From: Candidatus Eiseniibacteriota bacterium | Lineage (GTDB): Bacteria; Eisenbacteria; RBG-16-71-46; CAZAMP01 | Length of the DNA: 64,000 nt | Direction of reading: 5' to 3' | Assembly: GCA_965224245.1 (NCBI GenBank) | Contig: OZ245046.1 | Span: 4,000,001-4,064,000 of the forward strand | Part shown: positions 1-64,000 of the stretch, piece by piece | How the letters are laid out: each line of letters opens with the position of its first letter | How positions within the stretch are numbered: the first letter of the stretch is position 1 | The notes under the pieces: model-generated | Told to the model about the DNA's origin: nothing | The model's database searches: none | The model's input: only the letters and a program-made list of their open reading frames with translations | Position numbers and translations under genes: made by a program

Positions 1-1
1 G

Positions 2-1186
2 CGCGTCGCCGAGGAAACCGGTGCCGCCGCGGTGCGCTGGAACCGTCTCTACGATCCCGACACGATCGCGCGGGATCGATCGATCAGGTCCGCGCTCGGG
101 GAGGGCGGACTCGACGTCACGAGCACGCCGGGCTCGGTGCTGATGGAGCCGCACGCGCTGAAGACGACCACCGGCGGTCCCTATCGCGTCTACACTCCGT
201 TCTGGAAGGCGCTCCAGCGCGAGTACACGCCCCCGAAGCGGCTCGACGTGCCGGCGCGTCTCCGGGGACTCGACCGCGATCTCGAGTCGACGTCCATCGA
301 CGCGCTCGGTCTGCTGCCGTCCATCGACTGGGCCGGCGGACTCCGCGACGCGTGGACACCGGGAGAGGTCGGCGCCGAGACGCTCCTCGGCCGTGCGATC
401 GCCGACGTGGTGCCCGACTATGCCGACGAGCGAGATCGACCCGATCACAGGGGGACATCGCGCCTGTCGGCACATCTCCACTTCGGCGAGGTCAGCGTGG
501 CCGACGTCTGGAGGCGCGTGTCGGACGAGGTCCCCGGGAAGCAGGCGCTCCCCTACCTCCGCCAGCTCGCGTGGCGCGACTTCGCCCACCATCTCCTGTT
601 CCACTTCCCGACGACGACCGACACGCCTCTCCGCAACGAGTTCGCGGCCTTCCCGTGGGCCGAGGACGCGGCCGCGCTCCGGCACTGGCAGCGCGGCCGG
701 ACCGGATACCCGATCGTGGACGCGGGCATGCGCGAGCTCTGGACGACGGGCTGGATGCACAACCGCGTGCGGATGATCGTGGGGTCGTTCCTGGTGAAGA
801 ATCTCCTCCAGTCCTGGACGGAGGGAGCCGCGTGGTTCTGGGACACGCTGGTGGACGCCGACCTCGCCAACAACACGTTCGGATGGCAGTGGATCGGCGG
901 CTGCGGCGCCGACGCGGCGCCCTACTTCCGGATCTTCAACCCGATCCTGCAGTCGCGCCGGTTCGACCCGGACGGCGAGTACGTGCGCCGGTGGGTGCCC
1001 GAGCTGGCGAAGCTGCCCGCGAGAGCGATCGCGGCGCCGTGGGAGGCGTCACCGACGCTGCTCGCCGAGGCGGGGGTCACGCTGGGGCGAGACTACCCGC
1101 ACCCCATCGTAGAGCTCCGGCCGAGTCGCAATCGGGCGCTGGCGGCGTACGAGGACATGCGAAGCAGTTCCAAACGGGCCCCCTGA
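2..1186 (+). CDS. phrB: Deoxyribodipyrimidine (CPD class I) photolyase, 5'-truncated by the window edge
   Basis: Frame is open from position 2. FAD-domain motifs GTSRLSAHLHFGE, TGYPIVDAGMREL, GWMHNRVRMIVGSFL, DADLANN, GCGADAAPYFRIFNP. Confidence 0.95.
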   Translation, partial: RVAEETGAAAVRWNRLYDPDTIARDRSIRSALGEGGLDVTSTPGSVLMEPHALKTTTGGPYRVYTPFWKALQREYTPPKRLDVPARLRGLDRDLESTSIDALGLLPSIDWAGGLRDAWTPGEVGAETLLGRAIADVVPDYADERDRPDHRGTSRLSAHLHFGEVSVADVWRRVSDEVPGKQALPYLRQLAWRDFAHHLLFHFPTTTDTPLRNEFAAFPWAEDAAALRHWQRGRTGYPIVDAGMRELWTTGWMHNRVRMIVGSFLVKNLLQSWTEGAAWFWDTLVDADLANNTFGWQWIGGCGADAAPYFRIFNPILQSRRFDPDGEYVRRWVPELAKLPARAIAAPWEASPTLLAEAGVTLGRDYPHPIVELRPSRNRALAAYEDMRSSSKRAP

Positions 1187-1192
1187 CACCTA

Positions 1193-2326
1193 GCGTGCCG
1201 AGTCATAAGTCATGTTAACTACGAACCGCCTTGTTGATGATCTGATCGGCGGGCTTCGTCCAGACGAACGGCTTGGCTTCGAGGTTCCACAACCGGATGA
1301 ACTGCTCGATGTGACGGATGAGGGCCTTTACGCTCGAACTGGTCGCTCGTCTTACCGAGCGTCGGGTCAGGATCGAGAACCACGCCTCGATCATGTTCAA
1401 CCACGACGCGCCGGTCGGCGTGAAGTGGAACTGGACGTTCGGATGGCTCGCGAGCCACTCCCGAACCGCTGGCGTTCGATGCGTCGACGCATTGTCCAGG
1501 ACGATGTGGAGCGTCTCGTCCTCGTACAGATGGGCGAGGTGATCGAGGAAGGTGATGAAGTCGATGCTGGTGTGTCGCTCGCGGCACGCTCCGACGACCT
1601 CTCCGGTGGCGACCTCCAATGCGGCGTAGAGACTGGTGACCCCGTGCCGACGGTAGTCGTGCGTCATGCGAGCGGGCAGTCCCGGGCGCAGGGGGAGGAT
1701 CGGCTGGGTGAGATCGAGCGCTTGGATCTGGGTCTTCTCGTCCAAGCAGAGCACGATGGCATTGTCGGGCGGGTTCATGTACAGCCCCACGACGTCGATG
1801 ATCTTCTCGACCGCCTTGGGGTCGGTCGTGAACTTGAACGACCCGAGCTGATGCGGCTTCACGTTGGCCTGGCGCCAGATGCGCGTCACCGAGCTCTGCG
1901 AGACGCCAGTCCGCTCGGCAATGTCTCGACTCGACCACTGCGTGAGGCCCTTGGGCGGCGGAGTCAACGTCAGCGCGACGACCTTGGAGATCTTCTTTGT
2001 GGTGATCAGCTTCGGGCGCCCCGAGCGCGGGCGATCCACGAGACCCTCGATCCCGTGTTCCGCATACCGACGCCGCAGTCGACTGACGTGAATGATATTG
2101 AACCCGGTCGCGCGCGCCACATCGACGTTGGGGATGCCGTCGGCCATCAGGAGTACGGCCCGGGCGCGCCGACTGGTCCCTGCACGCCCGCGCTGGGAGC
2201 GGGCGATGCGCTCGAGTTCGTGTCGTTCTCGCTTTCCGAGCTGGATGGGTCGAGCATGATTCGCCATGAAGCCTCCAGGTGAAAGCGTACATGGCACATA
2301 TTAGCATGACTTATGACTCGGAACAC
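1193..2326 (-). mobile_element. IS630-family insertion sequence, 1134 bp, apparently intact
   Basis: Imperfect terminal inverted repeats: 1190-1218 CTAGCGTGCCGAGTCATAAGTCATGTTAA vs reverse complement of 2301-2329 CTAGTGTTCCGAGTCATAAGTCATGCTAA (26/29 identical). TA flanks both ends (1191-1192, 2327-2328), reconstructing a CTAG target typical of IS630. Confidence 0.95.
1215..2267 (-). CDS. IS630-family DDE transposase
   Basis: N-terminal HTH with DRPRSGRP. Catalytic motifs LDEKTQIQAL, HIVLDNASTH, FTPTGASWLNMIEAWF. ATG at 2267 has GGAGG upstream; the stop codon lies inside the TIR. Confidence 0.95.
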   Translation of the reverse strand: MANHARPIQLGKRERHELERIARSQRGRAGTSRRARAVLLMADGIPNVDVARATGFNIIHVSRLRRRYAEHGIEGLVDRPRSGRPKLITTKKISKVVALTLTPPPKGLTQWSSRDIAERTGVSQSSVTRIWRQANVKPHQLGSFKFTTDPKAVEKIIDVVGLYMNPPDNAIVLCLDEKTQIQALDLTQPILPLRPGLPARMTHDYRRHGVTSLYAALEVATGEVVGACRERHTSIDFITFLDHLAHLYEDETLHIVLDNASTHRTPAVREWLASHPNVQFHFTPTGASWLNMIEAWFSILTRRSVRRATSSSVKALIRHIEQFIRLWNLEAKPFVWTKPADQIINKAVRS

Positions 2327-2691
2327 TAGCGCGTCGGTGATTCGACGTGGACCGGTCGGCTCTCCTGCGGACCCCGTTGAAGCCGAGGAAGGTGAGTGTC
2401 TTCTGGTCCCCGGGCGCCGGGCCAGGCCACATCGCAGTCGGAGCCGGAATGCTTCGACCGAGACATCGGGTTTGGTCGAACATGATCGGGGCGATCGAGC
2501 CCGTGATCGCCTGTCCATGACGAGAGCGTCGACGTCGTCGTTTTGGGTTCATCCGGGCTCCCGGGAAATCCGCCCGGCACGAGCGACGCTCCGGGCTCGC
2601 GTCACCGGTGATCGTCCTCGTCTTGCCGTCCTCGCGACCTCGGTGACACTCACGATCGCTCGGGTCGTGGCGCGCGGCGATTCCCCGGTGC

Positions 2692-2925
2692 CATGCCCCG
2701 ACACATCCCCCGTGCCCCGAGGCATCCCCCGTGCCCCGAGGCATCCTCCGTGACCCGAGGCATCCCCCGTGACCCGGTGATGACCCCGTGACCCGGCAAC
2801 CCCGTGACCCTGTGATCCGGTGACCCGGTGAACCCGTGACCCGGTGACCCCGTGACGCGGTGACCCGGCGGCGCCGACCCCGGTGACCGAGGTGAGCCCA
2901 CTGACCCTCGTGCAACCGGGTGACC
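2692..2925. repeat. Composite tandem repeat: 19-bp unit x about 4, then degenerate 8-bp GTGACCC(G/C) units
   Basis: CATCCCCCGTG(C/A)CCCGAGG starts at 2704, 2723, 2742 and (partial) 2761, followed by many GTGACCCG/GTGACCCC copies to about 2870 and degenerate copies beyond. Confidence 0.85.
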
Positions 2926-3914
2926 CTTCTGGCTCTCGGCGCTCGTGACCATCATGCAGCATCAGCTCGTGACGGTCGTGAACCTCTCGGCGCGCGTGAC
3001 TCCTCGCGATCCGGATGATACCCGTCGTCCGTCGCGTCCCTGCGAGGTCACGACGCGGGAAGCGGCTCACCCGGCGCGTGGCCCGTTCGCTCGCGGCCGA
3101 TTCACCTGGCTCGACTCGCTCGAGCACGCCTCGCCGTCGTTCGCGACTCGCGGTCACTCGCGCCGTCGCGCGTCGAGCCACACCTCGCGCGCCGCGGCCA
3201 CCGGCATCGCGTGCAACGCGGCGTGACAGCGCCAGCACACCGTGGCCAGGTCTCCAGCGTGTTCCGACCCCCGAGCTCCACGGGCAGCCGATGATGCACC
3301 GCGAGGTGATGCCGGCTGTTGCACCCGGGTACACGACATCGGTGCTCGTCGCGTGCGAGCACGCGTCGCCGCAGGCTCGGCGCGATGCTGGCGCGACGCC
3401 GGCCCCGGGCATCGACGACGTCCGCGTCGGCAAGAATGGCCCGGCGCATGACGTCGGGAAGCGCACGATCCCCGATGCGCGCCCGTCGACAGGTCGGACA
3501 GTCCTGGACGACGATCTGATAGCACGACCGCGGTCCCGCTCCTGCCACCATCGCCGTCGATGAGGAAGACGTCGTGGGCCATGACGCCCGAGGGGGACGC
3601 CGACGACGACGGAGACGCCGGAGACGCAGGACGCACGCGGGATGAGGAAGCCGACGGGGATGAGGAGGACGGCGCCGACGTCGACCGAGCCGCCGCTCCC
3701 GACGCCGTCGACCGAGCCGCCAACCCCGACGACAGGGCGTTCGCGAACATCGCCATCGCCGCGACGACGAACTCCGCCTTCGAGCCCCGGAACCCGTGCT
3801 TCCGGGCGTGCTCCCACGCGGCCTCGGCGTGCGCATGGGAGAGGGTATCGAGACGGACGCGCAGCTCGAGGGTCACCTCGAGCGTCGGCGGCGATGTCGC
3901 GGCGGCATCGCCGA

Positions 3915-4115
3915 CCTTCGCGGCGGCGTCGAGCACCCCGGCTGGGTCGACCGGGGTAGCGCAGTCGACCACCGCGGCAGGGTCGACCACCGCGGCGGAG
4001 TCGACCACCGCGGTGGAGCCGACCGTGGCAGGTTCGACGACGGTGGCGGAATCGACCACCGCGGTGGAGTCCGCCACCGTCGCCGAGTCGGCCACCGCCG
4101 CCGGATCGACCCGGA
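3915..4115 (-). repeat. In-frame 18-bp (6-aa) degenerate tandem repeat inside the HNH gene
   Basis: Translates to VDPAAV ADSATV ADSTAV VDSATV VEPATV ... VDSAAV VDPAAV VDCATP VDPAGV. Confidence 0.8.
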
Positions 4116-4520
4116 TCGTCTCCTGGGCCGCGCCACCGACCGCCCGCCGCGCCGCCGCCCGGGCGTCCGCGATCCGCTGCTCCAGCTCCCGACGCGACAG
4201 ACGCGACGCCAGCCCGATCCACGCATCCGCGGACGAGGCGGTCAGGATCGGCGCGATCGCGCGCGCCTTCGTCCAGCTCAGCCGGCCCGACGCCATCGCG
4301 TCGCGGAGCGCCGGGAACTCCCGCATCCGCTCGGACAGCCCCCGCAGCTGATGACACCGCGACGCCGACATCTCCAGTCGCTCGGTCGCGTACGCCAGCA
4401 TCGAGGTGAAGCCGAGCACGCGGTAGTGGTGCTCGGCGTCGATCTCGGCGAACGACAGCGCGACCGCGACGCTGGCGCGGCCTTCCAGACGTCGCACGCG
4501 CTCCAGCCGCCGGCAGGCGC

Positions 4521-4642
4521 GACGCGAGCGCGCCTCGCGCCGAGCGTCCGTCCCCTGAAGACGGGAGCGCGCGTTGTTCCGAACGTCCGTCCCCTGAAGA
4601 CGGGAGCGCGCGTCGCTCCGAACGTCCGCCCCCTGGAGACGG
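4521..4642 (-). repeat. In-frame 39-bp (13-aa) tandem repeat x3 in the N-terminus of the HNH gene
   Basis: Units start at 4521, 4560 and 4599. Protein SRLQGADVRSDAR / SRLQGTDVRNNAR / SRLQGTDARREAR. Confidence 0.9.
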
Positions 4643-4897
4643 CTCGTGTTCGTGCGGGACACGTTCGCGACACGCGATGGCTCGGACCTGGATACCCGCA
4701 TGATGCACCCCTCAGTCGACGGTGTTGAGCCTCGGACGACCGGCCGATCCGATCGCACGGCGCCGCGTCATCAATCGGCGCTGACGGAGATCGACCGGTG
4801 AACGCCATCGCCCGGGGCGTGCGCGGCGAAGGAACTGGCAACTGCTCGATCCACCGCGGGGGAGAGGTCCGTCGATCTGGGGCTGATCGACGTGAGA

Positions 4898-4926
4898 AGA
4901 CTACCGGAACGGCCGGGCGAAGTCAA
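4898..4926 (-). promoter_or_regulatory. Putative sigma70 promoter for the HNH gene
   Basis: Minus strand TTGACT-N17-TAGTCT with an AT-rich tract immediately upstream (4927-4957). Confidence 0.6.
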
Positions 4927-5539
4927 GCATAAATCAATACGTGACAATACTTTAACAGGCTCGAGGGGGGGCTCCGATCGACCGCATCCGAGACGTCGGA
5001 GAGCCCGCCGGTGGGTCCCGAAGACCCGGGCGCTCACCGCTCGTCGTGCCGAGCGCCTCCGCGCCCCGCCATACCCGGGCAAGAACCAGCTCCGGCATCC
5101 GACCGAGCGGCGAGCCCGGAGGCGCCGACGCACGAACGAGGCTCGATGTCGTCATCGAGGTCTCGAGACGAACTCGCTCCCCGCGATGCCCGGATGCGCC
5201 CCTTCTCGAATGGCAGCACCCACGGCTACGTGCCGCGTCAGCGAACTCGGCACCGATCGAGGAGGCGCGGCACCCGGCCACGTGCGTGTGTTCGCTCGAC
5301 ACGCCGCCGAGAACAGCCGGGTATGACGGGAGCCCATGAGACGAGGCGACGGTCGTGGCGCCCTTCGTTCGTGCTCTCCAGGAGGTTGGTTCACGGGTCT
5401 GGTGCGACGACGACAAACTGAAGCTCGGTGACCGTCTGCGTCGTGCGATCGGCCACGGTCTCGCCGAGACCGGCTCCGGCATCGTTGTCGCGTGCATGAA
5501 GACGCGGCCAGCCTCCCGCCAGGGCCAGCTCGCGGGTCG

Positions 5540-7498
5540 CTACATCGACCGGTGCCTGGCGATCAGCGCGTCGACGATCTGGGGCTCGGCCAGCGTGGTC
5601 ACGTCGCCGAGGCCTGAGTACTCACCCGCGGCGATCTTGCGCAGAATGCGCCGCATGATCTTCCCGCTCCGGGTCTTCGGCAGGCCCGGAGCGACGAGGA
5701 TCATGTCGGGCGTGGCCACCGGTCCGATCACGCGGCGGACCTGCTCGCGCAGCTCGGCCACCAGCTCGGCCGGCGCCCGCCCCTCGTGCTCGGGCGTGAC
5801 GATCACGTAGGCGAAGATGCCCTGCCCCTTGATCTCGTGCGGGTAGCCCACCACGGCCGCCTCGGCCACCGCGTCGTGCGCGACCAGCGCGCTCTCGACC
5901 TCGGCGGTGCCCATGCGGTGTCCCGACACGTTGATCACGTCGTCGACGCGTCCGGTGATCCAGTAGTAGCCGTCCTCGTCGCGGCGGCAGCCGTCCCCGG
6001 TGAAGTAACGTCCCGGATAGGTGTAGAAGTACGTCTCACGAAAGCGCTTGTGATCGCCGTAGACGGTGCGGGACTGGCCGGGCCACGAGCGCGCGAGGCA
6101 GAGGTTGCCGCTGACGCCGTTCCCGGACAGGACCCCGCCCTCGGCGTCCACGATCACCGGCTCGACCCCGAAGAACGGTAGCGTGGCCGAGCCCGGCTTG
6201 GCCGGCGTCGCGCCCGGAAGCGGCGTGATCATGATCCCGCCGGTCTCGGTCTGCCACCAGGTGTCCACGACCGCGCAGCGTCCGCCGCCGACGACGTCGT
6301 GATACCAGCGCCAGACCTCGGGGTTGATGGGCTCGCCCACCGTGCCCAGCACGCGCAGCGACTCGCGCGAGTGCGACGTGACCGGCTCGTCTCCCGCGCG
6401 CGCGATCGCGCGGATCGCGGTGGGCGCGGTGTAGAAGATGTTCACGCCGAGATCGTCCACGATCTGCCAGTAGCGTCCCGCGTCCGGATACGTCGGCACC
6501 GACTCGAACATCACCGTCGTGGCCCCGTTGGCCAGCGGTCCGTAGATGATATAGGAGTGCCCGGTGATCCAGCCGATGTCGGCGGCACAGAAGTAGACGT
6601 CCCCGGGGTGATGGTCGAACACGACCTCGTGGGTGAGCGACGCGTACACCATGTAACCGCCGGTCGTGTGCATGACCCCCTTCGGCTGGCCGGTGGATCC
6701 CGACGTGTACAGGATGAACAGCGGGTCCTCGGCGTCCATCTCCTCGGCCGGCGCATACGGACGCTGCTTCTGCATCTCGACGTCGAGCCAGTGGTCGCGC
6801 CCCCCGCGCATCGGGACGCGCGTGTCGGTGCGGCGAGCCACCAGCACCGTATCGACGAGCCCGAGCCCGTCGACGGCATGGTCGACGGTCTCCTTGAGCG
6901 GCAGCGCGCGCCCGCCGCGACGTCCCTCGTCGGCGGTCACGACCACGCGGCATCCGGCGTCGAGGATGCGGTCGCGAATCGCGTCGGCGCTGAACCCTCC
7001 GAAGATGATCGAGTGCACCGCGCCGATCCGCGCGCACGCGAGCATCGTGTAGGCGAGCTCGGGAATCATCGGCATGTACAGACAGACGCGGTCGCCTTTC
7101 CGGACGCCGTGGTGGCGGAGCACGTTGGCGACGCGGCAGACCTCACGGCGCAGGGTGGCGAACGTGATGCGCTCGTACTCGCCGGGCTCGTCCTTGGCCC
7201 AGATGATGGCCACGTCGTCGGGACGGGTGACGGCGTGCCGATCGACGCAGTTCAGGCACGCGTTGAGCGTGCCGCCGATGAACCAGGCGATCTCGACGTC
7301 CTCGGGCGTGTAGTCGACGCTGGAGACCCGATCGAACGGTCGGATCCAGTCCAGGCGTCGGGCCTCCTCGGCCCAGAACGCGTCGGGATCCTCGATCGAC
7401 CGGCGGTAGCGTTCGCGGTACGCGTCCAGCCCGCTGACGTGGGCGCGCGCGACCAGAGAGTCCTTCGGTGGATAGACGTCCGGAGACGAGTCGCTCAT
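5540..7498 (-). CDS. acs: Acetyl-CoA synthetase (acetate--CoA ligase)
   Basis: [14 protein letters not shown]-binding motif, [37 protein letters not shown]; 652 aa. Confidence 0.97.
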
Positions 7499-7658
7499 CG
7501 TGAGTCCTCTCCGCGCGAGCGCGCAGCTCGCACCCTGGATGACGGATGGACGGGGTTTCCGATCGACGACGGGTCGAGAGCCGATCGGGCCGAGGTGAAA
7601 CGCTAGCGGGAAGCCTCGGATGCGTCAACCGACGGGGGCACCCGGGCCGGCGCGTCGA

Positions 7659-8960
7659 TCACGATCGGTCGCCGGTATCGGCCGTCCTCCCGAGTCGCGT
7701 CGGACGCCGCCGGCGATCGATCCCGGTGCGCTCCTCCACACCGGGGAGGCGCGGCCGCTCGGCGGGCTCGCGGTCGACGAGCGCGAGGTTGGCGAGCACG
7801 ACCTCGCGCTCGCGGCGCTCCTGGCGGCAATCGTTGAACGCGAGCAACGCTTCCCGGAAGAAGCGCCGTGCCGAAGCGGCGTCACCGAGCCGGTGGTAGA
7901 GCGACCCGATGTTGTTGTACGTGGCCCCGAGCCCGGCCTGATCGCCGGCCTTCCGTCGCGCGTCGACCGCCTTCTCGTATGCGCTCAGCGCCAGCGTGAT
8001 CTTGCCGGTGGATTCGTGCAGCATCGCCATCATGTGGTGGAGACTCGCCAGCGCCGACGCGACACCCGACCCGCGCGCGAGGAAGATCGCCTCCTCCAGC
8101 GAGGCTCGGGCGCCTTCCACGTCGCCACGCTGGAGCTGGAGATCGCCCAGTCGCTCCAGCGCGTTCACGCGGAGAAGCTGATCCCCGGCCTCGGCGGCCA
8201 GGCACGCGCCCTCGGTCAGGCAGCGATCGGCATCATCGGTCTCGCCCAGCTCGAGGCAGACCGTGCCGTACCCGATCAGCGCCATTGCCTCACCGGCGCG
8301 AGCACCTTCGTGTCGGGCGCGCTCCAGGGCGTGCGCGAAGTACCGTGCCGCGTGATCCATCTCGCCCGCGTCGAGGCTCTGGCGGCCGAGGAGGCACAGC
8401 ACCTCGATCTCGGCGTCCACGGACCCGGCCTGCGCCGCCAGCTTCAACGCTTCGGACAGGTGCAGGGCCGCGTGCTCGTGACCGCCGAGCGCCTCCCAGG
8501 CCTCGCCCAGACACCGTCGAATGGCCATCTCCAGCGGGGGGTCGTCCGGCACGAGACGCAGCGCCTCTTCCCAGGCCGCGACCGCCCGGTCCCACGCCCC
8601 GGCCCTCGCGTCGAGCCGGGCCCGCATGTGGAGCGCGTCGGTGACCGAGGCGGCAGGAACCGGTGGCGATTCGGCGCACAGCACACCGTCGATCGCGCTC
8701 CGGCACGCGTCGTCTCGACCGGCGGCAAAGAACCACTCCGCGAAGAGGATGGCGGCTTCGCCGGAGAGGACGTCCGGCCGTGCGCGGAGTCGCGTCTCCA
8801 TCCGGGCAAGCGTGTCGGCGTCGAGATCCACGCCACTCGTTCTCTCGCGGAGTGCACGCAGGCACCGATCCCGGTCGGACGGGGTCGTCGCGGCCACGAG
8901 CGCGTCGACGAGGCGTTCCACGTCGGCGGCCGAGTCCGGGCGGGGCTCGGGTTCGGACAT
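7659..8960 (-). CDS. Tetratricopeptide repeat protein
   Basis: Serial TPR-like helices (ALIGYGTVCLELGE, ALERLGDLQLQRGD, TYNNIGSLYHRLGD). ATG 8960 has a GGAGGAG RBS. Confidence 0.8.
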   Translation of the reverse strand: MSEPEPRPDSAADVERLVDALVAATTPSDRDRCLRALRERTSGVDLDADTLARMETRLRARPDVLSGEAAILFAEWFFAAGRDDACRSAIDGVLCAESPPVPAASVTDALHMRARLDARAGAWDRAVAAWEEALRLVPDDPPLEMAIRRCLGEAWEALGGHEHAALHLSEALKLAAQAGSVDAEIEVLCLLGRQSLDAGEMDHAARYFAHALERARHEGARAGEAMALIGYGTVCLELGETDDADRCLTEGACLAAEAGDQLLRVNALERLGDLQLQRGDVEGARASLEEAIFLARGSGVASALASLHHMMAMLHESTGKITLALSAYEKAVDARRKAGDQAGLGATYNNIGSLYHRLGDAASARRFFREALLAFNDCRQERREREVVLANLALVDREPAERPRLPGVEERTGIDRRRRPTRLGRTADTGDRS

Positions 8961-9157
8961 TCGGTGCTCCTCCACGCGCGGGCGCGCCATGGCGACGGGG
9001 TGGGCCTCTCTCCGAAGATCGGACCCCGAAACCCACAACTTGAGCGACCGGGTGTCCGGGGGTCCCCGATGTCACCGTGCGGTGCCGGTTGAGCCGGGCC
9101 GGGGTGATCGCTATGCTCCCACGACCTCGGCACGTGCCACTCGAGATCGGAGTCCCC

Positions 9158-10372
9158 GTGAAGCCCGAGATCCTCCGGCAGAAGCTCATCGACTTCGTGG
9201 CGCCCAGGATGCGCGCCGACGGAATCGCCCAGTGGCTCGTCCTCACGCGTGAAGGCAGTCGCGACCCGATCGCCGATCGCATGGCGGGCGGCACCGCGGT
9301 GGGCCGGATGGCCATCGCGATCCGGCCGACCCCCGGCGGCGTCGAGCTGCACGCGGTCTGCGCGTCCTACGACCTGGCGCCGCTCGAGGACTCGGGGCTG
9401 TTCACCGGGATCCAGTCGTACGGCGAGAAGGGATGGGGCGAGCCCCTGGGCGCGCTGGTCGGCGCGTGCCCGGACGGACGGATCGCCGTGAACTCGTCGG
9501 CCGACGAACCTCTCGGTGACGGCCTCTCGCACACGCTCCGCGAGGAGCTCCTGGCCTCGGTCAGCGGAGACCCGAGCGCCCGCCTGGTGTCCTCCGAGCC
9601 ACTGGTGGGCGAGCTCTTCGGCCGCAAGACGTCCTGGGAAATCCAGCGCATCCGCCAGGCCGCGGTCGAGGCGGAACGCATTCTCCGCTGGGCGCTGAGC
9701 CCCGAGTGCCTGACACCCGACGACACCACCGAGGCCGAGCTGGCCGAACGCATCGCGCAGCGGGTCGAGTCGCACGGGTACGGCTTCGCGTGGGAGCGCT
9801 CGTTCTGTCCCAGCGTCCAGTTCGCGACCACGCGGGGACATGCGGCGCCCGGCTCGGCGACCGTCTCGTTCGGCGAGCTGGCCTGCATCGACTTCGGACT
9901 CTCGATCGACGGATACGTCTCCGACCTCCAGCGAACGATGGTGATCTGCGAGCGCGACGCGATCCCCGACGACGTCGCCGGCCTCTGGCGCACGACTCGG
10001 GCGGCCGTCGACGCGGCGGCTCGCCGGATGCGTCCGGGCGTCACCGGCCTCGAGGTGGACGCGGCCGCCCGCTCGGTCATCCACCGGAGCGGCTACGTCG
10101 ACTACATCCACGCCACCGGCCACCCGCTCGGCTACGACGTACACGACGTGGGTCCGATGCTGGGGCCCAACTGGCCGGGACGCTACGGCAAGCGCGTGCA
10201 CCAGGAGCTCCAGGAGTCGATGGTCATGACGCTCGAGCCCGCGGCGGCGATCGAGCGCGAGGACGGACTCCTGCGGGTCGGCCTCGAGGAGGACGTCGTC
10301 GTTCGCGCCGACGGCGTCGAGTACCTGGCGCCTCCCCAGCTCGAGATCTGGACGTACGATGACCGGTCGTAG
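9158..10372 (+). CDS. M24-family (Xaa-Pro) aminopeptidase
   Basis: Metal ligand motifs IDFG...YVSDLQRT, HATGHPLGYDVHD, TLEP, LEEDVVV. GTG 9158 follows GGAG; the start is uncertain. Confidence 0.88.
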   Translation: MKPEILRQKLIDFVAPRMRADGIAQWLVLTREGSRDPIADRMAGGTAVGRMAIAIRPTPGGVELHAVCASYDLAPLEDSGLFTGIQSYGEKGWGEPLGALVGACPDGRIAVNSSADEPLGDGLSHTLREELLASVSGDPSARLVSSEPLVGELFGRKTSWEIQRIRQAAVEAERILRWALSPECLTPDDTTEAELAERIAQRVESHGYGFAWERSFCPSVQFATTRGHAAPGSATVSFGELACIDFGLSIDGYVSDLQRTMVICERDAIPDDVAGLWRTTRAAVDAAARRMRPGVTGLEVDAAARSVIHRSGYVDYIHATGHPLGYDVHDVGPMLGPNWPGRYGKRVHQELQESMVMTLEPAAAIEREDGLLRVGLEEDVVVRADGVEYLAPPQLEIWTYDDRS

Positions 10373-10467
10373 CCCGCGGCGCACCGCGGAGCGCGCGCCG
10401 GGTCGCACCGCGGGTCGTCGCCCGCGGCACCGTGCGCGGCCCTGAGCCGCGACGCGGGGAGTAGACG

Positions 10468-11637
10468 ATGGCGGGCGGAATGGCCTCGATTGCCGGTGCG
10501 GCTCCGGCGCTCGCCAGAGCGCTGACGCCCATCGGACGCCACCGGACCGGTCCCGTCCTCGTGTGGCTCGGGGTCCTCGTGCTGCTCGCGGTGCAAGCGT
10601 TCTGGGCACCCCTGACCGACGACGCCACGGTCGATTCCCACTCGTACTACTTCGGCGCGCGCGCGCTGGCCGACGGCGCCAACCCCTACGACACGGCCGT
10701 CCTCCAGGAGCTGGCACCCGATCGCCTCGGGTTCGTCTTTCCGTACGTGTACCCGCCCGTGCTCGCCCTCGCGTGGCGCCCGCTGCTGGCGCTGACGCCC
10801 GAGGACGCGCATCGCGTCGCCATCGCAGTCGGGCTCGTGTTGACGACGCTGAACGCGAGCCTCCTGTGGTCGCTGGTCCGCCCGCGGACCGATGCCGCCG
10901 GGTGGCTCGTGCTCTTTCTCGGCGCGCACACGGTGATGGGTCCCCTGGTGAGCTCGCTGCGGCTGGGTCAGGTGAACGTCGCGCTGGCGACCCTCGTCCT
11001 CGGGGCTCTGCACCTCGAGCGGCGTGATCGGCCGGCGCTGGCCGGGCTCCTCCTCGCGGGCGCGATCCTGGTCAAGCTGACCCCGGCGGTCTTCCTGGTC
11101 GACCTCCTGCTCCGGGGCCGATGGCGAACGATCGGGTTCACGGCGGTCGGCGGCACCGCCATCGTCGGGATCTCGATCATGCTCGTCGGCACCGATCCGT
11201 GGGCCTGGTTCGTGGAGCGCGCGCGCCAGCCGCTGCCGTTCAATCCGCCGATCTCGATCCGGGGATGGGTCGACGCGCTCGGGCTGGCCTTCGGCTGGGA
11301 CAATGCGGCCAAGCTGGTCGCGTTCCTGACGATCTTCACCGCCGCCCTGGTCCTCGTCGTACGCCGGCTGCTGGCGTTCACCACGGCCGGCGACACGGCC
11401 GCCAGCTGGGCCGTGCTCGTCTGGTTCGGACTCCTCGCGTTTCCCCTCACCTGGCACCACCACTACTACCTGGCGATCCTGCCGTTCGCGCTCTTCATGC
11501 TCCGGGCGTTCGACGCGGGCCACAGATGGCGGGCGGTGGCGTGGGTCGTGCTGGCCGCGATGGCCCTGGCGCGGTACCCGGGGGCGCTCCATCCGCTGAA
11601 GCCGATCGCCTCCCTGGTGGGGCTCGTGCTGGTCTAG
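10468..11637 (+). CDS. Glycosyltransferase family 87 (DUF2029, GT-C fold) membrane protein
   Basis: Polytopic protein with D..YY..A..L..G.NPY, PYVYPP, LGQVN, LVKLTP and PLTWHHYY motifs. Confidence 0.85.
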   Translation: MAGGMASIAGAAPALARALTPIGRHRTGPVLVWLGVLVLLAVQAFWAPLTDDATVDSHSYYFGARALADGANPYDTAVLQELAPDRLGFVFPYVYPPVLALAWRPLLALTPEDAHRVAIAVGLVLTTLNASLLWSLVRPRTDAAGWLVLFLGAHTVMGPLVSSLRLGQVNVALATLVLGALHLERRDRPALAGLLLAGAILVKLTPAVFLVDLLLRGRWRTIGFTAVGGTAIVGISIMLVGTDPWAWFVERARQPLPFNPPISIRGWVDALGLAFGWDNAAKLVAFLTIFTAALVLVVRRLLAFTTAGDTAASWAVLVWFGLLAFPLTWHHHYYLAILPFALFMLRAFDAGHRWRAVAWVVLAAMALARYPGALHPLKPIASLVGLVLV

Positions 11638-11752
11638 CGCCACGCATTTCGCACGTCGTCTCGCATCCTGCCCGGTCGACCTCGGCCGACTGGCCAGGCT
11701 GGTGTCGATTGAACGTCATACCGATGAAGGAGTTAGCGGCCCCAGGCCTTCG

Positions 11753-11768
11753 GGGCACGGCTCTTGTA
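11753..11768 (+). promoter_or_regulatory. Putative sigma54 (-24/-12) promoter for the pilin gene
   Basis: GGCAC-N5-TTGT at 11754-11767: correct spacing, with GT in place of GC at -12. IHF-like box at 11726-11735. Confidence 0.55.
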
Positions 11769-11813
11769 TGTTGCTTCGCGGGAGACGAACTCCATGCCCA
11801 GGAGGAACGCGCC

Positions 11814-12239
11814 ATGGTCCGGAACGCCCGCGGCTTCTCACTGATCGAGCTGATGATCGTGGTCTCGATCATCGGAGTGCTCGCGGCGATCGCCATACCG
11901 AACTACGTGAGCATGCAGGATCGTGCTCGCGAGGGCGCCGTCCGCGCGGTCGCGCATGCCGTACACATGGCCACCGAGGACTACTCGATCACCCACGACG
12001 CCGTGCTGCCCGCCGACAACACGGTCTTCGACGCCTCGATGTTCCCCGGCGGCGTGTGGCCGGAGAACCCGTACACTGGGGCGGCCGTCAGCATCAACGT
12101 CCAGGGCGCCTACTCGCAGGGCGACGTGGGCTACGGGCTCGATGCGGCGACTCGCATCTACACGATCGAGGGCTACGGCACCGACGCCACCAGCGGCCCT
12201 GCCGGTGACGGCGTCGTGATCGTACTGACGAACGGGTAG
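11814..12239 (+). CDS. Type IV pilin-like protein (class III signal peptide)
   Basis: MVRNARG|FSLIELMIVVSIIGVLAAIAIPNY N-methylation motif with Glu5; AGGAGG RBS. Confidence 0.92.
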   Translation: MVRNARGFSLIELMIVVSIIGVLAAIAIPNYVSMQDRAREGAVRAVAHAVHMATEDYSITHDAVLPADNTVFDASMFPGGVWPENPYTGAAVSINVQGAYSQGDVGYGLDAATRIYTIEGYGTDATSGPAGDGVVIVLTNG

Positions 12240-12313
12240 CCATCGACCGAGCGGCGCGAGCGTGCATCGCGCCACGTGCGTTCGCCGGACGCTCCCGCAC
12301 GACTCCCGGCGCG

Positions 12314-13684
12314 TCAGCCCAGCGAACGCCGGAGCGCGTGGACGAGACCGTCCACGTCCGCCACCTCGGCCATCAGATCGCACGCCGGCGCGTACGCCGA
12401 CACGACCGAGTCCCCCGTGTTCCACTCACCGACGGGCTCCGGGTTGAGCCACACGACGGCCCGCGCACGCTCGGCGAGGCGCTCGAGCGTCCACGCCGCG
12501 GGATCCACGCGGTTGTTCCGGGCATCGCCGAGCACCAGCACGATCGTGTCGTGTCCCAGCTCGCGCGCCTCGGCCTCGCAGACCCCGAACAGAGCCCGCG
12601 CATAGTCGCTGGGCGCCAGCAGGTTGAGATCCCCGTGCCGGTCGAGGAGCACCTCCAGCCGGTCGGGTCGCCCGGCCAGCGAACGAGCGGCGAGCACGTC
12701 CCCGGTCACGTCCACCGCGCGGTCCACGAACGCGTAGATCCTCGATCCGGAGAACTCCCGGGCCAGACGCGACACGAGCGTCAGGAACGCACTGGCGGCC
12801 CGCACCATCGAGTACGACACGTCGACCAGCACCAGGAGCCGCGGCGGTCGCCGACCCGGACGCCGGTAGACGAGCCGGAACGGCACGCCCCCCGACGCGA
12901 CATTTTGCCGGAGGAGCCGCTGCACCCAGAGGGCTCCGCGACGAGACCGTGCCCGGCGACGGTGCCGCCTCAGCCGGAGGCTCGACAGCGCGCGCACGAG
13001 CGCCTCCTCCAGCGCATGGGCCTCCTCGGCCGACCAGCGCTCCCGGAACGCCTTGCGAGCCACTCCGACCGGCGAAGGTCGCGGCGGGCCGAGGGGCGAA
13101 GGGGCGGCCCCGCGGACCCCGGATCGGCGATCGGCTTCGTCGCCCCGGCGGTGAGGCGCCTGGATCACGACCGTACGCTGGACCCGTTCGGGGCGAGCGG
13201 CCAGCGGTGCCTCGCGCCGCGCGCCCGCCGGCGCGGGTCGATCCGGATCGCGCCGCGGCGGGTCGCGCCGATCGGCGCCCCGGCGAGCCGAAAGGGGACG
13301 AGTGGGCGATCGGCGAGACGTCTCCCGTGGCGGCGCGCCCCGTGCTCGGCCGTGCCGGACGAGCCCCGCCGCCGCGGATCCGACGGTGGGTACCGGCGGC
13401 GACGCTCCGCCGCCGCCGGCCTCCCGACGGCGCCTCGCCCGCCGCCGGCGTCGCGGCGAGGACGTCCATCGGGGCGCGGTGAAGAACCGGCCGAACGCCG
13501 CGTCCACCCGCGCCTGGTCCGCGCGCGTCTTGGCCAGGGTGATGCGGAGCGCGGCCCGAAGCGCGCCGGCGTCGTCCATCCCGACCAGGGCGATCGCATC
13601 CGCGGCGTCCAGGAGCTCGCCCGGAGAGACCACGACGCCCTCCGCCCGGAGCACCTCGGCGAAACGGCTCAGGGCACGCTTCAT
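12314..13684 (-). CDS. CoxE-like VWA domain protein
   Basis: N-terminal F...LRAEGVVVS..E..DA; MIDAS-like DVSYSM, SDY, LGDARNN, WLNPEP. Lies directly downstream of a MoxR ATPase. Confidence 0.85.
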   Translation of the reverse strand: MKRALSRFAEVLRAEGVVVSPGELLDAADAIALVGMDDAGALRAALRITLAKTRADQARVDAAFGRFFTAPRWTSSPRRRRRARRRREAGGGGASPPVPTVGSAAAGLVRHGRARGAPPRETSRRSPTRPLSARRGADRRDPPRRDPDRPAPAGARREAPLAARPERVQRTVVIQAPHRRGDEADRRSGVRGAAPSPLGPPRPSPVGVARKAFRERWSAEEAHALEEALVRALSSLRLRRHRRRARSRRGALWVQRLLRQNVASGGVPFRLVYRRPGRRPPRLLVLVDVSYSMVRAASAFLTLVSRLAREFSGSRIYAFVDRAVDVTGDVLAARSLAGRPDRLEVLLDRHGDLNLLAPSDYARALFGVCEAEARELGHDTIVLVLGDARNNRVDPAAWTLERLAERARAVVWLNPEPVGEWNTGDSVVSAYAPACDLMAEVADVDGLVHALRRSLG

Positions 13685-13738
13685 GGGATCGCTCCCTCCG
13701 AGAATCCCGCGGCACGGGTCATCGGCGGCGCCGCGGTG

Positions 13739-14653
13739 TCACCGGACGGGGCGACGCGACGACAGCTCGGCCAGGATGACATCCCGGTCGTCGCGGTTCT
13801 TGATCAGGGCGCCGAGCGTCGTCTCGACCTCGAGGCGGGTGAGATCCTCGGCGCCGACGGCCAGGAGCGCCATCGCCCAGTCGATGCTCTCGGCGATGCC
13901 GGGGGCGCGCCGGAGATCGGACTTGCGGACACGGGCGACGAAGGCGGCCAGCCGCTCCCGGAACACCGCGTCCAGCTCGGGCACGCGCGCGGCCAGGATC
14001 GCGACCTCTTCGTCGACGGTCGGATAGTCCATGTGAAGGTAGAGACATCGCCGGCGCAGCGCGTCGGCCAGGTCGCGGGTGTCGTTCGACGTCAGAACCA
14101 CGCGCGGCCGGTGCCGTGCCGTGATCGTGCCCAGCTCGGGGATCGTCACCTGGAACTCCGAGAGGATCTCCAGGAGGAACGCCTCGAACTCCTCGTCGCT
14201 CCGGTCGATCTCGTCGATCAGGAGGACCACCGGCGACGGCGATCGCAGCGCCTCGACCAGCGGACGCGGCAACAGGAACGCATCGGAGAAGAACGCATCC
14301 GCGTGACGATGCAGCCGGTCCATCGCCTCGGCCAGCGTGGCCGTCTCGCCGATGACGTCGTCGATCTTCGCGCGCAGGAGCTGCGAGTACAGCACCTGCT
14401 TGCCGTACGACCACTCGTAGAGCGCGCGTGCCTCGTCCAGCCCCTCGTAGCACTGGAGACGGATCAGACGGCACTGATGGATCTCCGCCCACAGGCGCGC
14501 GAGGTCGGTCTTCCCGACCCCGGGAGGGCCCTCGACGAGGATCGGCTTGCCGAGCGCGTCGGCCAGCTGGAGCGTGCGCGCAGCGGCCTCGCCGAGGACG
14601 TAGCCCTCCTCGGCGAATCGGTCGATCAGCCGTTTCGGGGACTCGAGCGTCAC
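13739..14653 (-). CDS. MoxR-family AAA+ ATPase (CoxD-like)
   Basis: Walker A GPPGVGKT, LQCYEGLD, Walker B LIDEIDR, TSNDTRDLADALRRRC. Confidence 0.93.
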   Translation of the reverse strand: MTLESPKRLIDRFAEEGYVLGEAAARTLQLADALGKPILVEGPPGVGKTDLARLWAEIHQCRLIRLQCYEGLDEARALYEWSYGKQVLYSQLLRAKIDDVIGETATLAEAMDRLHRHADAFFSDAFLLPRPLVEALRSPSPVVLLIDEIDRSDEEFEAFLLEILSEFQVTIPELGTITARHRPRVVLTSNDTRDLADALRRRCLYLHMDYPTVDEEVAILAARVPELDAVFRERLAAFVARVRKSDLRRAPGIAESIDWAMALLAVGAEDLTRLEVETTLGALIKNRDDRDVILAELSSRRPVR

Positions 14654-14656
14654 CGG

Positions 14657-15421
14657 CTACGCGCCCGCACGCTCGTCCCGGCGCATGAAGGGCTTGATCA
14701 GATCCACCGGAATCGGCAGCAGCACCGTGGAGTTGTTCTCGGTTGCGACCTCGGCCACGGTCTGAAGGAACCGCAGCTGGATGGCCGTGGGCTCCTTGCC
14801 GATCACGGCCGCCGCCTCGGCCAGCCGGGCCGACGCCTGGAACTCGCCCTCGGCGTTGATGACCTTCGCCCGCCGCTCGCGCTCGGCCTCGGCCTGTCGC
14901 GCCATCGCGCGCTGCATCTCGGTGGGCAGGTCCACGTGCTTCACCTCGACGGTGCTGATCTTGATGCCCCACGGATCGGTGTGCTTGTCGAGAATCTCCT
15001 GGAGCCGTTCGTTGATCTGCTCGCGCTCGGAGAGGAGATCGTCCAGCTCGACCTCGCCGAGCACGCTCCTGAGCGTGGTCTGCGCGAGCTGCGACGTCGC
15101 GAACAGGAAGTCCTCGACCTCGAGAATGGCCCTGTTCGGGTCCATCACGCGGAAGTAGATCACCGCGTTGACCTTCACCGACACGTTGTCGCGCGTGATG
15201 ATGTCCTGTGGCGGCACGTCCATCGCCACGGTCCGGAGGCTCACCTTGACCATGCGGTCGATGAGCGGAAACAGGATGATCAGTCCCGGCCCCTTGACCC
15301 CGATGACCCGCCCCAGTCGAAACACGACGCCGCGCTCGTACTCGCGCAGCACCTTCAGCATCGAAGACAGAAGGCTCAGTCCGATGATCACCAGTGTGCC
15401 CACGAATACCAGCTGTGGCAT
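14657..15421 (-). CDS. SPFH/band 7 stomatin-like (slipin) protein
   Basis: [58 protein letters not shown]. Confidence 0.95.
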
Positions 15422-15461
15422 GGGGTCCTCCTAAACCACGACCCACGTCGTGTGATGGTCC

Positions 15462-16781
15462 TTACGGCTCGGGCAGGGCGCGCTCGACGACCGTCACCTC
15501 GAGGGTCATGCCGCTCACGCGAACGACGCGAACGGTGTCTCCCTGGCGCACGTCGTCCTCGCTCGTCGCATTCCAGATCTCACCGTGAATGAAGACCTTG
15601 CCGCGCGGGTCGAGATCTGTCTGCGCCGATCCGGTCTCGCCGACGAGGCCTTGCTGGCCGGTACGCGCCCGTCCCCGCTGTGCCCGGAGCGCGGCGGTGA
15701 CGGCGACCGAGAAGAACGCGGCCGTCACGAGCGCGGCCGGCAAGATGATCCACAGCGAGATCTGGAACAACGGGCCCGCCTTGTCGAGCAGCATGATCGA
15801 CCCGAACACGAGCGACGTGATCCCGCCCAGCGTGAGCAATCCGAAGCTCGGCACCTGAGTCTCGGCGATGAACATCACGATCGCCAACAGAATCAGCGCG
15901 AACCCCGCGTAGTTGATCGGCAGCGTGTGAAGCGAGTACAGCGCGAGGATGATACAGATCGCCCCGGCGATGCCCGGAAAGAGGCTGCCCGGATTCGAGA
16001 GCTCGAAGATAAGGCCGTAGATCCCGATCATGAACAGGATGTAGGCCACGCTCGGATCGGTGACCACGCTCAGGAATCGATCCCGGAAGCTCGGCTGGAT
16101 TCGGATGATCTCGGCACCGTCGGTGGCCAGCGTGGTCGCGACCCCGGCGACCTCTACCTCACGCCCGTCGATCTCGGACAGAACCTCGGCCAGGTCGGTC
16201 TCGACGAGATCCACGACACCCTCGTTCATGGCGTCCTCGGCCACCAGCGACTTGCTCTCGCGCGCCATGCGCGTGACCCAGTCCTCGTTGCGTCCCCGCA
16301 GCCGCGCCACCGACTGGAGCTCCGCGACCCAGTCGTTCATCGCCTTCTCGTTCACGACCGAGTCCTGAATCGAGCCCTGCGCGGTGACCACGTGCGCGGC
16401 GCCGATGTGCGTGCCCTGGGCCATCGCCGCGACGTGGGCCGAGATCGTCACGAGGACCCCGGCGCTGGTCGCGCGCGCGCCCTCGGGCGCCACGTGGACG
16501 ATCACCGGTACCGGCGCGCCGAGGATGGTCTTCGAGATCTCGTGGACCGACTTCAGGAGGCCGCCGGGCGTGTCAAGCTCGATCACCACGGCCTCCGCCC
16601 CGGCCTCGTTCGCGGCGACGATGCCGTCGGCGATCATCCGGGCGGAGACGGGGTTGATGACCCCGTCGATGCGGATGACGTGGACCTCGCCGGCCGAGGC
16701 CAGCCCGCCCACGACCGCGACCGCCAGAGCGAGCAGGGCGCATGCCCGGCGGAAGACACGACGCGTGGCTGCATGGGGCAT
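15462..16781 (-). CDS. nfeD: NfeD-family membrane-bound ClpP-class serine protease (long form)
   Basis: Signal peptide, LDTPGG, ARATSAG, MAQGTHIGAA, TM region, C-terminal OB domain (GKVFIHGEIWNA). Directly upstream of the stomatin gene. Confidence 0.93.
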   Translation of the reverse strand: MPHAATRRVFRRACALLALAVAVVGGLASAGEVHVIRIDGVINPVSARMIADGIVAANEAGAEAVVIELDTPGGLLKSVHEISKTILGAPVPVIVHVAPEGARATSAGVLVTISAHVAAMAQGTHIGAAHVVTAQGSIQDSVVNEKAMNDWVAELQSVARLRGRNEDWVTRMARESKSLVAEDAMNEGVVDLVETDLAEVLSEIDGREVEVAGVATTLATDGAEIIRIQPSFRDRFLSVVTDPSVAYILFMIGIYGLIFELSNPGSLFPGIAGAICIILALYSLHTLPINYAGFALILLAIVMFIAETQVPSFGLLTLGGITSLVFGSIMLLDKAGPLFQISLWIILPAALVTAAFFSVAVTAALRAQRGRARTGQQGLVGETGSAQTDLDPRGKVFIHGEIWNATSEDDVRQGDTVRVVRVSGMTLEVTVVERALPEP

Positions 16782-16912
16782 GGCGCGGCCTCCGAGGTTC
16801 AGGTAGCCCGGCGTCGACCGACAACTGAAGGCGGGGAGTCTCCGCCCGACGCGAGCCTCCGATCATACACGTGCCCAACGCCAAACGACATACCGGGAAC
16901 CGAGGTGGTGGC

Positions 16913-17680
16913 TTGGTCGAGGTCAGGGACCTGGAGAAGGTCTTCGTGGACCGGCGCGGTCGCCGCCTCGCGGCGGTCCGCGGGGTCAGCTTCACGTGCC
17001 GCCCGGGCTCGGTGTTCGGGCTCCTCGGACGCAACGGCGCGGGCAAGACGACCACGCTTCGAATCCTCGCGACCGTCCTCGCGCCCACGAGCGGCACGGC
17101 CATCATCGGCGGCCACGACGTGACCGTCGCGCCGGCCGCGGCCCGGGCGCGGATCGGGTTTCTCACCGGAGACACGCGCCTGTACGACCGTCTGACCGGG
17201 CTGGAGTCGCTGGTGTACTTCGGTCAGCTCCAGGGACTGACGCGCGACGCGCTGGACCGGCGCCTTTCGACGCTGACGCCGCGGTTCGGCCTTCAGGCGC
17301 TCCTGACCCGCCGGATCGGTCAGCTCTCGTCGGGCCAGAAGCAGCGACTCTCGCTCGTGCGGGCGCTGCTCCACGATCCGGAGGTGATCATCCTTGACGA
17401 GCCGACGACGGGGCTCGACATCCTGGCGGCCCGCGACACGGTGCAGCACATTCGATCGCTCCGCGACGAGGGTCGAACGGTGATCTGCTCCACGCACAAC
17501 CTGGCGGAGGTCATGTCGCTGTGTGACGACATCGGCGTGCTCGACGCGGGTCTGCTCCTGGCCGCCGCGCCGAAGACGGCGCTCCTGGACGCGTTCGACG
17601 GCGACCTCGAGCGCGCATTCGTGGACCTCGTCTCCGGTCTCGCAGCGCCCATCGGCGTGTCGGCCGAGCCTGCATCGTGA
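16913..17680 (+). CDS. ABC exporter ATP-binding protein (NatA-like)
   Basis: GRNGAGKTT, LSSGQKQR, ILDEPTTGLD. TTG 16913 follows GAGGTG; the start is uncertain. Confidence 0.9.
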   Translation: MVEVRDLEKVFVDRRGRRLAAVRGVSFTCRPGSVFGLLGRNGAGKTTTLRILATVLAPTSGTAIIGGHDVTVAPAAARARIGFLTGDTRLYDRLTGLESLVYFGQLQGLTRDALDRRLSTLTPRFGLQALLTRRIGQLSSGQKQRLSLVRALLHDPEVIILDEPTTGLDILAARDTVQHIRSLRDEGRTVICSTHNLAEVMSLCDDIGVLDAGLLLAAAPKTALLDAFDGDLERAFVDLVSGLAAPIGVSAEPAS

Positions 17681-18834
17681 ACTCGCTCGTCGTCCGGATC
17701 GTGTGGATCAAGGAGCTCGTCGACGCGGTCCGGGACCCGCGGGCCGTCTTGTACCTGGTGGGGCTTCCGCTGGTGTTCTACCCGGCGCTGCTTCTGGCGC
17801 TCGAGTACGTCGCGGACTCGCTGGTCGGCGAGCCACCGCTGCCTCCATACGTGGTCGCGATCGACGCCGCGTCTCCGGCTCCCGCGCTCTCGGCGGCCAT
17901 CGACGCCGACGCGGCGTTCGTGGTCCGATCCACCACGGACGCCGTGCTCGACGTGATCCGGGGCGACGCGCAACTCTCCATCGAGCCCCTCCCCGGCTTC
18001 GCGGACGCGGCGGCCGAGGGGCGGCCGGCCCGCCTGAACCTGTACTCCGATCGATCCCTGCGCGGGGTGACCGTCATTCGCGAGCGGCTGTCGGCCCGTC
18101 TCGCTGCGTACGAGGCCGACCACCTCGCCGGCAACGGCGACGCGCGTCTGATCGTCGTGGAGACCGGCCTCGGGGAATCCCTCGGCGACCTTCGCTTCAT
18201 GGTCGGGCTCTTCCCGTACTTTCTGCTGGTCCTGATCCTGGTCGGAGCGGCGCACATGGCCATCGACGTCACGGCGGGCGAGAAGGAGCGGCGCACGCTG
18301 GAGACGCTCCTGGTCACGGCGGCCGGGCGCTTCGAGATCCTCCTGGGAAAGGCGCTGGCCACGATGACCGCCTCGGTGGCCGCCGGGCTTCTCGGCATGA
18401 TCGGGTTCCGGCTGGCGATCGCGCTGGCCCGGCCGATGACCGGCGGGCATCCGATGCTGCTGGCCCTGCCGGACCGGGCGTTCTGGGTGCTCGGCCTCGG
18501 AAGCCTGCCCTCGGCGGTGTTCCTGAGCGCGCTCTTGCTGTTGCTCGGCGCGTTCGCCCGCTCCAGCCGCGAGGGACAGACGTACTCGGCGTACCTGCAG
18601 ATGCCCATCCTGCTGCTGGCGCTCGGCTCCACGTGGCTCGGCGTCGACCGATCCCCGCTCATCTACGCGATCCCCCTGCTCGGCGCCAACCTGATGCAGC
18701 GCGAGTTCCTCCTCGGTGAGGGTCAGATCCTCCACGCGGCCATCGCGACCGGGACCACGATCGCGCTGGGGCTCCTGCTGATCGCCCTCTCCGCGTGGCT
18801 CTTCCGCCGGGAGTCGGTCCTGTTCCGTCGCTGA
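17677..18834 (+). CDS. ABC-2 exporter permease (NatB-like)
   Basis: KELVDAVRD N-terminus, AGEKERRTLETLL motif, several TM segments; GTGA overlap with the ATPase gene. Confidence 0.88.
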   Translation: MNSLVVRIVWIKELVDAVRDPRAVLYLVGLPLVFYPALLLALEYVADSLVGEPPLPPYVVAIDAASPAPALSAAIDADAAFVVRSTTDAVLDVIRGDAQLSIEPLPGFADAAAEGRPARLNLYSDRSLRGVTVIRERLSARLAAYEADHLAGNGDARLIVVETGLGESLGDLRFMVGLFPYFLLVLILVGAAHMAIDVTAGEKERRTLETLLVTAAGRFEILLGKALATMTASVAAGLLGMIGFRLAIALARPMTGGHPMLLALPDRAFWVLGLGSLPSAVFLSALLLLLGAFARSSREGQTYSAYLQMPILLLALGSTWLGVDRSPLIYAIPLLGANLMQREFLLGEGQILHAAIATGTTIALGLLLIALSAWLFRRESVLFRR

Positions 18835-18958
18835 GCCGACGGGATGCAGTGCCCGCGCGCCGTCGAGAGAGGTAGCGCGGAGTCGCCGGGCGGCTCTAGA
18901 ATGTCCTCCTGACCGCCCGCGACGTCGAGCCCAGCCCGCGAAACGGGGAGATCCGGAG

Positions 18959-20074
18959 ATTCACGAGACCGACCACGCGCTCGCGCCGGAGAAGGCCATC
19001 CTGATCGGCATGTCGGCGCCCGGCGTCGCGCACGACGATCTGGACGAGCTGGCGTTCCTGGCCCAGACCGCCGGTGCCGACATCAGCGACCGGATCGTCC
19101 AGCGCCGACTCACACCCAGCCCGGCCACGTACGTCGGCAAGGGCAAGCTGGACGAGCTCCGAGACTCGGTGCGGACGCACGACGCGGAGCTCGTCGTGTT
19201 CGACGACGACCTCTCGCCGGCCCAGAACCGCACCGTCGAGAAGCACGTCGGCGTGCGCGTGATCGATCGCAGCACGCTCATCCTCGACATCTTCGCGGCG
19301 CACGCGCGCACGCACGAGTCGAAGCTCCAGGTGGAGCTCGCGCAGCTCGAGTACCTGCTTCCGCGGCTGACGCGAATGTGGACGCACCTCGATCGGGCCG
19401 GCGGCGGAATCGGGACCCGCGGCCCCGGCGAGACGCAGCTGGAGGTGGATCGCCGCCGCATCCGTACGCGTGTCGCCCAGCTCAGGCGCAAGATCGAGGA
19501 CGTCGAGAGCGAGCGCCTGACCCAGCGCCGGGGACGCCGGAACCTGTTCAAGGTGGCGCTGGCCGGCTACACCAACGCCGGGAAATCCACGCTCTTCAAC
19601 GCTCTGACCCGTGCGGACGTGCGGGTCGAGAACAAGCTCTTCGCCACGCTGGACACGACGACCCGCAAGGTTCATCTGGGGGATCGCGCCACTGGGCTGA
19701 TCTCCGACACGGTCGGGTTCATCAAGAAGCTCCCGCACCATCTCGTGGCCTCGTTCCACGCCACGCTACGAGAGGTCGCCGAGGCCGATCTCGTCCTGCA
19801 CGTGGTCGACGCGTCCAGCCCGCGCCTCGAGGATCAGATCGAGACGGTGGGGACGGTCCTCGACGAGCTCGTCGAGCGCACGACCCGCCATCGACTCGTG
19901 CTGAACAAGATCGACTGCCTGGACGACGATGCGTACGCGGCGGCCCGCGCGCGGCATCCCGAAGCGTGGCTCGTCTCGGCGATCACTCCCGGCTCGGTCA
20001 AGGAGCTTCGCGGGCGGCTCGCCGAGGCCAGGGCCGAATGGTCGGTGGACCGCGGCATCTCCACGATCTCCTGA
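18959..20074 (+). CDS. hflX: Ribosome-splitting GTPase HflX (probable ATT start; first ATG at 19010)
   Basis: YVGKGKLDE, GGIGTRGPGETQLEVDRRR, G1 GYTNAGKST, LFATLDTT, DTVGF, NKID. Confidence 0.95.
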   Translation: MHETDHALAPEKAILIGMSAPGVAHDDLDELAFLAQTAGADISDRIVQRRLTPSPATYVGKGKLDELRDSVRTHDAELVVFDDDLSPAQNRTVEKHVGVRVIDRSTLILDIFAAHARTHESKLQVELAQLEYLLPRLTRMWTHLDRAGGGIGTRGPGETQLEVDRRRIRTRVAQLRRKIEDVESERLTQRRGRRNLFKVALAGYTNAGKSTLFNALTRADVRVENKLFATLDTTTRKVHLGDRATGLISDTVGFIKKLPHHLVASFHATLREVAEADLVLHVVDASSPRLEDQIETVGTVLDELVERTTRHRLVLNKIDCLDDDAYAAARARHPEAWLVSAITPGSVKELRGRLAEARAEWSVDRGISTIS

Positions 20075-20091
20075 CGAGGACACGCTCCCCG

Positions 20092-21972
20092 ATGGATCCA
20101 GATCGAGCGCCGGCACCCAGCACGTCCGACGGGCGTCGAGGGGACGCGCGCGTGATCGATCTGGTCGTGTTCCTGGCCGCGCTCCTGGCCCGGCTCGCTC
20201 ATCTGTGGGCCTTCACGGCCCTGGCCTTCTACCGGCTTCCGTTCGGAGACGCCGCGACCTTCGCGCGCGAGGCGGCCGGATTCCTCGGCGGCGGCCTGTT
20301 CACCCGCGGCGATCCGTTCTTCCAGGGTCCGCTGTATCCGCTCGTGCTGGCCGCGATCGGCCTCGCGTCGCTGCCGGTGACCGGCATGTACTGGCTCCAG
20401 GTGGTCATCGGATCGGTGACCGCGGTGATGGTGGCCCGGATCGCTCGCCATCTCGTGCGCCTGCCCTGGGCGGGGCTCGTGGCGGGTCTGGCCTACGCGT
20501 TCTACGACGCGGCGATCTTCTTCGACGCGGACCTCCTGGCGGTGTCGCTCGTGACGTGCCTGGCCGCGACCGCGCTCGCGCTCACGACGCGGGCGCTCAC
20601 CGCACCCGAGGAGGCGGTCGGACGCGCCCGGGTGGTCGCGATCGGCGTGCTCTTCGCGCTGTCGGCCTGGGGACGGCCGAATCTCGTGCTGCCGGTCGTG
20701 CTCGTGGTGGGATGGCTCGTCTTCCGGGCGCCGTGGCCGGGAGCGAGACGGCGGCTCCTCGCGCTGTCCGCGCTCACGGTGCTCCTGATGCCGCTGGTCC
20801 GGAACACGATCGTCTCCGGGGATCCGGTGTTCATCGCGTCCAGCGGCGGCGTCAACTTCTTCATCGGCAACCACTCCGGTGCGACCGGCACGTTCCGCAT
20901 CCCGCCCGGGTCCGGGCTGGCCAACGACACCGAGCTGGATCGGATCTCGCGCGCCGTGGCCTCCCGGATGGAAGGCCGGCCGCTGAGCGCGGCCGAGACG
21001 TCTCGCTACTGGTTTCGCCGCGGCCTCGACGCTCTGACGGCGGATCCGATCGCGGCGGCGAGGCTCGTGGGCCGGAAGCTCGTCCTGTGCCTGAACGCCG
21101 CGGAGATCCCGAACCATCTCGACCTGACGTTCGTCCGCGAGTACTCGCCGGCGCTCCGCTTCGCGCCGGTCCGGGCGTGGATGCTGCTCGCGCTGGGGGC
21201 GGCGGGCATGTGGCTCCTTCGCGGGTACCGCGGCGCGACCGCGCTTCAGCTGTTCGCGGCCGGGAACGTCCTGTCGATCCTCCCGTTCTTCGTGACGGCG
21301 CGCTTCCGCCTGCCGATGATGCCGGTGTTCGCGGCGTTCGCCGGGTCGCTCGCCGTGTGCGTCGTCCACGCCGCTCTCCGCCGCACGATCCCGGCACGCG
21401 ACTGGGGTCTCACCGCGGGAGTGGGCGTCGCGGTGACGGCGCTGTCCCTCGCGACGCGACTACCCGCCGCCAGCCACGCGGTTGCCCACGTCAACCTCGG
21501 CGCGCTGCATGCCGAGCTGGGTCAGACCGAGCGCGCTCGACGAGAGTTCGAGGCGGCGCTCGCGCTGGAGCCGCGCGATGTCCGCGCGCTGGAGAACCTG
21601 GCCGTCCTGGACGTGCGCGCGGGCCGCCACGAGGCCGCGCTCGAGCGGGTGGACGCGGCGCTCACCGGCGTGCCCGAGTCGTTCCGGCTGCACAACCTGC
21701 GGGGAATCGCGCTCGGAGAGCTCGGCCGGTACGACGAGGCGCTGGATGCGTTCGATGCCGCGCTCGCGCGGTTCCCGGGGTGGCCGGAGGCCCGTCGCAA
21801 CATCGAGCTGACGTGGTCGCACTATCTCGCCCACGTGCGTCGACTCGGTCGCGAGGCCGGTCTGCCCGACCCCATCGATCCGGAGTCGAAAGGCCGGTGG
21901 GTCTCGTTCCTGGAGGGCAGAGGATTCCGGCGTGCGGCCGAGCGATTCGCGCGTGAGGCCACGGCCGGCTGA
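20092..21972 (+). CDS. GT-C (ArnT/PMT-like) glycosyltransferase with C-terminal TPR repeats
   Basis: Polytopic N-terminal region (GDAATF, PLYPLVLA, RPN, GGVNFFIGN, FFVTARFRLP) followed by TPRs (AHVNLG, ALENLA, HNLRGIAL). Confidence 0.8.
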   Translation: MDPDRAPAPSTSDGRRGDARVIDLVVFLAALLARLAHLWAFTALAFYRLPFGDAATFAREAAGFLGGGLFTRGDPFFQGPLYPLVLAAIGLASLPVTGMYWLQVVIGSVTAVMVARIARHLVRLPWAGLVAGLAYAFYDAAIFFDADLLAVSLVTCLAATALALTTRALTAPEEAVGRARVVAIGVLFALSAWGRPNLVLPVVLVVGWLVFRAPWPGARRRLLALSALTVLLMPLVRNTIVSGDPVFIASSGGVNFFIGNHSGATGTFRIPPGSGLANDTELDRISRAVASRMEGRPLSAAETSRYWFRRGLDALTADPIAAARLVGRKLVLCLNAAEIPNHLDLTFVREYSPALRFAPVRAWMLLALGAAGMWLLRGYRGATALQLFAAGNVLSILPFFVTARFRLPMMPVFAAFAGSLAVCVVHAALRRTIPARDWGLTAGVGVAVTALSLATRLPAASHAVAHVNLGALHAELGQTERARREFEAALALEPRDVRALENLAVLDVRAGRHEAALERVDAALTGVPESFRLHNLRGIALGELGRYDEALDAFDAALARFPGWPEARRNIELTWSHYLAHVRRLGREAGLPDPIDPESKGRWVSFLEGRGFRRAAERFAREATAG

Positions 21973-22252
21973 CCCCCGCGGCCGGCCCCGGCACGCGCTC
22001 GGCGGCCCTGCGGTGGGCCGGAAGCCCGCTTTCCAAATTCACGAGATCGCCGACCCTGACGCGCCGATCGGAGATCGGTCCACGGATGCCCCCCACGCCC
22101 GCGGCGAGATCCGCAAGTCGTTGCGAATGGGACCCATCGAGAGAACGCCACGCGACCCCGCCGGGGCCCCGGGGACGAAAATGTCGATCTCGAGGGTCGC
22201 ATCGGGCGGAAATTCGGTGGCTCTCCGCCCCGGCGCGTAGTAGACTCCCTCT

Positions 22253-22365
22253 CGCATGGCTGACTTCACGATTTCGCCCCCTGGTGTTCTCGTGGATCTC
22301 GTCACCTGAGAATTAGGTGGTTCGGTCCCTTGAGATTCACGGTTTCCCGGGGGGCTTTTTCGTGG
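22253..22365 (+). ncRNA. Candidate structured RNA (sRNA or cis-acting leader), family not recognised
   Basis: Four nested helices; three contain a G-U pair that is valid only on the + strand. A -10-like TAGACT lies at 22241-22246 and T5 at 22356-22360. Confidence 0.5.
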
Positions 22366-22394
22366 CCCCGAACGTCCCATCCCGAGCGCGCCCG

Positions 22395-23252
22395 ATGACG
22401 ACGACACCTCCTCGACGACCGGCGGATCGGCTGATCATCCGCTGGCGAGGCCGGACCGCGCTGGTCGCCGAATCGGAGTTCGAGGCCCTGGTCAAGGCGG
22501 GGCTCATCCCGCCCGACGCCTGGGTCGTCTCCCCCACGTACACCCGCGGCCACGCCATCCAGGCCGACGACATGGAGGTCTTCCACCTCTGGAAGCCGGA
22601 CGACGAGCCCCCCAGCCCACCCGAGCCGTCGGTCTTCTCGGACATTTACTTCGCCCGGCCGATCTCGCTGACGCTGGTCCTGATCGCGGCCAATCTGGCC
22701 GTGGCCGCGGCGCTGATCCTGCGATGGGGGGAGGCCTACCCCTACGCACTCCGGCACTGGGCCGGCGAGATGAAGCCCGCGGTCGCCCATCTCGGCGATC
22801 TCGTGCACCTCGGTCCGCCGGTCTTCGTCCACGCGTCGCCGGCGCATCTGTTTGGCAACCTCTTGTACCTGTTCGTGTTCGGAGCATGGGTCGAACGAGT
22901 GTTCGGTGCGCTGGGCATGGCCGTGATCTATCTGGTCGCCGGCTACGCGGGGGCGATCGCGTCGTACCTGCTGCTGGATCACCCGGCGCTGTCGGTGGGC
23001 GCGTCCGGGGCCATCTTCGGGCTCATCGGGGCAACGTTCGTGTACCTCGTCCGGCACCACCGCGAGTTCCACCGACGTCTGGCCTGGCGGGCTCGCCGGA
23101 TCTACATCCCGCTCGTGATCGCGGTGGCCGCGTACTCCCTGACCGGCGGCAATCTCTGGGCGCACGGCGGCGGTCTCGTCGGTGGCGCGCTGGCGGCCTG
23201 GCTGATCGACGTCGTCTTCCCGCGTCGCGACGTCTTCGCGTCCGATCGGTAG
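22395..23252 (+). CDS. Rhomboid-family intramembrane serine protease
   Basis: FVHASPAHLFGNL, catalytic VGASGAIFG, AHGGGL. Confidence 0.92.
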   Translation: MTTTPPRRPADRLIIRWRGRTALVAESEFEALVKAGLIPPDAWVVSPTYTRGHAIQADDMEVFHLWKPDDEPPSPPEPSVFSDIYFARPISLTLVLIAANLAVAAALILRWGEAYPYALRHWAGEMKPAVAHLGDLVHLGPPVFVHASPAHLFGNLLYLFVFGAWVERVFGALGMAVIYLVAGYAGAIASYLLLDHPALSVGASGAIFGLIGATFVYLVRHHREFHRRLAWRARRIYIPLVIAVAAYSLTGGNLWAHGGGLVGGALAAWLIDVVFPRRDVFASDR

Positions 23253-23331
23253 TGCCCCCGCACTGGCGCCCGCCCCGGACGTTGGGCATAGTGCAGCCGT
23301 TCACTGGGCAAGGCCGAGCGACGGAGGTTCG

Positions 23332-24006
23332 ATGCCGGTGAGACGGGACGTGCTCGCGCTGGTGCCCGCCTACAACGAGGCCGCGCACATCGGCGAGGTC
23401 GTGCGACGCGCGCGCGAGCACCTGGCGGTGGCGGTGGTGGACGACGGATCGGCAGACCGCACCGCGGCCGTCGCGGCCGAGGCCGGCGCCGAGGTGCTTC
23501 GCCAGCCCCGGAATGCGGGCAAGGGCGCCGCTCTCCTGCGCGGGCTCCGGTACGGCGTCGATCAGGGCTACGACGCCGTGGTCACGCTGGATGCCGACGG
23601 ACAGCATCGCCCCGAGGAGATCCCCCGGTTTCTCGAGCTGTTCGACCGGGAGCATCCGGACCTGATCATCGGGTTTCGTCAGTTCGCCGAGATGCCCCGC
23701 GTCCGGCGCCTGGCCAACACCGTGGGGACGTGGCTGTTCAGCCGGGCCGTGGGCACGCGCATTCCGGACAACCAGTCCGGGTATCGGCTCCTGTCGAAGA
23801 GCTTCATCGGGGCGCTCGACTTCACGAGCGCCGGCTTCGAGATGGAGGTCGAGATGATCGTGCAGGCCGTCCGCGCCGGGCGCGCGATCGGCTGGGTGCC
23901 CATCTCCACGATCTACGGGGACGAGGTGAGCCACTTCAGCCCCGTGCGCGACACGATCGGATTCCTCGGCACGTGCGCGCGCACGTGGAGACGCGTCCAC
24001 CGCTGA
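23332..24006 (+). CDS. GT2 glycosyltransferase, DPM/polyprenol-phosphate-sugar synthase-like
   Basis: VPAYNEA, VDDGSADRT, GKGAAL, TLDADGQH, DNQSGYR. Confidence 0.92.
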   Translation: MPVRRDVLALVPAYNEAAHIGEVVRRAREHLAVAVVDDGSADRTAAVAAEAGAEVLRQPRNAGKGAALLRGLRYGVDQGYDAVVTLDADGQHRPEEIPRFLELFDREHPDLIIGFRQFAEMPRVRRLANTVGTWLFSRAVGTRIPDNQSGYRLLSKSFIGALDFTSAGFEMEVEMIVQAVRAGRAIGWVPISTIYGDEVSHFSPVRDTIGFLGTCARTWRRVHR

Positions 24007-24055
24007 TCACGGATGAGACGGCGGACACCGGGAGACGCGTCCACCGCTGATCACG
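23987..24055 (+). repeat. Perfect 25-bp direct repeat duplicating the 3' end of the GT2 gene
   Basis: GGAGACGCGTCCACCGCTGATCACG at 23987-24011 and 24031-24055, separated by 19 bp. Confidence 0.9.
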
Positions 24056-24065
24056 CCGGGCGCGG

Positions 24066-25877
24066 CTAGCGGTAGAGCCGCAGTCGATCTCCGGGCTTGA
24101 TCAGCGTGTCCTTGCGGCCCAGTCCGTTCCAGTCCCGGATGTTGGCCACCGTGGTGCCGTACCGGTAGGCGATCGCCCAGAGGGTCTCGCCCCGTGCCAC
24201 CTGGTGGATGATCGGATTCCCCACCGGGGTGGACTCCCACACGATGAGACGGTCGCCCGGGCGGATCACGCGACCCACCGACGGATTCAGCTCGCGAACC
24301 CCGTCGACGGTCATGCCGAAGCGGTTTGCGATGCCCCAGAGCGTGTCGCCGCGCCGGACGCGATACGCCGTCATCGACCGGACGGGGCTGTCGCCGCCGG
24401 CGACCGCGGTGCCCCCGCCGGACGGAGTGTCGACCGAGTCGGTCCGTCCGCCGGGCGCCGCGTTCGCGACTCCGGAATACAGGACCAGCGACTGACCGGC
24501 TCGCACCGAGTGCGGGTTCGAGATGTGGTTCCACACCTGGATCGCGCGCACCGTCGTGCCGTAGGCCCTCGCCACGTGGCTCAGCGTCTCGCCTCGGCGG
24601 AGCGTGTGGCGGACGCGATCGCCCTGGGCCGCCAGCGAGGCCGCCGCCCACGAGGTGCCGCCCGCTCCGGTGGGAATGAGGAGCGTCCGGCCCTCGCGGA
24701 TCATCGTGCGCTTGCCCATGTTGTTGGCCAGCTGAATCGCGCCCACCGTCGTGCCGTACCGTCGGGCCAGGCGTCCGAGCGTGTCGCCGCGCCGGACGCG
24801 GTGTCGGTCGTACAGTCGCCGCTCCTCGGGCGGGATCTGCGCGATGGCCTCCTCGAACACGCCCGACGTGCCCCGCGGGAGACGCACCTCGTACGGGTGA
24901 TGCCCCGGCGGGGTCTGACGCGCGATCAGGGCCGGGTTCAGGAGGCGAATCTCGCTCGCCGTCACGCCCGCGCACCGCGCGACCACGTCGAGATGGGTCA
25001 CGGTCTCGACGGTGACGGTCTCGAAGTCGAAGGGCTCGTCGTAGGCGACGTCGGTGAAGCCGAACTGCTCGGGATCGTTGGAGACCACGATGGCCGCCAG
25101 GATCGCCGGGACGAAGTTCTTCGTCTCGCGCGGGAGATACCGCGAGCGCGCCAGCGCCCAGAAGTCGTTCTCGCCGGTGCGTTTGATCGCCCGGCGGACC
25201 TTGCCCTCGCCCGAGTTGTACGCGGCCATGGCCAGGTACCAGTCCCCGAACTCGGCATGAAGGTCCTTCAGGTACCGGGCCGCGGCACGTGTCGATCGCT
25301 CGGGATCGAGCCGCTCGTCCGCGAACTCGTTGCAGACGAGTCCGTAGCGCCGTGCCGTGCCGCGCATGAACTGCCACAGACCGATGGCGCCCACGCGCGA
25401 GCGCGCATTGTGCCGGTAGCCGCTCTCGACCATCGCCATGTGCGCCAGGTCCCGAGGGACGCCCTCCTCGTCGAAGATCCGGTGGATCATCGGGATGACG
25501 CGGCCCGACCGGGCCAGGACACGCCGCACCCAGTCCGCCTGACCGTCCGCGTACCGATCCAGGAACACGCGCACCCGGTTGTTGACGACGACCGGGATGT
25601 CGTAGACGGGCTCGACCGTGGCCACGTCGGGCGTGTCGAACGCGGTGTCGGAGTCGGCGTCGACCGGCTCGAGGTCGGTCGAGACGAGGCTGTCGAGCGG
25701 CGAGGCGACCGTGAGGTCCTCCAGCCAGGCGCTCTCGGAGGCGTCCTCGACGTCCCAGGGTCCCGCGTCCCCGGACGGGGCGGCGGCGACGTCGATCTGA
25801 TCGGGCGGAGGGTGGTGGGCACAGCCGAGAACGATCAGGGTCCCGACGAGACAGACGGATCGAGCGGATACGGGCAT
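24066..25877 (-). CDS. mltD: MltD-like lytic murein transglycosylase lipoprotein with multiple LysM domains
   Basis: Lipobox VLGC; SLT motifs MVESGY, GLWQFM, AAYNSGEG, PRETKNFVP; four clear LysM repeats (GDTL/GETL). Confidence 0.9.
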   Translation of the reverse strand: MPVSARSVCLVGTLIVLGCAHHPPPDQIDVAAAPSGDAGPWDVEDASESAWLEDLTVASPLDSLVSTDLEPVDADSDTAFDTPDVATVEPVYDIPVVVNNRVRVFLDRYADGQADWVRRVLARSGRVIPMIHRIFDEEGVPRDLAHMAMVESGYRHNARSRVGAIGLWQFMRGTARRYGLVCNEFADERLDPERSTRAAARYLKDLHAEFGDWYLAMAAYNSGEGKVRRAIKRTGENDFWALARSRYLPRETKNFVPAILAAIVVSNDPEQFGFTDVAYDEPFDFETVTVETVTHLDVVARCAGVTASEIRLLNPALIARQTPPGHHPYEVRLPRGTSGVFEEAIAQIPPEERRLYDRHRVRRGDTLGRLARRYGTTVGAIQLANNMGKRTMIREGRTLLIPTGAGGTSWAAASLAAQGDRVRHTLRRGETLSHVARAYGTTVRAIQVWNHISNPHSVRAGQSLVLYSGVANAAPGGRTDSVDTPSGGGTAVAGGDSPVRSMTAYRVRRGDTLWGIANRFGMTVDGVRELNPSVGRVIRPGDRLIVWESTPVGNPIIHQVARGETLWAIAYRYGTTVANIRDWNGLGRKDTLIKPGDRLRLYR

Positions 25878-25920
25878 CTAGCGCTCCGTGAAAGGGTGCC
25901 GTAGAGCACGGGGGAACGGG

Positions 25921-25950
25921 AGACTAACGACGTGGGTTTCGCCGAGTCAA
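25921..25950 (-). promoter_or_regulatory. Putative sigma70 promoter for mltD
   Basis: Minus strand TTGACT-N18-TAGTCT, about 45 bp upstream of the ATG. Confidence 0.55.
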
Positions 25951-26215
25951 GGCGCCGCCTCCGGTCGCCGCCCGGTCGAGTCCAGGTCATGTGCCTTCAT
26001 ACCGTATTCGTCGGCGAGATGTCCCCTGTGGTTTATCCGTGGCGACCCTGGAGGGGGCTCGGGACGGTGCGCCTCCGCGCCGGCTGCGGGCCCAGCGGGG
26101 CGGCGCGCCCTGGATCGGTGGCTGAGCTCGGCCACCGAGCTTCTGTCTCGATGCGCATGGGGCCGGCCGGGTCCCGGGGACGGCCGTCGAGGCGCGCGGG
26201 CCGAGCCGTGGAGTG

Positions 26216-26551
26216 TCAGTGTTGAACGAGGCCCGGTCCCATGGAGTCGTCCTCGAGTCGGCGATCGTATGCGCGAAGAATGGTGTCCTCGAGGTATGAG
26301 CGGAAATCGCGATTGATCGGATGGCACACATCGGTTTGCTGACCGGACGGGTTTCGACGCGTCGGCATCGCGACGAAGCGGCGTCCACCCGCCTCGATGA
26401 TCTTGACGCCGTGCACGACGAAGTTGTCCTCGAACACGATCGTGACGAAGGCCTTGAGGCGGTCCTCGTTGACCGGCTGCACATTGACTTCCGTGATGCG
26501 CGGGGAAGGCTCGTCCCCGCCACGTCCGTGGTCGCCGGAGCCGAGACTCAT
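26216..26551 (-). CDS. spoVG: SpoVG-family nucleic-acid-binding protein
   Basis: ITEVNV...LKAFVTIVFEDNFVVHGVKIIE...FVAMP...DVCHPIN..FR..LE..IL.AY; AAGGAG RBS before ATG 26551. Confidence 0.9.
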   Translation of the reverse strand: MSLGSGDHGRGGDEPSPRITEVNVQPVNEDRLKAFVTIVFEDNFVVHGVKIIEAGGRRFVAMPTRRNPSGQQTDVCHPINRDFRSYLEDTILRAYDRRLEDDSMGPGLVQH

Positions 26552-26614
26552 GAGACACTCCTTTCGGGCCACCACCACCAGCATTCACATTTATCGCATC
26601 TCGGCACGATGAGG

Positions 26615-26643
26615 GTCATAACCGGCAAGTGCCCGTATGTCAA
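26615..26643 (-). promoter_or_regulatory. Putative sigma70 promoter for spoVG
   Basis: Minus strand TTGACA-N17-TATGAC. Confidence 0.55.
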
Positions 26644-26949
26644 CCGCCTGCGATGTTCGAAGGCGAATGATGCCACAGTCGCCGGTCCACTTAGCAAGCC
26701 ATTTCTAACCGCCCCTCTCGTTTGGGGTATTCGCACACTTCGCAACGTGTTAGCGATCTCGACGCTCGGTCGACATCCACCGTCGCTCGCGCGTGACCGA
26801 ACGATGTTCGCCTCGTGCCCCGCGCCTTCTGCTGTCGCGGCCAGGCCGGGTGTGGTATGAGTTGCGGCACTCCTTCGACCTCGTCAAGTCTCTGTCCGCG
26901 CCGCGCGCCCGTGCTGTCCACGGCGCGCTCCTCGAACGACACGGAGCCG

Positions 26950-28071
26950 ATGCACACGATGTGGTCAGGTCATGGATGGGAGCCGTCGCCAGGTCGAGCG
27001 TTCGCCGCGTGCGCGGCGGCGATCGGGCTCGCGCTGTGCGGGTGTGCCGTCGACGGCACCGTCACCGTTCGCAACAGCTCGGGGACCGAGTTCCTGGGGA
27101 CCCTGAACGGGTTCGGCTTCGCGCTATCGGGAAGCGAGTCGATCGAGATCCCGGTCAAGATCGGCACGCGCATGCTGTTCATCGGTCCGGACACGAAGGA
27201 GGTCACGATCGAGGGCGAGTCGTGCACGCGCACGCCGTTCTCGGACGTGATCCGCGTCAGGAGCGGCGACACCGTCGTCTACGAGATCGAGCCCGACGCC
27301 TCGTGCATCGTGTGGCGAAACGACGCCCAGTCCGCCGACGTCACCAGTGCGTTCCGGCGCGACGCCGGCCCGCTCCAGGGCGCATCGATCGTCGAGGAGG
27401 CGGGGACGCCGGTCGGCACGATGGTCCGCCACTTCACCTCCCCGATCGTCGGGGCGCCGGCGGCCGTCTCGCTGGAGTTCGCGTTCGCCATTCCGTTCGG
27501 CGGCTCACGCGAGGGGAGCACGTTCGACGTGGTCCTGTATGCACACGACGCCGCGTCGAACGGTCCCGGCGAGGAGCTCGCGAGGCGAACCGGGCTCGTG
27601 ACCGGGTTCCTCGAGGAGGCGCCCGACTTCACGATCGTCAAGACGGGCCTTCGCCGCGTCGAGATCCCGGCGGCCGACTTCTGGGCCGGCTTCGAGCCCC
27701 ACTGGGCAGGTGAGGATCCGGAGTGGCGGATCATGTTCGACGTCGACGGAGCCCCGCCCGCCAGGTCCGACCGACTCCTGAACGACGCGTCGGAGTGGGT
27801 GGACGTCTCGACGCTGGCCGAGTACGGCGCGCTCCGGAACCTCGGCATCCGCTGCTCGGTGGCCGAGCCGATCTGGGGCGAGAACCGCTTCGACTCACCC
27901 CTGTTCCGGTTCACGACCCTCAGCGAGCGCACGGCACCGGGACGCTACGACTTCTACATGGCCGACGACTGCGGCGACACGACGTTCGTGTTCGGGATCG
28001 ATGCACCGGCCGGCTCACGCCGGGACATCGCGCACACCGGCTCGGCGGACGGTAGCTGCGGCGGGTTCTGA
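26950..28071 (+). CDS. Hypothetical exported lipoprotein (beta-rich)
   Basis: GGAG RBS before ATG 26950; hydrophobic stretch ending in LALCGC; coding-like third-position GC bias; the next gene starts 6 bp downstream. Confidence 0.65.
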   Translation: MHTMWSGHGWEPSPGRAFAACAAAIGLALCGCAVDGTVTVRNSSGTEFLGTLNGFGFALSGSESIEIPVKIGTRMLFIGPDTKEVTIEGESCTRTPFSDVIRVRSGDTVVYEIEPDASCIVWRNDAQSADVTSAFRRDAGPLQGASIVEEAGTPVGTMVRHFTSPIVGAPAAVSLEFAFAIPFGGSREGSTFDVVLYAHDAASNGPGEELARRTGLVTGFLEEAPDFTIVKTGLRRVEIPAADFWAGFEPHWAGEDPEWRIMFDVDGAPPARSDRLLNDASEWVDVSTLAEYGALRNLGIRCSVAEPIWGENRFDSPLFRFTTLSERTAPGRYDFYMADDCGDTTFVFGIDAPAGSRRDIAHTGSADGSCGGF

Positions 28072-28077
28072 CCGGCG

Positions 28078-28794
28078 ATGGAGCTTCGCGCGGTCACGTT
28101 GCAGAGCCCCGATCCGGCGGCATCGGCCGGCTTCTACGCCGACCGGCTCGGACTCGAGACCCTCGTCGCCCGGGAGGCGGACGGCGTACGTACGCGTCAC
28201 GGGGTCGTGCTCGGTCGGTCCGTGCTGTGGTTCACGCCCGGCGATGCCGGTCCCGCCCATCACGTGGCGATGAACGTCGCCGAGCACCGGTTCGACGACG
28301 TGCTCGGGTGGATGCGCGAGCGGGTGACCGTGCTCGCCGACGATCGCGATCCGCCGTACCTGTTCGCGAGCTGGAACGCGCACTCGGCCTACTTCCTCGA
28401 TCACGACGGCAATGTGATCGAGTTCATCGCGCGACACGCGCTGCCCTCGACGTACGCCGGGCCGCCCGGGCCGGCCATCGTGGAGTCGATCAGTGAGGTC
28501 GGGCTGCCGGTGAGCGACGTCGGTCCCGCCATCGCATGGCTGTCGGCGCGGCTGGACCTGCCGCACTTCGACGTGACGGGGAATCGGTTCGGCGCCATCG
28601 GAGACCACCACGGACTGCTGATCGTGGTGCCGACCGATCGGAGCTGGTACCCGACGACGATACCGTCGCGAATCCGCCCGATCACGATCGAGACGCCGGG
28701 ACTCGAGGACGACCTCGTGGCGCTCGCGGACCACCCGTACGAGATCCGGGTCTCCGCCTCCCCGTCCGGTCGCGGACGGGGAGGCTCGAGCTGA
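28078..28794 (+). CDS. VOC/glyoxalase-family protein
   Basis: FYADRLGL, HHVAMNV, SAYFLDHDGNVIEFIAR, ISEVGL. Confidence 0.85.
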   Translation: MELRAVTLQSPDPAASAGFYADRLGLETLVAREADGVRTRHGVVLGRSVLWFTPGDAGPAHHVAMNVAEHRFDDVLGWMRERVTVLADDRDPPYLFASWNAHSAYFLDHDGNVIEFIARHALPSTYAGPPGPAIVESISEVGLPVSDVGPAIAWLSARLDLPHFDVTGNRFGAIGDHHGLLIVVPTDRSWYPTTIPSRIRPITIETPGLEDDLVALADHPYEIRVSASPSGRGRGGSS

Positions 28795-28810
28795 GATCCG
28801 GTCGCCCGCG

Positions 28811-30085
28811 CTAGCGGTCGGAGACGGGCACGTAGGCGCGCTCGGACGCGCCGGTGTAGATCTGGCGAGGCCGGTAGATGCGGCCGTTCGGCTCCTCGCG
28901 CATCTCCTTCCAGTGCGCGATCCAGCCCGGAAGGCGACCCAGCGCGAACATGACCGTGAACATGTTCGTCGGGATCCCCATCGCGCGGTACAGGATGCCG
29001 CTGTAGAAGTCGACGTTCGGGTAGAGCTTCCGCTGGACGAAGAACTCGTCCTTGAGCGCGATGTCCTCGAGCGTGCGTGCGATGTCGAGGAGCGGGTCCT
29101 TCACGCCGAGCTCGGAGAGCACCTCGTCGGCGGAGGCCCTCAGGAGCTTCGCGCGCGGATCGTAGTTCTTGTAGACGCGATGCCCGAAGCCCATCAGCCG
29201 GAAGCCCGAGTCCTTGTCCTTGGACATCTCGACGTACTTCTTGTAGTCGCCGCCGTCGGCCTGGATGCGCTCGAGCATCTGGATGACGGCCTGGTTGGCG
29301 CCCCCGTGGCGGGGCCCCCACAGCGCCGAGATCCCGGCCGAGATCGACGCGAAGAGACTCGCATGACTCGAGCCGACCATGCGCACGGTGGACGTGCTGC
29401 AGTTCTGCTCGTGGTCGGCGTGCAGGATCAGGAGCATCGTCAGCGCGCGCTCGACGACCGGCGAGACCGTGTACGACTCGGCGGGCACCGAGAACATCAT
29501 GTGCAACAGATCGCCGGCGTAGCTGAGATCGTTGCGCGGATAGACGTACGGCTGGCCGATCGACTTCTTGTACGAGAACGCCGCGATCGTCTTCACCTTG
29601 GCCAGGAGCCGCGTGATGTTGAGGTTCAGGATGTCGGCGTCCTCGCTCTCGGGGTAGTACGGCGAGAGCGACGTGACCATCGCGGACAGGATCGCCATCG
29701 GGTGTGCGGTCGGCGGGTAGCCCTCGAAGAACTTCTTCATGTCCTCGTGGATCATGCTGTGCCGCGTCAACCGCTCGCGGAACTCGTCGAGCTCCTTCGC
29801 CTTCGGCAGCTCTCCGTAGATCAGGAGATAGGCCACCTCGATGAAGCTCGACGCCTCGGCCAGCTGCTCGATCGGGTAGCCGCGATAGCGGAGGATGCCC
29901 TTCTCTCCGTTGATGTATGTGATGGCACTCTGGCAGGAGCCCGTGTTGCCGTATCCGGAATCGAGGGTGATCGCCCCCGAGCGGCCCCGGAGCTTCGTGA
30001 CGTCGACACCGACCTCGTTCTCGGTGCCCACCACGACCGGCAGGTCGTAGTCCGATCCGTCGATTCTGAGGGTTGCGTTTGGCAT
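28811..30085 (-). CDS. gltA: Citrate synthase (type II)
   Basis: GILRYRGYPIEQLA, LHADHEQNCST, HGGAN, RLMGFGHRVYKNYDPR, LYPNVDFYSG. Confidence 0.97.
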   Translation of the reverse strand: MPNATLRIDGSDYDLPVVVGTENEVGVDVTKLRGRSGAITLDSGYGNTGSCQSAITYINGEKGILRYRGYPIEQLAEASSFIEVAYLLIYGELPKAKELDEFRERLTRHSMIHEDMKKFFEGYPPTAHPMAILSAMVTSLSPYYPESEDADILNLNITRLLAKVKTIAAFSYKKSIGQPYVYPRNDLSYAGDLLHMMFSVPAESYTVSPVVERALTMLLILHADHEQNCSTSTVRMVGSSHASLFASISAGISALWGPRHGGANQAVIQMLERIQADGGDYKKYVEMSKDKDSGFRLMGFGHRVYKNYDPRAKLLRASADEVLSELGVKDPLLDIARTLEDIALKDEFFVQRKLYPNVDFYSGILYRAMGIPTNMFTVMFALGRLPGWIAHWKEMREEPNGRIYRPRQIYTGASERAYVPVSDR

Positions 30086-30737
30086 TTGAGGACACTCCGT
30101 GTACGGCGCGCGTCACGACTTCGGACGGAGAGAGTCTCCTCAGACGCGGCGTCGCTCGATCGGGACGCGCGCGTGTGTTTCGCGTCTGGAGGGAACAAAA
30201 AGACGCTACCACGAAACCACATCGGGGGAAAGATACGTGGTTTCCGGTATGAGACTGCGGCATGGCCACCCCACGTGGAGCCGATCCGGGTTCGACCGAG
30301 GTCCCCCGGCGACGTCTCGACGTGCCCCCGACGACGTGTGCGATGCGTGTCTCGATGCGCCGGCGACGTCGGCGGTGCGGACGTCGGCGGTCGCGAACAC
30401 GTGACCTCCGACCGCACCCCACGCCGTCGACATCCGCGTGGTCCTGCACCCGGTCACGACGCGCGCGAAACCGGATGTCCGGGACCGCCTCGGTCACGTG
30501 CCGCGGCGCCCCGCCGGTGCGGTCGTGGGGCCGGGATGGATGGAGAACGTGATCGGGCGGCGCCCGGCGGCCCCCGCGGCCGGCTCGGGGGGCCGCCCGC
30601 TCCCCACCACAGTGGCCGCCGCTCGGGCGGGAGCAGCGGAGCCCCGTTTCGGGTACACTCTTCGGCGCCGGTTGGGCACCCTGGACCGGCGAGACCTCCC
30701 ACGCGGCCGCTGGGGTTCAACTTCGAGGAGATACAGA

Positions 30738-32864
30738 GTGAACGGGCACGGTTCCGGCGTCGCGTTGGCCGCGGCGCTCGTTCTGACCACTCCCTCTCTC
30801 GCCGGGCCCGGCGACGGCTGGGACGGCGGCCTGGGGGCTCTCGCCACGGCACCGGTGACGGTCACCACCCAGGCCGCGGCGAACGCCGTGCGCGAGGGTG
30901 GCACCGTCGACGTGGCCGCGATCCTCACGATGAGCGACGGATGGCACGTCAACTCGAACCGTCCGCTCGAGGAGTGGCTCATCCCCACGGAGGTGTGGCT
31001 GGACGACTCCACGTACGTGGACGTGATCGACGTGGCCTGGCCCGAAGCCCACGAGATCGACCTCGAGTTCTCCGAGGTCCCGATGTCGGTCTTCGAGGAG
31101 CAGGCCGTGATCGGCATCCGGCTCCGCGTCCGGGACCTCGCCGCCGGCGAGACGCTCCGGCTGGAGGGCGGTGTCGGGTACCAGGCGTGCAACGATCAGA
31201 CGTGCGCGGCACCCCAGGAGGAGGCGTTCGTCTTCGTGCTTCCGGTCGTGACCGGATCCGCCTCCATCGACGCGCTCGCGCCCGACCTGTTCGCCTCCCT
31301 CGGGCTCGCCGACCCGGGCGCGCCGGGGGGAGCCGACGACGTCGATGGCGCATCCACCGACGACGGCTCGTCCGTGGGGGCGGACACGGGAACCGGCCAC
31401 GGCGCATCCGCGACCCCCGGCGACGTCGTGCCGTCCGACGAGGCGCGACCCGGCGTCGTCTCGCGCGTGAAGGAGTGGCTGAACGCGTCTCTGGCCAGCA
31501 ACTTCGGCAATCCGGTGGTCGCAGCGCTCCTGATCCTCGTGCTCGGGCTCATGTCGGCGGCCACGCCGTGCGTGTACCCGATGATCCCGATCACCGTCCG
31601 CATTCTAATGGGCCGCGGCGGCGGCAATGCCGCGCTGGGTCGCACGCACGCGTTCCTCTACTTTCTGGGCATCATCCTCATCTACGCGGTGATGGGCTTC
31701 GTCGCAGGGGCCACCGGCGGCGGGTTCAACCGGTTCATGCAGATCCCGGTGGTCATCCTGGCGTTCGCGATCCTGTTCGCGCTGCTGGGGCTGAGCATGT
31801 TCGGCCTGTTCGAGATCCAGATCCCCGCGTCGGTCGCATCCAAGGTGGACAGCTCGATGTCGTCGCGCAGCGGACTGTTCGGCACGGTGCTGATGGGGGC
31901 CGGGGCCGGGCTCGTGGTCTCGCCGTGCGTGGGACCGGTCGTCGTGTTCATCCTGACCCAGATCGCGGCCCAGATCGCGGCGGCCCAGGCCGCCGGAGGC
32001 GGTGCGGTCGGAACGTCGGGGCCGCTCCTCTACGGCTCGTACCTGATGGCCGCGTACGGCGCGGGGCTCGGCGTCCCGTTCCTCGTGGTCGGACTGTTCT
32101 CGGCGCGATCGATGGCGAAGCCCGGCTCGTGGATGACCTACGTGCGCATCGCTCTGGGCGTGATCATCCTGTATTTCGCGTACGACTACTTCAAGAAGGC
32201 CATGGGCACCTGGGGCGTCGACGTCGCGCTGGCCAAGTCGATGGTGCTCGGCATCGTGCTGATCTTCCTGGCCGTCATGTGGGGGGCGTTCCGCACCCGG
32301 ATCGAGGACGGCCCCCACGCGGGCTGGCACAAGGTCCGCCTGGCCACCACGATCATCATGCTGATCGTGGGCGTGTTCTGCCTGTGGACGAGCCTCAGCC
32401 GGTCGGGCCTGATCGCCGGCGGCCCCATCGCCACCTCCGCGCCTCACACCGAGGTCGCCGAGTCGGCGCCGGGAACCGAGGACTCGCACGGGCTCGTCTG
32501 GTATCGCGACTTCGAGCTGGCGATGTCCGACGCGCGCGCGTCCAACCTGCCGGTGTTCGTCGACTTCTATGCGAACTGGTGCGCCAACTGCAAGGTGTTC
32601 AGCAAGCAGGCCGCCGAGGAAGGCCCGCTCCGGGCCGCGCTGGAGAGCGTCGTGATCGCCAAGGTGTACGACACCGACGACGTCTACGACCGGCTCTCGG
32701 CCGATCCGGACTTCGCCGAGCTCAAGCGCGACTTCCTGCCGTTCTTCGCGATCCTCTCGTCCGACGGCGAGCTCCTGTGGAAGGGCAGCGACTACAAGGC
32801 GCACGACGTGTTCATCCGCGAGCTCGAACGCGCCAAGACGCTCGAGCTCGAGGGCGTATCGTAG
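30738..32864 (+). CDS. dsbD: DsbD-like thiol:disulfide interchange protein
   Basis: N-domain YQACNDQTC; TM domain TPCVYPMIP and SPCVGP; thioredoxin domain DFYANWCANCK; GTG 30738 follows GAGGAG. Confidence 0.88.
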   Translation: MNGHGSGVALAAALVLTTPSLAGPGDGWDGGLGALATAPVTVTTQAAANAVREGGTVDVAAILTMSDGWHVNSNRPLEEWLIPTEVWLDDSTYVDVIDVAWPEAHEIDLEFSEVPMSVFEEQAVIGIRLRVRDLAAGETLRLEGGVGYQACNDQTCAAPQEEAFVFVLPVVTGSASIDALAPDLFASLGLADPGAPGGADDVDGASTDDGSSVGADTGTGHGASATPGDVVPSDEARPGVVSRVKEWLNASLASNFGNPVVAALLILVLGLMSAATPCVYPMIPITVRILMGRGGGNAALGRTHAFLYFLGIILIYAVMGFVAGATGGGFNRFMQIPVVILAFAILFALLGLSMFGLFEIQIPASVASKVDSSMSSRSGLFGTVLMGAGAGLVVSPCVGPVVVFILTQIAAQIAAAQAAGGGAVGTSGPLLYGSYLMAAYGAGLGVPFLVVGLFSARSMAKPGSWMTYVRIALGVIILYFAYDYFKKAMGTWGVDVALAKSMVLGIVLIFLAVMWGAFRTRIEDGPHAGWHKVRLATTIIMLIVGVFCLWTSLSRSGLIAGGPIATSAPHTEVAESAPGTEDSHGLVWYRDFELAMSDARASNLPVFVDFYANWCANCKVFSKQAAEEGPLRAALESVVIAKVYDTDDVYDRLSADPDFAELKRDFLPFFAILSSDGELLWKGSDYKAHDVFIRELERAKTLELEGVS

Positions 32865-34853
32865 TCAGTCGACCACCACGCAGGCGAGCGGCTCGCGATT
32901 CGCATCCGCGGCCGCCCGCAGAATCTCGCGGATCCGCGGGTACGATCCCGCCCCGAACGTCGGCGCCTCGACGTTGAACACCTCGTGCACCGTCACCGAG
33001 CCGTCGACCGCCGACACCCTCCGGACGTAGCGGAGCAGACTGGCCTGACCGATCCCCCGCTCGTCCGGTGCCTCGACGCGGGTGACGGACTCGGGGAGCG
33101 AGATCGTCGTGTCGATCGTGTAGCGACAGGCGTAGCCGAAGTCGACCGGTGTGCGACGCGGGCGATCGGGCAGCTCCACCGCCCACACCGCGGGGGTCAC
33201 GACCGACGTCTCGAGCAGCCACACACCGCCGGCGTCGGAGAGGAAGCCCTGCGCGTCGAAGGACGCGGTGACCTGGACCCGTCCGTCGGTGCGCTCGGCA
33301 CAGGTGAGCGACCCCAGCGACAGCCGCTCGTCCAGGCCGACCAGCGCGTCGAGCGCGTCCACGATGTCGTCCACCCGCTCGGGCAACACGGTGTCCGCGT
33401 GCCGGAAGGCCCCCGTGGCCAGCCCCGTGACCATGACGCCGATCTCACCGGCCAGGGTACCGTCGGCGTCGGCGGCCGCGTCGACGGTCACGCTCACCGC
33501 CGGGTCGCCGCCGCGATCGCTCGGAAGCTGCGCCGCCACGAGCCGATCGAGGAGCACGCCGCTCGACCCGGCGACCTCGGGACCGAGCAGACCCACCGGC
33601 GTACCGACGTCGGCCACGTCGATGAGTCCACCTCCCCAGTCGGATTGCGGATCGAGCTCGGGCACGTAGAGCAGGACGTAGTTGAAGAGGTTCGGATTGA
33701 AGACCCGGGTCTCCCGTCGGCCACGCCCCAGCCGATGCACCCCGACCGGAACCGCGCCGATGTCGAGCTCGCTCAGGATCGCGGCCACGATTCCGCACAG
33801 GTCCGACGGGAGGGCCAGGTCCTCCAGCTCGGACGGAGGTCTCGGCTCGAACAGCGCCCAGGACGCCCAGTCCACCACGTCCCAGCGCGATCGCGCCCAC
33901 CTGACGGCGCCCTGGACCTTCTCGAGCGTCGACGGACGCGCCGCGAGGGAGGCGGCGATCTCGGCCACCTCCGGCCGCATGGCCTCCACCGCGGGCCGGA
34001 ACTCGTCTTCCACGTACCACTCCGCAGCGTCCAGGGCGCTGAACTCGGCCGCGTCCAGCCCGACGATCACCGCCTCTCCCATCCGATCGGCGGGCGGTGA
34101 GAGCGGCTCGACCGACATCCCGGGGCGGTTCGTCCACGTCCACGTGTGCACCCGCGTCTCGCCCTCGACGCGCATCTCCGGCGTCGCACCCGGCGGACCG
34201 TAGACTCTCCAGTCGTCGAGAAACTCCCGCTTCGCCGTCTCGAGCGGCGTCATGCGACCGGCGCGCGGAGCGGGCTCTCGATACTCGAAGCGCCCTTCCA
34301 GGCAGGGAAACGGGAGATCGAGATCCGCCTCGTAGTACGGAAGACCGCCCCGCCCCGCGTAGAGCTCGTACGAGATCTCGATGATGACCCGATCCTCGAA
34401 GTTCGGGATCGCGAAGCGCCAGCGATGGAGTCCGGGCACGACCTGCTCGCGGTACACCTCGTCGGACGAGAGCTCGCGCGCGGTCTTGTCGACGGCGTCG
34501 GTGACGATGACGGTGAGATCCTCGTACTGGGCGCCGAGCACCTCGGTGAGCGACCAGGTTCGGAGCGGTTCGGCCTTCTCGGCGTCGAGGATGGCCACCG
34601 CGACGTACCGCTCCAGCTCCGAGTCGAAGTTGCGCGCCGCCGAGTTCCACCGCAGGGCCATCGTGTTGTGGTTCTTCAGGTAGACGGCCCCGGCCTCGGC
34701 GTGCTCGGCCTCCAGCGTCTCCCAGAACGCGTCGCTGGTTCGATAGGCTCGGACGGTCTCCGTCCGCTTGCGCCGCCGCGGCGCGGCGTCCGCGAGATCG
34801 GCCACGACGGCGAGCAGCGCCACCAGCGTGGGCAGCCATACCTTCCACGACAT
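32865..34853 (-). CDS. DUF3857/transglutaminase-like exported protein, probably catalytically inactive
   Basis: Signal peptide MSWKVWLPTLVALLAVV; FAIPN....IIEISY; TG-like core with FNYVLLY. ATG 34853 follows GAGGGG. Confidence 0.7.
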   Translation of the reverse strand: MSWKVWLPTLVALLAVVADLADAAPRRRKRTETVRAYRTSDAFWETLEAEHAEAGAVYLKNHNTMALRWNSAARNFDSELERYVAVAILDAEKAEPLRTWSLTEVLGAQYEDLTVIVTDAVDKTARELSSDEVYREQVVPGLHRWRFAIPNFEDRVIIEISYELYAGRGGLPYYEADLDLPFPCLEGRFEYREPAPRAGRMTPLETAKREFLDDWRVYGPPGATPEMRVEGETRVHTWTWTNRPGMSVEPLSPPADRMGEAVIVGLDAAEFSALDAAEWYVEDEFRPAVEAMRPEVAEIAASLAARPSTLEKVQGAVRWARSRWDVVDWASWALFEPRPPSELEDLALPSDLCGIVAAILSELDIGAVPVGVHRLGRGRRETRVFNPNLFNYVLLYVPELDPQSDWGGGLIDVADVGTPVGLLGPEVAGSSGVLLDRLVAAQLPSDRGGDPAVSVTVDAAADADGTLAGEIGVMVTGLATGAFRHADTVLPERVDDIVDALDALVGLDERLSLGSLTCAERTDGRVQVTASFDAQGFLSDAGGVWLLETSVVTPAVWAVELPDRPRRTPVDFGYACRYTIDTTISLPESVTRVEAPDERGIGQASLLRYVRRVSAVDGSVTVHEVFNVEAPTFGAGSYPRIREILRAAADANREPLACVVVD

Positions 34854-34879
34854 CCTCGCGACCCCCTCGTCCGACGTCC

Positions 34880-36727
34880 TCACCGGAGACTCTCGAGCGG
34901 CGGTATGCCCCCGCGTCGCTGCCGCACCCGAGTCGCGGCTCGGTGCGAGGCGCTGAAGTCTCCCGGCACGACCTCGAGAGCCTCCACCCGGAGCTCTCGA
35001 GATAGGTCCAGGGAGCCTCCGGCGAAGCGCCCCGTCATGCGGCCGGTCACGATCCCCCCGGACACGTCCGTGGCCACGCTGTCCCGCCCGGCCGGTCGCA
35101 GGGTGGCCGGCATCGCCAGCCGGACGCGCTCGTCGTAGAGCCGGCAGAACGTCGCTTCCTCGGCCCAGGCGCCCGTCGAATCCGGAAGGCCCCGCGGGAT
35201 CAGGTCGTTCAGAAACGACAGGTCCAGGCCGGCGCGGCTTCCGATCCGGCGCAGGACACGGGGGGCAGAGACCTCGAACGCGCCCACGATGTCGCCTGCC
35301 TCCTCGAGGAGCTCGACGACCCGGATCGACCCCGTTGCGCGCCCGCCGAGAATCGATCGCGTGGTCTCGCTCCAGCGCGACCGATCTCGAACGCGCTGGC
35401 CCCGGTACGCGAGCGCCTCCTGACCCGTGAGTCGCACGCGGAGCTCCGCGGTGAGCGAACCCTCCTCGTCGACGTGTCCTTCCAGCGTCACCACGCGCGT
35501 GTTCCGGTCCGGAGGATCGATCGGAGTCCGCACCAGGCCCCGACACTCCGGCGAGAGCGGCAGCACCAGTCGACCCTGGTCCCACCAGGGCAGCTCCGCC
35601 GGCGTCGACCGGTCGCTCGTGAGGTCCACCCACAGCGTGTCGCCGTCCACTTCGACCATCGTGATCACGTGATCGAACCCGAGCGCGACCGGCAGCTCGG
35701 GACGTGGCACGAAGTCGCTCGAGCGGGTCGCGATCAGGGCCGGCGATGCGCGGAGCCCCACCGCCTCCAGCGCACCCGTCAGGAGATTCGCCATCGCCTT
35801 GCAGTCGCCGTAGCCGCGATCCAGCGTCTCGTCCGCGGCCGGCGGAAACCACCCCCCGAGCCCTACCCACACCGCGACGTAGTGCAGGCGATCGTCGAGC
35901 GCGTCGATGACCTGGATCGCGGCCGCGCGCTCGGATGCGACACGCGCGGCGATGTCGTGGGCCAGCGCGGAGACGGACTCGGCGCGGCGCGCGTCGGCGT
36001 AGTCCGGCGCGAACACACCGGCCACGTCGCACCAGTCGAGGATGGGCCGTCCCATCACTCGACCGGCCGAGAGCCACAGTCTCCCGATGTCGTCGGCATC
36101 CGGACTGCACGTGGGCGGGTCGTGATACGTCCACGTCCATGTCGTGGAGTCGGGAGACACGTCCGGCGCGGGCACGTCGCCGGTGGTCAGCCAGCGGAAC
36201 GGATAGCCCGGCGGCACGACGAGCTCGAACTCGGCAACCGTCACCGGCCACTCCCGCGCGAACGCATGTCCCGGCAACCCCAGCACCGGCTCGTGCGTCT
36301 CCTCGACCACCACCGAGACCTCGTCTCCGGCGCGGGGCGAGAGTCGGTGCCAGACGTAGACCGCATCGGAGTACAGCGCGTAGTCGGCGTGAAGCGGGAG
36401 GCGCTCCGCATCGGACTTCGACCGATCGAGTCGCTCGACCCCGTCGTTGCGGACCTCGACGTCGAACGTCTCGAGGTCGATGAGCTGGCTCGTGTACGCA
36501 CCCGGCTCCGCGAGGGCTCCCACCCGATCGGGGTCGTGGATCCGATACGAACGGTTGCGCACGACGCGATAGGACTCCCCCCGATCATCGAGCTCGACGC
36601 GCACCCGATCCACGTCGATGACGGCCGCCGGATCGCCGGCCGTCGACGAGGATGCCGACGTGGACGCCAGCACGAGGAGGATCCCTGCCGAGACAACGTC
36701 GGCGAGCGCGTTCCTGACCGTCGACAT
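34880..36727 (-). CDS. DUF3857 and transglutaminase domain exported protein
   Basis: GGWFP..ADETLDRGYGDCKAMANLL, FDHVIT, WVDLT (Cys-His-Asp triad); signal peptide. Confidence 0.82.
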   Translation of the reverse strand: MSTVRNALADVVSAGILLVLASTSASSSTAGDPAAVIDVDRVRVELDDRGESYRVVRNRSYRIHDPDRVGALAEPGAYTSQLIDLETFDVEVRNDGVERLDRSKSDAERLPLHADYALYSDAVYVWHRLSPRAGDEVSVVVEETHEPVLGLPGHAFAREWPVTVAEFELVVPPGYPFRWLTTGDVPAPDVSPDSTTWTWTYHDPPTCSPDADDIGRLWLSAGRVMGRPILDWCDVAGVFAPDYADARRAESVSALAHDIAARVASERAAAIQVIDALDDRLHYVAVWVGLGGWFPPAADETLDRGYGDCKAMANLLTGALEAVGLRASPALIATRSSDFVPRPELPVALGFDHVITMVEVDGDTLWVDLTSDRSTPAELPWWDQGRLVLPLSPECRGLVRTPIDPPDRNTRVVTLEGHVDEEGSLTAELRVRLTGQEALAYRGQRVRDRSRWSETTRSILGGRATGSIRVVELLEEAGDIVGAFEVSAPRVLRRIGSRAGLDLSFLNDLIPRGLPDSTGAWAEEATFCRLYDERVRLAMPATLRPAGRDSVATDVSGGIVTGRMTGRFAGGSLDLSRELRVEALEVVPGDFSASHRAATRVRQRRGGIPPLESLR

Positions 36728-36951
36728 CCGGGCTCCGGGTCCGTCGGGATGTGTGACCGGCATCGGCACACGGGCACGTCTCACGACGCGCATTCTAGAC
36801 GGGGAACGCGGGGATCACAGCCACCATCCACCCGATCGGCGCGACGTGTTCCTCGCGATCATCGCATGACCGGCCTTTTGGAAACCGAGTGACCGGGCTC
36901 GCCGGTATGGTCATCGACGTGCCATGGCCCTCGTCAGGAGACGACCCCACG

Positions 36952-38490
36952 ATGATGGAACGAGCCCGCCTGACCACCGCGTCCATGGTCCTGGTCGCAA
37001 TGGCCGCCATGCCCGCCGGAAGCGTCCGGGCCGACGCGTGCGAGGGCACCTGGGTGGGAGGCATCGAGCTCCCCGACCGCTACCTCTTCCTGGTGGCCGA
37101 TCTGGCCGGCGACGGCGCATCCGGAACGCTCGGGTTCGCCGACGGCGAACGTGCGTCGGTCACGATCGATGCGTGCACCGCCGACAGCGTCCGCCTCGCC
37201 ATCGAGGCGGACGGGACGGACTACGTCTTCCATGCTCGCCTCGCGGCGAACGAGATGGAGGGTCGCTTCTCTCCACGCGAGGACCCGGCCACCGCGTTCC
37301 CGTTCCGGCTGCATCGCCTGTACCCGGTGCGAACCGAGACGCTGGCCGCGCTCGAGGGGACCTACGTCTTCGACGATCACTCCCGGCTGAAGGTGAGAGC
37401 CGTGGGCTCGGGATACCTTCGAGCGTACGCCATGGACACCGGACGCTTTCGGAACCTCTACCCGGCGTCGGATGTCGACTTCCGCGAGGCGACCGACCTC
37501 TCCCGACCCGACGGTCAGGTCCGGGTCACGTTCGGGGCGGGCACGCTCGAGCACGGGACGAGAGGTCGTGCCCGCCGGGTGGAGAATCGACCTCTTCCCC
37601 CGTCCTGGACCCAGCAGGACGGCCGGACGGTGATCGAGCTGACGCCCGGGACCCACGTCGATCTGCTGCGCGTGACCGCCGGCGCGTTCGAGATGGGCTC
37701 GGCGATGACCGCACGAGAGGCAGAGCACCTGTTCGGACTCGATGACGGAACGATCCGTCGATTCGAGCACCCGGCCCGCCGAACCCGGATCACGAAGGAC
37801 TACTGGCTGGCCCGTTCCGAGGTCACGAACGCACAGTTTCGCGCCTTCGTCGACGAGGAGGCCTACATCACGACCGCGGAGCTCGAGGAATCGGGTCTCC
37901 TGTGGATCGACGGACAGTTCACGCGCGTCCCGGGTGCGAGCTGGCGACATCCGGGACGCGTCGTTCGGCCGAACGACCCGGTCGTGATGATCAGCTGGCG
38001 TGACGCGGCGGCGTTCTGCGACTGGCTGTCGCGACGAACCGGACGAGACGTCCGGCTTCCCACCGAGGCCGAGTGGGAGTACGCGTGCACCGACGGTCGT
38101 GACGCGCTGTACGGATACGGTGACGATCCGACGGCGCTCGCGCGCTACGCGTGGTACTCGGCGAACGCGGCGGGCGAGCCCCATGAGGTCGAGACGCGCG
38201 AACCCGACGCCCGGGGCTTCCACGACATGCACGGCAACGTCTGGGAGTGGTGCGCCGACTGGTATGCGGCGATCGACCCCACCGTGGACGCCGTGGATCC
38301 GACGGGTCCCGAGCACGGTGACGAGAAGGTGATCCGCGGCGGCAGCTGGATCAACGGTGCGTTCGACTGCCGCTCCAGCTACCGGGCACACGACGACCCG
38401 GGGCTCGCCGAGCCACACTTCGGCTTCCGGATCTGTGCGACCGCTCTGGACGACGGTCGCTCGAGTGGCCGGACGGACACCGGCCGCTAG
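36952..38490 (+). CDS. Exported SUMF1/FGE-sulfatase (PvdO-like) domain protein
   Basis: AGAFEMGS, SEVTNAQF, PVVMISWRDA, RLPTEAEWEYA, DMHGNVWEWC, RGGSW, FGFR; N-terminal signal and extra domain. Confidence 0.88.
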   Translation: MMERARLTTASMVLVAMAAMPAGSVRADACEGTWVGGIELPDRYLFLVADLAGDGASGTLGFADGERASVTIDACTADSVRLAIEADGTDYVFHARLAANEMEGRFSPREDPATAFPFRLHRLYPVRTETLAALEGTYVFDDHSRLKVRAVGSGYLRAYAMDTGRFRNLYPASDVDFREATDLSRPDGQVRVTFGAGTLEHGTRGRARRVENRPLPPSWTQQDGRTVIELTPGTHVDLLRVTAGAFEMGSAMTAREAEHLFGLDDGTIRRFEHPARRTRITKDYWLARSEVTNAQFRAFVDEEAYITTAELEESGLLWIDGQFTRVPGASWRHPGRVVRPNDPVVMISWRDAAAFCDWLSRRTGRDVRLPTEAEWEYACTDGRDALYGYGDDPTALARYAWYSANAAGEPHEVETREPDARGFHDMHGNVWEWCADWYAAIDPTVDAVDPTGPEHGDEKVIRGGSWINGAFDCRSSYRAHDDPGLAEPHFGFRICATALDDGRSSGRTDTGR

Positions 38491-39215
38491 TCGTCGCCGC
38501 GACGCACGCGAACCCGCATCACCGCGCCGCGATGCCAGTCCGCGTGAAGCGGCGCCGACACGAACGCGTCGGTGTGCGTCTCCGCGAGCGCTCTCGCCTG
38601 AGCGTCGTGGTCGTCGCGCGCGACGAAGACCAGGAGCTCGCCCCCCGGCGCCAGAAACGGACGCGCGAGGGGCCACACGACGTCGGGTGGCGCGACCGCA
38701 CGCGACGTCACGAGATCGCAGGCTCCGGCCAGCTCTCGATCGCCGGCGGCGTCCTCGGCCCGCTCCCGGCGCACGTGCACGTTCGGCAGTCGATCGGCCA
38801 TCGCGGTCAGGAAGAGCGTCTTCCGTCGAAGGGGCTCCAGGAGCGTGACGTCCCAGGCGGGCCGCGCCGCCGCCAGCACGATGCCGGGCAGTCCACCGCC
38901 GGAGCCGATGTCGAGCACGCGGCGCGTCACGTCCAGACCGGCCGGATCGACCCGTAGCGGCACCAGCGATGCGGCCAGATGCTTGTCGACGAGGCGCGAG
39001 AGCTCGACGCGGCTCACCAGATTCACGCGCGACGACCACGCGACGAGCGCCTCGGCGTACGCGAGCAGCCGCTCGTGCGTCGAGTTCGCCACCACGACGC
39101 CGCTTCGGGTCACGGCGGCGAGCAGCGCGTCCAGCTCGGTGGGAAACGCCGACGTGTCGATCGCGGCCCGCGCCCCGGGGAATCGCCTCGGGTCACGGCG
39201 TCGCGAGCCGCTCAC
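38487..39215 (-). CDS. rsmG: 16S rRNA m7G527 methyltransferase RsmG (GidB)
   Basis: W...NLVS...H...SL, VLDIGSGGGLPGIVLA, E..RRK..FL, RAE, VTSRAVA. GTG start overlaps the upstream TGA. Confidence 0.88.
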   Translation of the reverse strand: MSGSRRRDPRRFPGARAAIDTSAFPTELDALLAAVTRSGVVVANSTHERLLAYAEALVAWSSRVNLVSRVELSRLVDKHLAASLVPLRVDPAGLDVTRRVLDIGSGGGLPGIVLAAARPAWDVTLLEPLRRKTLFLTAMADRLPNVHVRRERAEDAAGDRELAGACDLVTSRAVAPPDVVWPLARPFLAPGGELLVFVARDDHDAQARALAETHTDAFVSAPLHADWHRGAVMRVRVRRGDD

Positions 39216-40663
39216 GCGCCGGGCTCGTGAGGCTCGTCGTCCGCGAGCGCCTCGCCGAGCTCGGCGATCTTCCGCCACAGCGTGGTGCGCGAGACTCCGA
39301 GCATCTCGGCGGCGCGGGTGCGGCTGCCGTCGCACGCGCGGAGCGCATCGCGAATCTGCTCGATGGAGAGCGTCTTCTTCGGCCGACCACGCTTGCCCTG
39401 GGCCGCGATCGGAACCCGGGGACGGGTGAGGGGGCTCGACGGCATCCCTCCCTCGGACAGGTGCACCGGCAGGTCGGCCAGGCGAAGCTCGGTGCCGCCC
39501 GAGATGTGGCGGGCCGATTCGGCGAGCTCGTGAAGCTCGTCGACGTCGCCCGGCCATCGATACGCCTGGAGCACGTGGGCCGCGTCCGGGCTGATCGTCT
39601 GGAACGCACGAAGCCCGGCGCGCGGGCGGCGCAGCCACCGGCTCAGCACCGGCAGCACGTCCTGTCGCCGATCCACGAGCGCGGGGATCGTGAACACGTC
39701 GGCCCCGGCCTCTTCCGCGAGCTGCGTCACGATCGGCGCGTCGTGCACCGCGCTCACATACAATGGTGGGCCGTCCCGCTCGCGCCGGACGAGCGCGCCG
39801 GCGATCGCGACCAGGAGCTCCCGTGCCTCGCGTCGCCCCAGATCGATGCGCCGGACGACCACGCCGCTCTGCTCGCGCGTGGTCCCGGTGTAGACCTCCT
39901 CCAGGGACGCTCGAAAGGACGGAGTCGGTTCGAGCTCACCGTCGATCCGGACCATCGTGCCGCCGAGCCCACGCGAGCGGTGAACGAGGTCGAGGAACAG
40001 GTCCAGCCGTGCCGAGTCGGGACCGGCCACGCACAGCGGTGAGCGCCTCGGGCGCACCCAGTCGAGAAAGCGCACGAGCCGATCCGCGGTCCGGCCCGCG
40101 TCGGGCACCGCGAGCGCGTCGAAGGCGAGCGTGCGAACGTCGAGCATGGGGTTCGTCGCCGACACCTCCGACGCACCGCCATGAGAAGGGGGCGTGGCCG
40201 GCCCCGGCGCGGCCGATGTCGCGCCGAGCTCGTCCGGCCGGGAGGGGTCGCCGGACCCGGCGCCGGCGGGCTCCCCTGCGCCGGCGCCCACGCCGACCCG
40301 GAACCCCACGTGGAGCGCGAAGCCCTGTCCTTCGGCCACGATGCGCGCGTCGGCGGTCGCCGGGACCACGGAGCCATCGGCCTTGCGGAGCGTGACCCGC
40401 TCGGGGCCGACGTGTCCGCGTCCGAGGACCGCCTGGAAGAACGCGATGCGCTCCTGCTGATCGGCGAACAGGCGAGAGGCGAGAACCAGCAGAGTCAGTC
40501 GTTCCGGGGCTTGCCAGAGCGCCGGCTCGAAGCCCCACTCGAGGAGCGGACCGGGCTCGATCCGCCGGAGCGGGGCCTGCATGAGCGTGTCCGGCCGAAG
40601 TGAGGACTCGGTTTCTACACGAATCACCGAAGCACGATCCCTGGCCACGGTGTGATCGTTCAC
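39212..40663 (-). CDS. Fis-type HTH regulator with a degenerate sigma54-activator AAA+ domain and a PAS-like N-terminus
   Basis: IPALVDRRQDV, LQAYRWPGDVDEL, ALRACDGSRTRAAEMLGVSRTTLWRKI; LRKADGSVVP is PAS/PAC-like. Confidence 0.75.
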   Translation of the reverse strand: MNDHTVARDRASVIRVETESSLRPDTLMQAPLRRIEPGPLLEWGFEPALWQAPERLTLLVLASRLFADQQERIAFFQAVLGRGHVGPERVTLRKADGSVVPATADARIVAEGQGFALHVGFRVGVGAGAGEPAGAGSGDPSRPDELGATSAAPGPATPPSHGGASEVSATNPMLDVRTLAFDALAVPDAGRTADRLVRFLDWVRPRRSPLCVAGPDSARLDLFLDLVHRSRGLGGTMVRIDGELEPTPSFRASLEEVYTGTTREQSGVVVRRIDLGRREARELLVAIAGALVRRERDGPPLYVSAVHDAPIVTQLAEEAGADVFTIPALVDRRQDVLPVLSRWLRRPRAGLRAFQTISPDAAHVLQAYRWPGDVDELHELAESARHISGGTELRLADLPVHLSEGGMPSSPLTRPRVPIAAQGKRGRPKKTLSIEQIRDALRACDGSRTRAAEMLGVSRTTLWRKIAELGEALADDEPHEPGA

Positions 40664-40755
40664 GACCCCCGGAACGGGTCGAGGTCAAGCTCAAGCGTCA
40701 TGTCGGCAACGACTTATCAGAGAAGAGCCCCGGGTGACAACCGAAAGCTTCGGAC

Positions 40756-40803
40756 AAACGAAAAGGGTGGTCGCCCGTAGCTCAGGAGACTGCGACCACC
40801 CCC
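40756..40803 (-). terminator. Intrinsic terminator-like hairpin
   Basis: Perfect 10-bp stem GGGTGGTCGC/GCGACCACCC (40765-40774, 40792-40801) followed by TTTTCGTTT on the minus strand. Confidence 0.7.
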
Positions 40804-40897
40804 AGAAAGACCGGATCAGCACGGCGGCAGGGAGGGCAGATGCTCTGAGGCGCTGCCCAGCCCCGCCACCGCCTGGTTATTTCTTCGTTCGACCGGA
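40756..40897 (-). ncRNA. Candidate two-hairpin sRNA or attenuator leader, family not recognised
   Basis: Upstream TTGATT-N17-TAGAAA (40930-40902) with an A8 tract; long hairpin 40822-40871 with G-U pairs valid on the minus strand; terminator hairpin. Confidence 0.5.
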
Positions 40898-41067
40898 GCG
40901 ATTTCTAAATGTTTCACAACAGTAAATCAAGTTTTTTTTCTGCTTGGCCCGCCCGCGGACCGGACACCGTCCAACTCATTGTCCAGCAATCGATTGAGTC
41001 GTATCTGGGGTCCCCGATGCGGCACCTCGCCGGCGGGACATGGTCGCGAAATGTATCTGAAACGGCT

Positions 41068-41574
41068 TCAGCCGACCAGGCGGGCGCTGGCGGTCACGAG
41101 CGCGCCGGCGAGCAGGCCGGCCAGAACGTCGTCGGCGACCCGCGCCCGGCCCCCCTGCCACTCGGCCACCCGGGAGACGGGCCAGACCGGTCGCACGGCC
41201 AGGAGCAGGTAGGCGGCGGTGGTCAGGACGAGCGGGGTGAACCCGTCGGGGACCGGCAAGAGGGCGACCCACATGCCGGCCCACCGATCCGCCACACAGG
41301 GCGTGGAGCCGGACGGGCGGGATCCGGCGGGCACCGATCCCTCTCCCTCGCGCGTACCGGCGCCGGCGTCCGCATCGAGGACGATCCGGGCCGACACGTC
41401 GGCCAGGGCGACCGCGATCAGCACGACGATCACGCGTGCCGCCGGGGACGCCGGCAACAGACCGAACGTCGCCGCGGCCACGAGGATCGTCATCAGCATC
41501 GGACGGCGCGAGTAGGCGCCGATGGGACCGACCGCGCTGACGGCGCGGGCGATGGAGAGGAGGCTCGGCGTCAC
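41068..41574 (-). CDS. Divergent phosphatidylglycerophosphatase A (PgpA)-like membrane protein
   Basis: CVADRWAGMW, PVWPVSRV, VADDVLAGL resemble PgpA motifs. GTG start overlaps the upstream TGA. Confidence 0.6.
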   Translation of the reverse strand: MTPSLLSIARAVSAVGPIGAYSRRPMLMTILVAAATFGLLPASPAARVIVVLIAVALADVSARIVLDADAGAGTREGEGSVPAGSRPSGSTPCVADRWAGMWVALLPVPDGFTPLVLTTAAYLLLAVRPVWPVSRVAEWQGGRARVADDVLAGLLAGALVTASARLVG

Positions 41575-42809
41575 GCGCGCGACCCGGCGCCGGGCCGCTC
41601 GCGCGAGCGCGCCGCCATCAGTCGCGCGTAGAGGGTCTCGATGTCGCGCACCATGACCCCGACGTCGAACGCCGCGGCGCGGGCGCGGCCGTCGGCGCCG
41701 AGACGCGCGCGCGAGGCCGGATCGTCGACGAGCTCGAGCACGTGCCGCGCGAGCGCGCCCGGCTCCGCCGGCGGCACGAGGAAGCCGTTCTCGCCGGGAA
41801 CGATCGCCTCGCCGCTGCCGTCGACCTCGGTGGCCACGATGGGCAGACCGGCCGCCATCGCCTGGGGCAGCACACGCGGGAGTCCCTCCCAGCGAGACGA
41901 CAGCACGAACACGTCGAACGTGGCCAGGAGATCGGGAACGTCGTGTCGCAGCCCCAGGAGGCGCACGCGATCTCCGAGTGCGCGGGTGGCGAGATCCGCC
42001 TCGACGCGTGCCCGTAGCGGCCCGTCGCCCACGATCACCCCGATGACGTCGGGGCGATTCCGGCAAACGGCGTCGATCGCGGCCACGAAGTCCAGCGGCG
42101 CCTTCTGCGGTGAGAGCCGCATGACGCTGCCGACGACGATCTGCTCGGGCGCGATGCCGAGCTCGGCACGCACGGCGTCTCGCGAGCGCGAGGGCGTCTG
42201 GAACCGTGCGACGTCGATCCCGCTGCGAATCGTCGTGTACTGCTCGGGCCGACCGATGCCGAGCGCGAGTCCCTTCTCGGCGTCTCGCGGCGTCACGGTG
42301 ACCAGCGCGTCGGCGAGGCGCGCCGTTCGACGTTCCAGCGTGACGTACGCGCCGCGCACGATCGCGGGCTGTCGGTCGTGAAAGCCCCATCCGTGCACGG
42401 TGTGCACGACGATCGGAACGCCGGCCAGGTGAGCGGCGACGCGTCCGACGATTCCGGCCTTGGAGCTGTGCGTGTGCACGATGTCGTAGCGCCCGCGCCG
42501 GAAGACCGAGGCGAGACGCCACGTCGCGATCGGATCCAGCACCGGGTTCACCTCGCGTCTCAGCGAGGGAACGGAGATGGCCCGGATCCCCGCCCGCTCG
42601 GCGTCGGGGATCAGCGTGCCCTCGGGACCGAACGTGGGACCGACGACGAGATCGGCGTCGAAGGTGCCGTTGCGGCGGTGCCCGATGACCGACGCGAGCG
42701 TGTTCTCCTGCGCGCCGCCGACGATCAGCCGGGTGATCACGTGCGCGACGCGCGCGCGGGCCGCCGCGGCGGTCACTCGCTCGGTGTCGTCGGTCGCCAG
42801 GCCGTTCAC
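41571..42809 (-). CDS. GT4 glycosyltransferase
   Basis: HVITRLIVGGAQ, VHTHSSKAG, HTVHG, SRWEGLPRVLPQAMAAGLPIV. Confidence 0.93.
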   Translation of the reverse strand: MNGLATDDTERVTAAAARARVAHVITRLIVGGAQENTLASVIGHRRNGTFDADLVVGPTFGPEGTLIPDAERAGIRAISVPSLRREVNPVLDPIATWRLASVFRRGRYDIVHTHSSKAGIVGRVAAHLAGVPIVVHTVHGWGFHDRQPAIVRGAYVTLERRTARLADALVTVTPRDAEKGLALGIGRPEQYTTIRSGIDVARFQTPSRSRDAVRAELGIAPEQIVVGSVMRLSPQKAPLDFVAAIDAVCRNRPDVIGVIVGDGPLRARVEADLATRALGDRVRLLGLRHDVPDLLATFDVFVLSSRWEGLPRVLPQAMAAGLPIVATEVDGSGEAIVPGENGFLVPPAEPGALARHVLELVDDPASRARLGADGRARAAAFDVGVMVRDIETLYARLMAARSRERPGAGSRA

Positions 42810-42906
42810 GTCGCCGCCTCCTCCTCACGCGCTCTCCGTGGCCGCCGGATGGTAGCAAATCACGTGGCCCGACAGCCGGACTCGGCAGAACGGACGGGCA
42901 CCCGGA

Positions 42907-44469
42907 TCAGGGGATCGGCACGGTGATCGCACCCGAAGGTGAGACGATGGGCTCCGGGCCGCTCCGCGCCGCGTACGCCTGCACGAGCGACGCGTCGAGC
43001 CCCTCGATCGGGGGCGCGAAGATCGCGACGGCGTCGCCGACGATCGCGCCGAGCGTGTCGAGATCCGCCGGCACCGGCGCCCAGACCGACGGCACATCCC
43101 AGATGCAGCTGACGATCGTGGGGACGTTCGAGACCACGACGCCGGGCGGCGGCCCCGTCAGCGCGGCGATCGCGGTGACCGCGTCGGCCGCGGGACGCGC
43201 CGGCGTCGCCGAGGTGACATGCAGCCCGAAGCGGACGACCGCCACGATCGTGATGGCGATGAGGACCGCCCTCACGCGACCGGGCGGCCATGCACGCGTG
43301 GCGGCGACGGCGGCGACCGCGATCAGAGGAAGGGCGGCGGCGAGGAATCGGGACGCGTACTCGAGAGGTGCCAGCACGAGCACCAGAGTCGCCGGCACCC
43401 CGACGGCCGCCACCACGAGCCACCTCGCCTCGTCGTCGCGCCAGAGCCGAACCACGCCGGCCAGCGCGAGCACGATCAGAGCCGGCAGCGGCCAGATCGC
43501 CAGATCGCGCCCGTAGCGCGCCAGATTCCGCACCGTCTTGCGAGCCACGTCCTCGGGGTGTTCACGGACGAACGCCAGCGGACCCTCCTCGCGAACGGCG
43601 AGGGTCCGAGACGCCGTCCAGCCCGGGTAGGCGGTCGTGTCGTGATACAGAAGCGAGGTCGCGTTGTAGAACGGACGCCCCGTCACCGTGGCGACGTGCA
43701 TCGACCAGGGCGCGGCACAGAGCGCCATCGCGCCCACCAGGATCAGCGCGCGCAGGGGCCGATCACGCGGGCTCGCCACGGCGGTGAGCCCGAGCCAGAC
43801 GGGCGTCAGCAGGAAGAGCTCGACGCGCACGAGCCCCGCCGACCCCACCACGACGCCGGCCAGGAGCGCGCCCGGACGCGACGCCGCGCGCGAGGTCGCG
43901 AGGACCCCGATCAGGACGAGCGCGACCGCCGCCGGCGTGGCCACCAGCGGCTCGCCGACACCGACGACGACCGGGCACAGGACCGTCCACGCCGCGGCGG
44001 CCGCCGCCGCGAACACGCCCACGCGGCGGTGGGCGAGCGCGAACACGAGCAGGGGGATCACGACGATCGCCAGCCCCTGCACACCGAGCATCGCATCGGG
44101 ATGGCCGCCCGAGAGCCGGAGCGCCGCCCCGATCGCCAGCGGAAACCCCGGCGGACGCCAGAGGAGTGGAAACGTCCCCGTCTCGGAGAACGCGGCTCGC
44201 GACTCGGGCAGGAAGGGAGGGTACGTGAACAGGCTCTCGAACGGCCGCCCCGCCGCGACCTGCCACCCCAGCTGGAGGTAGTCCCACGCATCCGACGTGG
44301 CCCCGACCGCGGCCGGGTTGGGCACGTCGACGCCGGCGCCGTCGCCGCGCGTGATCTCGACCGCGCGGAGGGGCGCCAGCGTCACCCCGGCCACGATCGC
44401 GCCGAGGACCGCCAGGCCCGGCCACGCCCAGAAGCCGGGCCGCCGCGCGCGTGCCCTATCGCTCACCAC
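42907..44469 (-). CDS. GT-C (ArnT-like) polytopic membrane protein
   Basis: SDAWDYLQLG, WRPPGFPL, LVRVE, PW, RFL motifs and many TM segments; the start is uncertain. Confidence 0.7.
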   Translation of the reverse strand: MVSDRARARRPGFWAWPGLAVLGAIVAGVTLAPLRAVEITRGDGAGVDVPNPAAVGATSDAWDYLQLGWQVAAGRPFESLFTYPPFLPESRAAFSETGTFPLLWRPPGFPLAIGAALRLSGGHPDAMLGVQGLAIVVIPLLVFALAHRRVGVFAAAAAAAWTVLCPVVVGVGEPLVATPAAVALVLIGVLATSRAASRPGALLAGVVVGSAGLVRVELFLLTPVWLGLTAVASPRDRPLRALILVGAMALCAAPWSMHVATVTGRPFYNATSLLYHDTTAYPGWTASRTLAVREEGPLAFVREHPEDVARKTVRNLARYGRDLAIWPLPALIVLALAGVVRLWRDDEARWLVVAAVGVPATLVLVLAPLEYASRFLAAALPLIAVAAVAATRAWPPGRVRAVLIAITIVAVVRFGLHVTSATPARPAADAVTAIAALTGPPPGVVVSNVPTIVSCIWDVPSVWAPVPADLDTLGAIVGDAVAIFAPPIEGLDASLVQAYAARSGPEPIVSPSGAITVPIP

Positions 44470-44639
44470 GCGCCCCTCGGACTCGCGTGCCACCGTGTAC
44501 ACCCAGGTGCGATCGACCAGTTCGTCGAACCGTGGGGGCCATTCGACCGTCGGATCCGGCTACCCGGCGAGCCGCCACTGGGGGCGTAACTCATTTCATC
44601 ACAAACAAATGTCACGACAGAACCCTCGCGGCAAGACGA

Positions 44640-44655
44640 TGGCACCGGACTTGCA
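44640..44655 (+). promoter_or_regulatory. Consensus sigma54 (-24/-12) promoter
   Basis: TGGCAC-CGGAC-TTGCA matches TGGCAC-N5-TTGCW exactly; an AT-rich IHF-like tract lies at 44587-44612. Confidence 0.75.
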
Positions 44656-44665
44656 AAAGACCCGG

Positions 44666-44813
44666 CCGTGGACGCGCAACGGCGCGACGACCGGAAGCAC
44701 CGAGCCTCGAGCGGCCCGCCCACGTGCCCCGACGACGGCCGCCGGCTCGTGACCATAGATGCCCAGAGATGCCGCCGGGCCGCCCGCGAGAGATCGCGAG
44801 CGGCCCCCTTTTT
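44666..44813 (+). ncRNA. Candidate sigma54-dependent sRNA (about 150 nt)
   Basis: Bounded by the sigma54 promoter and an intrinsic terminator; internal hairpin 44701-44749; no RBS-led ORF seen. Confidence 0.5.
44777..44813 (+). terminator. Intrinsic terminator
   Basis: GGGCCGC-C-CGCGA-GAGA-TCGCG-A-GCGGCCC followed by CCTTTTT; GNRA loop. Confidence 0.75.
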
Positions 44814-44907
44814 GTGTGCGAGGGCGGGAGGCACCGGTCGATAATCGAACCGGCTCGTAACGGGGTCTCGCGCACCCCACACCCCCCGCCGCACGAACGG
44901 ACTCGTC

Positions 44908-46602
44908 GTGACCGAGGACATCGCCGCGCCAGACGCACCCCGGGATCGGAGTCTCGTGCCCCTCGCGATCGTCTTCTGCGTGGTGTCGCTGGGGATCCTG
45001 GCCGTCGCGCAGCGGGGACAGCTGGCAATCGAGATGCCCCACGACGGCGCACACTACCTGGCGCTGGCGCGCAGCCTGCTGCGCGGAGAGGGTTTCGCGA
45101 ACACGACGCACTGGGCGCTCTCGCTCCCCAAGGACTCGCTTCCCTACCCGGACACCTACCGGGCGCCCCTGTATCCGACGTTGATCGCGGGCGCGGCCTG
45201 GATCTCCGGCGCGGCGCGCGATGCCCATCTCTTCGGTGCGGCGAAGCTGGTATCGGTCCTGTTCGGTGCGTGCATCGCGCCCGTCACGTTCGTGTTCGCG
45301 CGACGCCGCCTCGGCGCGGGGACCGGCACCGCGATCGTGGCCGGCGCGATCACGCTCGTGCACCACCATCTCGTCATCGCCGGAACCAAACCGCTCACCG
45401 AGGCCGTGTACACCCCGCTGGCGCTCGGCGGGCTCTTTCTGATCACGGGCCCACGGCCCCGCCCATTCCTGGCCGGGCTGGCCGCGGGATTGGCGATCCT
45501 GACCCGCTACCAGGGGCTCGTGCTGCTGCCGGCGTTCGCGGTGGCCTACCTGTTTCAGTCTCGATCCGAGGCGGTCGAGACGGCCGCGCGTCGATTCGGC
45601 CGGTGGGCGCGCGGCGCCGCGCTCATCGCGGTGGCCGCCGTGGCCGTCCTCGCCCCGTGGCTCTGGCGAAACGCCCAGGTCACGGGATCGCCGTTCTACA
45701 CCGACCTGACCTATCACCTCGTCTCCACGGCCGATCCCCGCGTGTCGTTCTACGAGTACTTCCATCGGCCGACGCCGTCGCCCATACCCATCGACTACGG
45801 CCTGGCCAACCTCGAGAGCGCGGCCGTCCTGTTCGCGTACCGACTCTCTCAGATCGCCCGCAACATCGCCATCGACAACGCGGGCAATCCGGTCCTCCTC
45901 CTCCTTGCGATGATCGGCCTGGTGACCGTCGTGCGCGGTGCCCGCACCGATCGACAGCGGCACCACGACGTTCTCGGCGTGATCGTGTTCGTGCTGCTCA
46001 ACGTGGCGCTCGCCGGCGTGTCCTTCGCGAAGTCGCGGCTGATGATGGTCGTGGACCCGCTGGCGGCGATCCTGGCCGCCTCGGCCGTCTCCGCGCTCTG
46101 GTCCGGCATCCCGTCGCGATCGCATCTGCGCTGGGGTGCACGCATCGCCGGGCTGGCGCTTCTCATCGGCGGCGTCGGGTGGGAGGTGGATCGGAGCATC
46201 CGGAAGCTCGCGCGCGTCGAGCCGTCGGAGTACGCCTGGGCCGACGCCGTCGCGGGAGTGATCGGCGGCGACGTGGATCCCGGCGAGACCGTCATGGCCG
46301 CCTCTCCGTACCATTTCGCCGAACGACTCGACTGCTTCGCGGTCTCGCTCCCGTATGGGCCCGATTCGACGATCCGACAGATCGCCCGCCAGTTTCACAC
46401 GCGGTACGTCGTCGTGGGCGCGTCACCCTCCAAGCGCCTCTACCCGGGTTCGTTCCTGGAAAGGGGGCCCGCCCCACCCTGGATTCGCCGCGTGCGGGAA
46501 CTGACCGCGCCCGACGTCGTCCTATACGAGGTCGACCTCGCGGCGCTCGGCCCGGCGGCGCCGAGCCCGGACGATCGGGCCGTCCGGCCCGAACGCGACT
46601 AG
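44908..46602 (+). CDS. GT-C (ArnT/GT39-like) glycosyltransferase
   Basis: HDGAHYLALARSLLRGEG, YRAPLYPTL, LTE, LTRYQG, PWLWRN...TGSPF; polytopic. Confidence 0.82.
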   Translation: MTEDIAAPDAPRDRSLVPLAIVFCVVSLGILAVAQRGQLAIEMPHDGAHYLALARSLLRGEGFANTTHWALSLPKDSLPYPDTYRAPLYPTLIAGAAWISGAARDAHLFGAAKLVSVLFGACIAPVTFVFARRRLGAGTGTAIVAGAITLVHHHLVIAGTKPLTEAVYTPLALGGLFLITGPRPRPFLAGLAAGLAILTRYQGLVLLPAFAVAYLFQSRSEAVETAARRFGRWARGAALIAVAAVAVLAPWLWRNAQVTGSPFYTDLTYHLVSTADPRVSFYEYFHRPTPSPIPIDYGLANLESAAVLFAYRLSQIARNIAIDNAGNPVLLLLAMIGLVTVVRGARTDRQRHHDVLGVIVFVLLNVALAGVSFAKSRLMMVVDPLAAILAASAVSALWSGIPSRSHLRWGARIAGLALLIGGVGWEVDRSIRKLARVEPSEYAWADAVAGVIGGDVDPGETVMAASPYHFAERLDCFAVSLPYGPDSTIRQIARQFHTRYVVVGASPSKRLYPGSFLERGPAPPWIRRVRELTAPDVVLYEVDLAALGPAAPSPDDRAVRPERD

Positions 46603-46671
46603 TCCTGGAGACGATCCACTGCGTATCATGTCCCCTCGCGCTCTCGAGCACCATCCACGTCCGGAGGACGC

Positions 46672-48237
46672 GTGAAGTCATACACTCTCAGCTCGATCGT
46701 GCCGCCCCTGGCCGGGGCGGCGTTCCTCGTCGGTGCATCCGTGCTGGTCGGGATCCCCGACTCGCTCGCCGGAGACGCACCCGGCGGGTCCGAGGACGGC
46801 ACCGGTGCCGTCGTGTCCGACGACGACCTCGGCGGTGAGTCGCAGGATCTCGGCGACGGGTCCGAGCCGGCGGAAGGCACTTCCCCCAGCGCGGTCGAGA
46901 TCCGCCTCTATGCCCCGCGGGCACAGGCGCGGAAGGGCTACTTCGCCGAGGCGGACTCGCTGTGCCGCGCGGCCATCGCGAAGTTCGAGGAGACCTACGG
47001 CCCCGAGTCCATGGCGGTCGTGGAAGGGGCCTCGCTCCTGCTCGAGATCATGTGGCGCTCGAACGACACGGCCGGCAAGGACGGCCGCGCGTGGGGCGAT
47101 CGCGCGATCCGCATCGCCGAGTCACACGTCGGCGAGCGGGGTATCGAGCTGGCCGATCTCCTGAACAACTACGGCGCCTTCCTTCACGCCGACGGCGACG
47201 CCGAGCGCGCCGAGGAGATGTACCGGCGCTGCCTGGACATCCGTGAGGAGAACGACGGGCCGGAGGCCCCGAGCGTGGCCCGCGTGCTCAACAACATGGG
47301 CACGCTCCATGTCTCGACCGGTCGCCTCGAGGAGGCCGAGAAGGCGCATCGCCGCGCGATCGACATCCTCACCGTCAACTTCGGGCAGCGGCATCGGAGC
47401 CTCGCGACCAGCTACAACAACATGGCCAACGTCGTCGGTCGGATGGGCCGGCGCGAGGAGGCCGTCGCCTACTTCGAGAAGGCGCTGGCGCTCCGCGAGG
47501 AGCTCGACGGCGAGAATCACATCGCCGTGGCCCGCGTGCTGTTCAACCTGGGCGGCCTCAACTTCGAGCTGGGCAATACGGACGTGGCGCGCGAGCAGTT
47601 CGAGCGGGCGATGTCGATCCAGCTCGAGTTCTTCGGCGAGGACAACCTCGTCTGCGCACCCGGGCTTCACAACCTGGCCAACCTGTACGCGGCGATCGGC
47701 GAGTACGCGGAGGCCCGGTCGCGACTGGAGCAGGTCGTCACGATCTACGAGATCCACTCGCCGGGATCGGAGGATCTGGCGGCGAGCGTCAACGACCTGG
47801 GGCGGCTCACGTGGAAGGGCGGCTGGCGGCAGGACGCGACCCAGAGCCTGGAGTACGCATACGCGCTGCGGTCCGAGCTCTACGGCGCCGGCGATCCCGC
47901 GCTGGAGCGGCCGTTGACCGGGTTCCCGTGGGTTCGGGTCACGCCCGGCGACGCGCCGGCGACGCTGGCGCTCGAGCCGGGATCGGACGCATTCGTGCTC
48001 GCGGTGCCGGTCGGGGACGACCCGGGCGAACGGATGCGCGTGCGCGTCGTGGACGCGCGCGACGAGACGATCGCGGACGAGACCGTGCTCGGGAGCCGGA
48101 TGTCGAGGCCGCTCGTGTTCCTGACGATCGCGCGACCGGATCTCGAGCCCGGCACGTACCACGTGCGGGTCGAAGATGGCTCGGACGACACGCACCGCTA
48201 CACGTTCGAGCTGCGAGCGTCGCGTGATGCGGGCTAG
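46672..48237 (+). CDS. Exported TPR protein (kinesin light chain-like repeats)
   Basis: Signal peptide; repeats LLNNYG, VLNNMG, SYNNMA, LFNLG, LHNLA. Confidence 0.85.
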   Translation: MKSYTLSSIVPPLAGAAFLVGASVLVGIPDSLAGDAPGGSEDGTGAVVSDDDLGGESQDLGDGSEPAEGTSPSAVEIRLYAPRAQARKGYFAEADSLCRAAIAKFEETYGPESMAVVEGASLLLEIMWRSNDTAGKDGRAWGDRAIRIAESHVGERGIELADLLNNYGAFLHADGDAERAEEMYRRCLDIREENDGPEAPSVARVLNNMGTLHVSTGRLEEAEKAHRRAIDILTVNFGQRHRSLATSYNNMANVVGRMGRREEAVAYFEKALALREELDGENHIAVARVLFNLGGLNFELGNTDVAREQFERAMSIQLEFFGEDNLVCAPGLHNLANLYAAIGEYAEARSRLEQVVTIYEIHSPGSEDLAASVNDLGRLTWKGGWRQDATQSLEYAYALRSELYGAGDPALERPLTGFPWVRVTPGDAPATLALEPGSDAFVLAVPVGDDPGERMRVRVVDARDETIADETVLGSRMSRPLVFLTIARPDLEPGTYHVRVEDGSDDTHRYTFELRASRDAG

Positions 48238-50083
48238 CTCCCGCCGGTTCGGATCGGGCCTTCTGTGCGTGATCGCCGCCGGCGCGGCGCTGCTGGCGGC
48301 GGTCCCGGGCTGCCGGATCCTCTCGACCGGCCGACCCAACGTCGTCCTGATCACGCTCGACACGACGCGCGCCGATCGCCTCGGATGCTACGGATACGCC
48401 GCGGCCCAGACACCGGTCATCGACGCGCTCGCCGAGAACGGGGCGCTCTTCGAGAACGTGCGCGCGCACGCGCCGGTCACGGCACCGTCACACGCGAGCA
48501 TCCTCACCGGCACGCTCCCGACGTTTCACGGCGTCGTCGGGAACCTCCAGGCCTTGCCCCCGAGCGGGGTCACGACGCTGGCCGAGTGCTTCGCCGACGC
48601 CGGCTACACGACGGCCGCATCGGTGGGCGCGTTCGTCGTGGCCTCGGAGTGGGGACTGGATCGCGGCTTCGACGCCTACTTCGACGAGCTCCCCGAGGAC
48701 CCCGCCGGCAGTGCCAGCCTCCCGCAACGGCTGGCAGGCGAGGTCGTGGCCGACGCGATCGAGTGGCTGGATGGCGCCGCCGACGCGCCGTTCTTCCTGT
48801 GGGTGCACCTGTTCGACCCGCACGCGCCGTACGAGGCGCCGGATCCGTTTCGTCTGAAGCTGCGCGATCCCTACGACGCCGAGATCGCCTACGCCGATCA
48901 CGCGATCGGTCGCCTCCTGGCGCACCTCACCGAGATCGGCGAGCGGGACGAGACGCTCGTGGTGGTCACCGCCGACCACGGTGAGGCCCTCGGAGAGCAC
49001 GACGAGGACACGCACGGGTTCTTTCTGTACAACGAGACCCTGTCGGTACCGCTCATCTTCGACGGTCCGGGGATCGAGTCGGACGGACGTCGCGTCGAGG
49101 AGATGGTACGGACGATCGACGTGATGCCCACGATCCTCGAGCTCAGCGGCCTTCCCGCCGCACCGGGCGTGCAGGGACGTTCGCTCGTGTCCGCGATCTC
49201 CACCGGTGCGCCCCCGAGCCCCGAGCCGGCCTTCGCGCTGTCGAACGAGCTCAACCTGGCGTTCGGCTGGTCGCCCCTCCGCTCGCTCGAGCATGAGCAC
49301 TGGAAGCTCATCCGGGCGCCCAGGCCGGAGCTCTACGACCTGGACCAGGATCCCGGAGAGCTGACGAACCTCGCCTCGACCCAGCCCGACGTCGCCGCGC
49401 GGCTCGACTCCACGATGAGCGCGCTGATACAAGCCACCACCGGCAACCTGCCGACGGGCACCGGGGGAACCGTGGATCAGGCCACGCTCGAGCGGCTGCG
49501 GAGCCTCGGCTACGTCGCGGGCGGAGAACGCGGACAACAGGTCCCGCTGGACGAGGACGTCTCGGGCTTCACCGATCCCAAGGACCGCGAGGCGTACTGG
49601 GAGGGCTACAAGCGCCTCTCGTACCTCCGCGGCGACGACACGCTGGCCGAGGCGGAGGCGCTCGCGCGCGAGCTCCTGGCCGAGGATCCGGATCCGCCGC
49701 TCGTGCACTATCTATTCGGTCAGGTCCTGTGGCACAAGGCACAGCGCAGCCCGTCACCCGAGACGCTCCGGGAGGCCCGGGAGCACCTGCGGATCGCCGC
49801 GATCATGGACGAGTACCGGATCTCGTCGCTCGTGTTCGTGGGGATCATCCATGCGCAGCTCGGCGAGCTGGATCAGGCGCGCGAGGTCTTCGACGAGATC
49901 CTCCGGATCGACCCCGACGAGGCGATGTCGCACTTCAACCTGACCCTGATCCACGCGCGGCGGCAGAACTGGTCGCGCGTCGTCCATCACGGAGAGGCCG
50001 TGCTCCGGCTCATCCCCGACCACCCGGATGCTCCGGCCATTCGACGCGCGGTCGAGGGGGCGAGGAAGCGGCTCGAGCAGTAA
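48227..50083 (+). CDS. Sulfatase-like (alkaline phosphatase superfamily) hydrolase with C-terminal TPRs, probable lipoprotein
   Basis: PNVVLITLDTTRADRLG, TAPSHASILTG, HLFDPH, TADHGE, ELYDL..DPGE, LRSLGY. Confidence 0.88.
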   Translation: MRASSRRFGSGLLCVIAAGAALLAAVPGCRILSTGRPNVVLITLDTTRADRLGCYGYAAAQTPVIDALAENGALFENVRAHAPVTAPSHASILTGTLPTFHGVVGNLQALPPSGVTTLAECFADAGYTTAASVGAFVVASEWGLDRGFDAYFDELPEDPAGSASLPQRLAGEVVADAIEWLDGAADAPFFLWVHLFDPHAPYEAPDPFRLKLRDPYDAEIAYADHAIGRLLAHLTEIGERDETLVVVTADHGEALGEHDEDTHGFFLYNETLSVPLIFDGPGIESDGRRVEEMVRTIDVMPTILELSGLPAAPGVQGRSLVSAISTGAPPSPEPAFALSNELNLAFGWSPLRSLEHEHWKLIRAPRPELYDLDQDPGELTNLASTQPDVAARLDSTMSALIQATTGNLPTGTGGTVDQATLERLRSLGYVAGGERGQQVPLDEDVSGFTDPKDREAYWEGYKRLSYLRGDDTLAEAEALARELLAEDPDPPLVHYLFGQVLWHKAQRSPSPETLREAREHLRIAAIMDEYRISSLVFVGIIHAQLGELDQAREVFDEILRIDPDEAMSHFNLTLIHARRQNWSRVVHHGEAVLRLIPDHPDAPAIRRAVEGARKRLEQ

Positions 50084-50137
50084 GCGGAGCTTGGGTAACG
50101 CGCCGCACCGGTCGACAAGTCACCGGGGAGGGAACCC

Positions 50138-51262
50138 GTGCACGATCACACCACAGGCGTCCGGACGCGCTCCGCCCGCTGGCTCATCGCCGTGACGCTC
50201 GTCTCGGCGGGGTCGGCGAGCACGGGCCTCGCCGCGAGCGCGACCGTCAACGCCGAAGGCACCGGTGACTACGAGACGCTGCAGGCGGCGATGTTCGCCC
50301 TCGCTCCCGGGGACACCCTCTGGCTGGAGGACGGCACCTACCTCGGCGCCCTGAACCGCAACCTGAACTTCTACGGCAAGCCCCTCGTCGTCCGTTCGGT
50401 ATCGGACGACCCGGAGCGCTGCGTCATCGACTGCGAGAACGCCGGCCGTGGCGTCGGCGTGTTCAGCGGCGAGCCTGACGGCACGCTGATCAGGGGCCTG
50501 ACCTTTCGCAACGGGTACGCCAGCGAGGAAGGTGGCGGCATCCGGCTCGACGAAGGATCTCACCTGTCGCTCGAGAACTGCGTCATCGCCGACTGCTGGG
50601 CCCCCCGGGGAGGTGGGATCGCGATCAACTACCGATCGTCCGTGTCGATGGTGAACGTCGCGGTGCTCGGCAACGAGTCCGACGCGGGGGGAGGCGCGTT
50701 CCTGTTCGGTGATTCGAGCCTGAACGTGATCGGGTCCACGATCGCCGGAAACGTCGCGTCGGCGTTCGGCGGGGGCGGGATCTGGTGCGGCGATCGTTCG
50801 GACCTCGACGTCGAGACGAGCACGATCTCGAACAACCACGCGAAGGGCTACGGCACCGGGATCTTCGCCCATGCCTACGCCACGGTGTCGATCGCCGACT
50901 CGATCGTCTGGGAGAACTGCGGGGCCGATGAGCGTGCCGCCGACATCTACACGTGGGATGACACCACGGAGCTGTCGATCGGATGCACGATCGTGGATCC
51001 CGATCGGATCGGCGGCCGTGCCGACGTCGTCGAGACAGGCAATCTGATCGCCAGCGATCCGCTATTCTGTCTCGAGAGCGTCTGTGTCGCAGGTGGCGTC
51101 ACGGGTGCGGCCGACCTCGACGTCGCGTCGAACTCGCCCGCGTTGCCGCCCAACAACCCATGCAGCCGACTTCTCGGCGCACGATCGGACGCGTGCGCGG
51201 CACAGGTCCCCGTGATCGCCCGCTCCTGGGGTGCGATCAAGGGCGCCTACCACCGCGATTGA
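50138..51262 (+). CDS. Exported right-handed beta-helix (pectin lyase-like) protein
   Basis: GDYETLQAA, DGTY, repeated GGGI/GGGAF units, DPLFC; C-terminal SWGAIKGAY. Confidence 0.82.
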   Translation: MHDHTTGVRTRSARWLIAVTLVSAGSASTGLAASATVNAEGTGDYETLQAAMFALAPGDTLWLEDGTYLGALNRNLNFYGKPLVVRSVSDDPERCVIDCENAGRGVGVFSGEPDGTLIRGLTFRNGYASEEGGGIRLDEGSHLSLENCVIADCWAPRGGGIAINYRSSVSMVNVAVLGNESDAGGGAFLFGDSSLNVIGSTIAGNVASAFGGGGIWCGDRSDLDVETSTISNNHAKGYGTGIFAHAYATVSIADSIVWENCGADERAADIYTWDDTTELSIGCTIVDPDRIGGRADVVETGNLIASDPLFCLESVCVAGGVTGAADLDVASNSPALPPNNPCSRLLGARSDACAAQVPVIARSWGAIKGAYHRD

Positions 51263-51294
51263 CACGCGTCGGGGGCACTCGGAGTCAGGGTTCC

Positions 51295-52527
51295 GTGTCA
51301 TACCGCCTTCTCCACGTGCACGCGAGCTGCCGGAACGTCGGGGACCACGTCCTGGTCGGCATTCTCCGGCGGGCGCTCACCGACCGGCTGCCCGGTGCGA
51401 CGTTCGTCAGCGCCTCGCGACGCCCCGGGGATCGCCTGGGTGACGAGCCGTTCGTCGAGCGCGAGCGGCTCCGCCTGGGCCGTCCTCTCGACGAGGTGCG
51501 CGACGTGCTCGCGGGCGTGGACGCGGTCGTGGTCGGAGGTGGCGACCTCCTGACCGGCCGGCAGGCGTTCTCGCTCTACCGGTCGCTCATCACGTCCGGG
51601 CTGCCGATCGCGTTCGTGGGCGTGGGCGTGAACCTGTCGAACGTGCCGAAGCGGCTTCACCGGATCTCGCTCAAGGGTCTGTCCCGCGCCCGCATCGTCA
51701 CCCGAGACGCCGCCTCGGCCGCCGCGCTCCGCGAGGCCGGCCTGTCGCGCGTGGTCGAGGGTCCGGACCTGGCCATGCTGGAGTTCGTGCCCGAGCGCTT
51801 CGTTCCTCGTGCCCCCGCCGGCCCGGAGGACTCGACCGGCTTCGATCTCGCGGTGTCGGTCCGGTGGCCCGAGGCCAACACCGCGCGCTGGGGAGACGCG
51901 TTCTACGACGCGCTCGCGATCGCACTGGACCGGCTGATCATCCAGGATGGTGCGCGCGTCAGCTTCGTGTCGATGACCCGCCCCGTCACCGGCACCCCGG
52001 TCGACCAGGACGACGCCGCAATCGCCGAGCTCGTGCAGGATCGGATGACCCGCAGCGATCGCACGCGCGTCCTGACCCTGGCCGACGACCCCGGCTCGGC
52101 GCTCGACGTTCTCGGATCGTTCGACGTCATCGCGGGCCTTCGCCTCCACGCGCTGGCTCTGGCCACGCTCCGGGGCGTGGCGCCGGTTCCGTTCGACTAC
52201 TCGCCGAAGATCCGCGCCTGGTGGCGATCGCTTCAGAACGAGCGGGACGCGCTGGCGGCATCGGCGTGGACCGATCCCGATCGCCTCGTGGCCGCGATCC
52301 GCGCCGGCCGGCGCCGGACGCCGGCCGAGATCCAGGCCACGCGCGAGGCGCTGGTCGCGCAGCGAGCACGCCTGGGCGCGATTCTCGACGAGGTGGCCAC
52401 GAGCCTGACCCGGGAGATCGAGACGCCGGGGCGGCGCTTTCGCACGTGGCCCTACCGGGTGGCGACGCACGTTCGCGAGCCCGCGCGCGATCGATTGGAG
52501 AGAGCCGTGACGCGTCTCGGCCGGTGA
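51295..52527 (+). CDS. Polysaccharide pyruvyl transferase family protein
   Basis: NVGD, VVGGGDLL, GVGV, TRDAAS, PDLA, RLHA, YSPK. Confidence 0.88.
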   Translation: MSYRLLHVHASCRNVGDHVLVGILRRALTDRLPGATFVSASRRPGDRLGDEPFVERERLRLGRPLDEVRDVLAGVDAVVVGGGDLLTGRQAFSLYRSLITSGLPIAFVGVGVNLSNVPKRLHRISLKGLSRARIVTRDAASAAALREAGLSRVVEGPDLAMLEFVPERFVPRAPAGPEDSTGFDLAVSVRWPEANTARWGDAFYDALAIALDRLIIQDGARVSFVSMTRPVTGTPVDQDDAAIAELVQDRMTRSDRTRVLTLADDPGSALDVLGSFDVIAGLRLHALALATLRGVAPVPFDYSPKIRAWWRSLQNERDALAASAWTDPDRLVAAIRAGRRRTPAEIQATREALVAQRARLGAILDEVATSLTREIETPGRRFRTWPYRVATHVREPARDRLERAVTRLGR

Positions 52528-52543
52528 CGTCCGGAGACGAGCA

Positions 52544-53926
52544 CTACGCGGCGGAACGCCGGCCCGGCTGACGGCGCCCGGCACCCGCGTCCCCGTCGGT
52601 CCGGGACCGGAGCGCGCTCGCCGTCGTCGCGACCCCGTCGAAGACGTCGCGGGCGGTGACGCGTCGCGAGGCCGGCCTCGGGGCGGGCGAGGGCGACGCG
52701 ACGCGACGCCGCCACAGACGCTCTAGCCGGCGCCCGGCGTCCAGGATCATGCCGAACGGCGTCGTCTCCACGAGCTCGCGGACTGCCTGACGGCGCACGT
52801 TGCGGGCGTTGGCCCGCATCAAGCGGATCGACAGCGGCAGATCGGCGCCGGTCTCCAGCGCGACCTCCAGGATCTCCTCGGCCCACGAGCGCTCGAGGTC
52901 GGTGGCCGTGGGCAGGATCCGCCGCTCCACGTTCCTCGGAAGCGGCACGTCGAAGGCCGGTGTCCGATCCAGCACGCCGGCGACGTGGAACGACAGCATC
53001 GTTCGCAGACACTTCACGCACTGCCCGCAGTTGCCGAGTCCGCCGCCGTTGTGCAGGCACACGCGTACCGTCCGCCGAGCCAGCGCGTCGCGAGCCAGGA
53101 GTCGCACCACCTTCTGGGCGCGGCTGGCCTCGCAGCCGTCGTGCACGATCTCCAGACGCTCGGTGGACCAGAGCGCGTCCAGGAGCGGATGCGTCCCCCA
53201 CGGGATCAGCCCCGAGTAGGGCTTGTTCCCGGGGATCAGCACGTGGCCGAGTCCCTCGCCGAGCATCGAGGCCGTCGCGGCCAGCGCGCTCCCGTGGTAC
53301 GTCCTCCAGGTGACCGGAAACAGCGTGCGCAGGTTCGTGCGGGCGATGATCGGCGCGACGCCAGCCTCCCGGGCGATCAGCTGCACGCGGGCCGCATTGG
53401 CCCGCGCGTCCACCTCGGCGGTGTCGTCGAGCCGGGACTCGAGACCCACGACGTGAATCAGATGGGTCAGCTTCGGGGTCGGCCGCTGCCAGTCGTGAAC
53501 GCTCTTGAGCAGCGTGTAGAACGAATCGACACCGCCGGAGAAGAACGTGGCCGCCCCCCGCACGCGGCGAGCGAGACGCCGGCCCCGGGCCTCGGCGTCC
53601 GGGTCGGGAACCGTTCGCACGTCGATCCTCGGGTAGCTCGGGTACCACCGTCCGAGGGTGTCCTGGATCCGGTGGAGGTTCCGGTGAAGCCGGGGTGAGA
53701 TCGGATCGGGAATCTCGAGCGGCTCGTCGGCGGCCATCGCGGGCAAGAGGAGCGCCGGCACGAACGCGTCCGGCGTGGCACACACCAGCGACGCGACCTG
53801 CGCCGGGTAGTCGAACGCGAGCTCTCGAGGCGCGTCCCAGGCGGCGGTGGACACGAGACCCGAGACGCGCACGCGGCCGTCCTCGACTCGATGGCGGATC
53901 TCGACCAGCTTCACGGTGCGTCCCAT
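52544..53926 (-). CDS. Hypothetical PP-loop (HUP-fold) protein with a Cys cluster
   Basis: FFSGGVDSFYTL; RVC....NCGQCVKCLRT. Confidence 0.7.
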   Translation of the reverse strand: MGRTVKLVEIRHRVEDGRVRVSGLVSTAAWDAPRELAFDYPAQVASLVCATPDAFVPALLLPAMAADEPLEIPDPISPRLHRNLHRIQDTLGRWYPSYPRIDVRTVPDPDAEARGRRLARRVRGAATFFSGGVDSFYTLLKSVHDWQRPTPKLTHLIHVVGLESRLDDTAEVDARANAARVQLIAREAGVAPIIARTNLRTLFPVTWRTYHGSALAATASMLGEGLGHVLIPGNKPYSGLIPWGTHPLLDALWSTERLEIVHDGCEASRAQKVVRLLARDALARRTVRVCLHNGGGLGNCGQCVKCLRTMLSFHVAGVLDRTPAFDVPLPRNVERRILPTATDLERSWAEEILEVALETGADLPLSIRLMRANARNVRRQAVRELVETTPFGMILDAGRRLERLWRRRVASPSPAPRPASRRVTARDVFDGVATTASALRSRTDGDAGAGRRQPGRRSAA

Positions 53927-54094
53927 TCCCGGGAGCCTCCCGGTCCCCGGGCGACCTCGTCGGGTGACGATCGTCCCGGGCGGCGGGGCACTCCCGCCGC
54001 ATCGAGATCACTCATCGGCCGCGGGGCGCCTTCGCACCACACCCGGCGCGGGAGGGGACGCGACCGCTTGCGGAATCGGTGGCTGGCCGCCAAG

Positions 54095-54808
54095 ATGCGC
54101 CGCATGGTCACTCACGAACTCCGTCCCCGGCGCCTCGTGATCGTCGCCGCCGCGGTGCTCGCGCCGCTCGTCGTGGTGCTCGTCTTTCACGCACCGCTCC
54201 TGGCGCGCTTCGGCCACTGGCTCGTGGAGACCGACGAGCCGGCGCCCGCCGACGTGATCATCGTGCTCGGCGGCCAGTCGGGTCATCGCATCGTGAAGGG
54301 TCGCGAGCTCTACGCCGCCGGATTGGCCGAGCGGATCGCGATCACCGGACCGAATGCCGAGTACCCCGAGTTCGAGGAGCCCACGTACGTCAGGTGGCTC
54401 CACCTCCTCGATCGCGTGGGGATGCCGGAGGACCGCATCGATCTCCTGAGCCCGTCCAACAGCACGTTCGACGACGCCGTGCTCGTGCGCGACTACCTGC
54501 ATCGCACGGGCCATCGCTCGGCGCTCGTGGTGACCGATCCGTATCACACGAAGCGTGCGGGGTGGGTCATCCGGCGCATGCTCGCCGGCACGTCGTCCGG
54601 CGACGAGAGTGCCGCGGACGACCTGGAGATCCGGGTCGTCGCCTGCGATCAGCCGTGGTTCGCGCCCGATCGATGGTGGAAGGACGAGAAGCAGCTCCTG
54701 TTCGTCGTTCTCGAGTACGTGAAGTTCGGGTACTACGTCGCGAGCTACGGGCGATCGGGTCCGCTCCAGGGAACGCCGACCGAGCTCCACCGCGCGTCGC
54801 CGCCCTGA
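54095..54808 (+). CDS. YdcF/DUF218 family protein
   Basis: N-terminal TM, ADVIIVLGG, STFDDA, VVTDPYHTKRA, EYVK. Confidence 0.87.
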   Translation: MRRMVTHELRPRRLVIVAAAVLAPLVVVLVFHAPLLARFGHWLVETDEPAPADVIIVLGGQSGHRIVKGRELYAAGLAERIAITGPNAEYPEFEEPTYVRWLHLLDRVGMPEDRIDLLSPSNSTFDDAVLVRDYLHRTGHRSALVVTDPYHTKRAGWVIRRMLAGTSSGDESAADDLEIRVVACDQPWFAPDRWWKDEKQLLFVVLEYVKFGYYVASYGRSGPLQGTPTELHRASPP

Positions 54809-54815
54809 TGCTCCG

Positions 54816-55976
54816 CTAGACGAGCCGGGCTCGCCGGAGCAATCGAAGCCCCGACCACACCGGGCGAAAGACGGGATCCCCGAGCTCTGATCGCACCCGC
54901 GCGCGGAACGCGAACGCGTCCGCCGCGTCGGATCGCCAGCGCCTGAGGATCGACGTCGTGGGCACGCGATAGAAGCGATCGAGGTTTCCTCCGGGCCGGT
55001 TGAGCCCACGCTCGAACCACGCCGGCACCGACACCCCGTGATAGCCGACCGACTTCGCCAGCGCGAGCACCTCGTCGCTGAGCGAGCCGCCCGGGCAGCA
55101 CAGGTACCGGACGTCACGCCCGAGCCCCTCGGTCAGGATGCGGCGGCTGTCCGCGAGCTCGGACGTGAGCCTGGCGTCGCGCTCGGCATCGGTCTCCACG
55201 CGACCGCGCCCTCCATCGCCGGACGACGCGATCGCGTCGGCCACGAGCTCCTGATACTCCGCCCGCCACGCGTCGCGCTCGAAGAACGCGGCGCCCCCGC
55301 GCTCGGCCACGCCGGTCACGACGCGCGTCTCGACCGCCGGATCGGGCAGGTAGCGCCGCGCCAGGAGCGCCTTCTCGTGCCGGTACACCGGTGTGCCGTA
55401 CGGTACGTCCTCACGGCGACCCTCGCGATACCAGAACGGCTTTCGCTCGGGGAATCGGTTCCACCAGAGATGGCGATACGTGGACCACGGCAGATCGGGT
55501 CGGTGCGCGTCGATCACGTCGTCGCCGGTCGGGTACCACGTGTGAGTGACGGCATGGCTCTCGACCGTGACCAGTCCCGACGCCTCCATCTCGCGCATCT
55601 CGGCCCAGGACAGGAACCCGTACGGGACGTCCGTGCCGAGGCGACGCGGCTCGGTCGACGGGTCGATGAAGTCGGTGGTGACGAAGACGGTGGCCTTCGT
55701 CTCGTACTCGAGGAGCAGTGGATACACGTACAGCCAGAAGTCGAGGTAGCCGTCGTCGAACGTCAGCACGACCGCGCGCGGGCCGATCGATCGCCGGCCC
55801 TCACGGAACTCGCGCAGCTCGCCGAGAGAGAGTGACTCGATCCGGTCCCGCCGGAGCGCGGCCAGGTAGTGCTCGAACACGCGCGGCTCCAGCCAGTGAT
55901 CCATCTGCGGCGGACGCGACGGGTCGTCCGGCGCGACGCCGTGGAACATCAGCACCGGAACGCTGCGGATCGACAT
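54816..55976 (-). CDS. Polysaccharide deacetylase (CE4/NodB-like)
   Basis: PVLMFH, VVLTFDDGY, ATVFV, ESHAVTH, CPGG. Confidence 0.9.
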   Translation of the reverse strand: MSIRSVPVLMFHGVAPDDPSRPPQMDHWLEPRVFEHYLAALRRDRIESLSLGELREFREGRRSIGPRAVVLTFDDGYLDFWLYVYPLLLEYETKATVFVTTDFIDPSTEPRRLGTDVPYGFLSWAEMREMEASGLVTVESHAVTHTWYPTGDDVIDAHRPDLPWSTYRHLWWNRFPERKPFWYREGRREDVPYGTPVYRHEKALLARRYLPDPAVETRVVTGVAERGGAAFFERDAWRAEYQELVADAIASSGDGGRGRVETDAERDARLTSELADSRRILTEGLGRDVRYLCCPGGSLSDEVLALAKSVGYHGVSVPAWFERGLNRPGGNLDRFYRVPTTSILRRWRSDAADAFAFRARVRSELGDPVFRPVWSGLRLLRRARLV

Positions 55977-58004
55977 TCAGCGATCCTCCGCATCGGTGAC
56001 CGGAGGGGATGCAGCCGGCATCGGATCCCAGCGAAGCCGGATGCCGCGCGACGCGAGCTCCTCGACGTAGAGCGCGATCACCAGCAGCCTGAACGCGTAC
56101 CCGAAGCCGCGACGCGGATTGCGTGGCGGCATCAGTCGCCGGCGCAGCAGCTCGGGTGTGTGCGGCGCATACGCGAGGTGCTTCCCGCGCTCGACGAGCC
56201 AGTCGCGAAGCCTGCCGCGGCTCTCGCGGCGGCCGCCGCGCGTGACGTCGACCGGCGCCGCCGGGGGCCGGAGCCATTCGTCGAGCTGCGTCTCGAGACC
56301 TCGGCGATCGAACCACCCGAGAAGATCGGGCGATGCCCCGAGGATGCAGTCCCGGAAGAACGCCGACAGCTCGGGCGTGCCAGCCACCACGCGCGGCCAC
56401 GGCACGAGACTCGTGCGCGACGCGAAGGGGACGTCCACCGGCGCCAGCCGCTCGCACACGGCCGTCTTGAACAGCGTCTTGGAGCGCCGTCGTGCGCGGG
56501 GCAGCGCCGTCACGACCTCGAGCACGCGCCGGTCCAGGAGGGGGTTGCGCATCGGGATCGCGCGCATCTTGAACTGATTCAGCGGATTCAGATACTGGCC
56601 GAACCGGACGGCGAAGTAGTACTCGTCCTTTCGGTCCACCGGGTGCGCGCCGGATGGAATCGCGTCCAGCGTGTCGTACGAGGCGCGGCCCGCGCGCTCC
56701 AGCTCGGCGTACGCCTCGGGTGTGAAGAGCCGATCGAAGACCGAGTGCCACGCGAACGGATACACCCCGATGCACGCCTTGGCCACGTGCTCGTTCGGAA
56801 TGCCGAACGGCCACTTCATGCCGAAGCACTCGTCGCCGCGTACGAGCACGTCGAAGTCGGCGGCCAGGCGGCGGAACACGCCGTCGCCCTCGGGGTAGTT
56901 CGCCAGCGCATCCACCGCCGCGTCCATCATGTACACCCATCGGGACGCGTTCTCGCGAAGCGGTGCGGCCTCGAGCGGCACGAAGCGATGTGGCACGCCG
57001 AACGCGACGGCCAGCTCGCGCGCGACCGCCGCGTCGCTGCCGGCGAGCTCGGCGTCGAACCCCCAGGTGACGGTACCCACGCGGGCGCCCGCCTCCACGC
57101 TGGCGCCGAGCAGACCGCGTGAGTCGTAGCCGCCGCTCAGGAGCACCCCGACGCGCTCGTTCGCGCCCAGCTGCGAGGCCACGACCTCGCGAACGAGATC
57201 GGCCATCTCGCCGGCGCCGATGCGATCGCCGCCGGGCGCGTAGCGGAGCTGCCAGTAGCGTCGCGCCTCGAGCTCGCGCGAATCGGCCCGACGCCCCGAA
57301 CGCGCACTCTGCCCGGTGAGGAGCGTGGCCCCGGGAACGGGCGCGATGCCCTCGACGTGACTTCGGCCCGGTGGCACGTACCCCGTCGCGAGGAAGAACG
57401 CGAGCGACGCGACGTCGCCGCGCACCGACGACGGGTCCAGGGCCACGAGCGCCTTTGCCTCGGGCGCGAACGCCAGATGGCGACCGACGCGGCGGGTGAA
57501 GAGCGGCAGCGCGGCCATCACGTCGGTGAAGAGCGCGAACTCGCCGCTCCTGGGATCGACCTCGAGCCCCACGAACATGCCCGACTGGCGGGCGAGCGCG
57601 CCCGCGAGCCCCGCGACGTCGCCGGGGGACGGCCAGGGATCGGCCGTGAACTCGCGCGAGGCCGCGCCCTCTCGAGCGGCCCGGCCGTCGTAGATCTCGC
57701 CGTACCAGAACGAGAGGATCTCCGAGGGGCCGGCGGGCGTCTCGCGGCTCGCGCCAACGGGCGCCGGCTCGGCAACCGGGACCCCCCGCATCATCGGCAT
57801 GTGGCAATACGAGCTAACCCCAACCGCGGCAACACACACCGATCCCACACGGGTCTCCGCGAGCACGCGGTACCGGGGCTCTCCGGAGGATCGATTGGCC
57901 TCGGTGAGCACGGTCGTCATCCGCTCGAGAAGCGTCGACGCCTCGGCCTCCGGCCCGCTCCGACCCTCGGACCACAGCTCGACCACGCCGCAGATGCCGG
58001 GCAT
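55977..58004 (-). CDS. Asparagine synthase-like amidotransferase/amide ligase
   Basis: MPGICG start with GGAGGA RBS; GEIYD, FAPEAKAL, RRYW, LLSGGYDSR, RNPLLD. Confidence 0.82.
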   Translation of the reverse strand: MPGICGVVELWSEGRSGPEAEASTLLERMTTVLTEANRSSGEPRYRVLAETRVGSVCVAAVGVSSYCHMPMMRGVPVAEPAPVGASRETPAGPSEILSFWYGEIYDGRAAREGAASREFTADPWPSPGDVAGLAGALARQSGMFVGLEVDPRSGEFALFTDVMAALPLFTRRVGRHLAFAPEAKALVALDPSSVRGDVASLAFFLATGYVPPGRSHVEGIAPVPGATLLTGQSARSGRRADSRELEARRYWQLRYAPGGDRIGAGEMADLVREVVASQLGANERVGVLLSGGYDSRGLLGASVEAGARVGTVTWGFDAELAGSDAAVARELAVAFGVPHRFVPLEAAPLRENASRWVYMMDAAVDALANYPEGDGVFRRLAADFDVLVRGDECFGMKWPFGIPNEHVAKACIGVYPFAWHSVFDRLFTPEAYAELERAGRASYDTLDAIPSGAHPVDRKDEYYFAVRFGQYLNPLNQFKMRAIPMRNPLLDRRVLEVVTALPRARRRSKTLFKTAVCERLAPVDVPFASRTSLVPWPRVVAGTPELSAFFRDCILGASPDLLGWFDRRGLETQLDEWLRPPAAPVDVTRGGRRESRGRLRDWLVERGKHLAYAPHTPELLRRRLMPPRNPRRGFGYAFRLLVIALYVEELASRGIRLRWDPMPAASPPVTDAEDR

Positions 58005-58229
58005 GCACGATCCTCCTGGTGTCGTACACCATCGACCGATCGGGCCGCCGACTCGCGCGGCGTCAAGGGTCCTCGCGAGATCGACCGAACAAAAGATACG
58101 GAAGAGGGGTCGACCCGTCATCCTACCGGGAGTCATACTTGCTGCCGAGGCCTCAATGCTGCGCACGAGATTGCCCGGTCCTCGCCGACGCACCCCCGAG
58201 GATCCGGCGACCCCACCCATGAGGTTTGG

Positions 58230-59552
58230 ATGACGCCCGCCAACGTCCTATATGTCGACGTCAGCCCCGACTCGACCTACGGCGGGTCCAAGCGAGTGCT
58301 CACGAACATCCTCGGCGCGCTCGATCGAGATCGCTTCACGCCGCACGCGCTGTTCGCACGCGACGGGGCGTACGTCCAGGACGCGATCGATCTCGGCGTG
58401 TGGACGGCGGTCGAGGAGTCGATCGCGACCCAGCCCGTGTTCGCGTCGTACATGTTCCACCCCCACGCACTTCGAGCGTTGCGACCGGGCGATCCTCGCC
58501 CCGAGAGCCGACCGCTGATGCGCCGCGCGGCCCGTGACGTGCGATCGCTGGCACGGCTCTGGTGGATCGATCGGCGCCGAGCCCGGGCGCTGTCGGCCTT
58601 CCTGCCCCCGAACGTCGATCTGATTCACGTGAACGGCCATCTGTGGCACGACTACCGATGGCTTCACGTGGCCGAGTCGCTGGGAGTTCCGCTCGTCACG
58701 CATCAACACGGGATCTGGCGCCGCCCCCCGCTCGCGTTCCGGCGGGCCGCCAGCCGCATCGATCGGATCGTGTGTCTGACCGAGGAGCGCGCTCGGCTTC
58801 TGACCGAGGCGTGCGGCCCGAACACGCGGACCGTGACCATCCCCAACGGGCTCGACCTCGACGCGCTCCGGATCACCGCCTCACGCGCCGACGTCCGTCA
58901 CGCGCTCGGCCTCGCAGACGACGAGCGGCTCATCACGACCGTCGGACACCTGAAGCCGTGGAAGGGCCAGCATCTGGCCGTCGGAGCGGCCGCACGGCTT
59001 GCCGCGCGGGGTGTCCGTTTCCGATGGCTCCTCGTGGGCGCGGTGGCCGACGACGCCTACGGCGAGTTCATCCGGAGCGAGATCTCACGCGAAGGTCTCG
59101 CCGGCCACGTGGAGCTCGCCGGCGCTCGATCCGACGCGATGACGATCGTGTCCGCGGCCGACCTGGCCGTGCACACGTCCATCGAGCCCGAGCCGTTCGG
59201 CATGGTCGTCATCGAGGCGATGGCGGTGGGGACGCCCGTCATCGGACCCGACGGTGGCGCGATCCCATCGCTCGTCCGCGATGGCGTCGACGGGCGGCTC
59301 TATCCGCCGGGTGACGCGGCGGCGCTGGCGTCCATGATCGGCGACATGCTCGGGGATCCCGAGTGTCGGGACCGGTTCGCCGAGGCGGCCCGCGGTCGCG
59401 TCGAGACCAGCTTCACGCTCGCGCAGCAGGTCGCGCATCTCCAGCGGACCTACGAGGAGCTCCTGGTCGGACGCCGCGCCGGTCACGACTCGTCGGGCAC
59501 GACCGACGAGCCGGTCGAAAGAGATGGCGCGACGATCCGAGCATCGGGGTAG
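58230..59552 (+). CDS. GT4 glycosyltransferase
   Basis: YGGS, IPNG, KPWKGQ, EPFGMVVIEAMAVGTPVI. Confidence 0.92.
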   Translation: MTPANVLYVDVSPDSTYGGSKRVLTNILGALDRDRFTPHALFARDGAYVQDAIDLGVWTAVEESIATQPVFASYMFHPHALRALRPGDPRPESRPLMRRAARDVRSLARLWWIDRRRARALSAFLPPNVDLIHVNGHLWHDYRWLHVAESLGVPLVTHQHGIWRRPPLAFRRAASRIDRIVCLTEERARLLTEACGPNTRTVTIPNGLDLDALRITASRADVRHALGLADDERLITTVGHLKPWKGQHLAVGAAARLAARGVRFRWLLVGAVADDAYGEFIRSEISREGLAGHVELAGARSDAMTIVSAADLAVHTSIEPEPFGMVVIEAMAVGTPVIGPDGGAIPSLVRDGVDGRLYPPGDAAALASMIGDMLGDPECRDRFAEAARGRVETSFTLAQQVAHLQRTYEELLVGRRAGHDSSGTTDEPVERDGATIRASG

Positions 59553-59666
59553 GATCCCGCCGAGCACCGGCAAGCGCGATCGTGCTCCGCGAGATCACGA
59601 ACGATCTCCGATCCGCCGATCAGTTCGTGAGCACCCGCGTCCTCACCCACACCCCTCGGAGTCGCC

Positions 59667-61133
59667 GTGAGCGTCGCCCGAAATGCGTCCTGGCTGGCAC
59701 TCGGTCAGTTCACGATGGCGTCGGCGGCCATCTTCCTGCCGCTGATCCTGGCCCGCCGCCTCTCGATCGAGGACTACGGTGTCTACAAGCAAATCGACCT
59801 CGTGGCCGGACTCATCGCGCCGTTCCTGATCCTGGGCTTCGACAAGAGCATCACGTACTACGCCCCGCGCAAGGAGACCCGCAACGTCGAGGAGATCACG
59901 GCTCCGTTCGTGACGATCATCTCGGCGGCGGTGATCGGCGTCGTGTTCGCACTCGTGAAGCCGGCCACGATGGCGCGGCTGTTCGGGTGCGATCCACTGC
60001 CGCTCCTGGTCGCGACCGCGGCGCTGTACGCGGTGGCGAGCGCGCTCTCGCTGGTCGGCGCGCGCACGCTGATCTCCGTGGATCGGGCAAAGTCCGCGGC
60101 GCTCATCCCGGCCGTCATCGGAATCCCCCGCACGATCGTCCTGCTGTCACTGGCCGTGGCGATCCCCCGCCTGGACGTGATCCTGAAGGCGATCCTCGCG
60201 TTCGCCGTGGTGCACATCGTCACCTGGCTGGGCGTGCTCGTACAGGGACGGCACTTCCGGATCGGCGACTTCCACCCGGCGGTGCTCTCGCGGCACGTGC
60301 GGTACGGGGGCATCCTGGCCCTCGCGGCGCTTTTCCAGACGTGGGCGGCGAAGATCGACGCCTACCTCGTGTCGAGCACGCTGCCCGCAGCCACGTTCGC
60401 GATCTTCGCGGTGGGCAAGACCCGTGTGCCGTTCCTGCCGATCCTGGCCCGGGCGCTCGGTGACGCGGTGGCGCCGCGCTACTCGAAGCTCGAGTCCGAG
60501 GGCAAGTACGTCGAGATGGCGGCGCTGTGGCGACAGAGCGTCGAGGCGCTGTTCCCGTTCGGGCTCCTGACGTCCCTCTTCCTCGCGTTCACGGCCAAGT
60601 GGTCGATCCCGCTGGTCTTCGGGGACAAATTCACCGCCTCGGTCCCGATCTTCGAGGTCTTCGCATTCAGCCTCCTGATCCAGTCGCTCGTGTCGATGGA
60701 GCAGATGCTGCGGGCGCTCTCGGCGCTCCGGTTTCTGTTGACCACGATCGTCGTGTCGCTGGTGCTGCGCACGATCGTCGGGATCTCGGTCCTGCGGGCC
60801 GGGGGTGACGACCTCCTGCCGCTGATGGTGCTCGCGCAGCTCCTGGTGGGGCTGATGACGTTCCTCGTCAGGCTCGTGTACGTGCGGCGGCGCCTCGGCG
60901 TACCCTGGTCGACGATGTCCCCGGCGGCTGCGTTCCGGGTCGCCGTGCCGACCGCGATCATCGGGAGCGCCGGGTCGTTTCTGCTCCAGAGAATGCTGTC
61001 GCTTCACGACATCCTGATGCTCGGCATCTCGTGCGTCTGGTGGGGCGGTCTGATCGCGTTCGCGCTCTGGCGCCAGGGCCTCTGGGCCCGGGTGCTCCCC
61101 GCGTCGATCGCGCGGAGACTCTCGCGCTCCTGA
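59667..61133 (+). CDS. wzx: Wzx-type oligosaccharide flippase
   Basis: SVARNASW, LARRLSIEDYG, about 12-14 TM segments, VFGDKF. Confidence 0.82.
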   Translation: MSVARNASWLALGQFTMASAAIFLPLILARRLSIEDYGVYKQIDLVAGLIAPFLILGFDKSITYYAPRKETRNVEEITAPFVTIISAAVIGVVFALVKPATMARLFGCDPLPLLVATAALYAVASALSLVGARTLISVDRAKSAALIPAVIGIPRTIVLLSLAVAIPRLDVILKAILAFAVVHIVTWLGVLVQGRHFRIGDFHPAVLSRHVRYGGILALAALFQTWAAKIDAYLVSSTLPAATFAIFAVGKTRVPFLPILARALGDAVAPRYSKLESEGKYVEMAALWRQSVEALFPFGLLTSLFLAFTAKWSIPLVFGDKFTASVPIFEVFAFSLLIQSLVSMEQMLRALSALRFLLTTIVVSLVLRTIVGISVLRAGGDDLLPLMVLAQLLVGLMTFLVRLVYVRRRLGVPWSTMSPAAAFRVAVPTAIIGSAGSFLLQRMLSLHDILMLGISCVWWGGLIAFALWRQGLWARVLPASIARRLSRS

Positions 61134-61172
61134 CCCCGCCCCGATCCGGTGCTCCGACCGGGGATCGGACCC

Positions 61173-61201
61173 TTGCGCTCGATTTTAGGCGAACCTAAAC
61201 T
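61173..61201 (+). promoter_or_regulatory. sigma70 promoter overlapped by a DtxR/MntR/TroR-type operator
   Basis: TTGCGC-N17-TAAACT; palindrome TTTAGG-CGAA-CCTAAA at 61184-61199. Confidence 0.75.
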
Positions 61202-61294
61202 CATGCCTTAGGTATCACGACAGACGGACCGATGGAACACCTAACAATCCGTGTCCCCGACCGGCGGGACACGGGAGCCCCGGAGCTTCAAAAC

Positions 61295-62233
61295 ATGTCA
61301 TTGAAACGGTTTACGACTCTCTCCGCGCTCCTCGCGGTGGCGCTCGGCTGCGCGTCCGGGGGAGCGTCCCGGGACGATCTGGCATCCCGGACGATCACCG
61401 TGGTGGCAACGACGGGCATGATCGGCGACGCCGCGGCCAACATCGGGGGTGACCGCATCGAGGTCACGTCGTTGATGGGCCCCGGCGTCGACCCCCACCT
61501 CTACAAGGCCTCCGAGGGCGACGTGCGCCGCCTCGCGGGTGCCGATCTGATCCTGTTCAACGGCCTTCATCTGGAGGCCAAGATGGCCGAGGTGCTCGAG
61601 GAGATGAACGGGCGCGCCCGCACCGAGCCCGTGGCCCACGCCATCCCCGACGAGCTGATCCACCGGACGGCCGAAGGCGCGCCGGATCCCCACATCTGGT
61701 TCGACGTCACCCGCTGGTCGATGGCGGTGGAGCGGATTCGCGACGTGCTGATCGAGATCGACCCGACCCACGCCGACGGCTACCGCGCCCGCGCCGGCAC
61801 CTACCTGGGCCGGCTCCGCGCGCTCGACGCATCGGTCCGCGACCAGATCGCCGCGATCCCCCCCGAGCAGCGCGTGCTCGTGACGGCGCACGACGCGTTC
61901 GGCTACTTCGGCGACGCGTACGGGTTCGAGGTGCGCGGCCTGCAGGGCATCAGCACGCGCACCGAGGCCGGCACCGGCGACGTGCAGGAGCTCGCGCAGT
62001 TCATCGCCGCCCGCCGGATCCCGGCGATCTTCGTCGAGTCGTCGGTATCGCCGCGCGCGATCGAGGCCGTGCAGGCCGCGGTGGCCGCGCGCAACTTCCG
62101 CGTCGCGATCGGCGGACAGCTCTTCTCCGACGCCATGGGCTCGCCGGGCACACCCGAGGGCACCTACATCGGCATGGTGGCGCACAACGTGCGAACCATC
62201 GTCGCGGCGCTGACGGCCGACGGGCGCGCCTGA
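61295..62233 (+). CDS. troA: Mn/Zn/Fe ABC transporter substrate-binding lipoprotein (TroA/MntA-like)
   Basis: Lipobox ALGC; GVDPHLY, DPHIW, TAHDAFGYF, FSDAMG. Confidence 0.9.
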   Translation: MSLKRFTTLSALLAVALGCASGGASRDDLASRTITVVATTGMIGDAAANIGGDRIEVTSLMGPGVDPHLYKASEGDVRRLAGADLILFNGLHLEAKMAEVLEEMNGRARTEPVAHAIPDELIHRTAEGAPDPHIWFDVTRWSMAVERIRDVLIEIDPTHADGYRARAGTYLGRLRALDASVRDQIAAIPPEQRVLVTAHDAFGYFGDAYGFEVRGLQGISTRTEAGTGDVQELAQFIAARRIPAIFVESSVSPRAIEAVQAAVAARNFRVAIGGQLFSDAMGSPGTPEGTYIGMVAHNVRTIVAALTADGRA

Positions 62234-63102
62234 TGTCCGCCGAGCCCGTCGTACGCGTGACCGATCTCACGGTTGCGTATCAGGACAAGCCGGTCCTCTG
62301 GGACATCGATCTCTCGGTCCCTCCCGGCGTCCTGATGGCCATCGTGGGACCGAACGGGGCGGGCAAGACGACGCTGCTGCGCTCGATCCTGGGGCTCGTG
62401 CAGCCGGCCGCCGGACAGGTGCTGATCTTCGGCCGGAAGCCCGACGAGGTCCGCCGGCGCATCGGCTACGTACCACAGCGCGAGAGCGTCGACTGGGACT
62501 TCCCGACGTCGGTACACGACGTCGTCCTGATGGGCCGGTACGGCTCGCTGGGCTGGGTGCGCCGTCCCGGAAAGTCCGATCGCGCGCGGGCCGACGCCGC
62601 CATCGAGCAGGTCGGGCTGACCGAGCTCGCCGACCGACAGATCAGCCAGCTCTCCGGCGGGCAGCAGCAGCGCGTGTTCCTGGCCCGCGCGCTCGTGCAG
62701 GATGCCGACATCTACTTCATGGACGAGCCGTTCCAGGGCGTCGACGCCACCACCGAGCGGACGATCGTCGAGCTCCTGCGCGGGCTTCGCGAGCGGGGCA
62801 AGACCGTCCTCGTCGTGCATCACGATCTCCAGAGCGTCGAGGACTACTTCGACTGGGTCACGCTCCTGAACGTGCGTCGAGTCGCGTCGGGGCCGGTCGC
62901 CGAGGCGTTCACGAACGCCAACCTCCGGCTCGCGTACGGGGGCAAGGTCGCGTTCGTGCACCGGCCGCGTCGCGAAGGCGCGGCGCCGGGCCCGACCGAC
63001 GGCGTGCCGATCGGCACCGGCGATCCCGATGACGTGACCACCGACGGCTGGCCCGAGTCCGTCGCCTCGCCGAAGCTCCCGGGCGCGGGAGAGGCCCGAT
63101 GA
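62233..63102 (+). CDS. troB: Mn/Zn ABC transporter ATP-binding protein
   Basis: GPNGAGKTT, YVPQRESVDWDFP, LSGGQQQR, MDEPF, VHHDL. Confidence 0.92.
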   Translation: MSAEPVVRVTDLTVAYQDKPVLWDIDLSVPPGVLMAIVGPNGAGKTTLLRSILGLVQPAAGQVLIFGRKPDEVRRRIGYVPQRESVDWDFPTSVHDVVLMGRYGSLGWVRRPGKSDRARADAAIEQVGLTELADRQISQLSGGQQQRVFLARALVQDADIYFMDEPFQGVDATTERTIVELLRGLRERGKTVLVVHHDLQSVEDYFDWVTLLNVRRVASGPVAEAFTNANLRLAYGGKVAFVHRPRREGAAPGPTDGVPIGTGDPDDVTTDGWPESVASPKLPGAGEAR

Positions 63103-64000
63103 GCGGCGTGCTCCACGACCTCGTCTTCGACTACACGCTCCGGACGGTCGCGATCGGGGCCGCGCTCCTGGGGCTCGCGAGCGGAGCCCTGGGCTCGTTT
63201 GCGATGCTCCGCCGTCAGAGCCTCCTCGGCGACGCGATCTCCCACGCGGCGCTCCCGGGGATCGCACTGGCGTTTCTCCTGACCGAGTCCAAGAGCCCGA
63301 TCATCCTGGTCGGGGGTGCCGGCTTCGCGGGCATGCTGGGAATGCTCACGGTGCTCGGAATAACGAACACGACCCGGCTGAAGATCGACGGCGCGCTCGG
63401 CATCGTGCTGTCGGTGTTCTTCGGGTTCGGTCTCGTGCTCCTGACGTTCATCCAGAAGCTACCGACGGCGGCCCAGGCCGGTCTCGACACGTTCCTGTTC
63501 GGTCAGGCAGCCACGCTCCTGACCCGCGACGTGGTCACGATCGGCGTGCTCGGCGCGGCCGCGATCCTCGTCGTGGTGCTGTTCTGGAAGGAGCTCGAGC
63601 TCCTGGTGTTCGATCGCGACTTCGGCGCCAGCCTCGGCTACCCGATGCGGCGGGTCGAGGTGCTCCTGGCGATCCTTCTCGTGACCGCGATCGTGATCGG
63701 GCTCCAGGCCGTCGGCGTGGTCCTGATGAGCGCGCTCGTGGTGGCGCCGGCCGCGGCTGCCCGGCAGTGGACCGATCGGCTGGGGCGCATGGTGGTCCTG
63801 GCCGCGGTCTTCGGGATGTCGGCCGGCGTCGGCGGAACGCTCGTCAGCAGCGCCGGCCGCGGGCTTCCCACCGGCCCCCTGATCGTGCTCACGGCCGGCG
63901 CGATCGTGGCGGTCTCGCTCGTCTTCTCGCCCGGGCGCGGGCTCCTCGCGCAGGCGATCCGACGGCAGCGCAATCAGCGGCGCATCCACGTCGACACCGT
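63099..64000 (+). CDS. troC: Mn/Zn ABC transporter permease (TroC-like), 3'-truncated by the window edge
   Basis: Absent from the ORF track. ATG 63099 overlaps the troB stop and reads MSGVLHDLVFDYTLRTVAIGAALLG...LRRQSLLGDAISHAALPG; the frame is open to the window end. Confidence 0.9.
   Translation, partial: MSGVLHDLVFDYTLRTVAIGAALLGLASGALGSFAMLRRQSLLGDAISHAALPGIALAFLLTESKSPIILVGGAGFAGMLGMLTVLGITNTTRLKIDGALGIVLSVFFGFGLVLLTFIQKLPTAAQAGLDTFLFGQAATLLTRDVVTIGVLGAAAILVVVLFWKELELLVFDRDFGASLGYPMRRVEVLLAILLVTAIVIGLQAVGVVLMSALVVAPAAAARQWTDRLGRMVVLAAVFGMSAGVGGTLVSSAGRGLPTGPLIVLTAGAIVAVSLVFSPGRGLLAQAIRRQRNQRRIHVDT

Follow-up and report, generated by a model that had tools for sequence, protein, structure and literature searches.

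A conserved rod-shaped RNA upstream of a rhomboid gene in Candidatus Eiseniibacteriota and its relatives across the phylum

Analysis of a window of 64,000 nucleotides from a Candidatus Eiseniibacteriota genome (assembly GCA_965224245.1, contig OZ245046.1, positions 4,000,001 to 4,064,000) indicated that a real, conserved, stand-alone RNA gene very probably lies upstream of a rhomboid gene. The element is strand-specific, single-copy and independent of the neighbouring genes, and its pairing is conserved with compensatory change. We give a probability of roughly 0.55 to the reading that it is a stand-alone, regulated, trans-acting RNA of about 100 nt and the local member of an unannotated phylum-wide family, while base pairing in trans as its mechanism is put forward more tentatively, with the odds somewhat against it. 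When set against a leader of the rhomboid gene, a free-standing regulatory RNA is the most likely interpretation. In the following, G000 denotes the genome of the window and G001 the only other available genome of the same family (f1); coordinates are those of the window, and all features described lie on the plus strand.

The region 22241-22375 was folded on both strands, and the minimum-free-energy (MFE) structure was compared with 200 shuffles. The plus strand reached -54.9 kcal/mol versus -43.3 +/- 3.7 kcal/mol for the shuffles (z -3.16), with one of the 200 shuffles equalling it, whereas the minus strand gave -43.8 kcal/mol (z -0.98) and was equalled by 32/200 shuffles. This strand difference indicates that the G-U asymmetry is real, as G-U pairs become A-C on the other strand. 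The MFE and centroid folds were identical, indicating that a single fold dominates the ensemble, and no alternative anti-terminator pairing was evident in the fold of this region. All helices listed in the initial annotation were found at their positions in the sequence as well as in the MFE fold.

The nested helices of the MFE fold form a rod at 22276-22355. Its basal helix, P1, consists of a 5' strand GCCCCCUGG (22276-22284), which holds a family-invariant CCCUG together with the U of an invariant U-G wobble (U22282-G22349), and a 3' strand CCGGGGGGC (22347-22355) with an invariant GGGG. The 5' side of the internal loop that follows (22285-22290) ends in an invariant C22289 and then U22290; in the family model, C22289 is paired with G22342 and U22290 is a one-nucleotide bulge. 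The middle helix has 12 bp in the MFE fold (22290-22301/22331-42), and the fold together with the comparison with G001 separates its 5' strand (22291-22301) into the family-wide P2 (CGUG) and an extension specific to f1; the 3' strand of P2 and extension (22331-22342) ends in a family-invariant ACGG. The rod is capped by a lineage-specific apical hairpin of 8 bp closing a GAA loop (22302-09/22313-20), which is followed by a one-sided bulge, UUCGGUCCCU (22321-22330), identical in G001. The fold gives this bulge 10 nt and not the 12 nt originally described. The bulge carries a predicted unpaired UCCC-type motif and is modeled as a candidate effector or seed.

A U5 tract (22356-22360) directly follows P1, as had been read before, and P1 plus U5 resemble an intrinsic terminator and would form the probable 3' end of the RNA; a simple terminator scan did not list them, the loop being too large for the scan rule. 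An outer helix, CACGA/UCGUG (22267-71/22360-64), is also part of the MFE fold and overlaps the U-tract. It had no counterpart in G001 when the two elements were aligned, and it probably lies outside the functional RNA.

The element is found at the syntenic place in G001, where the flanking TPR protein is 51% and the rhomboid 53% identical to those of G000. In the spacers of 428 nt and 592 nt, only the RNA island (22267-22367) could be aligned, with 76/105 positions identical. All 26 predicted pairs are unbroken in G001, and three of them, which are adjacent in the middle helix, have changed on both sides in a compensated manner (A-U to G-C, U-A to C-G and C-G to U-A). The bulge plus its flanks are identical over 18 nt. 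The ATG at 22256 does open the 17-codon ORF that had been noted, MADFTISPPGVLVDLVT followed by a stop codon (22256-22309). In G001, however, the aligned position holds no ATG, and a different frame runs through the conserved stem. Conservation therefore extends to the structure and not to the peptide, and from its absence in G001 the ORF was judged to be a chance ORF that is not part of the RNA element.

Covariance models were used to search for relatives. Model R1, built from G000 and G001 only, weakly matched a further genome, G004 (29.9 bits), which has another, similar rod 150 nt beyond the first. Both copies are located between two minus-strand genes, one of which encodes a sigma-54 activator. 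Model R2, built from four sequences of f1 and f4 and restricted to the shared basal helices, gave matches of 103-120 nt in 34/151 genomes of the class, mostly one per genome. A MAFFT alignment of 28 sequences from these matches (A6) was used to build model R3, which had G000 in its seed. By R3, the RNA is present in 113/151 genomes of the phylum at E <= 0.01, covariance-model E-values being rough owing to shortened calibration. Leaving out one unpublished genome (G053), on which no other claim rests, gives 112/150. The RNA was found in 91 of the 118 high-quality genomes and in 52 of the 72 genera of the phylum, with families f9 (56/60), f8 (31/32), f17 (6/6) and f11 (5/5) at the high end and f13 (0/5) and f16 (1/12) at the low end. 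In the control searches, R3 matched just one of 151 genomes in the phylum of 'Acidobacteria bacterium Mor1' (G173), weakly and in part (22.3 bits), and none of five genomes of other phyla.

The membership of G000 could be checked without circularity because R1, which contains f1 sequences only, recognized the RNA of other families: applied to 36 loci of other families (151 kb), it gave 14 matches at E <= 10, and 13 of these lay exactly on the family RNA and on the right strand. When an HMM was built from sequence only, leaving out f1 and f4, it missed the element of G000 and yielded four weak matches elsewhere (E 0.078-5.6), so the link to the wider family rests on the covariance models. The G000 element is a rather divergent local member of the family.

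Several other candidates and search strategies were set aside. Matches of 38 nt obtained by BLAST in two genomes (G008 and G015) were attributed to chance, as they fall inside a peptidase-like coding region; a match in G070 (L016) is a two-strand palindromic, repeat-like hairpin; and two loci of 68-70 nt with a GC content of 0.73 (L071 and L072) were considered probably false. A scan for the exact motif GGTTCGGTCCCTT-N12-24-GGGGGGC returned 12 loci in genome contigs, where only the G001 record matched the model, and 15 loci in metagenome contigs, none of which matched it. Three hand-written regular-expression descriptors were discarded as neither specific nor sensitive: the first gave five matches versus eight in the control, the second found 5/78 members, and the third found 23/78 members with two genome matches versus four in the control.

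Alignment A6 contains sixteen invariant columns, in the words G..CCCUG, C..G, CGG and GGGG..C, and defines a basal rod for the family: the P1 helix, CCCUG/YGGGG, contains the fixed U-G wobble and is joined through a C-G pair and a bulge of one nucleotide to P2 (CGUG/CACG). Both parts are found in G000, P1 as CCCUG at 22279-83 paired to 22348-52 with the U22282-G22349 wobble, and P2 as C22289, U22290, CGUG at 22291-94 and CACGG at 22338-42. The basal structure comprises 21 pairs. Of the A6 cells, 84.6% are paired, compared with 37.5-55.3% when the 3' partners were slid by 1-3 columns, and 12 pairs have changed on both sides, compared with 2-7 in the slid controls. Out of 500 shuffles of A6, none equalled the alignment in four of the five measures, and 17 did so in the fifth. 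In A7, a model-fitted alignment of 82 sequences that leans towards the structure, 91.5% were paired versus 39-51% with partners slid. Homolog covariation analysis thus placed pairing above the slid controls in both alignments.

The U-G wobble of P1 is present in 82/82 sequences of A7 and three C-G pairs in 80-82 of the 82, while the invariant C-G pair (C22289-G22342 in G000) is found in 28/28 sequences of A6 and 75/82 of A7. Other P1 positions switch between U-A and C-G across the family, and what appears in G000 as an internal loop closes into a helix in several lineages, with compensatory versions UUCC/GGAA, UGCC/GGCA and ACUC/GAGU. The apex differs widely between families, G000 and G001 having the most reduced version, and the paralogs in f11 and G004 have kept the base and changed the apex. 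The most conserved part of the RNA is a helix and not a single strand, which is atypical for base-pairing sRNAs and suits a protein-binding RNA at least equally; conservation across families does not extend to the apical 'seed'. A U-tract directly follows P1 in f1, f4, f5, f11, f2, f15 and f17, and a separate terminator hairpin is located downstream of the rod in f8 and f9.

Promoter-like motifs were identified upstream of the RNA in several families. The motif GGAACTTT-N-(C/A)GTCTAA, whose spacer measures 16 nt, is located 40-54 nt ahead of P1 in 25/25 f8 loci, and we take its general shape, GGAAC-N16-(C/A)GTC, to be the one typical of ECF sigma promoters. In each of three f8 genomes, an exact copy is found at the RNA and nowhere else, so no regulon is definable from it. 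A second motif, (T/C)GGCA(C/T)-N5-TTGC, which is presumably of the sigma-54 -24/-12 type (GG-N10-GC), scored at least 9/11 in 22/30 f9 loci and at least 8/11 in 29/30; scores of at least 9/11 were also obtained in f18 (2/2), f2 (1/1), f7 (1/1) and f11 (2/7), and in 0/82 reverse-complement controls. A sigma-54 activator gene as a constant neighbor of the RNA was considered and dropped, as it was found in G004 only among the annotated representative loci. Similarly, an 'ATG' after the second hairpin in f9 was rejected as a conserved start, its translations being short and unrelated.

No sigma-54-like or ECF-like promoter motif was found upstream of the RNA in G000 or G001, the best sigma-54-type scores being 6/11 and 5/11, respectively, and simple promoter scans gave no consensus sigma-70 promoter for either RNA. 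The TAGACT hexamer that had been pointed out is indeed present at 22241-22246 and is -10-like by consensus resemblance only; the hexamer of G001, TATAAT, lies at another distance from the stem. What the two genomes share here is only a GAAAT..GTGG(C/A)TC block located 17 nt before the -10-like hexamer, which reads GGAAATTCGGTGGCTC (22208-22223) in G000 and AGAAATCAGTGGATC in G001. Judging from its sequence, this block is a possible promoter or operator.

The neighbors of the RNA are conserved within families only. In f9, genes for Opp-type ABC ATPases are located upstream and an aldehyde dehydrogenase gene downstream; in f8, the RNA is flanked by a divergent tRNA and by a convergent gene for a GAF-SpoIIE (PP2C) phosphatase; and annotated neighbors include an OPT transporter (f11), an RNase R-like gene (f2) and a P-type ATPase (f18). 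Among the annotated neighbors in the representative loci, no rhomboid was found outside f1.

The following mechanism is proposed. A gene at about 22255-22360 on the plus strand is predicted to give a structured RNA of roughly 85-105 nt, which would be transcribed alone, end at P1 and the U-tract, and act in trans as a regulated riboregulator. The basal rod would provide stability, a terminator or a protein-docking scaffold, and the unpaired C/U-rich apex (UUCGGUCCCU in G000) would pair with G-rich, Shine-Dalgarno-like stretches of mRNAs. Apical UCCC-type stretches are predicted to be unpaired in f1, f2, f3, f9 and the second f11 type, and no clear UCCC motif was seen in the apex of f8, f17, f5 and f7, in a comparison covering 23 of 27 representatives. 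In the G000 genome, GGAG precedes 18.1% of first ATGs versus 8.0% of internal ATGs, an enrichment indicating that G-rich, Shine-Dalgarno-like motifs are used. Paralogs with the same base and a changed apex fit a scaffold-plus-seed design. Between base pairing through the apex and protein binding at the rod, base pairing is slightly ahead.

Alternatively, the RNA may bind or sequester a protein, in which case the invariant basal rod would be a sequence-specific docking site and the variable apex would be secondary; the RNA might then be one half of a phylum-wide ribonucleoprotein or a decoy like 6S, Y RNA, GlmY or CsrB. We consider this rather unlikely. It is favored by an invariance that exceeds the needs of pairing, as in the universal U-G and the nearly universal three C-G pairs of A7, by an apex that is free to vary between families and is exchanged over a constant base in the f11 and G004 paralogs, and by the usually single copy in 91/118 high-quality genomes, which resembles a housekeeping-type RNA. 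However, no partner protein is indicated: no neighboring gene is conserved across families, neither TROVE/Ro nor Hfq was detected in G000, and CsrA is present, yet the GGA loops that recur in Csr sponges are missing from the RNA. Furthermore, promoter motifs of the alternative-sigma kind point to an RNA made conditionally and not constitutively. A bolder form of the same idea, in which the protein-bound rod is the RNA subunit of a phylum-wide ribonucleoprotein and thus a lineage-specific 'fifth housekeeping RNA', appears still more doubtful. If it were true, the RNA would stand beside SRP RNA, 6S RNA, tmRNA and RNase P, with its expression rewired between sigma-54, ECF and other promoters and with an exchangeable apex setting its specificity.

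It is improbable that the element controls the rhomboid gene in cis, as a 5' leader or attenuator in which termination at P1 plus U5 would gate transcription, whether a leader peptide takes part or not. The arrangement in G000 does suggest such a role, since the rhomboid ATG lies only 34 nt past the U-tract on the same strand, a simple promoter scan showed no separate rhomboid promoter, and the order TPR - RNA - rhomboid is kept in G001. In G001, however, a gene for a 356-aa RNase_T/WYL protein, convergent and on the opposite strand, is located between the RNA and the rhomboid gene, and the RNA therefore cannot be a rhomboid leader there. The absence of an evident anti-terminator pairing, the identity of the MFE and centroid folds and the unrelated neighbors in the other families sampled also speak against a leader, and for the family as a whole this reading is largely refuted. 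The leader-peptide attenuator that was among the initial proposals fails on the same intervening gene, on the lack of a rhomboid neighbor outside f1 and on the loss of the ORF in G001. In G000, the RNA may be transcribed together with the TPR gene upstream, or transcription may continue past it into the rhomboid gene; by such read-through, the RNA may have a role in cis on the rhomboid gene, which would not be its conserved function.

A GC-rich stem followed by T5, in a high-GC genome of the kind that generally folds well, could also be a hairpin formed by chance or merely serve the TPR gene upstream as its intrinsic terminator. This is very improbable, as the element lies about 300 nt beyond the TPR stop in G000 and about 490 nt beyond it in G001, is the sole alignable island in the spacer of the two genomes, is 80 nt long and has sequence-invariant positions common to the phylum. 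Its relatives, moreover, have promoter-like motifs of their own, and the rods of f8 and f9 are followed by a terminator hairpin distinct from them.

When the whole 64-kb window was searched with Rfam at gathering thresholds, no known family matched, at the RNA element or anywhere else in it. In a permissive search of 21900-22700, the best resemblance was to anti-hemB (RF02837), which was rejected at 15.9 bits (E 0.61), far under its gathering score of 49.5. Other members of the family behaved similarly: 16 loci searched at gathering thresholds gave nearby tRNAs only, and eight loci searched at E <= 1 gave three tRNAs and two chance matches elsewhere. By BLAST, the element is single copy in the 6.9-Mb genome, the 10 other matches being 15-38 nt long with E >= 0.23, and R1 and R3 likewise found one copy, so a dispersed repeat of the REP/MITE type, which had been named as a possible refutation, was rejected.

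Canonical 6S RNA is located elsewhere in G000 (C1:1389857, 66.2 bits) and is present in the five relatives tested (5/5). The proposal of a compact 6S-like mimic was abandoned on this ground and because the rod has a one-sided bulge in place of a two-sided central bubble. SRP RNA (RF00169) was rejected, since there was no match in the window and the canonical copy lies elsewhere (C1:465376, 72.6 bits). A search for TROVE/Ro (PF05731) in the 97% complete G000 genome was negative, and Y RNA or YrlA was rejected on that account and for want of an Rfam match. Hfq (PF17209) was not found in G000 either. CsrA is encoded there, and a CsrA sponge was rejected because repeated GGA loops are missing from the RNA. 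Despite the rod shape, a size comparable with SRP or Y RNAs and the faint resemblance to anti-hemB, it is therefore scarcely credible that the element is a dispersed repeat or a divergent 6S, SRP or Y RNA. With no Rfam match, a single copy, conservation with covariation and a stand-alone position in varied gene contexts, the remaining initial proposal, a novel sRNA, is the one that the analysis supports.

All that is known of the phylum comes from metagenome-assembled genomes. No RNA biology of the phylum was found described in literature naming Eisenbacteria, and a survey of CsrA (PMC13443453) mentions the phylum in passing. The RNA occurs in roughly three of every four genomes sampled and is a ready-made new family for databases and a marker for annotating genomes of the phylum. 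It also provides an entry into regulation in an uncultured lineage, namely into what sigma-54 or ECF signaling controls there. Locally, the annotation is corrected in that the element should be taken neither for a rhomboid leader nor for a small peptide gene.

We regard the element as representing a new RNA family of the bacterial small RNA type in an uncultured phylum, and several known systems invite comparison. Like 6S RNA (RF00013), SRP RNA (RF00169) and Y RNA, it is rod-like, usually single copy and widely conserved in its lineage. In contrast to 6S RNA, which has about 180 nt and a central two-sided bubble, the rod has a one-sided bulge of 10 nt; in addition, no covariance model of these RNAs matched, canonical 6S and SRP RNAs are encoded elsewhere, and there is no TROVE/Ro gene.

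sRNAs with C-rich motifs include RsaE/RoxS of Firmicutes and the UCCC-motif sRNAs of Staphylococcus. The present family resembles them in its length of about 100 nt, its 3' terminator and the predicted unpaired UCCC-type motif in the apex (f1, f2, f3, f9 and one f11 type), and the G000 genome uses the Shine-Dalgarno-like G-rich motifs. It differs from them in that there is no Rfam match, UCCC is not universal in the family and RsaE does not have the invariant basal rod.

Among the ECF/sigma-E-dependent sRNAs are MicA, RybB and MicL of enterobacteria. The GGAAC-N16-(C/A)GTC motif is absent in G000 and G001 and there is no homology to these sRNAs, whereas the f8 relatives are similar to them in that all 25 loci have the motif at a fixed distance to the RNA, which stands alone with its own terminator hairpin.

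sRNAs that depend on sigma-54, such as Qrr1-4 of Vibrio, GlmY of enterobacteria, CrcZ of Pseudomonas and Pxr of Myxococcus, are free-standing and about 100-200 nt long. The present family has no sequence or Rfam relation to them, G000 and G001 are without the promoter motif, Hfq was not detected in G000, the conserved part is a helix and not a single-stranded seed, and no activator gene adjoins the RNA in the annotated representative loci outside G004. The likeness lies in the position of f9, f18, f2, f7 and part of f11 behind a TGGCAC-N5-TTGC-type motif, in the sigma-54 activator gene adjoining the two copies in G004, and in paralogs that share a scaffold.

In the window, the mechanical list of open reading frames places the rhomboid gene at 22317-23252, opening at a GTG (22317) that lies within the rod-shaped RNA (22276-22355, plus strand). 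Alignment with the protein of G001, the other genome of family f1, supports ATG 22395 as the true rhomboid start, so that the gene and the RNA do not overlap. In G001, the RNA is separated from the rhomboid gene by an inserted gene encoding an RNase_T exonuclease-WYL domain fusion (L010:1610-2680, minus strand), which is absent from that place in the genome under study, G000. A search of the G000 genome for Hfq and TROVE/Ro genes detected none, and a CsrA homolog (82.5 bits) was found outside the window, at C1:1318139-1318294.

More than one member of the RNA family can be present in a single genome. G004 carries two tandem members, located at L015:1501-1601 and L015:1756-1862 and separated by 150 nt. 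The spacer that contains them is 640 nt long and is flanked by genes for a sigma-54 activator/response regulator and for an M20 peptidase, both of which are on the opposite strand; a TTGACA-type hexamer precedes the first copy. Four genomes of family f11 (G011, G018, G031 and G037; for example, loci L050 and L137) have two paralogs that share the same basal rod, formed by the invariant helices P1 and P2, but differ in their apexes. One type has GAUCCCCC together with a sigma-54-like motif, and the other has CUCCCUU and lacks this motif.

A near-perfect palindromic hairpin in G070 (CGCCCCCTGGGC...GCCCAGGGGGC, L016:1430-1575), with a second, partial copy approximately 70 nt upstream, was scored on both strands by R1, the covariance model built from the G000 and G001 RNAs only. 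This hairpin was rejected as a family member, as it resembles a REP-like repeat and bears no relation to the family.

In family f9 (for example, loci L110:2626-2720 and L049:1619-1710), a second long conserved hairpin (GGGCCC ... GGGGCCC) is located approximately 10 nt 3' of the rod and is followed by AUGA and a U-run. Its inner sequence is kept within the genus g16, and the embedded ATG is not conserved as a start codon. The hairpin is probably the real terminator, and the f9 RNA would then be approximately 200 nt or more in length.

In family f8, the RNA is always located between a divergent tRNA gene (84-86 nt long, approximately 130-250 nt upstream of the RNA) and a convergent gene encoding a GAF-SpoIIE protein (PP2C phosphatase), as in locus L065, where these flanks are at 1220-1303 and 1722-3116, respectively. 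GAF-SpoIIE phosphatases are a type of protein that acts in the partner-switching control of sigma factors.
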